The notes beneath the pieces were generated by a model. It was not told the DNA's origin, ran no database searches, and saw only the letters and a program-made list of their open reading frames with translations. The translations under genes and the position numbers were made by a program. From Eledone cirrhosa (taxonomy: Eukaryota): a stretch of 64,000 nucleotides of DNA. Shown here in pieces: positions 1 to 64,000 of this stretch (positions are counted from its first letter, which is position 1; each line of letters starts with the position of its first letter). The DNA lies in NCBI GenBank assembly GCA_964016885.1, contig OZ024741.1:377456001-377520000 (forward strand), read 5' to 3'.

Positions 1-3000
1 CACCGGATTCGGGCCTAAAGCGCCTTCACGGGTCGTTCATGATAAAAATTGTGCGGCCTTCAACCAATCAATCAAGTACAAAATTTGGCCTTATATATTC
101 TTGCAATGTTTTAAAAAAAGCGGAAAGTGATTTCATCCACTACCTATGATTAACATTTGGCACTGTTCACTTCCAATCCTTCATTGAAGTTAATATTTTC
201 ATGACATCCTTATGACTTGCCAAAGCTGCTGTTTTTGTTCTTGTTGACATCCCTCTTTTTATTTTGATTAATATTTTTATTATCGTTATTATCTATCGAG
301 CTGCTCATTATCTTTTGAAGTCGCTCGTAGCAGTGAATAATGTTAAAAATATTGAGGGTTTACTTGCAGAATACAAATTGAAAGATAAATGCAACGCAAG
401 TTCTTGAATGTTACTCATAAAACTAAAACACTAATGATATAGTCTTAAAATGTCTGCATAAATGGAAGAGGGAGTTTTCAAAAATTATAACGGACAATAT
501 TTAATATATTTAGGAGAAAATATAATGTTGACTCAAGTATTGAGCAATAGTTTACCAAAGGGCAAGAAGGAAGACACTATCTAACTAAATATTATTTCCT
601 CCGTGTAAACATGCTTAGGTTTTCATCACTGCGAAAGAACAGATAAAACCAAGCCTGAAAGGTATAGTCCGTTACTTTCTCTCCAATTAAAGAAAGTAAA
701 GCACCTAATAATATTTTTGCGAGCGAAAACACAGATCCAAATCACACGAAATTGAGAGGCGTATACTTATCCATAAACGTTTCTGCAGCATTTGTACAAA
801 TATGATTGTACAAGTATGATTGTTAGTTTCGTTGCCATGATATGAACATATTGCCAGCGCGAGGTGGTAAACAATGAAATGTAGACACAAGGGATCCAAA
901 TGGAGTTAGATATTTCATTGAACCTCGGAAGCAAGATATCTTTATTTAACATAACCAAATGAAATTATTTCCATTGCAAGACCTATGCATGTGGTGGGAA
1001 TTATATCAAAATTGTATCCTCTCCATCTCACCATTTCCTGCATTGTTTGGTTTATGATTTTGTATCTATAAACGGAAATGGCAGAATAACACGGATTATG
1101 TTACACGTATAATAGTGTAGTTACTGCAACGTTATTTGCATGTTGCCTCTGGAAAACCATAATATGGTATTATGTATATATTCACCAACTTATATCACAT
1201 TTATTATATTCTGTTGACCCTTATCCTCACAGGAATATTGTACAATTTAATATGATATTTTCGATGAAGGACGAAACTCTAAATATGTTTTCTTTTATAA
1301 AGATTGTTTATTTCATGGGATTATATATATGAAAAAAACAATTCCATATGCGCCGAAAGATTTCAGAATACATAGATAATTTAATTGAGTGAAATAATGA
1401 AAGATACATACAATTTTACAATATATTCGTCGTCGTTTGTATCCCCAGGGTATTGGTTTACTGGCATTCAAAAATCCATATATTTTCTGAAAACGTGCGT
1501 AATTTCTGTGTATTACAGTAAAGTAATAGAAATCAGTATATGACTAGGAATAAAATATACAATGCAAAATTGAAAATCTGCATGTGTCAAATAATTTTAT
1601 GAAGATTATATTACAAATATATAATATATGTTTAAGAATATCGATCCAGACGTTTTTAAATTTAGAAAATTAATTCGAATTGAAAACGTATATATCGAGG
1701 AACTACATTGACATAGTGGTATGAACGTTCCACAAGGGCTGGACAATACAAGGTCTTTAGAGAAGGAATCCCACTCAAGCCTGAGTTTCTGCTCTTCACT
1801 CCTGAAACAAATATATTATTCATCAATAATATATTATACATTTTACTATACGCTTTACTATACCGACATATATAGATGTTAGATTATATATTATCATATG
1901 GATTATCAAGAGCTGGTATAAAGATAGACAATCTATCCAATGGATATGCAACTAGATGACGCCAAATGACTAGAGAATGTGTGATGTATGATTAACGTAT
2001 TTCCTTGGAGAATTTGTAATTTCTTCTATCCCATAATTATTTCATATATTGGAAAAAGGCCACGTTTATAGTTTGTGGGAAAATAAGACAATTAATTAGT
2101 ATATATGATCTTGAGAATGGGGTGGCAAATATGACAGCGATGGGGTTGGAAATTATATATAGAATTGTAGGATATGATATATATGTTTAAAGAACTTTCT
2201 ATAGAAAATAATATTTCTATAATATCCAATGGCTTAATGATGTGTTACGTCATTTTCAAATTTAATTCATGTGTCAATAATTGAATAAGAACGGTAAAAA
2301 TAATCGATAAATAACATATATTATCAATGATTATAGTATAGAGAATGAGTAGGGAAATAAATATTTGCAGAGGGATAAATCACCATTACAATAAATAAAG
2401 GATGTAAAGGCAGGGATATTAACAGCAGAGGTGAATGCATAGAAGTTGTATTTCATTATCTTTAGGCATACACAATCAGAATGTTAAGCAAATGCATATA
2501 TAGAGTATGTTGGGGTAAACCACCCTTTTTATGAAATTTGCTATGATTCTTTACAAATATTGTTTGAGGATTGGCTTGCAATCATTGTATGTGAGACGTG
2601 GTAACGGTTTTAATATATTTATACAAATTCAATACAGAATACCCAGGCAAAAGGTTTTCAGAAGCTGCATATAGTGTGAATTTGAAATTCGCACGAATTG
2701 TGAACTCTGACGAAATGACAACAAATGTTACACGTTGAGTATATATGCATCACATAGGTCAAAGTATATAATTCAAAGCAGATGTCGGGAAATATATGTT
2801 TAACACACAAGGTTATTTTGTATCTACGAGAATCATCAATCAGATAAATCACGCAAAATTATTGAATTCAATGAACAACAATAATTTATATATCGAAAAG
2901 TACTCTTCCGATATGTCAACATATCGTAAATGGAACACTTCTCATACTATTACGCAAAATAACTTCCGAACATCGTTTTGCTTCTAAGATTTTGAGTTAC

Positions 3001-6000
3001 GTCATACAGAACATAACATAAAATACTGTTTTGGACCATATATATATATTCAGCTTTTCATCTTTTCAAGTATCATGTTGTTTCAATGTATTAAATTAAA
3101 TTACTTGTTAATTAAATGCGTAATATTGAAAAAATGGCATCACTTAATTTAAGTAATTATCTTAATTATCTTAATTATCCCATTTGCTTAGGAAAAATTG
3201 ATGTAATTTTTCATTTTCAATATTTAATAAAGGTCTCTTAATATCACATCTGTACCGATAACAGTAATCCGTTTTCCTGTTTGCTATAATTATTAGTAAG
3301 TAAATGTATAATCAAGAAGTGGTGGTTTCGTCTTCTTTAATTAATTATATGTACTATTGTTTGTTGAAGACTATATGAAACACGGCTTCTAACATACAGA
3401 GATGCCTTACGCATCTTCATATTGATTTCTGAATTAAATTCACAATTACTTAAATCACACTCTTCATGCGAGAAAAAAAAGATTTCTTCAATTGTGTATT
3501 TCCGTTGCTTGTAAAAATTAACTTTGATTACATATGAGAACAATACCATAGATGTAAAGAGAATGCTTATTACAATAGTCGTCTTGATTTTATTCTTTCG
3601 TTAAGCTCTCTTTGCGTTTGTTTCTAGATAGTTAAATAGCTGCAATTATTAAGTGAAATAATAACAGTAAAATGAGAATGCATATAGATGTCTTAAAATC
3701 GGATAATATTGAGCAGTTTCTAGAAGCCATATGAAAAACTGGTGAATATAAGGTGTTGTTACTCGATTCATGATTATATGATATGATTATATAAACATAT
3801 CTGACCATCCGCATTCCAGCCGATAACTGTCATACCTTGTTCATATTGTGAAATACTTCGCCAAATATCTTCTTCATACTAGGTCAGCAGGAAGTGAATT
3901 GAAGGAGATTGTGTAGCTGTTTCTATGAAATCAAGACAGAAAAGTGAAATTTCTTCCAAATTGATTAATCGTTGATGCTGTCTAGAAATGGAACATTGTC
4001 TTAAATGCAGTGTCTATGATTTTCGATTAGTGTAGTTACTTTATGAGGCCACATGCTGTTTATAATGAGATTGTTTAACAGCTAATCGTATGTTCTTTGT
4101 TGGGAATGTCAGAAGAAAGCTAGATATTATCAACTTCCAGTTGATTAAATGGTACCGAATATGTGACTGGGAGGTATTTCTTTATTAAATTTTTTCATTG
4201 AATCGTTATTCGATTCCATGCGGACATATAATTGGTGACAAGACGAACATGGCTCTTTGAATGTGAGTCGAGACTAAATCTCCCAATCATTAGATATATA
4301 AAATAAAACAATTGCCTGTCTTAAGTTTAATTAAGATTAAAGAGCATGTGCATTCATACCATAAGAAATATTATTGAATCTCAGTATTATTGAATTTAGT
4401 AATCCTCAGAGGGAAAAGGCTAATTATTATATTATGGTCCAATGAAGAATAACATCATAATACCTAGCTGTATAGAAGTAAATTAATTGACTTCCGTCCC
4501 TATATAACTTACTTTGAATATAAACAAAAGAACTATTGTAATTAAATATAGGAAATTGTTCAGCAAATGGACCGTATACATAAATGTTTGGTTGTCATCG
4601 TTTTAATTTAATTCAGGTCTATTCTGGGTTTGTCTTTTATCTTTACGAATGACGATAAATTTGCTGTATATTTTATCAATAAAGATTAAGGTGATTGACA
4701 GAAATATGTCTTGTAAGATAAGAATTTAGAATAATCAATGGTTGTGATGGACAGTTTCTTTGCGTCATTATCCTAAACAGTCGCTAAATATTTTTATATT
4801 TTCAATTTAGAACGTTAATTATTCGTTGACGATAGAACACTGTTAAGAACACAGTCAATAAATGTTAACATTCGACATGAATTACAATAGTAGCTCTGAA
4901 ACGCGAACGTAGTAGAGCCTGAACTTAATTATTCCTCAAATGATACTTAAAAATCTTAAAACACCAAACAAGTTTTCTGAAATATACATTCGTAGACACT
5001 TGAAAAGCGGGATTTTCAGCGTTGGACAGTTGTTAAGTATATATATTTGCAATTAGACTTATCGATCAGACGTCTATAAATAAGAAGCTGTGTTGCATAT
5101 TAACCCAATCGACAATTATCGGTGTCCCCTCATCATATATTCCATGATCTTTAGTTGGGTTACCAATCGTATCATGATTATCCGCATCTCATTTCTATCA
5201 TATACTGTTTCAATTCTATATCTGGAAAAGGCCTTCTCCATTCTGTCCGCCGGGGCTGTGGAGAAGCCAGCATGTGGGAACCCATTTGCACACCATACAG
5301 AGTGATGGGGAGATGAAGAGAGATAGAGGCGATGACCACGTCCGTATCCTTGTGGTTGTGTTCATTATCTATAGAGTTCATTATATTGGAAGTGACCAAC
5401 CAAATTACGTTTAAAACAAACCCAGCAATTCGAGCCACTCTTTTCACATAAAACAACAGAAAGAACTTTTGAACACGAATCAAATGCGAGACAAAGCACA
5501 AACCCTCCATCTCAGGAATACTTCTGAGAATCATTAGATACATACTATGATATTTAACCTGCTATATAGTTTCCGCGGTATTTTTAATGATTATTTTGTA
5601 TCTATATTTAATTCCGATACTTATACAAATCAAACTACATACAACACCTTATTTATTACTTCTGCTTTATTAAAATCTGTTACTCTTTTCATTTATTTAA
5701 AACATTAAATAAGGTAACTGTTTTAAATGACTCATGCAAATAACATCTATTCACAGAAACGTTTTTTGCATTTCTTTAAAGACAATAGTTTTTCACTTGG
5801 CTAACATTGTACATATTTAGTATCCTGTTTGTATTTATTGCAAAATATATCTTTATGTTACTATTTCTGAACACTCACGTCATGGAAGTTTTACAACATT
5901 CTTGTTTATGTATAGCTCTAAAAATTGAGATAGGCTATGTAAAGAAATAGAATAACATGGTTCATATTCACCTCTTCATAAATATATATGTGTTAGTTTT

Positions 6001-6533
6001 TTATCCATTTAAACCAAGAGAACGAATACTATATTTAACAGTTTTAATGATATAATATTAGCTTTATTGGAAAATACTAGTTCTAACAGCTCTACTAATA
6101 TATTGCAGTTGGTAAATTAATTATGACTTAATATCAAAACAAATAGTATATGTATGTTTCACCATTGCCCGAACAGTTATCAATACATTATGAAATAGAC
6201 AATGTTAAGCGTCCGTATATATTTTCGTTTGATAGTTCTATTCATAAAATGTAGCACATTGTTTATAGTCATTGTATCCAATCATGATATAAAGTTTAGA
6301 TATTCCATTCATGTTAACTTACACATAGCTTTCTAGCAGATAATTCACAGAAGCCTTACCAGTGTTAAATACATATTAAATGAACATATTCGATAGGTAA
6401 TGGATGCCTTGAGCAAGAAACATGTAAAAAGAATGATGCATTTAAACGGTATCATGTGTCGTGTGCGACATTCACTTACACATATAACTAGAAAGTATTG
6501 CAAATAACCACACTTGACGGATATCAGTTCAAT

Positions 6534-6681
<148 letters not shown>

Positions 6682-6949
6682 CTGATATGAGCTTACATAC
6701 TGAGGTATATATGAGGATCATTCGATTCCAGAGTCAGGTTCGATCAATAATAGATCGTTCCTCGAGCCGTTCGATAGTGAAACATATGTAATATGTTACG
6801 ATGCAAAATTGACTCTTTGTTTCTTTAATTTATACTATATATATATATATATATACACACACACAGAGGGACCCACTGTAAGTTGTGGGGTCTATTCTGC
6901 ATGAAGAACATGAGTTATTCCATATATTGAAAATGTTGTAGGTTCAGAT

Positions 6950-8088
6950 AAATCTCAGAAAACAATAAAACATTAACAGGAAAACAGAGTCATGATATAA
7001 GTTAAAACAATGAAATAAAAAATCAAGTCATTAGAGATATACTTCACTGCTTACGATCGTTTCTAGATGGTGATAATACATAGTATCTATACTCAGTTAT
7101 TGATCTAGGTAAGTTTACAAACTATCAGAGAAAGAGAATATTTACTTACATGCATATCACCAGCTGTTTTCAAAAGCAATAATAGTTTTATTCAATAATG
7201 ATTTTACTCAAAATTAGTAGCTTGTTAGTATTATATCCTTATTTGAAGGTAGTTGAAGAGCTAACGAATCAAATTATTTTTTTCATATGGTGTTAAGATG
7301 AAAAGTAATACACTTTAGTTGAGGTCATGACCCTTTGAAAGGAATGGTTGAAGGGTGTTAGTAGAAATGGCATACAAATCTATTAGGAAGGAAGGGGATT
7401 GTCAAACTGATAGTTGAATGTATCTTGTATAGTGAATTTAAAAGGAATGTCAAAATAAATCGTGATTAGTGTTGTATTGAGTGTTAAGATGAATATAAAT
7501 TAATGTTATGGCGAGGAAAGATAGTATATTACAAGATGAAAATTAAAATAAGATAATTGTTTCTACTTTAAAATGCTAAACGTCTGCGTCGGCCGTGAGA
7601 TGTAGTAATGCGATAATATACGACTTAACCAAACAATATAGTACGGTGTGGTAAATTGCACTTAGTAAAATATAACATATTATACGCTCTAAAATATTAC
7701 TAAGTATGTTTATGCATAAACAATCAAACTCAGATAAGTACATGTTGGCATATTTAAAATACATAAATTTCATAGTCTACAGAGTGCATATATCCACACT
7801 ATATATATAGAGAGGTAAGTTATATTGATATCTAACCAAAATATACATACGTACAAATAGATGCAAACATAAACACACATCCACACGCATGCATATAATC
7901 ATATATATATACACATATCCATACATATATATATACACACATACACATCTATACCTCCAAATATACATATACATATACATTTATATATATATATATATAT
8001 ATATGTATACACACACTTATACATACATACATATATACAAATACATACATATACACACATACACATATACATATGTACATACACATAT

Positions 8089-8180
<92 letters not shown>

Positions 8181-8274
8181 ATACACACATATATATATAC
8201 ATACATACATACACACACACATACATATTCAAGCATATACATATATACACATATACACATACATAAATATATAA

Positions 8275-8327
<53 letters not shown>

Positions 8328-9350
8328 AATATACACACACAAATATATTTCCATATCATATATATTTTTACTCATGCAATTACAGGTCGTCGTGTATCTT
8401 GTTGCCTTTAGTCATTAACGCATAAATCTAGGGAAGCTAAAAACATTAAAAGGCAAAAATTAGCATAAAAGCATATAATTAGGGGAAAGAGATACTAATA
8501 AATGTTACTCTATACGGAATTATAGTGAGTTGCTATTTAGAATATTTAATTAGGTTTATAGTATTTAAATGTTTTTTCGTATACGGTGATTACAGACTAT
8601 GATCAATTCCTGTCTTTTATTTAATAGATCGTCCTTAGATTTAGTAATTTCCAAGATCTCTGTGAACATAATCTGCATTCCCTCTTGTTCCTAAGCTATG
8701 GAGTTTTTTGTAGAATGGTGTTCCACGATAATTTGAAATCTATTTTTTTTATTTTTATAATTATTTACCGCTGCAGCTAAATATGTAGTGTTTGCTAGTT
8801 TAGTATTTTTGAAACTACTAGAGTGTGCGTAAAATATTTTCTTAAATGTGTTTGATGTAGATCCTATATATGTTTTTGTTGGAGTCTGTAGTAGACACGG
8901 TGCATTTATATATTACATTATTAATCAAACAGTTTCCATTTAAGGGGAAAATGCTTCTATTTCTGCAATTACAGCCATACGTAAGATGGTTCTTGGGGGT
9001 GGTTTGGTGCTAGATCTGTATTGTTATTTTGTGTTCTGTTGTTTTTGTGTTGGTGATTTGGGTGGTTGAGTTTTCTAGGTTGAAGGATTGTATTATTTGT
9101 CTTTTTAAAATATGCAGTCCTATTTAAATTATGTTGCGGTGGTGAAGTCATATATTTTAAAGTTTATAAATTTTGTAGTTGCTTATTTTTTGTTTGAGAT
9201 TGCTTGATGTAGAGTATGAGAATTTAACAGTATATTTGTTAAATATTTGGTGAAAAATGATTATGTAGTATTTCAAAGAATTTTGGGGGGATTTGTCCAA
9301 TAGTTTGAAGTTTGCATTGGACAAATCCCCCCCAAAAATAATTCTTTGAA
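6950..9350 (-). mobile_element. 5'-truncated Naiad-like PLE (GIY-YIG endonuclease fragment plus long 3' pLTR); left arm of a large fold-back
   Basis: Minus strand 8520-9350 encodes a decayed KYTVKFSYSTSSN...GCNCRNRSI.PLNGNCLINNVI...YIGSTSNTFK..FYAH; 6950-8520 is the reverse complement of 10120-10480 plus 17170-18690. Confidence 0.85.
7044..7182 (-). ncRNA. Type I hammerhead ribozyme, U3-A8 core variant, long stem II
   Basis: Minus strand: TTATTGCT(T)-TTGAAAA-CAGCTGGTGATATGCATG...TATCACCATCTA-GAAA-CGATCG-TA-AGCAGTGA. Confidence 0.65.
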
Positions 9351-10480
9351 ATACAACATAAACATTTCCCACCAAACCACATATACCACCAAACTTTACC
9401 AAATATACTGTTAAATTCTCATACTCTACATCAAGCAATCTCAAACAAAAAGTAAGTAACTACAACATTTTAAACTTTAAAATAATATGACTACACCACC
9501 GCAATATAATTTAAATAGGACTGCACATTTTAAAAAGACAAATAATACAATCCTTCAACCTAGAAAACACAACCACCCAAATCACCAACACAAAAACAAC
9601 AGAACACAAAATTACAATACAACTCTAGCACTAAACCACCCACAATACTATCTTCATTCTCCTGCTATGATTAATTACAATAGGAATAGCTCAAGAATAA
9701 ATGAGAATAGTATAGGCACCCCCCAAAACCATCTTACGTATGGCTGTAATTGCAGAAATAGAAGCATTTGCCCCTTAAATGGAAACTGATTCATAATGTA
9801 ATACATAAATTCACTGTGTCTAGTACAGACTCCAACAAAACACATATAGGATCTACATCATACACATTTAAGAAAAGATTTTACGCACACTCTAGTAGTT
9901 TCAACAATACTAAACTAGCAAACACCACATCTTTAGCTGAAGCGGTAAATAATTATAAAAAGAAAAAAGTATATTTCAAGTTATCGTGGAACACCATTCT
10001 ACAAAAAACTCCATATCTTGGGAACAGGAGGGAATGCAGATTATCTTCAGGAGAGATCTTGGAAATTACTAAATCTATAAGAAAAACATTTAAGTACTAT
10101 AAACCTAATTAAATACTATAAACCTAATTAAATATTCTAAATAGCAATTCACTATAATTCCGTATAGAATAACATTTATTAGTACCTCTTTCTCCTAATT
10201 ATATCCTTTCATGCTTATATTTGCCTTTTAAAGTTTTTAGCTTCCTTAGATTTATGCATTAATGACTAAAGGCAACAAGATACACAACCACCCGTAATTG
10301 CATGAGTAAAAATATATATCTATGTATAATATGGAAATATATTTATGTGTGTATATTTGTGTGTGTATATATATGTATATATGTTTATGTATGTGTGTGT
10401 GTATGTATGTATATGTATATATATATATATATATGTATATATATAGATGTGTATATATATGTATATATATATACACATAT
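9320..10480 (+). mobile_element. Naiad-like PLE endonuclease fragment, right arm of the fold-back (its pLTR resumes at 17170-18690)
   Basis: ORFs 9487-9789 (GCNCRNRSICPLNGN) and 9768-10112 (HIGSTSYTFKKRFYAH...FKYYKPN); frameshifted. Confidence 0.85.
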
Positions 10481-11507
10481 TTGTGTAATATGTGTAATAA
10501 TATTGCCAGAATTAATAACAGAACACACTCACTCTTTGGTTGTTTTTCGCTTCTGTGTCTTTTATATCGGTTATTTTAATTTATTCGGTCCTCAATGTTG
10601 CCATTGACTGACCAATGGTCAAAAATACATATACAATATCGACACATACACTTATATATAGTCTATCAAAGTTTTTCGTTGCACATCTGCAACATCGTCA
10701 GTGTTGCTATTATGTTTCCTCCCGTTGCATTGTATGTTTACGCCATCTTTATTTAGTCTGTTTATTTATTTATTTATTTGTTTATTTGTTTGTCTTCTCT
10801 GCGCATGCGTTTGCGTGTGTGTATAGTGTTTTGTTTGATGTGTGTTCTTGTTTCGGTGACTGTGTATTGGTTAATGTATTCTATCTTAGTTTACTAGTGT
10901 GTGCTTATATGTGTTTGTTGTTATTGGGCTTGTGTATGTATTTATTTATTTATTTATTTATTTATACAGTTCTTAGGCTAGTGTTGTTTGTTTGGGTGTT
11001 GTTGTTATTCCATTCATTTTTTCTGTTTTCTAATTTCTATTTCGCTGGCCTCTCTGATTTGCCTATCTGCAGGGTAATTTCTATGTTTAGATATTATTCT
11101 AACTTCTATGTTGTATATGTTACCGTTGTGTTGTTGTCTGGCATGTTCGTATAGTACTGAACCGTTTTTTCGTCCTTTTAGTTCCCCCCAGTGTTGGTCT
11201 ATCCTTTCACCTATGCTACGAGCTGTCTCACTTATGTATGTTATTGTCATGTTTCTGCAAGTACCCTCTGTACATCTTATGCTATAGAATATGTTTCTAA
11301 TTTTACAGTTTATCCGGTGGTGTACTCTACATATGATACATTTCATATTAGTACAGTGGGTTTTCTTAAAAGAGTAGGTTTTACTGATCAGGGATTTTGT
11401 GGTGGTTCCTGGCTTTTCTACCACCTTAATATTTAAGTGGGTCTTTCTCCCCAAGTATGACAATATTTGTTTCGACACACGATTTCATATCAAAAACCAC
11501 GCAAAAC

Positions 11508-11510
<3 letters not shown>
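10480..11510 (-). mobile_element. PLE GIY-YIG endonuclease fragment (non-Naiad type) with flanking repeat family shared with 41270-41830
   Basis: ORF 11014-11478: C-rich linker CTNMKCIIC...NCKIRNIFYSIRC...YISETARSIGERIDQH...SVLYEH...RQIREASEI; flank aataacagaacacactcactc...gtcctcaatgttgccattgactgacc recurs at 41360-41470. Confidence 0.8.
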
Positions 11511-11540
<30 letters not shown>

Positions 11541-11737
11541 GAATACTATTTATGGTTATGTATATATTAATACTTTTTATATTTATATATATTTTCAACC
11601 CTAAACAGTGAAGGTCAGTAATTAATTACTCCCTTATTACCAGTAAGATAAATAGCTCAATGTAATAACATCAGTTGTTCTACAGAGCAGTTATATAGAA
11701 TTCACAAGAATCAAAGCTATGTTCAAAGCATTTATTA

Positions 11738-11782
11738 ACTTACAATTGTTTCATCCAAACCTAGGCTTGGGGTCTTAGGAGC
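11738..11782 (-). ncRNA. Degenerate minimal type I hammerhead in the 3' pLTR
   Basis: GCT-CCTAAGA-CCCCAAGCC TA GGTTTGGAT-GAAA-CAATTG-TA-AGT; core decayed from CTGAAGA. Confidence 0.55.
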
Positions 11783-13299
11783 ATTTTTCAATGTTTGTAC
11801 ACATTATTGACCTCCTTTCCAAAGCAAGAGACATACAGATACATATGTATATATTGATGTAGAGTGGAGTGACATATATTATATTATATTACTTCTGTAT
11901 AGCAATTCAAATTCAAAGTCAAGATCAATATCAAAATTAAAACAAAATTAAAATTAAAACAAACTTAAAATACATTCGGCAGTTAACATAGATAATGCAA
12001 GAGGATAGTTTGTTAGTCAGATGTAGTAGTTATTGTATGCGTTAGGTATGTGTGTCTCATTTATATATGATTATTGTGTGGCAGGGTGTTACATGTAATA
12101 CAAGCACTTTACGTGGGTAAGTAAGAGTATTACGGAGGTTGGAGTGGTAAGGTATTTTTGTATATGATAAAAAGTATGTGCGCAGAAAATAGAAATAGAA
12201 GGGAGAAGCAAAAGAGAGTTACGGTTTTCGTATCCACCACCATTTTCACATTCAGGAAATGTAATAGATAGTTTATACATCCATCACATAATTAACGAAG
12301 ATTCCATATTGGATGTTTGATACATTAAATTAAACTATTTTAGCTGATTGCGGCTCAGTGTTCTTTAATCCGATTTCATAGGGTAGGTTGTTTCTGTTGC
12401 GAGAATTTACATCGGTTTATTATCCGGAAGTATGTGTGTAATTAAGGTGGGTTAATGCGTGAGAGGAGGTAACTAGCTGATTTCCATAACTAAATTATTG
12501 TTCTAACATACATTAGAAGGTGTCTCAATTGAGTCCCTTCTATAGACGGTTATATATTTATATCCAGTTTCCAATTTTAAACACACTCTACTCTATTATT
12601 ATGTACTAAAGGTATCTATATTAGGGTGATTACTCCCTACCATAGAGTGCTACAATTGGATATTGCATACAAAGAGCCCCATCTTTATATCAAAGTTCCT
12701 TGCAAATATAGTCTACTCACAGAAGATGTCAGGGGACCTATTAGTACTATGTCCACATAACACCTGGTAAGTTTTGGAGCAGCGTATGGCTGTCTGCATG
12801 GCAAGGCCAAATACATCTCTATGGCAGACAAATACATCCGTCCTTTACAATGTCATTAATCTATCCATCAAGTTGTACCTGCATATATATCTCACTTCCT
12901 TGCACTCAAACTATAGGTTATACAGATCTCTTATGTTAATAAATTAATCTTATATATATTCAATGTTATCACTCCATACATACAAATACATTTGCATAAA
13001 TAATTAATTGTCGAATCTGGTGTTTAAATCTTACATAGACTGTATTGTATAATTATAAGTGATACCCCATGAACACCCACCCCTAGTATAACCACCCTCA
13101 ACTACTATATAATTATAAGCGGTTGAAAGTAATTACCCCAAAAGTAGGTGCCCATGGGGATATTTCTAGGGTGTAAAGTTATAGACAGATAGAATGATTT
13201 GTGTTGAGATAGGGTGGATCAGAGAGTGTGGAGTTGTGGTGTAAGCTGTGCCCTTGAGGTGTAGTGTTAGAAGTGGTGATGAGTTCAAGTTTGACATTG

Positions 13300-15741
13300 T
13301 TATATATTGGGTTTAAAGTTTTGAAAGGAGTGTCGGAAGCGGTGCTGGCACGACGTAAACACTTCCGATTTTTTATTAAAGAGGTTATGGTTTAAGAAGA
13401 TTATAGTATGGGTCTCTAGTAGACAGCGGTTGCAAAATTTATTAGGTGGTTTGTACGATGCCGCCTTACCTATCACTTCCCATTTAAGTGTATAAGATCT
13501 ATTTTTAGTTTTGATATAGTGTATGTAGCTAGATAGTGAAGTGGAGTTGGCTAGACCGTGTTTTTTGAAAGAATGGAGGTGTGAATTGTATCTGGTTTTG
13601 AAGCAGTTCGAAGTAGAGCCTATATAGATTTCAGAGGTGTTGCTAGTTATGACGGTGCATGAGTATATGATGTCCTTGATTAAGCAGTTTTTATCTAAAG
13701 GGCAGGTTCTATTAGATCTACAGTTACAATTATTTTGGATGTTAACGTGCCGGTTATTATGTTGTGTCGAAGTCGAGTTGCTAGTTACTGCATTATGGCT
13801 ATGGGGGTTGTCGCTCCCAGCGTTATTGCTTACACTAGTGCTATTACTATTATTACTATTGATATCAGCGTTTGCAGATATAACGTTGTTTAGAAGGTTT
13901 ACCTCCTGCCGTGTTTTAGTTTCTTGGAAGTAAGTATTAATTTTTCTTTTATTGCTACTAGCTATGTGGTATGCTATGTTAGGCGTGTTAGAGTTGGCGA
14001 TTTTAATTGTGTTTTTGTTTATAAGACTATGGTACTTGTGGCCAGATGGGAAGTGTTTATATAGGAGTGAGAAAAAAGCCTTAGGTAGGTTGGTAGAGAC
14101 GTTTAGATTGAAAGGTGGGTTGAAAATTGTATTATTTCTTCTTCTATTTTTGTTTTTTATGTCTGGTGCGATGCTTCCGTTTATGGTATTTTGGTGACTT
14201 CTCTGGTGTGGGTTACGTTTGTTGCCACCCTTCATACTAGTGTGTATGTGGTTATTACTCTTATTACTACTTTTCCTCATGGACATATTGTGCGAAATAA
14301 TGTTGTAACTATGTGTTTTTATAGGTAGGAACTCGTTCTCATTATTATGGCCTGATCTAGCTAATGCCTGATTATAATATTGTGAGTTTTTGCTAAATAT
14401 GTTTTCGTCATGTGTTAGATTAGAGATTCTATTGGATATTCCCTTAGAGATAGAGTTTAATATTGATCTAGTGTGGTTAGACTTGGTATCTACGTAAATC
14501 AGTTTTTCGTTAGGTTTATGGAATGGTGTATATATCCTAGAGTCTAGGTAGAGGGTGGCATCTAGGAAGTTAACGTTTTAGTGTTTTTGTCTATAGTGAT
14601 ACTTAGGTTATAGTTTTTGAAAGTCTTGTGTAATAGTTTTCTAGTTCTTTCTATATTAAATTTGTTATAGTCTATAAGGAGCAGTGCATCATCGCGGTAC
14701 AAACCACGGTTGAGGTATGGAAGGTCCTTATGGATTTCGTTTAGTAAATATAGGCCCACCAAATCAGTGACCTGCCCCGAGTCACTAGATCCCATGGTTA
14801 TGTCGAAGTTGTTTTGCGTATCCTTGCGAGTCCATCAACTGTACTTCAAAAGTGATTACGGTTTTACGGGCCGCAAGTATGACATCAATCTGGGGTCTAG
14901 TCAGGTCACTATTATTCATGGCCATAATTAGTGCCTTATTTAATAGGATAGGGGAAATAGAGGTGTAGTATGAATTGATATCAAATTGAATACATTTTTT
15001 TTTTATCTTTGTTTACCTTGATATCATTGACCCATTCAATAACTTCACCTATATTTCCCTATTGTTTAAGGTATATTTTGTTTTTAATTTGTGGGATGAT
15101 TTCATCTAAAATGTTCTTACTGATAATGCCAATGTCAGACATGGAGGGCAGATTAGTTTAATCGAGTGGTTGCTTATGAAATCCTCCTTATGGTCTTTCA
15201 GAGAGAATCTAGAGGGGTTTGTGGTGTATGGTTGTATATCTCTGAAGTCCTAGTTTGGACACTATACTACGGCTTTCTATATTAATCTCTTCTATTTTTT
15301 TCATAGTAGTTTTCTTGTAGCTCCTATGTAGTTCATTATATATAAACTTTCTATATGTATCATAATCTAGGCTGTATATTTTATTAGTTTTGTCCGCATG
15401 TACAATGATTTTACTACTTGTTTTGAATTCATTAATAGGGGAGTTAAGTTTGTTTAAGAAGGTGTTGTTTTTATTGCGATGTTTTTTGTATTTAATGTTC
15501 TTAACTAGTTTTATTAGGTCATTTTCATAGGAGTTTAGTGGTGTGTTGTGAGGGGGCTTCTAAAAGTTTTAAAGCCGAAGGAGTCGAATTTGTTCGTTTT
15601 GCGCTTATCATAATGGAATGTCCTCCATCTCACCCTATTGATAAAGGAGTTGACACTGTTGATCAATAATTTCTCATATGTATTCTTGGATGGTATTGGT
15701 ATGTTCTTGGTTGACATAGGGAGTTGGTCTTTGATCAGCAT
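13300..15741 (-). pseudogene. Frameshifted PLE ORF (reverse transcriptase + GIY-YIG endonuclease)
   Basis: ORF-track pieces 15535-15741, 14562-14795 and 13300-14286 are collinear in the expected domain order. Confidence 0.9.
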
Positions 15742-16089
15742 ACTGGTAATGTATTGTATGTTAGCTCAACAGTATGGAGCAGTTAATAATGTTAAGGATG
15801 CTATTTATGGTTATGTATATACTAAAACCTTTTACAGTTATATATATGTTCAACCCTAAACAGTGAAGGTCAGTAATTAATTACTACCTTATTACCAGTA
15901 AGATAAATAGCTCAATGTAATAACTGTCAGCAATTATCCAGTGCATTACTGGTACTGCACTGGGTAATTGCTGGTCTTGTGCCTAAAGTAGAAACAGTTA
16001 TTACATTGAGCTATTAATAACAACAGTTGTTCTACAGAGCAGTTATATAGAATTCACAAGAATCAAAGCTATGTTCAAAGCATTTATTA

Positions 16090-16134
16090 ACTTACAATTG
16101 TTTCATCCAAACCTAGGCTTGGGGTCTTAGGAGC
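16090..16134 (-). ncRNA. Degenerate minimal type I hammerhead in the 5' pLTR
   Basis: Same sequence as 11738-11782. Confidence 0.55.
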
Positions 16135-17027
16135 ATTTTTCAATGTTTGTACACATGATTGACCTCCTTTCCAACGCAAGAGACATACAGATACATATGT
16201 ATATATTGATGTACAGTGGAGTGACATATATTATATTAAATTACTTCTGTATAGCAATTCAAATTCAAAGTCAAGATCAATATCAAAATTAAAACAAAGT
16301 TAAAATTAAAACAAACTTAAAATACATTCGGCAGTTAACATAGATAATGCAAGAGGATAGTTTGTTAGTCAGATGTAGTAGTTATTGTATGCGTTAGTTA
16401 TGTGTGTCTCATTTATATATGATTATTGTGTGGCAGGGTGTTACATGTAATACAAGCACTTTACGTGGGTAAGTAAGAGTATTACGGAGTTTGGAGTGGT
16501 AAGGTATTTTTTGTATATGATAAAAAAGTATGTGCGCAGAAAATAGAAATAGAAGGGAGAAGCAAAAGAAAGTTATGGTTTTCGTATCCACCACCATTTT
16601 CACATTCAGGAAATGTAATATATAGTTTATACATCCATCACATAATTAACGATGATTCCGTATTGGATGTTTGATGCATTAAATTAAACTATTTTAGCTT
16701 GTTGCGGCTCAGTGTTTTTTAATCGATTTTATAGGGTAGGTTGTTTTTGTTGCGAATTTACATCGGTTTATTATCCGGAAGTATGTGTGTAATAGGGTGG
16801 GGGTGGGGGCTAATGCGTAACGGGAGGTAACTAGCTGTTTCCATGACTAAATTATTGTTCTAGCATACATTATAAGGTGTTTCAATTGAGTCCCTTCAAT
16901 TTGAATTGCTATACAGAAGTAATATAATATAATATATGTCACTCCACTGTACATCAATACATACATATGTATCTGTATGTCTCTTGCGTTGGAAAGGAGG
17001 TCAATCATGTGCACAAACATTGAAAAA

Positions 17028-17073
17028 TGCACCGAAGACACCAAGCCTTGGTTTGTATGAAACAATTGTATTT
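17028..17073 (+). ncRNA. Degenerate hammerhead in the inverted pLTR
   Basis: CCGAAGA-CACCAAGCC TT GGTTTGTAT-GAAA-CAATTG-TA; comparison with the other two copies suggests an ancestral CTGAAGA. Confidence 0.5.
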
Positions 17074-17125
17074 AATAAATGGTTTGAACATAGCTTTGAA
17101 TCTTGTGAACTCTCTCTCTATATAT

Positions 17126-17157
<32 letters not shown>

Positions 17158-17301
17158 ATATGTGAGTATAGGTGTATGAATGTTTATTTATGAGTATGTG
17201 CACATGTAAGAGGAGTGTACATATATTCACACAAGTGTATATATATATATATATATGTGTATGTGTGTGTGTGTATATATATAGAGAGATATATGTATAT
17301 A

Positions 17302-17378
<77 letters not shown>

Positions 17379-17499
17379 GTGTATGTGTGTGTGTGTGTGT
17401 GTATACGTGTATGTATATATGTATATATGCATGTATGTGTGTGGGTATATGTATGTATTTGTATATATGCATGCATATGTGTGTGTGTGTATATATATA

Positions 17500-17572
<73 letters not shown>

Positions 17573-17965
17573 ATGTATATGTAAATATGGGGGTATAGAT
17601 GTGTATGTGTGGATATAGATATGTATGGATATGTGTATATATATGATTATATGCATGCGTGTGGATGTATATTTATGTTTGCATTTATTTGTACGTATGT
17701 ATATTTGGGTTAGATATCAATATAACTGTACCTCTCTCTTTATATAGTGTGGATATATGGACTTTGTAGACAATTAAATTTATGTGTTTTAACTATTTCA
17801 AAATGTACTTATCTGAGTTTGATTGTTTATGCATAAACATACTTAGTAATGTTTAGAGCGTATAATTTGTTATATTATACTAAGTGCAATTTACCACACC
17901 GTACTATATTGTGTTGGTTAAGTTGTATATTATTGCATTACTATATCTCATTATCTTATTATAAT

Positions 17966-18120
17966 GGCAGTGGATTGGCAGTATCGGTAGAGGGTCGGAC
18001 GCCATGCTTTCCAAATCCCGCCGAGGTTGACTTTGCATTTCATCCTTACGGCGTCGATAAAATAAACTACCAGTAATGCACTGGGTGATTGCTGGCTTTG
18101 TGCCTAAAGTAGAAACAATT
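17966..18120 (+). mobile_element. tRNA-derived SINE (internally deleted), inserted in a PLE pLTR
   Basis: ggcagtggattggcagtatcggtag...cccgccgaggttgactttgcatttcatccttacggcgtcgataaa...ttgtgcctaaagtagaaac; same family as 35115 and 35901; absent from the 6950-8520 arm. Confidence 0.85.
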
Positions 18121-18492
18121 ATCTTATTATATTTTCTTCTTTTAATAAACTATCTTTCCTAGCCATAATATTAATTTATATTAACCTTAAAACTCAATAC
18201 AACACTAATCACCATTTATTTTGAAATTCCTTTTAAATTCACTATACAAGATACATTCAACTATCAGTTTGACAATCCCCTTCCTTCCTAATAGATTTGT
18301 ATGCCATTTCTACTAACACCCTTCAACCATTCCTTTCAAAGGGTCATGACCTAAACTAAAGTGTATTACTTTTCATCTTAACACCATATGAAGAAAAACA
18401 ATTTGATTCGTTAGTTCTTCAACTACCTCCACATAAGGACATGATACTAACAAGCTACTAATTCTGAGTAAGATTATTATTGAATAAAATTA

Positions 18493-18632
18493 TTGTTGCT
18501 TTTGGAAACAGCTGGTGATATGCATGTAAGTAAATGTTCTTTCTATCTGAGAGTTTGTAAACATACCTAGATCAATAACTGAGTATAGATACAATGCATT
18601 ATCACCTTCTAGAAACGATCGTAAAGCAGTGA
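18493..18632 (+). ncRNA. Type I hammerhead, long stem II, decayed U3-A8 core (TTGGAAA)
   Basis: Stem I TTGTTGCTT/AAGCAGTGA; stem II GGTGATA.TGCAT...ATGCAT.TATCACC; GAAA-CGATCG-TA. Confidence 0.6.
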
Positions 18633-18969
18633 AGTATATCTCTAATGGTTTGATTTTTTTATTTAATTGTTTTAACTTATATTATATATATATATCTATA
18701 TCCAAAATTAAGGTAAATTAAATGAATTTAATCTAAATCAAAATTATGGGTGTCATGCCAGAACATCACGCGCCATATCACCCGGAAAAATAAGCCCAAT
18801 GATTCTATCGAGTCGGTCCTAGCATTTTATAATAACTAGAAATGTATTAACATATATATAAACATGAATAATCACAGGAGATAATTTTTAAAAGCATGTA
18901 ACCACACATAGCTAGGTGGCCAGTTGCAGATTTTAACTCGTAGTGTAAACATGGATTGCTGGAAATTTT

Positions 18970-19066
18970 TCTTCCTTGTTGAAAATCCAAAAATATCTAC
19001 TTCCGTGACTTACCATCTGATTAATTGGTGAAATATATTTCTTTAATGGAATATATACAGGGAAGA
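18970..19066 (+). ncRNA. Type I hammerhead, U3-A8 core, apparently intact
   Basis: Stem I TCTTCCTTG/CAGGGAAGA (9 bp); TTGAAAA; T-CCAA...TTGG-T; GAAA; stem III TATATTTC/GGAATATA; AUA cleavage triplet ending at 19057. Confidence 0.78.
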
Positions 19067-19531
19067 TTAATCATATTTCAAGGTATCTATTTTTGAAGTT
19101 CTAGTCAACTTTATTTAGTTACCTACCTAGCTATGAGTGGTTACACGCTTGTAAAAATTATCTCCTGTGATTATTCATGTTTATATATATGTTAATCAAT
19201 TTCTAGTTATTATAAAATGCTCGGACCTACGATATAATCTTTGAGCTTATTTTTCCGGGTGATATAGCGCATGCTGTTCTGGCATGACACCCATAATTTT
19301 GATTTAGATTAAATTCATTTAATTTATCTTAATTTTGGATATAGATATACAAATACGGCTCCTTAATTGTAGAGCTAACTCTGTTGAAAGGAATCGGCTG
19401 CTGTTTCTAATTGTCGATAACCCTATTCACGCCATTGAGACGAAGCTGCTATGATGTGTAAAATCAACACGTGGTAATGGCCAGTTGCAGATTTGAACTC
19501 GTAGTGTAAACATGGATTGCTGAAAAATTGT

Positions 19532-19628
19532 TCTTCCTTGTTGAAAATCCAAAAATATCCACTTCCGTGATTTACCATCTGATTAATTGGTGAAATATAT
19601 TTCTTTAATGGAATATACACAGGGAAGA
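19532..19628 (+). ncRNA. Type I hammerhead copy 2 (U16.1 changed to C)
   Basis: Same as 18970-19066 but GGAATATA-CA-CAGGGAAGA. Confidence 0.7.
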
Positions 19629-20077
19629 TTAATCATATTATAAGGTATCTATTTTTGAAGTTCTAGTCAACTTTATTTAGTTACCTACCTAACTATGTGT
19701 GGTTACACACTTGTAAAAATTATCTCCTGTGATTATTCATGTTTATATATATGTTAATCAATTTCTAGTTATTATAAAATGCCCGGACCTACTCGATAGA
19801 ATCTTTGAGCTTATTTTTCCGGGTGATATGGTGCATGCCGTTCTGGCATGACACGCATAATTTTGATTTAGATTAAATTCATTTAATTTATCTTAATTTT
19901 GGATATAGATATATAAATAAGGCTCCTTAATTGTAGAGCTAACTCTGCTGTTCCTAGTTGTCGATAACCCTAGTCACCCCACTGAGACGAAGCTGCTATG
20001 ATGTGTAAACTCAACACGTGGTAATGGCCAGTTGCAGATTTGAACTCGTAGTGTAAACATGGATTGTTGGAAATTTT

Positions 20078-20174
20078 TCTTCCTTGTTGAATATCCAAAA
20101 ATATCCATATCCGTGATTTACCATTTGATTAATTAGTGAAATATATTTCTTTAATGGAATATATACAGGGAATA
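20078..20174 (+). ncRNA. Type I hammerhead copy 3 (core TTGAATA, decayed)
   Basis: Third tandem unit, same stems with a few substitutions. Confidence 0.65.
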
Positions 20175-20319
20175 TTTATCATATTATAAGGTTTCTATTT
20201 TTGAAGTTATAGTCAACTTTATTTTAGTTACCTACCTAACTATGTGTGGTTACACGCTTGTAAAAATTATCTCCTGTGATTATTCATGTTTATATATATG
20301 TTAATCAATTTCTAGTTAT

Positions 20320-20368
<49 letters not shown>

Positions 20369-20908
20369 ACAGAATATGTAACGAATATGTAAGCGGATGA
20401 TGAAAGAAATAATTCTCTCTGGTGCCGTGTGCAAAGACATAAGGCAGGATGGACAGGTCAATGTCCTGCCACTAGAAATAGCAGCAGTCGAAACGGCCAA
20501 AGTGTTATCTCTACCCTAGGGGGGGATCAATAATAATAAAGTATGAGTTCCTACGTGTAAAAAATACATATAGGGAAACAAGTATCATCCAACCGTATGC
20601 CAATGTTGTTCTATGGCAGGACATTGACCTGTCCACCCTGCCTGTTGTCGTTGCACACACCACCAGACATAATTATTTCTTTCAACATCCGCTCTCATTT
20701 GGGAACGGTTTTTTATGGCGTCAGTTTGATTTGAACTCGGGAATTTTATATTCTCCGATGGACAAGAGCCTTCTGATGATTGGTCTCTTCTCAATGGAAA
20801 TCCACTTGGGTTTTTCGTTTATTCTGGAGCCTGAAACAGCGGTAAAGCCACATATAGTAAGTACAGCGAATTTTTTTTAAAAACTTTTTCTCTATTTGCT
20901 AGACCTTG

Positions 20909-20978
<70 letters not shown>

Positions 20979-20982
<4 letters not shown>

Positions 20983-21370
20983 TAAACGGAATAGAAAATG
21001 CTGACAAATTGTTCACAGTTGAAAAACGGTTTAATTAGGAATAAAAGAGTATTAGTGATTGTATGGGTTAGTATTCAGTTGTGGTTTTAACTTTTTAAGT
21101 TTTTACCGGTTGCGCATTTCTAAATGCTTTTCAATAATAATTTTGAGATAGAGTGTCCGTGCTGTTTGCTCTGATCAGAGCAAACAGCACGGACACTCTA
21201 TCTCAAAATTATTATTGAAAAGCATTTAGAAATGCGCAACCGGTAAAAACTTAAAAAGTTAAAACCACAACTGAATACTAACCCATACAATCACTAATAC
21301 TCTTTTATTCCTAATTAAACCGTTTTTCAACTGTGAACAATTTGTCAGCATTTTCTATTCCGTTTACCAA
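20979..21370. repeat. Perfect spacer-less palindrome of about 390 bp (centre ctga|tcag, 21174/21175) containing a decayed HHR in each arm
   Basis: Arms match base for base as far as checked; + arm 21215-21245 reads TTGAAAA-GCATT TAGA AATGC-GCAA-CCGG-TA. Confidence 0.9.
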
Positions 21371-21426
21371 TATATAATAACTTGTGTGTTACACCTCTAT
21401 TCTTTTAACTATATATATATATATAT

Positions 21427-21599
21427 AGTTTTAATATAGATGAGATTCTACAGGACTAGAACTGTTTCATTCATTAGAAATCATCATGAATGAAACAGTT
21501 CTAGTCCTGTAGAATCTCATCTATATTAAAACTGTTATACTCTGCTATGTATTGAGTACCTTACTTACTGTGGTTACCTCCGATTCAACCCGGAATAAC

Positions 21600-21600
<1 letters not shown>
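21427..21600. repeat. Short fold-back pLTR fragment; HHR 21446-21486 (-) is cut at its core by the inversion point
   Basis: Minus strand TGATGA-TTTC TAAT GAAT-GAAA-CAG TTCTAGTC CTG-TA-GAA; same family as 52188-52320 and 57216-57280. Confidence 0.7.
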
Positions 21601-21662
<62 letters not shown>

Positions 21663-21672
21663 TAATATACAT

Positions 21673-21712
<40 letters not shown>

Positions 21713-21763
21713 TAATAAAAATAATGAATAAAAACAAAGAAACAGTTCCTTATATTAAAAAAT

Positions 21764-21901
21764 TCATCATTTTACGATCGTTTCTAGGATATATATGTGT
21801 GTGTTGGTATGTATATTATATAGATCTATGTAAAATTTTTACAAACTATCAGAAGGAATATACATACCTACACATATATATGCTGTCTTCAGAAATAATG
21901 A
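21764..21901 (-). ncRNA. Type I hammerhead with intact core and stem II of about 100 nt
   Basis: Stem I TCATTATTT/AAATGATGA (9 bp); CTGAAGA; CAG-C-ATATATATGTGT-A-GGTATGTATATT...AATATACATACC...ACACATATATAT-C-CTA; GAAA-CGATCG-TA. Confidence 0.82.
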
Positions 21902-22665
21902 TATTTGTTTATTGAAAAAAACCAACAAAGATTTAATATAATAGGTCTGTTTGGGAAGAGGTTTTGAATTGACCAATAGAAAGGTAGTAAGTGGTCAAGA
22001 TGGTAGAATAGTAGTAATGGAACTTTAATGTAGGGGTAGAGGAAGGCAGATTTCAGTTTTGAATGCAAAGAGTATAATGAATGAAAAGATAATTTTGGGG
22101 ATGAAAATAGGTCAAGTCGGTAAAAGGTACATGAAAATTTGAAATTATAAAAGAATAACGCTAATGTAAATATCTAAGGAGAATAACATTTTACGATAAA
22201 TGTGTTAGTGAACAATATCAATCTTATTTAAAACATAAGGAATTTACATCTATAAAAAGAAAATAAATTAATTAAATTCATAGGTATATTTATAGTGATA
22301 AATTTATATTAATTCATATAGATATGATAAATAAGAGTTAGATGTAATTGAAGAATGCTGTTAAAAACGAAGGGGAAAAAAATTATTACTTTTTTAATTA
22401 TTTTTATTATTATTTGTTTTACCTTGACTCTGTTTTCCTGTGTTTTTCATCGAAACAAATTTTTGAATACATCTCTTTTCGTGATATTCGGATTACATTG
22501 AGTTCTTCATACGGATTGGACACTACCGTACATTTTGGTAGATTTATCTACATACTTTGCTCCTAATTTTATGAAGGTATTCATATTTTTGTATATATAT
22601 ATATAATTTTATAACTCCCTCTATATATATAGTTGAGCGCTTTTTCTTGTCCATTATCCATATCA

Positions 22666-25191
22666 ATGGAAAACAATACTTGGGAACTTCTTTAAAGAAT
22701 ATACCAATACCTTCTAAGGATGAATTCTTACTTCTTATGATACAAAAAAACAACCAATTCATTAAAAGGGTCAGATGGAGGGCCTACCACTTCGATTAAA
22801 AAAATGTACTGATAAGAAATATTTATATGATTTCACTACATATACAATCCCACCACACAACTCCTTGCTTGAAAACTTCGAGAAAGACCTTTTTAACTTA
22901 ATCAAACACCTCAAATTTAAGAAATATAAATCTAATGTTTAAATGGATCTTGATTCTACCCTATTGGATCTAAAACAATCTAACAAAATCCATGTCCACT
23001 CTGACAAAACTGGAAATCTGTATCACATGGATATTGATAATTAAAATGAGTTCTTATATAAAGAACTCAGGAAAAATTATAAAAAAACAAACAATGCGGC
23101 ACTTACCAACATCAACAACAAAACACACAACATAGTAAATAGATTTAATATTGAAGATAGAACTGAACCTTTGGCACTGAAAAAAAACACATTTTAACCT
23201 GAAAGATCACAAATCTAATGTTAACTCTAATCCTTCTATAAGGCTTATATGCCCTTCCAAATCTGACATTGGCATCATTAGTAAAAAAAAATTGTAGATA
23301 GAGTCATCCCACAATTAAGAAAACATGTTAATTTACCACTCTGGGAAAACACATCCCAGGTAATTAACTGGTTTACTAATATTAGAAATAAATCTTCTGC
23401 TTCATTTCTTCAATTCGATATAGATGCTTATTATTCCTCTGTATCACCTATACTCCTGAACAAAGCCTTGATATTTGCCCAAAATAGATCAAACTTAACT
23501 ATGGATGACATTAATATTATCACACATGCTAGACAAACGCTACTGGAATTTCAGAGAGAATACTGGACCAGAAACACATATAGTAATCTATTCGACATTA
23601 CTATGGGCTCTAGTGATTCTGCCCAAATTACCGATCTTGTGGGCCTCTTTCTTCTATTTAACATAAATGCTTCTTTTCCCCACCTTAAAGGTGGTTTATA
23701 TCGTGACGACTGTCTTCTTCTTTCCAATAACCTTAGCCTATCAGAAATTGAAAAAAATAAAAAACACTTATTAGAACTTTCCTCAAAGACTATTATAGTC
23801 TCGATATTACATTTGAAAACACAAGTAAAGTAGTTAATTTCCTTGATATAGCATTTGACTTATCTACGGGTATCTACCAACCTTACCATAAACCTAACCA
23901 AAACTTACATTACATACACTCACAATCTAATCACCCTAAATCTATCCTTAAAAACCTAGCATATAATATCTCACTTAGAATTTCTAACCTTTCCTCTAAC
24001 CAGGATGTATTTGATAAAAATGCGACCTTTTATAACGAAGCTTTAGCTAGAAGCGGCCACAAAAACAAATTAGTATATATACCTTGTACCAATAACACTA
24101 CAAACATACAACCTAATATTACGAACAAACCCCAAATGAAATATATACACCTAAATGCTACTCACACTATACCCCAAAATACCAACATAAAACTTAATTT
24201 CTCTAACTCTTCTAATATACAATATAGTAACTTTCAAAAATCATTCCTCCTAATACTCCAATATATGTTAATAACAAAATTCTTAATAAACAGGCTAAAA
24301 CACCTAAATCAATGAATCTAACTAAAAATATGTGTAATAAAATGTCTAATACTAATTCTCTTAATAAACATCAGGATACATCCTATAAAAATAATAAACA
24401 ACATCGAAACCGTAATAGACCAGTTACTTGGTATAATACTCCATTTAATCTACAAATTAAAGATAATATACCCAAAAAAATGTTTACTATCCTAGAGAAA
24501 AACTTCCCGCCAAACCATAAATACCATCAAATTTTAAATAAATCAACGGTTAAATTCTCCTACTCAACAACCAAAAATATACAAAATATAAGTGCCTATA
24601 ATGCATATAAATGTAAAAGAAACCATGAAAAAACCACCAATACATCAAACTAACCATAATACTAAAATAAACCACAGCAAACAACCATCTTATTCACATA
24701 CAACAAGTTGTGAAAATTCCACACCTAATTTGACTATCTCCTCTGATACAGCATTCACGAAAGGTTGTAACTGTAGAAACAAAGCAAATTGCCCATTAAA
24801 AGGACATTGCCTTATTAATAACATAGTATATAAATGTAAAATTAACACTAAGGACTCAACTTATTCATATATAGGAGCTAGTTCTAACCAATTTAATGTA
24901 AGATTTAATACCCACAAACACTGTTTTAAAAATGCCGCATTGGCTAATACAACATCCTTAGCTGAAATAATTAATAATTATAGAAAAAGGAATATAGATT
25001 ATAACCTGACCTGGAGTGTGCTCATAAGAGCCACCCCTTATCAAAATAATAGATATGAATGTAGATTATGTTCCCAGGAACTTTTTGAAATAATGAAATC
25101 TAAGGATATCCTATTAAATAAGCGACAGGAATTAATTATATCATGTAATCATAAATTGAGAAGAACTTTTATATATTATAAACCTAATTAA
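22666..25191 (+). pseudogene. Frameshifted PLE ORF (RT + GIY-YIG)
   Basis: ORF-track pieces 23468-23833, 24312-24653, 24592-25191 plus an upstream decayed N-terminus. Confidence 0.9.
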
Positions 25192-25920
25192 TATACACTT
25201 TACAAATTATTATAATAACACTTTTTTAAAATTACTTAACCTATAATTATTATTCTACTACTAACGAACTGCATAATTTTATTTCCCTTTTACAGCTATC
25301 TTTTCCTAAAATTTATACCAATAAGTATACATATAAACTATTTTAATTTCAGGTTATGAATCTATATTCCTTATAATCTATATAAATTTGTTATTTCTCA
25401 CTAATAAATTTACCCCCCAATAATTATTATTATTATTATTTTTTATTTTCCCTTCGTTTTTAACAGCATTCTTCAATTACATCTAACTCTTATTTATCAT
25501 ATCTATATGAATTAATATAAATTTATCAATATAAATATACATATCAATTTAATTTTTATTTTATTTTTATAGATGTAAATTCCTTATGTTTTAAATAAGA
25601 TTGATATTTTTCACTAACACATTTATCGCAAAATTTTATTCTCCTTAGATATTTACATTAGCATTATTCTTTTATAACTTCAAATTTTCGTGTACTTTTT
25701 ACCGAATTGACCTATTTTCATCCCCAACATAATCCTTTCATTCATTTAACTCTTTCCATTCAAAACTGAAATCTGCTTTCCTCTACCCCTAACTTAAAGT
25801 TCCATTACTACTATTCTACCATCTTGACCACTTACTACCTTTCTATTGGTCAATTAAAAACCTGTTCCCAAACAGACCTGTTATATTAAATCGTTGTTGG
25901 TTTTTTTCAATAAACAAATA

Positions 25921-26055
25921 TCATTATTTCTGAAGACAGCATATATATATGTAGGTATGTATATTCCTTCTGATAGTTTGTAAACATTTTACATAGATCT
26001 ATATGATATACATACCAACACACACATATAAATCCTAGAAACGATCGTAAAATGA
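25921..26055 (+). ncRNA. Type I hammerhead with intact core and long stem II (3' pLTR copy)
   Basis: TTATTT-CTGAAGA-CAG...CTA-GAAA-CGATCG-TA-AAATGA. Confidence 0.8.
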
Positions 26056-26285
26056 ATTTTTTAATATAAGGAACTGTTTCTTTGTTTTTATTCATTATTT
26101 TTATTAATTTATCTTGACTGTTTTCCTGTATTTTTCATCGACAAATATGTTTGAATACATCTTCTCTTTTCATGATATTCGGATTACATTGAGTTCTTCA
26201 TACGGATTAGACACTACCGTACATTTTGGTAGATTTATCTACATATATATATATATTAAAATAACAGATTAAAGTTTAAACAAAG

Positions 26286-26322
26286 AATCGCGGCTTTCAC
26301 CCTTAACGGGGTCTTCTGAATT
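26286..26322 (-). ncRNA. Possible degenerate minimal hammerhead
   Basis: AATT-CAGAAGA-CCCC GTTAA GGGT-GAAA-GCCGC-GATT; core and cleavage triplet both mutated. Confidence 0.4.
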
Positions 26323-26389
26323 AAACAAAGTCAATCTGTAAACACTAGTATTGGATATTTCAAGGAGGAAGACAGGAACACGATAATTT

Positions 26390-26670
26390 GGTTCGTGGAA
26401 ACGTTCCCTGGCAAAGAACGGGAAAGAACGAATATAATACGTCATTAATAGGAGCGGTGAAAACCAATTACACGCAAATACAGAACCACATTTATAGTAT
26501 AGAAGAAGTCGTAGACTAATGTTCTCTTAGGTGGTTCATATAGACGTTCTCTGGCAATGAACGGAAAAAAACGAAGATAATACGTCATATGTGGAGAGTG
26601 AAGAACAATTGTACGCAAATAAAAAAACACGTAAATGGTATAACTGAAGTTGTAGACTAAAATTCTAACC
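26390..26670. repeat. Diverged tandem duplication, period about 142 bp
   Basis: acgttc.ctggcaa.gaacgg...taatacgtcat at 26401 and 26544; gaagt.gtagactaa at about 26505 and 26646. Confidence 0.75.
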
Positions 26671-26709
26671 AGGAAACCGAATGATTCTCCGCTTCAGAGT
26701 TAAGAATAA

Positions 26710-27812
26710 AGTAAACCAGATAGAAAAATGCATACAGCAAAAAAAAGTAATATTGTTGGAATATAAACCTTTAAAAATCAGGACAAGAAACTAATATAAA
26801 AATTTAAAAGAATAGGACAAGAAACTAAGATAAAACTTTAAAAGAATAGGACAAGAAACTAAGATAAAACGTTAAAGAATTGGACAAGAAATAAACAATT
26901 TTACAATAATATTAGTGACAACATTTTTATTGGTAAAAAATCGAGTTCCACATTCATAGGCTCGGGGTTCGACATTCAGAGGTCGTCGTCAGACTGGGGG
27001 GATCATTTGATCCTGGTTTGAACACCAATTGGGCCATAACCATACCCCTATTTCATTATTCGGCGACACGCCTTAAGTGTCATGCATAATGTGAATGGAC
27101 CCATGGGCCCATGAGCACAGATCTTGAGCAGCAGCGGACGGTCTTGTCATCCCGCTCATCGTTGATCTTGACCAACCCGTCCATCTTCTCCTTGAATCTT
27201 GTCCTTGAGTTCAAGTCCGGCAGTCCAGATGAATGCGTGCCACAGCTTTCTGGTACAGGAAGGGGGAACAGGAGGACTGGAGGGATGACGGGAGAGAGGG
27301 AGGGAGGACCGGTGGTTGAGGGAGGTGCCGTAGTCGGTGGTCAGAGTCGACATCTTGTCCCGGTCGTCTTCTCCATCTTCGTCTGGTGTTGCGGGACCAG
27401 AAGTGCATACTTGGAGGAGACCTGCAGCTGCATCGGCCAATTCTTCTTGCAATGGTCATTCTGACGGAGCAGAACTGCTCAGCCAACCAACCCCCACCAG
27501 AACCAACCGCTCAGGGGCAACGCACAATGAGAGTATGACAATTATTATGCACTAATCAAGAAGATACTGGGGCATAGCACAGGAAACGAATAAAAAAATG
27601 TTGCCACTAATATTATTGTAACATTTTTTATTTCTTGTCCAATTCTTTAAAGTTTTATCTTAGTTTCTTGTCCTATTCTTTTAAAGTTTTATCTTAGTTT
27701 CTAGTCCTATTCTTTTAAAATTTTATTTTAGTTTCTTGTCCTGTATTTTTAAACGATTATATTCCAACAATATTACTTTTCTTTGCTGTATGCATTTTTC
27801 TATCTGGTCTAC
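26710..27812. repeat. Inverted repeats of about 220 bp (26710-26930 / 27595-27812) with internal ~29-bp subrepeats, enclosing a GC-rich segment of about 650 bp
   Basis: ccagatagaaaaatgcatacagcaaa vs tttgctgtatgcatttttctatctgg; subrepeat ggacaagaaactaagataaaac. Confidence 0.85.
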
Positions 27813-28224
27813 TATTTGTTAAGGCAATGCAAGCAACAACTATCTAATAATTAAATGATCATAGTGAATTACTGACAAGTGATTGACATTTTAAAGTTCT
27901 TTTGCGTATAATTGCAATCTAGTTGAGGCAACTGGCTTAATGACAAAGCTACGTCATTTCTGGATTACCTCCCTTAGTGTCACGCTTACTACTCACTCAC
28001 TTGAACACAAGATTTATCAGCAAACTTTGATTATAAACTTTTTTTCCGCTGGACCAAATTTTTAGATTTTTAAGCCAAAAGATGCGTAATGATCTACTGT
28101 TCATGCTCATATAAGTTTTATCTCAGTTAAATAAAGTAGAGCCGCACTGTACTGTCATAAACAGACGATTGCCAACGAAAACATGACCACAACAATATTA
28201 CTAAACTGACTAACGTCCGTTTAG

Positions 28225-28624
28225 GATAAAATACAGAGGTAATTGAAATTAAATAAATACATACACGCATCCAAATACGTATTTACACAAGCATACGCGA
28301 AAACACTCGTCATATGTATACAAATATACGCACATATAAATATGTGTGTGTGTGTGTGTGTGCGTATATACAAATAATTAAATAAATGTATATAGATAAA
28401 TAAATACGTATATAACAAGTAGGTATGTATGTGCGCTTGTTATATACGTATTTATTTATATACATTTATTTAATTATTTGTATACACGCACACACACACG
28501 CACACATATTTATATGTGCGTGTATTTGTATACATATGGCGAGTGTTTTCGCGTATGCTTGTGTATGTACGTATTTGGATGCGTGTATGTATTTATTTAA
28601 TTTCAATTACCTCTGTATTTTATT
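28225..28624. repeat. Fold-back inverted repeat, arms about 195 bp
   Basis: ataaaatacagaggtaattgaaattaaataaatac vs gtatttatttaatttcaattacctctgtattttat; centre near 28428. Confidence 0.88.
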
Positions 28625-28705
28625 TACTTTTATTTACTATATATCTTTATATATATATATATATATAAATATATACACGCACACACACACACACTCTCTC
28701 TCTCA

Positions 28706-28742
<37 letters not shown>

Positions 28743-28914
28743 ACACACACACAGACATCCACACACACATATATATATGTGTATTTGTGTGAGTGTGTGT
28801 ATGTGTATATGTGTGAGTGTGCGTATGTGTGTTCGTATGCGATGTTTGTCTCCTTAGTAATGAAACTGATTAAATCTATATTAGTCGTATATAACATTGT
28901 AAGTTCATTATAAG

Positions 28915-29725
28915 TATACGCCCCTCATAATACGACACATGGGAAGTCAGACAGTGATGGCCAATTTTTTTTCTTTCGTTGTAGCAGTACCGGGCGTCAT
29001 TTTCTGTGAGGCTACTTACCTCGACGGCTACACTTTTTTGCATATTTCCCACATTCCGAATATGTACGGAATTCAAATTCAATTTGAACTTAGTTAATAG
29101 TTAGAAGTCACACGGGTCTATCTCCGAGCTATATCGAGTTTGTGGAAGAGCTGGAATTGTTTTCTTCACCAGAAATTCTCTAATTGAAAGTGTGTGTAAG
29201 CAGGCACAATATCATGGTGCAGTAGGTAATCCCCTGAAATGTTCTTTCGAATTTGATGGAGCCGTTTTCGAAGTCATTCCAAGTTATCTTTGTAGCAGCT
29301 GCAATTTGTAGAGGAAATGATATTCATCGTTTTACTCTGCATCTGCTCATGCGTGTTTTCTTTGAATCAAGAGAATTTTCCCTTCTGTGAACCACTCATT
29401 TCTGCCATTTTGCTCTTGGACCGTACTGGAACGCTCATACTTCTCATCCTGTTATTATTTTAAGTAATATATTTGACTTGATTTCTAATATTTTAAGTAA
29501 ATCCTCACAAATTCATAATAGGTTCGTTTTGAACACGCCCGAGAAAGGTTTCAGCAAGGATTTCGTACGCAATGATTCCGTATGCAGATTGTCAGTTAAA
29601 ATTCCGTGAACAGTAGTTTTATAAAAGCCCGTTTCTTCTGCATTCATCCTAAAATTTAATTGGTGATCTTTCGCTATCAGCGTTCACATCACTTCCACCT
29701 TTCGTTTTAATCACTTTTTTCATAA
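28915..29725 (-). mobile_element. Highly decayed mariner (Tc1/mariner) transposase relic
   Basis: Manual translation: EETGFYKTTVHGILTDNL (HTH), KIITG*EV*AFQY (ITGDETW motif), LLHHDIVPAY (HHDNAPAH), RYSSEIDPCDF (YSPDLAPCDF), HCLTSHVSYYEG (C-terminal motif). Confidence 0.8.
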
Positions 29726-30159
29726 GCAGCAATTACGACTGACGCAATCTATCGTATTCAAATGATTATGTACGTGCAGAATATTAGATCATACCAAAAC
29801 TACTATCTATATCAACGAGGTTCTGTTTCACCATATCATACACATGATAATCATATCCTTTCGCCAGACCGCGCATATATATATATATATATGTACACTT
29901 TTCTTGTAGTTTATTTTACACCTAATTCTGTTTAGTTGACTGTATATCTGGTCGATTTATACATGCTGTCGAAATATTCGATAAATACTCCGTCGTAACC
30001 GCCGCGAAGGGGCTGCTTTCGGTTATTTGTCTGAGATTTCTTCATAGGAGCCTTTATTCTTATAGCTTGATCTAATTGATTTTTGATATGGTTAATTATG
30101 CTAATTGGGAGAGGAAACGGTATATATTTTATGTGGTGATTGTATAGACTTGTTCTATG

Positions 30160-30244
<85 letters not shown>

Positions 30245-30542
30245 AAAATGAGGTGTTTTTTTTTTAAATGAAAAAAAAAATGTGGTGTCATACACGAGGG
30301 AAATTATCAGGAAAAAAGATGAAATCGAAAAGGCAACTGGAGTCGTTTTAAGAATATTTATTTATTTATTTTACCTGTTTCACAGCTCTTATGGTTTTTA
30401 GTAGTAGAATTGAGATAGAGGGATTGTTGTTTTTCTCGCATCTGGTTGGTGTTCGAACGTTACTTCTGTTTTATGTGGAAAAAAGTGGCTTTCTTAGAAA
30501 AGTAATTTGGTTATACACACACACACACACACACACACATAC

Positions 30543-30648
<106 letters not shown>

Positions 30649-30999
30649 ATATATTATGTATGTATGTATATGTATTATGTATGTATGTACATTTGTATGT
30701 GTGTATATTAGTATACATACATACAAATGTACATACGGAGAGTATTAAACATGTCATATTGAAAATACGCATTATCTCCCAAATCTCTAGCGATGCGAAA
30801 ATCTTCTGGGGACATATTGACTAATAATATCGAGACGCTACCATTACAGTATCAACAATTAGCTCGAAATTCAAATATACGCTAATGTTATTATTTGATA
30901 ATTCTAATTATTATTTTGTCAAACATGAGAAAACTTCAACTCTATCATCAGATGAAATAGTATTGGCATTTTTAGCGGCATCATCTTAAACATTATTAT

Positions 31000-31440
31000 G
31001 GCATTTAACATCATCGTGATGTTCATCATCATCGCCATCACGATCATCGTAATATAATCATCGAAGTCATTATCATGTGATAATCACAAATATCTTCGAC
31101 GTCATTGTACTACGCCTCCCCTTCCTCATAATATTACTATCACCGTCATCATCATCATCACAATGATCATCACCATGTTTATGTGAAGTATCATCATTAA
31201 TATGGCTATAATCATGATCATAAACATGATCTTAGTTATGATCCTCATCATGAAGGACTCAATAATGCTCATCCATGCGATCATGATCGATATCTCATTC
31301 GCCATCATCATTATCTCCATCATAATAAGCATCATTATCATCTCCCTTGACTGCAATGGCCGTATCATTATTGAAATGTCCTTTCTTATATTTCTCATTA
31401 TCATCAAAGTTATATTCATAATCATCACCATGATATGTAA
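31000..31440. repeat. Degenerate (ATC)n low-complexity tract
   Basis: Repeated atc/cat; the Ile/Met-rich ORFs on both strands are artefacts. Confidence 0.85.
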
Positions 31441-31989
31441 CAACAGACGATATGAAATTACGATGCCATTGAAGATGGAAACCGATGTGATAATATTTTC
31501 CTTTATTTTCAGTTTATTGTCGGAATATGAATGCACTCAAACAATCATGTACTCGGTGATTTTGTTGCTTTACACTGTACACATTTTATGAATCATACTG
31601 AAGATGGGTGACGTTATAGAATGCATGATTCCTATGTTCGTGTCAATATGTCTCCACCTTGTTTGCATTTTCCGTATGCTTTCAGAGAGGATGTTTCAGC
31701 AACGTTATTTCAGTGGTAATATTCATTATGAGACAATATTGTTAACGTTTCGGAAGATGGTGTTTATTTGTTACTATAAAATGGTGTTTCTATTGAGGAT
31801 ATTGCCATCAGTTTGATAGTTTAGTCTAACAATAATTATGGAAACTAATTATGAGTGTGTTTGTAGGTAATCACAGATTGTCAACACTTTCCACCACAGG
31901 GCTCTTAATTATGTACAGCTCATTTCACATTCCTTATTGCCTCGTATATACCGACTTTTTAATTTCAACACACGCACCACTCATCGCCA

Positions 31990-32081
<92 letters not shown>

Positions 32082-32085
<4 letters not shown>

Positions 32086-33573
32086 CGCAGCCCATACATA
32101 ACAATCTTCGAAATCATATAGTAGAACCGGCGCATAGGAAAGCATTTCTATGTAACTGCTACTTACCTGACAAATGCCCTCTATTAAACAGATGCCTGGA
32201 GAAAAATGTAGTATACCTGTGTACTATAAACTCAGGTAGCTTGCTATGGTATTACATTGGTCCACCGCAGCTGCTTTTAAAAAACGGTGGTACGTGCACA
32301 GACATTCTATGATTAATAAGAATCAATCAAATACAACAACTCTCGCCAACAAAATCTGGCAACTCAGGAATGCATGATTTGAATACGAGGTCAGTTCGTC
32401 AATACTGTCAAGGGCTAAGGTCTATCAAACTGGTATGTCCCACTGTAGGCTCTGTAATATGGAGCTTTTCCAAATTCTTAATTTCAGTAAAATCCTTCTT
32501 TCGCAGTGGAATTGAACGAACTATCTTTTGCCGGCACAAATCAGCAACGAAATTCCTGAAGTTTAGACCAGCTTAACTCCATGTTCTATTCCTTATCCCT
32601 TTTTACACCTTTAGTATCTATTACGATATCAAATTATCACTAACTTTATGATTACCAAAGTATATCTTCAGAACATTTGTATTTACATCATTATTTTTAT
32701 GTTATTTGTATTTACATCATTTATTATCTTACCTACATCTTTCACCATTTGTCTTTGCATTTCTCCATTTAAACCTATTTCATCTCGCTCATTTTATCCT
32801 ATCATGTAATACATCTCAAATTAGCAAATTTAAATATTCAATTATTTATTTATTTAGTTATTATTCATCTATTTATTATACCTTTTTCATAACAATCGGT
32901 GTAAATTGTTTATTTATTCATCTATCTATTTATTTATCTATTTATCTATCATTTTATTTATTTATTTATTTATCTCTTTGCTTAAATCTCTATTTCTTAT
33001 TTGCTTTCATCTCTACAGTAATGTATATTCGTCCGTCTGTTTATCTTCCCTTTTCTCTCCTTCCTATCTCGTATTCATCAATAATTATTATCCTTCCCTG
33101 CTTCTTAATATTACTCTATCTCTTCCCCCTCTTCCTTATTCCTCCTTCTTTTTCTTCTCTGCCTTTACTACATCCCCTTCTTTCTTTCTATCTGTATCTT
33201 TATTATTAATATTATATTTATTTTGATGTGATAGTTTGATTTCATAACTTTGCCGGTTATACATTTAACTATATCTTCGTTCTCTCTTTCGCCGTTCTTC
33301 TTTTTTCCCTCTCCTTTCCATCTTCCCCCCTTCCTTTATTTCTTTTTCATTAATACTATTATTGATATAGTAATTTGAATTTATAAGTTTTCCGTTTCGC
33401 ATGTATTTTGTATTTCTTATCAGTTTCTGATGAAATGATTCAGGTTGTATGTATTTGAAATTGAGTTATGGTGTCTTCAGTGTTTAGCAATTTCTAGGCA
33501 ACTCTATCATGGAAACGATTGTTAGACTGTACATAAATTTCCTTGTTTGTACTGTTGACCACGTTATTCTTCA

Positions 33574-33580
<7 letters not shown>
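32082..33580 (+). mobile_element. 5'-truncated Naiad-like PLE (endonuclease end + pLTR) lying between two (TA)n tracts
   Basis: CNCYLPDKCPLLNRCLEKNVVYLC...YYIG...FKKRWYVH...TTLANKIWQL...CRLCNME...CRHK...KFRPA*. Confidence 0.85.
33421..33529 (+). ncRNA. Type I hammerhead with intact core and stem II of about 80 nt
   Basis: Stem I CAGTTT/AGACTG; CTGATGA; ATGAT..GGTTGT..GAAATTG...CAATTTC..GCAACT..ATCAT; GAAA-CGATTG-TT. Confidence 0.7.
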
Positions 33581-33618
<38 letters not shown>

Positions 33619-33751
33619 TTTGTGTGGGTAGTACAGAGAAATACTGATGCTCGTACCAAACCAAGCACTCTATGCAGAGGCAGAATGTATACAACAGAAT
33701 AAAACGAGGAAGTTTCGTTTACATATGAAAACATATATATTTTATCACATC

Positions 33752-33843
33752 ACTAGTCTGACTAGCAGATCGGTACTGGAGTCGAGTCCATAAATCCTAT
33801 GGGTCAACGTGAGCCAATCCTCTGTGAAACGGGCGTAACAGGT
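33752..33843 (+). ncRNA. Degenerate type I hammerhead between 30-bp inverted repeats (33701-33731 / 33861-33893)
   Basis: ACTAGT-CTGACTA-GCAGA...TCTGT-GAAA-CGGGCG-TA-ACAGGT. Confidence 0.55.
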
Positions 33844-34631
33844 CGGTACGCATTAAATACTTTTCATATGTAAATGAAACCTCCTCATCTTTTAAATTGT
33901 CTTTTTGTTCAGACACATGTATGCTGTTTTTCCAATTTCATCGTTAGGATCGCTTCTGTCGTTGCACAGGTAAGAGATAGAACTTGTTGTTTTTCCCGTT
34001 TCTTTACGCTTCTGAATATAACAAAGTGTTTTTAAAATTTGTGAAAAGGTGTGTGACTCTATTTTTTTTTGTGTGTGTGTGTGGGGGGGGGGGGGGGGGG
34101 CTGGAGAAATAATTATTATGTTGTAAGAGAGTTTGAACTGTGTTCGAATTTTCCAATAAACATTTTCTCTGTATTAATTGTACCTTAATTTGCTATAATG
34201 GGAAACTATTTGTGGAGGTGCGTGTGTGTGCGTGGAAAAAAGCGTACAACGCGCCCGAATGTACGGACGCTCACATGAACATTACAAGTGCAATTCACAC
34301 GCAGGAGAGCGCGTACATGCCAGTAAATGTGTTACGCTGATTTGTGTGGGTGCTCATGAACGCACGCTCACATACACACATGCATTTAGGTAGGTGCGGT
34401 GGGGTAATTTAGTGATGTTAAGGATGTTAGCTGTGGTATGTACAGGTGCACTGGCCATACTAGTCGGGGGTTACTGAGTATTACTAGTGCAGGCTCGTGT
34501 GTGTGTGCATGGGCTGATGAAATTGGGGTTCCAGAGTGAGATTCATATTTAATATTTTCTTGCCCTCTTTGAAAGCTTTATGAAACTTAATAAACTTACT
34601 TCTAGACTGGCATCTCCGGGTTGTCGTTGAT

Positions 34632-35110
34632 AAGTTTGGCCTACACCCGTTGTCACGTGGCCTGAGCGTAGGCCGGTTCCCCCGACATGCCAATCTCACA
34701 CTGAGAATGAGCCTGGGCGTAGGTTACAAGTAAAGGGGGTAAGCACCGTGACGGAATTACCCTCTTCCCATTCGAAGGAGGTAGATCCCTCATTTGGGAC
34801 GACACAAGTTATAACACGTCCTCCACCTCCAGCTTAGACGCATTCGCCAGAAACCTCGGTAATGCGGCCAAAATGCAGAAGGAAAGAAAACAAACAAATA
34901 CGGGAGATTGTCCGGTCACTACTTCCTCGCATCGATCACCGTCGTTAACTCAAGCATGCTCGGACACCCAACTGCCAAGTTCCTCCCCATACATACATAG
35001 ATACATACATACATACATTATTTTAAACCAGGCTCATTCTCAGTGTGAGATTGGCATGTCGGGGGAACCGGCCTGCGCTCAGGCCACGTGAGACCGGGTG
35101 TAGGCCAAAC
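34632..35110. repeat. GC-rich inverted repeat of about 85 bp (34632-34716 / 35028-35110), probably a LINE 5' UTR fragment
   Basis: gtttggcctacacccg...ctgagaatgagcctgg vs ccaggctcattctcag...cgggtgtaggccaaac. Confidence 0.75.
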
Positions 35111-35114
35111 CATA

Positions 35115-35301
35115 GGGCGGTGGATTGGCAGTATCGGTAGAGGGTCGCACGCCATGCTTTCCAGCATAGTTACGTCCCTTTACGATCTGAGTTCAAATCC
35201 CGCCGAGGTTGACTTTGCCTTTCATCCTTACGGGGTCGATAAAATAAAGTACCAGTAATGCACTGGGTAATTGCTGGCCTTGTGCCTAAAGTAGAAACAA
35301 T
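35115..35301 (+). mobile_element. tRNA-derived SINE, full length
   Basis: A-box-like tggcagtatcgg, B-box gagttcaaatcc, core gactttgcctttcatcctt.cggggtcgataaa; resembles octopus SINEs (from recall). Confidence 0.88.
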
Positions 35302-35900
35302 CATATTATTCATTTCGTTTTGACAATTCATTGTTTGAACAAATTATCTTCGTATAATGGACGTCAAACTTAATTTCAAAACACTGATATACTTCTCATT
35401 TCAGATATCAAATACGGAAACAAAGATCATTAACATTATAATTCATATTTATCTTCCATTTATATGGGTGAATTCAGTCACGATAAATTGATTTGAGATG
35501 ATTTCGTGCAACATTTGACTGTCGCGTGCAGCAGTTCATGTCTGAATATTGATATTGTTTTACTTATATCATACCTCACATTCAAATAGGCCAGGATATG
35601 TAACTGGAAAATTACTCAAATCTTTGCCCTTTATATAAGAACTATATTGGTGTATCAAATTCATGAAATAAGAGGCAACGATACGTATTTCACCCCCATG
35701 AAGAATAACGTAGACTAACTAATGTAAGTGAAAAGGATGGAAATGGTACTAGACATAAAGTTCTGAACAATCAAATATTCACAGTTGCCGGAGTTTACAT
35801 TTTACATACATGAAACTGAGTTTCAAGGCACACATTTGAATGTGCAAAACATAAAATAAAAGATAAAACCTCAAAGCAAATGCGAAACAAACAGCATCAT

Positions 35901-36088
35901 AGGGGTGGATTGGCAATAACGGTAGAGAGTCGGACGCCATGCTTTGACGCATAGTTACGACCCTTGCCATTCTGAGTTCAAATCCTGACGAGGTTAACTT
36001 TGCCTTTCATCCTTACGGGGTCGATAAAATAAAGTACCAATAATGCACCGGGTAATTTCTGGCCTTGTGCCAAAAGTAGAAACAATTA
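35901..36088 (+). mobile_element. tRNA-derived SINE, same family
   Basis: B-box gagttcaaatcc; tgcctttcatccttacggggtcgataaaataaagtacc. Confidence 0.88.
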
Positions 36089-36659
36089 TAGGCAGTTGGT
36101 AAACTCACTCTAATATCAATACTACTTTCATTTGCAGGCTAGTTTAGAGTTAAAGTGTATGCCGTCATGGATATCTTGTATATAGAATTGAAGGGCAGCG
36201 TTTCTGTTATGAAGGGTGGAAATATGGGCACATCTTTAAATAGAAAATGTGAATAAACGTGAAAACATAGTCATTAATTAGTTCTTCCAAATGTCTGCGT
36301 GTATTATTCGGTGTTGAATGTGTGTTCGATCCAAAACAGAAATATACCTAAAAGAGTCGATGTTAATATACCTTGCCTGTAGGAAAATATATATAATCTC
36401 TTCCATTGTGTTCTAGAAATTGACTTTATAAGTGTTTAAGAATTTTCAAATGCCCTATCAGTCATGGGCTATATACATTACCCCACATCTTAGAAGGGGC
36501 TACTCTTATCTGAAATATAAATTCCCACATCAAAGTTGTAAATCGTACTATCTTCTCCCTGAAGGTTTTGAAATATTTTAAAAATGTATATCGAAGATTT
36601 CCTATCAACTTCAAGTATTTTCTGAAGTTATACACACATCGCTCTCTTAATGCACCATT

Positions 36660-37610
36660 CCCCTTCCTGGTATGGCCTTATCGTGGCGAGTGGGAGTGTG
36701 TGATCCGTCAATCCGAGAGAAGGTTACAGTTAGGATCTTTAACGTAAGGCTGCCCCCGGATTCTTCAAATTTGTCATCGTCTATCTAATGTCCAAAGACT
36801 GTGAGCGAGTTCATGACGTTATCTTCTGGAAACAAGATTTTACCAACATGGAGTACACGGGTGCACCACCTTATGCTGCAACTCGATCGATCAGTTTAGG
36901 ACGCACTAACCAGATATCAAAAGGAATCAGCATTATATGGCCGTCAGGAGAGCTGGGTGAAAACCAAGCTCACGCATGTCGGTGATGGCCTGGATTCTCC
37001 CCTGCTTCATATTGTCTCTGATGTCGTAGTGTTTATCACCAGATTCATTTACCTGGGCTCGGCAGTCGCCATCAATGGAGACCTAACCCTGGAGATCAAC
37101 CGAATGTGGTCTAGCCGCTGGGGTCATGCACTCCTTACGGAGGCCCCTTTGGGGCCACTACTCTATCTCCCTGAAAATGAAGCTCTGTATCTACCACGCG
37201 TCAGTTCCATTCGTTCGTCTATATGAAGCAGGAATGTGGCTTCTCACAAAGACCCTGGCGAGAGGGATCGATGACTTGGATACCAGACTTCTGAGGACCA
37301 TCGAGAATATCAGATGGTACCACCACTTTTCCTACAAAAAGTTTCATGCGCGCAAGCAACATCTCGCGCAGCCTATGGCCGTATGCGCCTGTACGGCCTT
37401 TTCCTCCACCTGCGACCATATCATCCTACAAGTGCCTTACTGTCGTTTGACCATAGAGCTACAAGCTGGAAAACGTTCCGCAGCTGTTTCGCACAGGACA
37501 GCCGGATTTAATCAAAGAAGATCTCCCGAGTGGCAGGGGATCACTAACGATGGTGTGTCGTGGTCGACCTGGTCAGCTCTACGCATGGTGATGATTCTGG
37601 ATCACTGAAC
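36660..37610 (+). mobile_element. Internally deleted RTE-clade LINE
   Basis: 5' motif gccttatcgtggcgagtgggagtgtgtg resembles RTE 5' UTRs; RT C-terminus FIYLGSAVAINGDLTLEINR and SISLKMKLCIYHASV..LYEAGMWLLTKTLARGIDDLDTRLLRTI. Confidence 0.85.
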
Positions 37611-39104
37611 TAAGATAACAGCAATTCTGTCGATCAAGAGCAAGTAGAAGAAAGAGAAGAATAATGCATTATTATGAGTGTTGTTGCTGATGTCCGTGAA
37701 TACAGCTTAAAAGATCGCATAGTTGAGTCTCTACAAATATATCCGTCCAGCCCTTCGAAGTTGGTGGGTTTCTAATGCGTAATGATTTACAAAATGTTTC
37801 CCTATCATAATAAGACAAGTGTTACTTAACTTCAGCCTGTCCATATTTAAAAGAAAAGATACTATAGTTTTATGAGGTAGTGTAATGTTTAGTAAATCTA
37901 GCTAGGAAACATCTAGTTATTCTGAGTCAAATATTCAAACAACAGTATTTTTTAATTAAATGCTTGTGGCACGTTGCCGTGGTTTCTACGCACTTATTTT
38001 TATCACTGGAAGTAGTTGTAAAATGAAGTGAGGTTTTATCAAATATGGGTCATTTTGTGGATAATCTAAATAAGTGTATCCTATATATTTATTTACCTTA
38101 CGTCGGTGGTTTTCTAATTCATAGATATATCAAACTTTCTCATTTGATTTCTGGTATGATTATGTCATGTGCATATTCAAATTCGAAGTTATAACAAAAT
38201 ATTTCCTGTAAAAATGTAAATTAATATGTATTGAGATCGTAATGTCTAATTTTCTAAAGAAAATTATTATTACCTCCCTTAACTCGTCTATAACAAAGCC
38301 ATCCAAATGAGTGATATTACATGCATGTTCTATTCCCCAAACATGATGCTAGGGAATAAAAGTAATCAAACATATCCCGAAATTTCCACAACATGAAAAC
38401 CACACATAGCACACACAAGAGTTAATTTCTCAATTTTCCTTAACGAAACAATGGTGTATAATCGTAATATTTTACTGTCAAGATAATAGTTTCAATAACA
38501 TCTATTTATGTGGAGAAATCGGTAGTAAACTGTAATGGAATTTGTTTATAGAGGTGGACCTGCACAATCCCACAGAGTCAAACAGAAAAACAAATAACTC
38601 TAAAAGAGATCAAGGTGGCACGAATACATTTATATTATATTAAATTAGTGTCAGTCAAAAACATATAAATAGCAACGACCCCATTTTTGCAAAAGATAAA
38701 TTATTTTCCAAGTAATTTAGATTACATTTAGGATTCCGCACCAAAGCATCTTTCTAGTTTGAAGTCAAAAAGAAATATGAAATATTTTGTTTAACACAAA
38801 TTAAGTTTTCTGCTACTACACCCCATTTACCCCTGTTTAATTAAAACTTTGTATATGTGTTCAATATTAGTACCGAACCGTGAGTTTTAATCTCAATATA
38901 CAGCGTTACGCTAGCTTCCTATCATTTCAATCCATCTTTAAGTTGCTAGCTGCCATCGTGAACTTTTGTTAGTATGTGGTGTTTGTGCGTGTGTGTGTAT
39001 ATGTGTGTTTGTGTGTGTGTGTGCGTTCGTGCGTACATATATACATAAATGCATACATGTAAACATTCATACATTCAAATGTACTTAAACACATATATAT
39101 ATAT

Positions 39105-39422
39105 ATGCAATATATTAATGAATGGGAACTATATTTATAAAACCATAATTATATTATTATATATATTTCAAGGGCAAGCAAGGCAAATTATGGTGCGCTT
39201 TCAACATATAAAATACAGATTTGTTTTATAAATAAATATTGACATACCCGGAAAAAAGACAACCTTAATGGTTGAATTTCGCTGGATAGTAAAATAGGAT
39301 AAAACAAATCTGTATTTTATCTGATGAAAGCGCACCATAATTTGCCTTGGTTGCCCTTGAAATATATATAATAAAATAATTATGGTTTTATAAATATAGT
39401 TTCCATTTATTAATATATTGAA
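39105..39422. repeat. Inverted repeat, arms about 125 bp
   Basis: caagggcaagcaaggcaaattatggtgcgctttca vs tgaaagcgcaccataatttgccttggttgcccttg. Confidence 0.85.
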
Positions 39423-39524
39423 TATTTACTCCACTAACTTGTTGAGTGCTTTATTACAGTTATAACATTTTTAAGCTTGTTGAATCACAACAAATTAAAT
39501 ATAACCTCTGCATATATATATATA

Positions 39525-40170
39525 TACGGTGGATTCCGTGGTGTTGTTGTCGAGAGTCGATATCCATTTCAGTTGGTAGGCAGCCCGACAGAAATTCGTT
39601 TCTATGTCGAGCCATAGTCTGTCGTCCAGTCTCTGTTTCAATATGAACTTGGGACCCAGGCTGAGGAGGTCTAATTCCTCTCGGGAGAGGGATCCTGTCA
39701 AGTCTGTGACGAGGTGTTTTGCGTCAGGTGTGTTGTTGGTCGGGGTGCCGCTAGGTTCGGTGTTGGTAACGTCTTGTTCGCCTCAGTTGGTGTTTAGCGT
39801 TGGGATGTTGTTAAGACAGTTGGCCGTCCTGAGTTTGAGAAATGTTTGCGTTAGACGTATTTTCTCGTAGTCTCGGCGGTGGTGGTATGACCTGTCTATA
39901 GTGGCGGAGATGACCCTGGACAGAGGTTCTGGGGATTCAGCGAGTTGTGGTACAAGGCTGGAAATAGTCCGTATGTGATGTTGAAGCGTGCGGTGTAGGT
40001 GTTGTATGAGTTTTCTTAGGAAGAATTTTTGTATGTAACTGAGTGATCGTTTGAGGCCTGGTGATTTGAAGCATGTTGGTAGGTGCAAATTTTTGATGGT
40101 TTTGGGGATGATGTTGTTATTCAGGCATCGTTTTAGGAAGTTTATTTGGCAGCCGGCTTTCAATAATAGA
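39525..40170 (-). mobile_element. PLE N-terminal ORF fragment (Neptune/Poseidon-like)
   Basis: INFLKRCLNNNIIPK and DLTGSLSREELDLLSLGPKF...DIETNF..AAYQLKW are typical pre-RT PLE motifs. Confidence 0.75.
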
Positions 40171-40626
40171 CTATCAATAATAGACTATAGCTCAACACCC
40201 AATTTATAACCTGATAGGGCCTCTAGCCCCATATTTACACCCCCCCCCCCACACACACACGCTTACACCTCCACTTATTCTCTCTCACACATACACACAC
40301 AAAACCAGTTCTAACACCAGATAACACCTACCCCCCACTTTTATGAATAGACCTATCTTCCCACACTCACACACACACACCCACATACCTACACCTTCAT
40401 GCATTCTCCCACACACATATACAGGCATGTATATAAAATTAAAAAAACAAAAAAAAAACAAAAACAAAAAAAAACAGCCCCTAAACAAACCCCTCTTAAA
40501 GGGAGACTACTCTTTATCCACCTAATTTTAATTCTTTGATATTAGAGTTAGAACAGATACTCTATACTATTTCCGGTCAGCATGGCTTGGCTAGAGATTT
40601 AAGGCGCTGGTTTGAGACCTTTATTT

Positions 40627-40663
40627 CCCTCCGGAGAAGAGATATTATCTCGAAAATTAAGGA
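40627..40663 (+). ncRNA. Possible degenerate minimal hammerhead
   Basis: CCT-CCGGAGA-A-GAGAT ATT ATCTC-GAAA-ATT-A-AGG; same layout as 57946-57981. Confidence 0.4.
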
Positions 40664-40822
40664 CATTTAAATAAATTCAAGGTAAAGGACGAATTCTCAA
40701 CAATATCTTTTACTATTGCATTGTTTTTTCTATGTCCATACCTGCATTCTTTTGGCTTTATTACACATATTCAAACGTTTATACCTCTTTACACAATGCT
40801 TCAAGTGAACTATAACCTCCTC

Positions 40823-40867
<45 letters not shown>

Positions 40868-40903
40868 CATATGTGTGCATATATGATATATAATATATAT
40901 AAT

Positions 40904-40969
<66 letters not shown>

Positions 40970-41234
40970 CATGTGTGCATATATGAGTATACGTTTTTGT
41001 ATATGTATACGAACGCATTCGTATGTGTGCGTGTATGTGTATGTGTGTGTGTGCGTTTACGTATACGTGTTTTTTACATGTATATATACATATATACTTA
41101 TGTATATATATATATATATATATGGTCGCGGGCGTGCGTGTGATAAGATGTACATGTATGTATATATATATATATATGTGCCCTGCGTGTTTATGTATGT
41201 ATGTATGCTTTTGTGAATGTTTTTTTGTCGGTAC

Positions 41235-41269
<35 letters not shown>

Positions 41270-41819
41270 TTTTGCGAGGTTTTTTATATGAAATCGTGTG
41301 TCGAAACAGATATTGTTATATTTGGGGAGGGTCATATTTGCGTAATATTGCTAGAATTAATAACAGAACACACTCACTGTTTGGTTGGTTTTCGCTTCTC
41401 GCTGTCTTTTATATATATATATATCTGCGATCTAACTTACTCGGTCCTCAATGTTGCCATTGACTGACCGGCGGTCAAAAATAATACAGATACAATATAG
41501 ACAAACACATATATATATAGTTTACATAATTTACATAAATCTTTCGTTGCACATCTGCAACATCGTCAGTGGTGTTATATTCATTGTTCCTCCTGTTGTG
41601 TTGTATGTAAATTATGTAAACTATATATATGTGTTTGTCTATATTGTATCTGTATTATTTTTGACCGCCGGTCAGTCAATGGCAACATTGAGGACCGAGT
41701 AAGTTAGATCGCAGATATATATATATAAAAGACAGCGAGAAGCGAAAACCAACCAAACAGTGAGTGTGTTCTGTTATTAATTCTGGCAATATTACGCAAA
41801 TATGACCCTCCCCAAATAT

Positions 41820-41830
<11 letters not shown>
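41270..41830. repeat. Fold-back of a PLE-associated repeat (41310-41500 / 41640-41825)
   Basis: gtcctcaatgttgccattgactgaccggcggtcaaaaat and its exact reverse complement; homologous to 10485-10740. Confidence 0.85.
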
Positions 41831-41872
<42 letters not shown>

Positions 41873-42582
41873 TGTGTGTGTGTGTATGAGCTTGTTCGCA
41901 TATGTGCATGTTTTCTACTTTTTATTTATTTACTTTTTCTAGTGTTACTATATTTTATAACCCGTCCCACTTACTTTCCAACTGTCTTAATTTTTTATTC
42001 TTATCTTATATATTATTTCATTAATTTATCATATTTTATATTTTTATATTTGTATCGACCTTCAGTCTGACACTGCTTTCACTTCATACACTCCCTTCTC
42101 TTTATATATCACATACATGTATGTGGTTGCGCGTGTGTGTATGATTTAGCGTGCGTCCTTTCATCCATTATCCATTATCTTACAATTTCTTTTTAAACAT
42201 ATATTTATATATGTATTTTTGGTCACACATACAATAATATGTTTGCCCTCATGTATATACTTACGCACACATTGTTTCACTATACAGATGCATTTGTACA
42301 TACGCACACATGTACATTTGTAAATGCATATACACACATTTATACACATCCCCTTACTATATTTCTTTATATTTATTTTTTATACATCTCGTATTATTAC
42401 TTTTATTTTTTTGCCCGTTAAACTTTTGCCTTTGTTGAGGAAATTTTTCAATATTTCTCTATGTTTTAAATTGCCTTGTGTGTATTCGTCTTATTTGGGA
42501 ACCCTCTGGTAATGAGGTAATTATACTGTAATTATACTGTATTGTTTATTATACATTAAATATATAGATGGATATATATATA

Positions 42583-42619
<37 letters not shown>

Positions 42620-42627
<8 letters not shown>

Positions 42628-45485
42628 GGAAGCAGAAAATTGCTTTTTGAGATCCAGTTCGTGGTTAAGAAAGCCAGTTTAATGGATGGTATCAACGTAC
42701 GGTAAGGGGAAAACTCCACAAGTTTGTATGAATTCCGTTCAATCTTGGAGTATAAAGTATAAAAGAGAAAACACAGGTAATCATTAAGAGAAGGATTTTA
42801 TCCAGGTATTTACGACTGTTTTATTGGTAAGTGCAACCTTATATTGCTATACTGCAAATAGCAGCCACTCAATTATAATTGCTGTTCACAGTCCAAATTT
42901 TTAAAATAGTGAGTAGATTACTCTTGAAATAATTCTTAATGTATAGAGAACAAATTTATTTGGAATTGTATTTACTAGTATAGAGAGAGGAAGCAGAAAG
43001 TGAGGGGACAAACGGAATAGTATAGAGAGAGAGAGGAAGGGGGTAGAGTTAGGAAGTAGAGTGACAAAGTGAGATGGAGGGAGGGGTAGAGGTGGAAGGA
43101 TTCCTTGATCAGTTTTGATATTCAGACTTCATGTCGTGGAATGTAGTGAGTTAAAGAGAATTAAATTGATCATAGTGGGAGGGATGGTTAGCGAGAGAGA
43201 GAGAGAGAGAGGGGGAGATATAAGGGATAAATATATATATAAAAAATAAAGATAAAGATAATAATGACAAAAATAAAAGCAAAGAAGGGGGAAGAAAGAA
43301 GTAAAGAAAAGATAGCCAAGAAGGGAGGGAGGGAAGGAAGAAAACGAAGAAATAGAAGAGGAATGAAGGAGAAGCGGAGGATATAGGTATAGGTTTTTGT
43401 GGGTAATTAAAAGGGTTTAGATACAACAAGGGTATAAAGTCTAAGTATATGCACTTTGTCAGTTGGTAGTAAGAGGTTAAGGGTTCCATTTGCACTTGTA
43501 GTGCGAAAACTTCTCTTTGAGTCTATGGTTACAATAAATTGATCTTTCGATTTTATTGTTGATTAACTTATTCTTCGAACTCAAGATGTGGAACAGCTCA
43601 AGGTCGCATAATCGACAGCTTCTCATACCACTCCTATTATATTAGGGCGCGTTCGATAATTTTTTCCACTTCAGGGTGTATTGATGGTTACTTTCCCCCA
43701 GTTCCCAGGTCTTGTTTGCAAGGGTAGTTACATAACGGTGCTGCGAATGTTTCCTTGCGTAATGGTGAATGGTGTGTATACCAACGGGCTTTAAATGTAT
43801 TCCCAGTCGCTCCGATGTAATACCATTTCTGGTTGTCTGATTCCACTTTGCATTGGTAAACCAGGTTAGACTGCATACATTCATTATATAATGGACAGGT
43901 TTCAGGTAGGTGGCAGTTACAATTCTTGTCATGGGCAACTTTCGCATTATTGGTGGGCTGTGATGCCTGTACAAGTGTGTTACGTTTTGTTTGCCTATTA
44001 GCGGGTGGTTGTGTATTAGATATTCTGTTGTGTTCAATGGAGATTGTATTGTTATTGTTGTAAATTTGTGTTTTGGTGTTGTTATGTATCTTTTTAGTGT
44101 TAAGCATCTTAATGTGTGCCTCTATATTTGGTGCCGTGGAGTAAGTTAGTCTAATAGATTTAGTATTAAGGATATTGCTGTATCTATCTGAATCTGAAAA
44201 GTGCTTATTTATTATTCTAAAGAAGGTAGAAGGTAGGTTTGTACTAATAGAGGTGTTAAATATGGGGTTATACCAAATATATTTTCTACTACGTGGCTTG
44301 TTTGATTTCGATGTTGTATTTCTATTTACCGTATACTTTATAGTTCTATACGTAAGTGCGTGTGTGCGTGTGTTTCCGGAGTTTGTGTTATGCCTGTTCG
44401 TGTGCGCTTTACGGAGGCTCTCATCGACATATTCTACTCTATCTAAGTGGCCTGCCTTGTCTAATGCGGTACTGTAGTATTCTGCATGTTTTTCGAAGAT
44501 TTGTCGGTTAGACGAGAGGCGGGAGATCCTAAGGGATATTCTACGTGGAATGGATTTAATTATGGATAGTGGGTGGTTTGAGTTACAGTTGATGTATGCT
44601 AAGTTTTCATTAATCTTGTGAAAAGTTCATATAAGTCCCTTATAAGTCCCTTAGGTTAAGCGTCGCGTCTAGAAAGTTAACTGTTTTAGTGCTATACTCA
44701 TACGTTATGTTAATGCCTAGTTTCCCGAGAGTCTTTCTAATATTCTTACGGAGTCTTTCTATGCTCTGGTTATTTAGGTTCTTAACTAGGAGTATGTCGT
44801 CGTCTCTGTAGATTCCACCGTGAAGGTCGCTAAACTCACTTTGTAAACTATGGGCTATGTAAATACCTACTAAGTCTGTGACTTGAGCCGAGTCGTTAGC
44901 CCCCATGGTGATGTCAACGTTATTTAATCTATCGTTACGTTCCCAATAGGCGTTTTCAAATGTAATTATTGTTTTCTTGGCAGCTAATATGATTTTTATC
45001 TCGTCGTCTGTTAAGTATATATTTATCCCTTATATCCCCCCCTCTCTCTCTCTCTATCCCTCCCTCCCACTATGATCAATTTAATTCTCTTTAACTAACT
45101 ACATTCCACGACATGCAGTCTGAAAATCAAAACTGATCAAGGAATCCTTCCACCTCTACCCCTCCCTCCATTTCAGTTTGTCACTCTACTTCCTAACTCT
45201 TCCCTCTTGCTCTCTCTCTCTATACTATTCCGTTTGTCCCCTCACCTTCTGATTCTTCTCTGTCTATACGAGTAAATACGATTCCAAATAAATGTTTTTC
45301 TCTATATATTAAGTATTATTTCAAGAGCAACTTACTATTTTGAAAATTTGGACTGTGAACAACAATTATAATTGAGTGGCTGCTATTTGCAGTATAGCAA
45401 TATAAGGTAGCACTTACCAATGAAACGGTCGTAAGTACCTGGATAAAATCCTTCTCTTAATGCTTAACTGTGTTTTCTCTTTTAT
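42620..45485 (-). mobile_element. 5'-truncated Naiad-like PLE (RT + endonuclease, 43470-45030) with inverted pLTR (42760-43225 / 45025-45485)
   Basis: MGANDSAQVTDLVG, GIYRDD, WYNPIFN, NCNCHLPETCPLYNECMQSNLVYQC...YYIGATGNTFKARWYTH. Confidence 0.9.
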
Positions 45486-45486
45486 A

Positions 45487-45518
<32 letters not shown>

Positions 45519-45543
45519 GATATATACACACATATATATATAA

Positions 45544-45639
<96 letters not shown>

Positions 45640-45746
45640 ATAAATTAACAGAACCATAGACTCTCGCTATTCCCTGTCAGTAATGTGCTCAAAGGATAAG
45701 GAATCCCGAGCTCTTTATAATACAATATGTAGGAAAGATAACACAC

Positions 45747-45835
<89 letters not shown>

Positions 45836-46030
45836 CTTCATCAGTCAAACAGCGAAAAAACACCTGTGTATGGAATCTATAGCCCATGGAATGCAGAGTA
45901 GAAACACAATAATTAAAAGTATGAATTAAAGTGTAAATACATACCTCGATAACTATCTAACACACACCTCAATACCCCAAAAGATATGTTTCGCCAAATA
46001 AGTTGTTGACAGAATTGATTAGGCTATAGC

Positions 46031-46119
46031 CTGACACACGCTGATGAATCATGGGCTAATCATATCTGTCAACAACTTATTTGGCGAAACAGATCTTTTT
46101 GGATTTGTACGTGTGTTAG
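46031..46119 (+). ncRNA. Type I hammerhead, intact core
   Basis: Stem I CTGACACACG/CGTGTGTTAG (10 bp with one GU); CTGATGA; ATCA...TGGC; GAAA; stem III CAGATCT/GGATTTG; GUA. Confidence 0.85.
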
Positions 46120-46292
46120 ATAGTTATCGAAGTATGTATTTACACTTTAATTTATACTTTTAATTATTGTGTGTCTACTCTGCCTTCCATGGGCTATTGA
46201 TTCCATACATAGCTGGTTTTTCCCTGTGTAACTGATGGCGCATTATCTCTCTACCTTGTGTGTTATCTTTCCTACATATTGTATTATGCTTC

Positions 46293-46358
<66 letters not shown>

Positions 46359-46840
46359 ATGTTGAAAATGTAACACACCAGAGAGAGATATACAGTGCGC
46401 TATCAATAATACAGGGAATAAACCACCAGTGTATGGAATCTTTAACCTATGAAAGGCAGAAAATAGACACGATAATTAATTGTTTTCCCTGTTTTATTGA
46501 TAGCGCACTGTATATCTCTCTCTGGTGTGTTACCTTTTCAACATATTGTATTTTAAAGAGCTCAGAATTTCTTCTTCTTTGACCACATTACTTATAGGGA
46601 ATAGCGAGGGGTTATGCCTCCGTTACTTTACCGTGATATTTCGCTCCGAATAACAGTCTTTCCTATCTCTGTTTGGTTGAGCACACTTCTCTGAGTGGCT
46701 TTGGACTGCCCTTTCTAGCAGTTCGTCGCTCAGAGGCCACTGGTTCACTGCCGTTGAAGACGCTGTGACTTCTCTCTCCCACGTGTAGCTGGACAGTCAC
46801 TTTTAACATTCTTTTTGTGTTGTCTGAAATGTATAGCCTT

Positions 46841-46934
46841 ACACACGCTGATGAACCGTGGCTAACCCATTTCTTTCAACAAATTACTGGTGAAAAATAT
46901 CTTTGGATTAGTATCTTTGGATTTGTACGTGTGT
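46841..46934 (+). ncRNA. Type I hammerhead copy 2
   Basis: ACACACG-CTGATGA-ACC...GGT-GAAA-...GGATTTG-TA-CGTGTGT; small duplication inside stem III. Confidence 0.75.
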
Positions 46935-47239
46935 TATATAGTTATAGAGGTATTTATTTACGCTTTAATTTATATTTTTAATTATCGTGTATATAGTCTG
47001 CTTTTCATAGGTTATAGATTCCATACACTGGTGGTTTTTTCCCTGTTTTATTGATAGCGCACTGTATATCTTCTCTGGTGTGTTACCTTTTCAAGATATT
47101 GTATTTTAAAGAGCTCAGGATTTCTTCTCCTCTGAGCACATTATTTACAGGGAATAGCGAGGGCCTATGCCTCCGTTAATTTATCGTGATATATATATAT
47201 GTTTGTATGTATATATATATATATATATATATATGTTTG

Positions 47240-47288
<49 letters not shown>

Positions 47289-47307
47289 ATGTATTATAGA
47301 CAATTAT

Positions 47308-47378
47308 TCCATTTACCAAAGGTTTCACAAAGACAGACGAGCTCGGCACAGACGTCTGAAATCGTTCGTCAGTATGGA
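47308..47378 (-). ncRNA. Type I hammerhead
   Basis: TCCATA-CTGACGA-ACGA..CAGACG...CGTCTG..TTGT-GAAA-CC TTT GG-TA-AATGGA. Confidence 0.7.
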
Positions 47379-47759
47379 CTTTTATTTGAAGTGGTGTGAC
47401 GTATCCATTTCAAAAGAAACCCTAAAACAATTGAAAGCGAGACTGATATAAAATAAAATAACGGATGTAATGTGAAGGGGAAAATAATACATATATATGT
47501 ATATATAAATATACACATACATATATAAGCATCTACCCAGGCATATACTTATACTCACATATACACACAGAAACATAGGTACATGTACACACATATGTGC
47601 ATACACATATATATATATACGTACATACATACAAACGTACATATACACATGCGTATACATACGTAAATATACACATACATATACACATATTTATATATAA
47701 ATACATATAAAGACAACCTAAATCCATAAAAAACATCCTCACACAAGCCCAAATCCAAC

Positions 47760-48185
47760 CAGCCGTGACAATGAACCCTACAGTAAAAAAAATGCGGAAG
47801 TTCCAACTGTGGTATATGCATAAATCTAATAGAAGTTTCAACATTCGATTTTAAACAAGACAACATTTCACAGTTAAACACAACTTTACATGTGCATCTG
47901 AAAACCTAATCTATGTTTTGATCTCCTCAGGTTGTCAAGCGCACTACATAGGACAGACAAAATCAGCCTTCGACAACGTATGACCGTCCATAGATCACAA
48001 ATCAAAATACAGGAATACAGAAAGATTGCTTTTAATGAACATATCGCCAATTGTACACCTAATCAACATCCAAACTTAAACATTTCCCCCATTTACAAAT
48101 TCATAGACAATGCTTCTTTCATCCATCGGAGTAATAAGGAAACGTACATTCCTTAACAAATTCCAACCTCTACGTAATGGACTAA
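47760..48185 (+). mobile_element. PLE GIY-YIG fragment (Neptune-like)
   Basis: KCGSSNCGIC...FTCASENLIYVLISSGCQAHYIGQT...LRQRMTVHRSQIK...FNEH. Confidence 0.8.
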
Positions 48186-48861
48186 ACTTCGGACTAAACT
48201 AAAACTGGAACGAACAATGAACCGAAACCAAATTCTAAAGAGTTACCTCCCTAACACCCTACCTAATTATTTTTCTTATAAAAATGAATTAACACTCTCA
48301 TTCCTCTCTCCCCTGTCTGACCACCCTGAATTCCCCCTGCATATTAACTCTCTAAAAAGGGAAATCATATCAAACCCCAGACTACCATTTGCGTCCATCA
48401 TGGATCAACTAAACACTCTTGGCCATAATAACACATTTTGAACTGATTATCCTCAAGAACTAGACCTGTAAAAAATATTATTTTTTTCTTTTCCATTAAC
48501 TTATCATGTTCCACATTTCCCCTGTCTTATCTTTTTCTTTTCACTTCAAAAACCGTGTTTGTAAATAACATTATTCTTTTTTCCCCATTTCCTTAACATG
48601 TTCAACATCACCAACATTTTACACCAATACAAATTCCCCCCTTTGATAATGCATAACATGCTAAAACCGGTAATAGACAATTATTAAATATAAAACAAAA
48701 TAAATACCATTGTTAATTAATAAATGAATTAACTAATAACTTCCCACTTCCCACAAAGTAAAATATTTTGTTTTAAAAATTTCTTAACCCTGAAAAAAGA
48801 GAAAAAAATAAAAGAAAAAAAAGTTTTTCTTCCTCATAGTCGTCCTTTTCTCCCTATTTTC

Positions 48862-52189
<3,328 letters not shown>

Positions 52190-52268
52190 TTTATCCCGCG
52201 TTCAATGGGGGGTAACCGCAGTATCTAAGGTACTCAATACATAACAGAGTATGCATTATATAGAAATG

Positions 52269-52312
52269 GCTTCCATAGGACATTTTCATTAGTGAGAAAT
52301 CATCAGGAAGCT
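52269..52312 (-). ncRNA. Hammerhead with intact core but damaged stem III
   Basis: AGCTTC-CTGATGA-TTTCTCACTAAT-GAAA-ATGTCCTATG-GAAGC; homologous to 57216-57266. Confidence 0.5.
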
Positions 52313-52439
52313 GACTGTGCAAGTAATATGGTGGTATTTATACATTCTCAAGTGTAGGAGAGGGTGAGGATTGGGATGGTGTAGGAGGTGTAGGAGAGTG
52401 TTGATGGATTTAAAGAAAAGGGAATACTTTAAAAACTAC

Positions 52440-52471
<32 letters not shown>

Positions 52472-52485
52472 ATGTATGTGTATAA

Positions 52486-52527
<42 letters not shown>

Positions 52528-52595
52528 AAAAAGAGATGAAATCGAAAATGCAACTGGAGTCTTATTTTTTTTTAAATATATATATTTATTTGGTT

Positions 52596-52633
52596 CCTTT
52601 ACCGGTTTCGCAGTTCTTCTGCTTTTCAAAAGG
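52596..52633 (-). ncRNA. Minimal type I hammerhead, U3-A8 core, intact
   Basis: CCTT-TTGAAAA-GCAG AAGAA CTGC-GAAA-CCGG-TA-AAGG; palindromic stem III ACCGGT. Confidence 0.8.
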
Positions 52634-53453
52634 TGAGTTGAGATGGAGGGTCTGTGGTTTTTCTCACATCTGGTTGGTCTCTGAATGTTACTTGTTTTAT
52701 ATGGAAAAAGTGGCTCGAGATGCCAGGTTTTTCGAGAAGTAATTTGATTGGTTTGTCAATAATTATAATAAATTTCGCGCCAGTTCGCGTTGTAATAGTT
52801 CTTCAAATAAGGGGGGGGGGGCGTTGTCACAGGTTGTTTTTTCATATATGAGTGTTTGAATTTCTTTTTACTTGAAAATAGGAGGCTCACGAAGGCTTTT
52901 TTTTTGGTTGGTTATAAATGAAATTATGGCTGTCACGTGAACAAATTTTCATAAAATTTTTGTGCCCTTATTTGGAAATCCATTCTGTAGACTTTTTAGA
53001 GAATTTTTGGATAAGTGAAAGAAAATGGTCAAGAGAAAGGGATGGGATAATTGTTCTGGTTCAGTGAATATGGTTAGTTCGCTGGGGTGTCAAAATTCAG
53101 ATTTTCTATTGAATAAAGAAAGTAAAGATATGTGTGTTTATTTGTGTGCTTGTGTGTGTGTGTGTGTGTGTTTGAATTTCTTTACTTTAAAAAAAAGGGT
53201 GGCTCACTTTTCAAGTAAAAAGAAATTTAAACACTCATATACGAAAAAACAACCTGTGACAACCCCCCCCCCCCTCTTATTTGAAGAACTATTGTAACGC
53301 GAACTGGCGCGAAATTTATTATAATTATTGACAAACCAATCAAATTACTACTCGAAAAACCTGGCATTTCGAGCCACTTTTTCCATATAAAACAAGTAAC
53401 ATTCAGAGACCAACCAGATGTGAGAAAAACCACAGACCCTCCATCTTAACTCA

Positions 53454-53491
53454 CCTTTTAAAAAGCAGAAGAACTGCGAAACCGGTAAAGG
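53454..53491 (+). ncRNA. Inverted copy of the above with G5 changed to A
   Basis: CCTT-TTAAAAA-GCAG AAGAA CTGC-GAAA-CCGG-TA-AAGG. Confidence 0.65.
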
Positions 53492-53626
53492 AACCAAATA
53501 AATATATATATTTTTAAAAAAATAAGACTCCAGTTGCATTTTCGATTTCATCTCTTTTTCTTTATACTTTCACTAGTGTAGGACACCTCGGTTATTTTTC
53601 ATTTTGTAAAAAATACCTCACTTTCT

Positions 53627-53712
<86 letters not shown>

Positions 53713-53737
53713 TGTAATAAACGACATAAGATAATTA

Positions 53738-53800
53738 TTTCATTTACCAGTGGTTTCTTGAAGACAGATACTTATGTCTGTCTTCATTCATCAGGAGAAA
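53738..53800 (-). ncRNA. Type I hammerhead, weak stem I
   Basis: CTGATGA-A-TGAAGACAGA CATAAGTA TCTGTCTTCA-A-GAAA-CCACTGG-TA-AATGAAA. Confidence 0.65.
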
Positions 53801-54122
53801 TATTTATTTAATCAATATAGAATAGAGCACTCTCTTTTCCTTTAACTTTCCTACGGAAATACATAATTTTTCATATATATATATATATTTATATATATAT
53901 ATATATATATTTCGTTTCTGAATTTGTTTAGCAAGATACTTTATCTGAAAACGTGTGTTGAAACCGATATTGGTATGCTTTGGGATGGTCATGTTGCCAA
54001 TAAGAAACACACATACCAATTGCTTTCACTCCAATTTATTATAAATTAAATTTATAAATTTAAGAATTTATAAATTTCCTGTTGGTTGGTTGGTTACACA
54101 ACCGGACGGTTGTTCATATAAT

Positions 54123-54165
54123 GTCAGAGTTCTTTCGTCACACATTCTGTCACCTCTTCAGTGAC
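54123..54165 (-). ncRNA. Minimal type I hammerhead
   Basis: GTCA-CTGAAGA-G-GTGACA GAATG TGTGAC-GAAA-GAAC-TC-TGAC. Confidence 0.72.
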
Positions 54166-54234
54166 TGGGGATTATTTTCTTTTTTTTGCGCCTCTCCTTT
54201 GTTCTGTTGTCCTACGCCAAGAAAATAATCCCCA

Positions 54235-54277
54235 GTCACTGAAGAGGTCACAGAATGTCTGACGAAAGAACTTAGGC
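54235..54277 (+). ncRNA. Inverted copy of the minimal hammerhead (3' side decayed)
   Basis: GTCA-CTGAAGA-G-GTCA CAGAATGTC TGAC-GAAA-GAAC-TT-AGGC. Confidence 0.6.
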
Positions 54278-54428
54278 AATATATAAACAACCGTCCGGTT
54301 GTGGAACCAACGAGCCAACCGGAAATTTATAAATTCTTAACTTTATAAATTTAATGTATAATTAATTGGAGTGAAAGCGACTGGTGCGTGTGTTTACTAT
54401 TGGCAACATGACCCTCCCAAAGCATAAT

Positions 54429-54520
<92 letters not shown>

Positions 54521-54840
54521 TATATATATATATAAATATATATATAGTAATAATAATAAATGTGAAGATTAAAATCCGATGGGGCTTGACAAGAATAATA
54601 TATACATAAAAATATATAAAGCCATAAAGCAAAAATGAGTGTCTACAGTTTTGTTTACATGCCAACTCAAGAGCCAGAACGAGGGCCGCAATCTACTAAC
54701 ATCGCTTAAAAAAAGGGTGTTTGCACAATTGCAAACGAATCGAATATTATTATAACTATCCGAAAAACTCAGAGTAAAAACTCAGAGTAAATTGAATGTA
54801 TACAGCCATGTAGAGCAATCATTTTTTATTTGTTTATTAT

Positions 54841-54881
<41 letters not shown>

Positions 54882-54884
<3 letters not shown>

Positions 54885-55856
54885 CGAAGGCACATTAGCT
54901 GGTACAACCCCCCCTTCAACCGCGAAGTTTCAACACCTGTAGCTAAAATTTTCTTCACTCTCTTATAGAAACACTTCCCCACCCAACATAGTTACTATAC
55001 AATCCTTAATAAGAATACCATCAGACTCTCCTACTCTACCACACCTAATCTAGCTAGGAACATAGCCAACAATAACGTCAATAAGCTAAATAAGTCTATG
55101 TTTTCCGAAGCCCATCCAGCAACCGACGGCAATTGCAATTGCCCTGATATGACTACTTGACCCCTCAACAACAACTGTCTAAAAAGAGATCTCGTCTATA
55201 TATGCGATGTACTCTCAGGCCCCGATGAAAAAAGAAACTCGTACTTCGGGATGACTTCTAACAGTTTTAAGACTCACTGGTACGCCCACACACATTCGTT
55301 CCGGCGCCCAGACAAATCTAACCAAACAACACTCGCCTCCCACATCTGGCACCTTAAAAGGAACTCCATCCCCTTCAAGACCAAATGGAGACTACTCCAG
55401 AGAGCGCGACCTTACACGGGAGGCCATAATTGCTGTGACCTCTGTATCTCCGAGAGCTATGAGATTCTATTCGCCAAAGGCCTTCTCCTCAACAAGATCT
55501 CGGAACACTCCCCTAATTGCATGCACAAGAACTATGCACATTACAATAACTACAGACCCCCCCGGCTCCCCCGACTGACCCCCCCCCCCATATCACCACC
55601 CCACCCCGTCCCCCATCCCTATTCCGTCCCTCCATCTCTCATTATTACCTTCTTTCTTCCCCTCCATCCCTCATTATTACCTTCTTTCCTCCCCTCCAGG
55701 TCTTTATATTGTGTTCTATGCCTCTGAGTAAGGTTCCGTGGCCGCACACATACTTTCACGTATATATCTGCTCATGCTTGCATTCGTGCAGTTATGAACT
55801 GCTGCACGCACACGTTCGAGATTTATTTATTTATTTATTTATTTATTTATTTGATT

Positions 55857-55895
<39 letters not shown>

Positions 55896-56225
55896 TTTGA
55901 TGTTGTTTGTTTGTTAGTTAATTCATTTATTTATTATTTAATAAGTGAATGATAAAATAATGAATAGATAAAAGATAAAAGATGGGTAATAAATAGTGAA
56001 TGGTAAATAAATAAATAATAATTATTTACTTGATGATAATATTAATAATTTAGTAGTGATAATAAATATTTTAATCTTTTATCAGGCTCAGTTTATAATT
56101 TGTCCCACTACTGTTTCCCAATATATTTAGATACATATATGTGTGAACGAGTGCGTGTATGTGTATATGTGTATATGTGTATGTACTTGTATGTGTGTAT
56201 GTGTATATATGTGTATATGCATATA

Positions 56226-56290
<65 letters not shown>

Positions 56291-56405
56291 ATGTATGTGT
56301 TTGTGTGTGTGCATGTGTGTGTATGTATGTGTGTGTATATGTATGTATATGTATGTATAGAATAGTTTATACCGAGAGACATACATACATATACATAAAT
56401 ACAGG

Positions 56406-56466
<61 letters not shown>

Positions 56467-56587
56467 ATGTATGTATTTGTGTGTGTGTATGTATGTGTAT
56501 GTATGTGTGTGTATATGTATGTGTACGTATGCATATAATAGTTTATACCGAGAGACATATATACATATACATTAATACATGTATATG

Positions 56588-56634
<47 letters not shown>

Positions 56635-56982
56635 ATGTATGTATGCGTGTGTGTGTATATGTGTGTATATGTGTTTTTGTGTGTGTATACATATATATAT
56701 ATATATAGATATACATATATGTGTGTGTGTAAGTGTTTATGTATGTGGTTGTGAGTATGTAAATATATTTTATTCTTTTCATTCTACAAAAACACTCTGG
56801 CCACTTGTAGCTTGTATGTTAACTTGACCACTCACCATAGAACAATGGTCTGTGCCATGATTCTGTCTTGTTTATCTTCTAATACCAACCCACCTAAAAA
56901 AATGTCCCTACTATATATCCGTTGAATTACTATTCTTGGGGTTTTTATTTATTTTTATTTATTTATTTATTTATTTATTCAT

Positions 56983-57017
<35 letters not shown>

Positions 57018-57277
57018 CTTTTTCTTTTTCTTTTTATTTTTATTTTACAAAAGCACTCCGGCTAATTGACCACTGCCCAAAGAAAAAACGGGCTGTGCCA
57101 TGTTATGGTCCTGTGTATCTAAATACCAACCTACCCAAAAAATCCCCCCCCCCAGCCACCACCCCTCCCTTACCACTACCTAAATGTATAAATACCAGAA
57201 CTTAATATGACACCCAGCTTCCCGAATATTTCATCTGAATGAAACAGTTCTAGTCCTGTAGAAGCTCCTTCTATACA

Positions 57278-57282
<5 letters not shown>
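54882..57282 (+). mobile_element. 5'-truncated Naiad-like PLE (linker + endonuclease 54882-55560, microsatellite-rich 3' region ending at an HHR)
   Basis: ISWYNPPFN...TIRLSYSTTPN...NCNCPDMTT*PLNNNCLKRDLVYIC...YFGMTSNSFKTHWYAH...CDLCISE; the 3' extent is inferred. Confidence 0.8.
57216..57266 (+). ncRNA. Type I hammerhead with intact stems and decayed core
   Basis: AGCTTC-CCGAATA-TTTC ATCT GAAT-GAAA-CAG TTCTAGTC CTG-TA-GAAGCT. Confidence 0.62.
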
Positions 57283-57340
<58 letters not shown>

Positions 57341-57491
57341 AACTGGTGCTCTGAAATAGCGATATATATATGTATGTATATATAGTGTATTTTGCAATAC
57401 ATTGTATGCTTAATTAAAAGCATTTTGAAGACATTACGCTAATGTTTTAAAGTAGTGACTATGTCACATACTTCTTTTTTCAGCTAACAAA

Positions 57492-57553
57492 GGGAGATAA
57501 GCTGACAGATCTCTGTTTCGTACTGTCGGTACTCCTCAGAGCTCAGTACTCCC
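57492..57553 (-). ncRNA. Fully canonical type I hammerhead ribozyme
   Basis: GGGAG-TAC-TGAGCT-CTGAGGA-GTAC CGACA GTAC-GAAA-CAG AGAT CTG-TC-AGCTTA-T-CTCCC; GUC triplet, G10.1-C11.1, stem I with an internal loop. Confidence 0.9.
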
Positions 57554-57820
57554 ATTCCAAAGAGAAGTACTCCCAGAAGCAAAGAGAATTCCAATGATAG
57601 GGAATATTTCCTGGTGGAAGTTCAGGTGTACTCCGGGTTGCTGCCCAGTGTGAAAATCCAATTAGAAAATCCAACGAATTTATATATATATATATGAATG
57701 TATATATAGTGTATTTTCAATACACTGTATGCTTAATTAAAAGCATTTTGAAGACCTTACGCTATTGTTTTAAAGTAATGACTATGTCACTTACACCTTT
57801 TTTCAGCAAACAAAAGGAGA

Positions 57821-57866
57821 TAAGCTGATAGATATCTGTTTCGTACTGTAGGAACACCTCAAAGTT
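57821..57866 (-). ncRNA. Degenerate copy of the canonical hammerhead
   Basis: ACT-TTGAGGT-GTTC CTACA GTAC-GAAA-CAGATATCTA-TC-AGCTTA. Confidence 0.6.
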
Positions 57867-57945
57867 ATTTTTATCTAAATTTGTTATCTACATTTTTCCA
57901 ATTCCATCCCGCCCGTCCCCTCAATCTATTTTATTTACCATTCTT

Positions 57946-57981
57946 TCTTCTGATGAAGGACTAGCGTCCGAAACGTTAAGA
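57946..57981 (+). ncRNA. Minimal PLE-type hammerhead
   Basis: TCTT-CTGATGA-A-GGAC TAGC GTCC-GAAA-CGTT-AAGA; palindromic AACGTT stem III. Confidence 0.75.
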
Positions 57982-58173
57982 CCCTCTTCCTGCTATATCA
58001 AGCGTTAACCTAATATATACCTTGCATATAATGTACCGAGTGTGTTGTTATTTCTGTTTACCTTTTACACACACGCACACACCCATACACACATATATAT
58101 ATTTCAAAAAAAGAAAAAGTATGAAGTCATTATTTTCCTTTTTTTCAAATATACCTAACTGTACCGATTATCC

Positions 58174-58284
<111 letters not shown>

Positions 58285-59548
58285 AAAAGTTAATCAGCAA
58301 TAACAACACAATATATATATATATATATATATACATACGTACAAGCATACATACATCCATGCATATGCATTTACACACATAAATACACACCTATATTCAT
58401 ACATTCATAAACACCTACCTATAATTACACGTAGAAAGTCATATTTCTTGGAATATAATCTTATATCTGTTATCTGAAATATATTAAAAATAATGTTCAT
58501 CCTCAATATTTACTCTCATGATATTTTAAGCTAAAAAATAAAAAACAATTAAAAAATGTGGGGTATGCTGGCAATTTTATATTGAGATATAATAAAAATA
58601 TTGATTTTGATTTATAAATTTAGAAATATTACAAACAATGAGAAATGTTACTTCTATTTTCATTACAATACCTCAGGCAAATTTACAGGCAAATCAAAAG
58701 ATTGAGGTGAATGAAACCGAGATGTGTGCAGTCATAATGTTTTTAAATAAAATGATGGGAAAAGAAATATAGGTTTGGCGTTTTATATATCAACACGTGA
58801 ATACAGAAGATTTAATAAGAAAATAGCCCACAGTCGTTGACTAATAATATTTATGAAGAATGATGAACACATTTATTAAACATGAAAATAAAACCATATA
58901 ATAGTTCCATAAACATACACATATCCACACATACACATAGGTGTGCGTGTGTATTTAAATATATAAATATATATATGTGTGTGTGTGTGCGTGTGTGTGT
59001 GTATGTGTGTGTGGTGTGTGTATGTGTGTGTCTGTGTGCTTGTGGTCGTGTGTATGTTTGTGTATGTACATGACGGGTTACACACATTTATGCGTACCTA
59101 CAAGCATACATACATACATAATACATTCATACATAGAGACAAACATATATACCACATGCGTAGCGAATAGCAGCACACAAGGTTTGCGACATTATTCACT
59201 TTCGTTAAATAAATGGTTGTTTTTTTATGATATTAACCTGAAGATATCCCAATTAGTATTGCTTTCACTTTACAAAAACATTGCTAGAAACAACAATGCT
59301 AGGCACAAGGTCAACATCAACTACACTGAGTCGAAAAAAAAAGAAAGAGAAACGAGGAATTTAAAAAGCATATTTTTAGTTTTAGTTACAGAAATAACCA
59401 TGTACGTCAATACTCATCTTTTTCCATTTATCTGACGGGTTCTAAACCCCATTATCAGGCTAAAATTACTTTAGTCAAAAATACGGTGAAAGCTATTCTA
59501 TTATCTAATTTCAAACCTGCTCACTGTTTCAAAACATACTTACTTGCC

Positions 59549-59585
<37 letters not shown>

Positions 59586-59708
59586 ATCGGCTAGGTACAG
59601 AAAAAGAGAGTGCTCTATGTAGGTTACATAGCTTATTAGTTATCTAATAAACAACATAAGATAATTATTTCATTTACCAGTGGTTTCTTGAAAGCAGATG
59701 TGTTATTA

Positions 59709-59760
59709 ATTCTGACGACTGGAAGCAGATGTATCTGCTTTCAAGAAACCACTGGTAAAT
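59709..59760 (+). ncRNA. Type I hammerhead at the centre of a fold-back (59638-59700 / 59733-59794)
   Basis: ATT-CTGACGA-C-TGGAAGCAGAT GT ATCTGCTTTCA-A-GAAA-CCACTGG-TA-AAT. Confidence 0.75.
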
Positions 59761-61087
59761 GAAATAATTATCTTATTGTGTTTATTACATAACTATATAT
59801 ATATATATGTGTGTGTGTATGTACAAATACACATACATATATATATTGTGTGTGTTTTGGTGTGTGTGCGTCAATATTCGGCAAACTGATATACAGAGTT
59901 ACCCGAACATACACATACATTGTATATGCTTTTATACCTCCCAATTTACCGTTACCTTCCCGTTTGAAAACACACAGAAATAAACAAAAAAAGTAGAAAC
60001 ACATTTCATTTCCAACCCGAGATGGATATAATTTTAAGAATTTACTAAATCAACAAAAAATGCTCTAGTTGACTATAACTTTTTAATCATAAGAAAATGA
60101 AATATATACGTAGTACTTATATTGGTAAACAATATATCGAAAAAGCTTCTGGCTAATATTAATACAAGGGTTGATGTAAATAAGCTTAGTTTCTAATAAC
60201 AGAAATACTGAAAAATTATAACACCCACCACATCATATCTGAATAATATTGTATGACGGCATATCATATATCCTGCAGTTAACATGATACACTAACGTGT
60301 CTGAGAATTTATCTCCTAATTATAGTTCTTTACAAAGAAAGATGATTTTACATCGGAGTTACTTCGAATAATTTTAAGGTGTTTTAAGTTGGTCTATTAT
60401 TAAATCACCTAAAAGGTGGTGGATTAGCAGATTCGTTTGAGTGTCGCACAACTATTTGATTTGTCATTTTACATTCTGGTTTAAAATTATGCTCAGGGAT
60501 GCCTCTAATTCTTCCAGGGCAATTTAATTGCCTTCAACTACCAAAAAAAAAAAAAAAAATTGCTGACCTTTTGCTTAAACTGGCAAACATTAACTCGACA
60601 AACGCAAAGAGGCCACAGGTTCGACTCGGGTTTATCTTCTGTGTAAGCACTGTAGGTGTCAATATCTATATCTATATATAACTAAATGTCTGTGATTGCT
60701 TGCTTGCTTGCCTGTAAGGTAATACAGCCAAAAGAGTGCATAATGGGGAAATAGTTTGAAAGCAAGTTGACCCTGAAATGCTAATACAAATGAATAAAAC
60801 AAATTTCGCGTAAATCGGAGGACGGGTTCCCGAAATATGGAAGTGTTCCTTCATAGACAGAGAGAGAAAGATATAGTGGTTGTGAGAGAGTAGATTAAAA
60901 GGGAGACATAAAGAGAGATGAAGAGGAGACAGAGAAGGAGAATGGAAGAAAGAGAGAGAGAAAGAGATGATGGTGTTGTTGTGTATATATATATATAGGT
61001 GAGTGTGTGTATGTGTGTGTGTATCTATGACCCATGTATATAGATCATAGAACCATCATATATATATATATATATACACACACCCAT

Positions 61088-61154
<67 letters not shown>

Positions 61155-61165
61155 CACACACCCAT

Positions 61166-61212
<47 letters not shown>

Positions 61213-61215
61213 CAC

Positions 61216-61309
<94 letters not shown>

Positions 61310-63551
61310 ATAATAATAAAATTGAAGATTAAAATCCAAAGAGGGACACACACGTATATATATATATATGGGCCTTCCACTTTCATTTCACCATTATATA
61401 TGTCTGTGTATATTTCAATTATTTAAAAATTATTTTTAAGTGGACAAGATTTGAAAAAAATATTTTCAAATGAACGTGCCCAAACGAGCCATGGGTGGTC
61501 TAGTATCAGTTAAAGCTCTGTTAAAGCAGATATAAGTGATTATAGTAAATTGATTTCTAATTTGAAACAAAAATATTTATCTCTCAATGGTAATGTTTGA
61601 AATACTAGAATCTTTTGTACTCTGAAAATATTTTAAAAACTTTGCACATGCCAAGAATATGATGATGTCCAATGTTCTACCCTAACTGAATTAGAGGGTA
61701 ATGGATATATGTCTTTCTCCAAAAATAAAACGCAAAAATGCAAAAGTAGGAGGATTCAACCGATGCTTCAGGTATTGATTACATCTGGCTGTCTAAGGGG
61801 AATATTTAATTAATATGTTTTAAAACTGCTCTGCACAATTGTAGATGTGTAAGTAGATAGATGTAATGTCTATTGTAAAAAGCTCGCCTTACTAACACTT
61901 CTTAAAACAAGCTTATACCGCCTGCAAGTTTACATATGCTTTTCTTGTCATGCGTGTTGTAGCTTTGCAAGCCAGCGGCCATATCCACTCAATATTACAA
62001 TAAGCCATTTTTTAATAATATTGGGTGTCCACTGAGTAGGGTAGGCATGAATACTGCAATCAGCAAAATTAAGACATCTATCTATATACGTGATGAGATG
62101 AGGATGTGTTTTTTCTTTTACTCAGAATAGCATGTTAAGCGTGTACTACTTGTGTCAGATTTTACAAATTATATACCATACGAGGTTTGTTAGTCTTGAT
62201 GCCTGCTTTGATTATGTTATATATTATTATCGTGGTATGTTATATAACATGCAAACAAACCTATGGTTCTTGTGACACGAAGATTAAATTTTTCATGCAA
62301 TAAATCTCTATATCACACATTTCCCAAAGTAGCAAATTAAGCTGTAATTACCACTACCCTTCTCCATTTACAATACTATCTAGCCATCTTACATCTGAAT
62401 GCCCATATATGGAAAACTGAGTACATGACTGAGTTCACATAGTCGTATATGGAGATTATAAAATTGTGAAATAAATATAGATTTGGAATTTTTTGAAATG
62501 CTGGAGTACGTCGAGCAAGATTGCTGGATGACATTCATGATATCGGTTGGTCTCGCTTGGGATCCTAGCCTATTAATTAGAGACAGTTGATTCCAACAGG
62601 ACGCAATGGAAGGTATGCTTCAGCGTCCTGTGTCCCCAAACCATCCAATGTATAAGAGGGTGAAGAAGAACATCAAATGTATTGTATAGGGAAAGAAACA
62701 CTAATTGATGAACACAAAGGAACTATCGGCGATAAAAATCCGTATGTCGATTTCTTTATAGTAGCCAATAAGTAATCAGGACATGAAGTTCAAGTCTTAT
62801 GAACTTTAAAGGTAGACGTTTTGTTATCATCAATCAAACAAATCTTTAAATTGAAATAAGGCTAGCGTTAAAAATATACAAAATATTTATGTTGGGGTTT
62901 AAAACTGACATATGTTATCTAAGATTATAAATGTCAAGGAAGTAACTTTAAAGAAACAGTTATGTTACGACCTTTACCAAAGTATCCAATAGTGATAGGA
63001 ATGAAGGAATATTCCATAAACTACATTAATATATTATTACTGTCAATCCCCCGCAGTCTTTGTTTACAGTCGCTTTAGTTCCTGTTAAAAAAGTGCGTGC
63101 TTTTTATGGAAACATTTTTATTAATTATTAACAATAATTTGTTATAAATAAAATAATAGAAGCCATTTGTGATATCATTCTGCGGGAAGTTATGGCGTCA
63201 CACTAACTGTTGGGAGCTCTCTTCTACATACGCTTAATATTCTCTTTTTAAAGACCGGTATTCAATATTCAAAGCACATAGCGATCCTTCGATTCAGTGG
63301 GAAAATTTAAGGCTTTAAAAGGTGGAGTCAATCATAACTTTACTTTAATTGCCTAAATATATGTTAAGTCTATTGCTTTCGCAAGTATGATGGTGTAGCA
63401 AACAATTCTCTAGAATCTAGAGTCTAGATAAATATATTCTTACATAAACAAGAAATAAGAGAAAAGTACAGGAATCTGATCATTCCCATCTCGCGATGGT
63501 AAGGCTGTTGTTAGTACAATTCGTTAAACACTTATAGTACGAGGGCTTAGC

Positions 63552-63680
<129 letters not shown>

Positions 63681-63744
63681 TAGAGATAGATAGATAGATG
63701 GATAGATAGATGAATAGACAGATATAAAACTACATTATGAACTA

Positions 63745-64000
63745 CGACAGAAGACTCAGACTCAGAAGCTCCCGCATCTTGCGACGCATGAGGCAATCGT
63801 AGTGTTCCATCGCTTTCGGTCAGCAGCCAGTTGCACAGCGTTCCGCCATTGTCTGTTTGTCGCTCTCAGGTCCCTCTCAACTGTCTGGCGCCAGTTGATA
63901 TTGGGTCGCCCTCTCCGTCTGCTTCCCTGCGGGCTCCATTTAAGTACTTGGTACGCCAGTCTCTCCGGGGGAAGTCTCAAAGCGTGTCCAAACCAGCCCA
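63745..64000 (-). mobile_element. 3' end of an RTE-clade LINE (continues beyond the window)
   Basis: WFGHALRLPPERLAYQVLKWSPQGSRRRGRPNINWRQTVERDL...AADRKRW, then a stop and a short tail. Confidence 0.9.

What the first reader, a model, noticed from the sequence alone, without database searches (positions are those of the whole stretch)
52596..52633. C3-G8 to U3-A8 compensatory swap recurs in three dissimilar HHR families
Seen: TTGAAAA replaces CTGANGA in the minimal family (52596; relics at 53454 and 21215), the large-loop family (18970, 19532) and the long-stem-II family (7044; relic 18493). The related long-stem-II copies at 21764 and 25921 keep CTGAAGA. Established: positions 3 and 8 form a tertiary Watson-Crick pair in the active hammerhead, and compensatory pairs can rescue activity. 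Inference: paired changes in separate lineages imply selection for catalysis and perhaps tuned, slower cleavage or adaptation to AT pressure.
Basis: partly seen in the sequence, partly recalled or inferred. Interest (0 to 1): 0.8.

Follow-up and report, generated by a model that had tools for sequence, protein, structure and literature searches.

The report
Hammerhead core pair swaps, including G3-C8
In this animal genome, thousands of hammerhead-shaped RNA motifs in jumping-gene repeats carry a known swap of one core base pair (C-G to U-A), and one repeat family also has several hundred copies with the reversed pair (G-C), which likely still self-cut but have not been tested.

Summary
All three families carry U3-A8 as their amplified state, not as drift: at least 98.5% of 14,881 minimal-family matches, and whole subfamilies of the other two. 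Natural U3-A8 is already published, also for Penelope-like elements (PMC3088659, PMC4209133). Separate origins are shown for two families, each with a C3-G8 sister; no such sister was found for the minimal family. AT pressure is not supported; tuned cleavage is untested.

The new part lies in the large-loop family (window 18970, 19532), a ~550-base tandem repeat. Of 99 copies picked by anchors outside the ribozyme, 59 are U3-A8, 23 G3-C8, 12 C3-G8 and 5 unpaired. G3-C8 copies form one clade next to C3-G8 copies, roughly 350 in the genome. The other nine core positions show no shared change where about 5 are expected, so selection on the source copies is likely. I found no paper reporting natural G3-C8, but key papers were not held. 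This scan noted G3-C8 before, in phages and protist retroelements. Cleavage is not shown.

The parts
52596..52633 (-). Minimal-family type I hammerhead, U3-A8, palindromic stem III; core 52629-52623, predicted cut after 52600
53454..53491 (+). Minimal-family relic (U3-A8 kept, G5A) in the inverted arm 53266-53566 that mirrors 52521-52821
21215..21245 (+). Diverged minimal-family relic, U3-A8, A13C
21104..21134 (-).
18970..19066 (+). Large-loop family type I hammerhead, U3-A8, intact: 9-bp stem I, U.U at 10.1/11.1, 9-bp stem III; first of three tandem ~550-base units
19532..19628 (+). Large-loop unit 2, U3-A8, U16.1C relic
20078..20174 (+).
7044..7182 (-). Long-stem-II family, U3-A8 subfamily; one A missing in the run at the cut site
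18493..18632 (+). Long-stem-II U3-A8 relic (A6G)
21764..21901 (-). Long-stem-II family, C3-G8 subfamily, inverted 5' arm of the element
25921..26058 (+). Long-stem-II C3-G8 copy in the 3' repeat behind the ORF
23285..25191 (+). Broken Penelope-like ORF (reverse-transcriptase-like part, then GIY-YIG-like part) that belongs to the long-stem-II C3-G8 subfamily
   Evidence: Pfam itself gave no hit

Best explanation
These are type I hammerhead motifs in the terminal repeats and non-coding derivatives of Penelope-like retroelements, whose source copies were likely selected to keep a self-cutting core, so that positions 3 and 8 change mainly as a matched pair (C-G, U-A and, in one family, G-C). Shown: anatomy, family-wide states, one G3-C8 clade, a frozen remaining core. 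Inferred: tandem or two-repeat transcripts are cut after the UA triplet into unit-length RNAs that a Penelope-like reverse transcriptase copies back into the genome (in trans for the ORF-less large-loop and minimal families); only masters with a paired 3-8 amplify to hundreds of copies, while inserted copies decay neutrally. From established chemistry: the pair positions residue 8 and its identity is partly exchangeable (C3G or G8C alone kills, the double mutant partly rescues). Inferred: the swaps are tolerated, nearly neutral alternatives, not an adaptation; U-A is reachable through a U.G wobble, while G-C must pass an inactive mismatch, likely carried in a tandem array whose neighbouring ribozymes still cut; the A at position 17 would spare G3 from the G3-C17 mispair.
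For: Minimal family: 138 non-U3 and 78 U3/non-A8 against 14,881 total. Long-stem-II: at most 180 discordant of 4,947; 24 C3-G8 and 6 U3-A8 in 30 loci, each tied to its own stem II. Large-loop: 1,758 U3-A8; 643 non-U3 with 55 G3-C8, 31 C3-G8 and 14 other in the first 100 rows; 57 U3/non-A8 (hand tallies); 94 of 99 Watson-Crick when picked by outside anchors. Tree of 138 copies with columns 3 and 8 removed: all 29 G3-C8 in one clade of 38 (UFBoot 98) with several inner subgroups; 3 parsimony steps on 97 paired tips against at least 32 in 1,000 shuffles. Related family L371/L372 is C3-G8 and roots the tree among C3-G8 copies. In 30 copies picked by outside anchors, 0 shared changes in 9 core columns, 5.2 expected (P 0.005 to 0.02). 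Stem I covaries in 6 of 9 pairs. Two alternative 3' ends and inverted arms as in Penelope-like insertions. Double-mutant rescue: PMC11167929, PMC9901934, PMC8495972 (passages).
Against: No cleavage or expression data. In the one reconstituted Penelope-like element, hammerhead mutants did not affect insertion in vitro and no RNA-seq reads ended at the cut site (PMC11167929). Small lineages with imperfect cores did amplify: a U3.G8 clade of 7 copies at 6 loci (UFBoot 100) and U4C in 3 of 99 rows; only one U4C copy was among the 30, and adding the others would weaken that test. Several of those 30 are arms or units of one insertion. In one pairwise-mutant scan only the G-C swap rescued, not U-A (PMC9901934). 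The rooted tree has weak support at most deep nodes. No ORF was tied to the large-loop (0 of 126) or minimal (1 of 115) family.
Confidence: 0.72

Rival explanations
1. The hammerhead fold is kept for a non-catalytic job, such as binding the element's protein or setting where reverse transcription starts; the 3-8 pair is conserved for shape and cutting is incidental.
For: PMC11167929: cleavage needed the protein, was dispensable for insertion in vitro, and left no RNA ends. PMC4209133: low in vitro activity of minimal motifs; other functions not ruled out. Amplified U.G and U4C sublineages.
Against: Every catalytic-core position is frozen on shared branches, including G12 and the cut triplet; one motif per tandem unit fits unit-length processing as in retrozymes (PMC7229834).
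Confidence: 0.13
2. The swaps are adaptive tuning: U3-A8 with A17 forms a competing U3-A17 pair that slows cutting, leaving more uncut template, and such masters out-amplify their sisters.
For: Predicted U3-A17 pairing probability averages 0.73 in 52 U3-A8 large-loop copies and 0 in G3 or C3 copies. U3-A8 is the largest large-loop subfamily and the state of the 14,881-copy family. An analogous C3-G17 trap is described (PMC3884650).
Against: In the long-stem-II family the C3-G8 sister is about 3.5 times commoner (77 against 22 of 100 rows); 70 of 86 sampled motifs are C3-G8, many with A17; three further U3-A8 groups have C17. Folding programs do not model the tertiary core.
Confidence: 0.1
3. 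Founder effect: dead motifs hitch-hiked; a few masters acquired two mutations by chance and amplified.
For: Copy numbers reflect few masters, so counts are not independent; only 2 to 3 switches are seen in the large-loop tree.
Against: At least four separate paired switches (two in large-loop, one in long-stem-II, one in the L227 / window 57539 pair), one needing two specific transversions; no large mismatched subfamily; frozen core and covarying stems.
Confidence: 0.04
4. Mutational AT pressure drives C3-G8 to U3-A8.
For: The genome sample is 36% G+C; both changes are transitions towards A/T; U3-A8 arose more often than G3-C8.
Against: U-A subfamilies have equal or higher G+C than their C-G sisters: 31.5 against 26.1% (long-stem-II), 31.4 against 29.5% (large-loop); most families remain C3-G8; G3-C8 arose too. 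Transition bias and a wobble intermediate explain the excess of U-A without directional pressure (inference).
Confidence: 0.05

Closest known systems
Minimal type I hammerheads of metazoan Penelope-like elements, U3-A8 variant (Cervera and De la Pena 2014, PMC4209133; read: parts 1-2 of 4 of the main text, parts 1-2 of 3 of supplementary file 2)
   Same: Type I motif in terminal repeats, palindromic stem III, short stem I, copies on opposite strands close together; U3-A8 variant with about 1,300 hits in Schistosoma mansoni; their Fig. S3 also lists a U3.G8 core.
   Different: No G3-C8 core among the 56 rows of Fig. S3 as extracted; no family with three paired states; the large-loop motif has a 9-bp stem III and should fold as a monomer; the long-stem-II motif has a ~100-base stem II arm with C.A at its base.
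Natural core variants of hammerheads (Perreault et al. 2011, PMC3088659; read: passages and section 8)
   Same: First report of natural U3-A8; also U10.1-U11.1, seen here in the large-loop family.
   Different: The section read names no G3-C8; no copy-number or lineage evidence.
Animal non-LTR retrozymes (Cervera and De la Pena 2020, PMC7229834, passages; bioRxiv 10.64898/2026.07.22.740005, listing and one passage)
   Same: Non-coding tandem repeats with one type I hammerhead per unit, AT-rich, proposed to derive from Penelope-like repeats.
   Different: Unit here is about 550 bases (published 150-450); arrays are short, with inverted 5' arms and two 3' ends; circular RNA not shown; core pair varies.
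Engineered C3G/G8C double mutants (Frangieh et al. 2024, PMC11167929; Roberts et al. 2023, PMC9901934; passages)
   Same: The same G3-C8 pair, which restores part of the activity in vitro, once in a Penelope-like element's hammerhead.
   Different: Those are laboratory mutants; here the pair is natural and amplified.

Membership tests
Type I hammerhead ribozyme | Three stems around the core, open at stem I | tested here: met
   Descriptor scan, folds (z about -3 for large-loop copies) and pair counts:
Type I hammerhead ribozyme | Invariant core U4 G5 A6 A9 G12 A13 A14 A15.1 U16.1 and H17 | tested here: met
   27 of 30 outside-anchored large-loop copies keep all nine; intact at 52596 and 18970; relics listed under parts fail singly
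Type I hammerhead ribozyme | Watson-Crick pair between positions 3 and 8 | tested here: met
   94 of 99; at least 98.5% of 14,881; identity U-A or G-C instead of C-G in many
Type I hammerhead ribozyme | Loop I / loop II tertiary contact | not tested
   Not sought; the large loop II was not modelled
Type I hammerhead ribozyme | Site-specific self-cleavage | not testable with these tools
   Needs an assay or raw RNA reads
Penelope-like element terminal-repeat hammerhead | Motif in a repeat flanking an RT plus GIY-YIG ORF (long-stem-II family) | tested here: met
   10 of 55 copies have the window's ORF end upstream at 74-96% identity; ORF look-alikes carry RVT_1 (16% of one cluster) and GIY-YIG (31%); a U3-A8 copy is followed by a 76% identical ORF in one locus, L059
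Penelope-like element terminal-repeat hammerhead | Same ORF link for the minimal and large-loop families | tested here: inconclusive
   1 of 115 and 0 of 126 copies with at least 1,200 bases upstream held; they look non-autonomous or the ORF lies further off
Penelope-like element terminal-repeat hammerhead | Inverted 5' arm and two alternative 3' ends (tail signature) | tested here: met
   Shared sequence ends about 105 or 170 bases (minimal) and about 235 or 340-365 bases (large-loop) behind U3; inverted arms
Non-LTR retrozyme (large-loop family works like one; not filed as member) | Tandem non-coding units, one type I hammerhead each | tested here: met
   Three units, 562-base period, longest stop-free frame 43 aa
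Non-LTR retrozyme (large-loop family works like one; not filed as member) | Unit of 150-450 bases | tested here: not met
   About 550 bases against the range in PMC7229834
Non-LTR retrozyme (large-loop family works like one; not filed as member) | Expressed as circular RNA | not testable with these tools
   Needs RNA data

The most novel reading that the evidence does not exclude
The large-loop repeat is a natural evolution experiment on a ribozyme's catalytic pair: one lineage crossed a two-transversion fitness valley to an active G3-C8 hammerhead that then drove several rounds of retrotransposition (about 350 copies), the first amplified natural G3-C8 hammerhead family, beside C3-G8 and U3-A8 sisters and a U3.G8 wobble offshoot.
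Probability: 0.5. Interest if true: 0.65.

Novelty: new variant of a known kind. Interest (0 to 1): 0.48.

Why it matters
The U3-A8 swap itself is ordinary. The G3-C8 subfamily matters because the reversed pair was, in the papers I could read, a laboratory rescue mutant; hundreds of related genomic copies give lineage-level evidence that it is tolerated in a mobile element. One family with three paired states in nearly the same background allows a direct test of whether hammerhead cutting is needed for Penelope-type mobility and of how compensatory pairs cross inactive intermediates. It also shows that searches fixed on CUGANGA miss whole subfamilies.

Tried and rejected
Rfam scans listed no hammerhead family; the microRNA-like hits are microsatellites and palindromes. 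Pfam gave nothing useful for eight ORF fragments (one weak unrelated hit below its cut-off) and PDB nothing. Run search: no RNA holder listed. Contigs of three runs of one sample laid on a G3-C8 copy showed no other letter at positions 3 and 8 at 5% or more; this may be the assembly's own sample, so it is not counted as independent. A metagenome scan for the large-loop G3-C8 pattern gave 59 matches, none a family member beyond the pattern itself. No A3-U8 group in any family listing. No C3-G8 sister for the minimal family. A third switch or reversion in the large-loop family (3 steps) is not supported by the rooted tree. Literature searches for natural G3-C8 returned only engineered mutants; Lunse et al. 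2016, Przybilski and Hammann 2007, Martick and Scott 2006 and Nelson and Uhlenbeck 2008 were not held, and supplementary file 1 of PMC4209133 was not searchable; any of these may bear on novelty.

Full report
Setting. The window lies in a 3.0-Gb assembly. It is 32% G+C, rich in microsatellites and in broken ORFs that look like Penelope-like reverse transcriptase and GIY-YIG endonuclease. Pfam did not name them; language-model look-alikes of two fragments carry RVT_1 (16% of one cluster) and GIY-YIG (31% of one cluster).

The observation. A descriptor scan recovers 52596-52633 (-) as a type I minimal hammerhead with core TTGAAAA. All named sites were read on both strands. The heptamer is exact at 52629(-), 21215, 18979, 19541 and 7173(-); 53458 and 18502 keep U3 and A8 but have G5A and A6G; 21892(-) and 25930 are C3-G8. 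The 19532 copy is a relic (U16.1C). Two unlisted copies lie at 21134(-) and 20087. Rfam listed no hammerhead, also not for canonical copies.

Genome counts. Minimal family: 14,881 matches, all of the first 100 rows U3-A8; 138 non-U3, the 100 listed all with A8; 78 U3 without A8. So at least 98.5% are U3-A8, single changes occur at under 1% and no C3-G8 sister was seen. Long-stem-II family: 4,947 matches; 77 G8, 22 A8 and 1 U8 in the first 100 rows, each state tied to its own stem II (hand tally); 24 C3-G8 and 6 U3-A8 in the 30 loci; 52 and 128 discordant matches, about a third of the latter's listed rows false starts. The C3-G8 subfamily is the terminal repeat of the element whose ORF lies at 23285-25191; one U3-A8 copy is followed by an ORF 76% identical to it.

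The large-loop family holds three paired states. With one pattern: 1,758 U3-A8, 57 U3 without A8, 643 non-U3 (reversed control 11). The first 100 rows are 55 G3-C8, 31 C3-G8 (2 from a related family) and 14 other, none A3-U8 (hand tally), which extrapolates to about 350 G3-C8 copies. A pattern anchored wholly outside the ribozyme gave 1,221 matches; of the first 100 rows one is not family, 59 are U3-A8, 23 G3-C8, 12 C3-G8 and 5 unpaired (hand tally). The motif is a full type I hammerhead with 9-bp stems I and III and U.U at the base of stem II; 6 of 9 stem I pairs change on both sides in 20 hand-picked copies. In the window it sits once per ~550-base tandem unit with no ORF, with an inverted 5' piece and two alternative 3' ends.

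History. In a tree of 138 copies (set enriched on purpose for mismatched copies; columns 3 and 8 removed) all 29 G3-C8 copies fall in one clade of 38 (UFBoot 98) whose other 9 tips differ at one of the two positions; it has several inner subgroups and 0.29 substitutions per site on inner branches. Three parsimony steps explain 97 paired tips, against at least 32 in 1,000 shuffles; kin share labels, so this shows few switches, not co-evolution by itself. C3-G8 copies have the longest terminal branches (0.050 against 0.029 and 0.022), a related family is C3-G8, and rooting on it places the root among C3-G8 copies with weak support (57 of the 138 copies used). At least two switches follow, C-G to U-A and C-G to G-C. 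With the long-stem-II pair and the pair L227 / window 57539 (one U3-A8 copy only) there are at least four separate paired switches in the genome.

Selection. Counts are not independent, so I asked what changed on shared branches among 30 copies picked by outside anchors: 0 changes in nine core columns against 5.2 expected from 177 other columns (P 0.005 by Poisson, 0.02 allowing for slow columns), while positions 3 and 8 changed 3 and 2 times. Against this: some of the 30 are arms of one insertion, a U4C lineage appears in 3 of 99 rows (one among the 30), and a U3.G8 clade of 7 copies at 6 loci amplified inside the U3-A8 branch. Mild core changes can thus spread a little; no large mismatched subfamily was seen.

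AT pressure and tuning. In 80 evenly spaced 10-kb stretches, 86 motifs scored 16 or more (reversed control 4): 70 C3-G8, 7 U3-A8, 4 U3.G8, 5 other, no G3-C8. U-A subfamilies are not AT-richer than their sisters. AT pressure is not supported. Folding predicts a competing U3-A17 pair in U3-A8 copies (mean 0.73 in 52) and none in G3 or C3 copies, like the C3-G17 trap described in PMC3884650 (passages), which also says a G3-C8 variant does better without C17. Slower cutting of U3-A8 is plausible but untested, and an adaptive role does not follow.

What is known. Natural U3-A8 was reported by Perreault et al. 2011 (PMC3088659, section 8) and in Penelope-like elements by Cervera and De la Pena 2014 (PMC4209133), whose Fig. 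S3 shows two U3-A8 cores, one U3.G8 core and no G3-C8 in the extracted text. C3G/G8C rescue is known from mutants (PMC11167929, PMC9901934, PMC8495972; passages). PMC11167929 also found cleavage protein-assisted and dispensable for insertion in vitro; PMC9901934 saw rescue by G-C only. I also read passages of PMC6765202, PMC7229834, PMC10085705, PMC13725137 and bioRxiv 10.64898/2026.07.22.740005; none of the passages named natural G3-C8. Seven searches found no report of it, but four key papers were not held. Earlier notes of this scan describe G3-C8 in phages and protist elements, in few copies; I did not test them.

Verdict. The finding as written is real and mostly known. Following it shows an amplified G3-C8 lineage beside C3-G8 and U3-A8 sisters in one repeat family: a new variant of a known kind. 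Most likely the source copies are selected for a working core and the three pairs are tolerated alternatives (0.72). Cleavage remains to be shown. Interest 0.48.

Noticed in passing
G000, 80 evenly spaced 10-kb stretches (L171-L250): 86 well-scoring hammerhead motifs in 800 kb from many families, about one per 9 kb; extrapolated, some 300,000 in the genome.
   Followed up: partly
window 39321(+), 46041(+), 57950(+), 57539(-): Four further C3-G8 hammerheads of other families; 46041 has full stems I and III.
   Followed up: partly
L227:760-815 and window 57539(-): Homologous minimal hammerheads, one U3-A8 and one C3-G8, with a compensated stem II change as well.
   Followed up: partly
L163, L169, L170, L365-L367: Small amplified clade with a U3.G8 wobble inside the U3-A8 branch of the large-loop family.
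   Followed up: yes
L311, L368, L369: Large-loop copies with U4C on a U3-A8 core, sharing upstream letters: a small amplified lineage.
   Followed up: partly
window 7044, 18493, 21764, 25921: Both long-stem-II subfamilies have a C.A mismatch where stem II should begin (10.1/11.1), followed by two pairs and a second mismatch.
   Followed up: no
L150, L151, L236, L243; L225: Two more U3-A8 groups, with C17 cut sites; the L225 family often occurs as tiny palindromes holding only the 3' half of the motif.
   Followed up: partly
L098:165: A long-stem-III motif with U3.G8 seen in two places; family state unknown.
   Followed up: no
G000:C1:348.86-348.91 Mb (L374): A minimal-family fragment repeats every 9.6 kb six times, a tandem duplication; its C3 looks like the result of a short deletion.
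   Followed up: partly
window 21095-21254 and 59638-59793: Long near-perfect palindromes from head-to-head insertions; they give spurious microRNA-family scores in Rfam.
   Followed up: no
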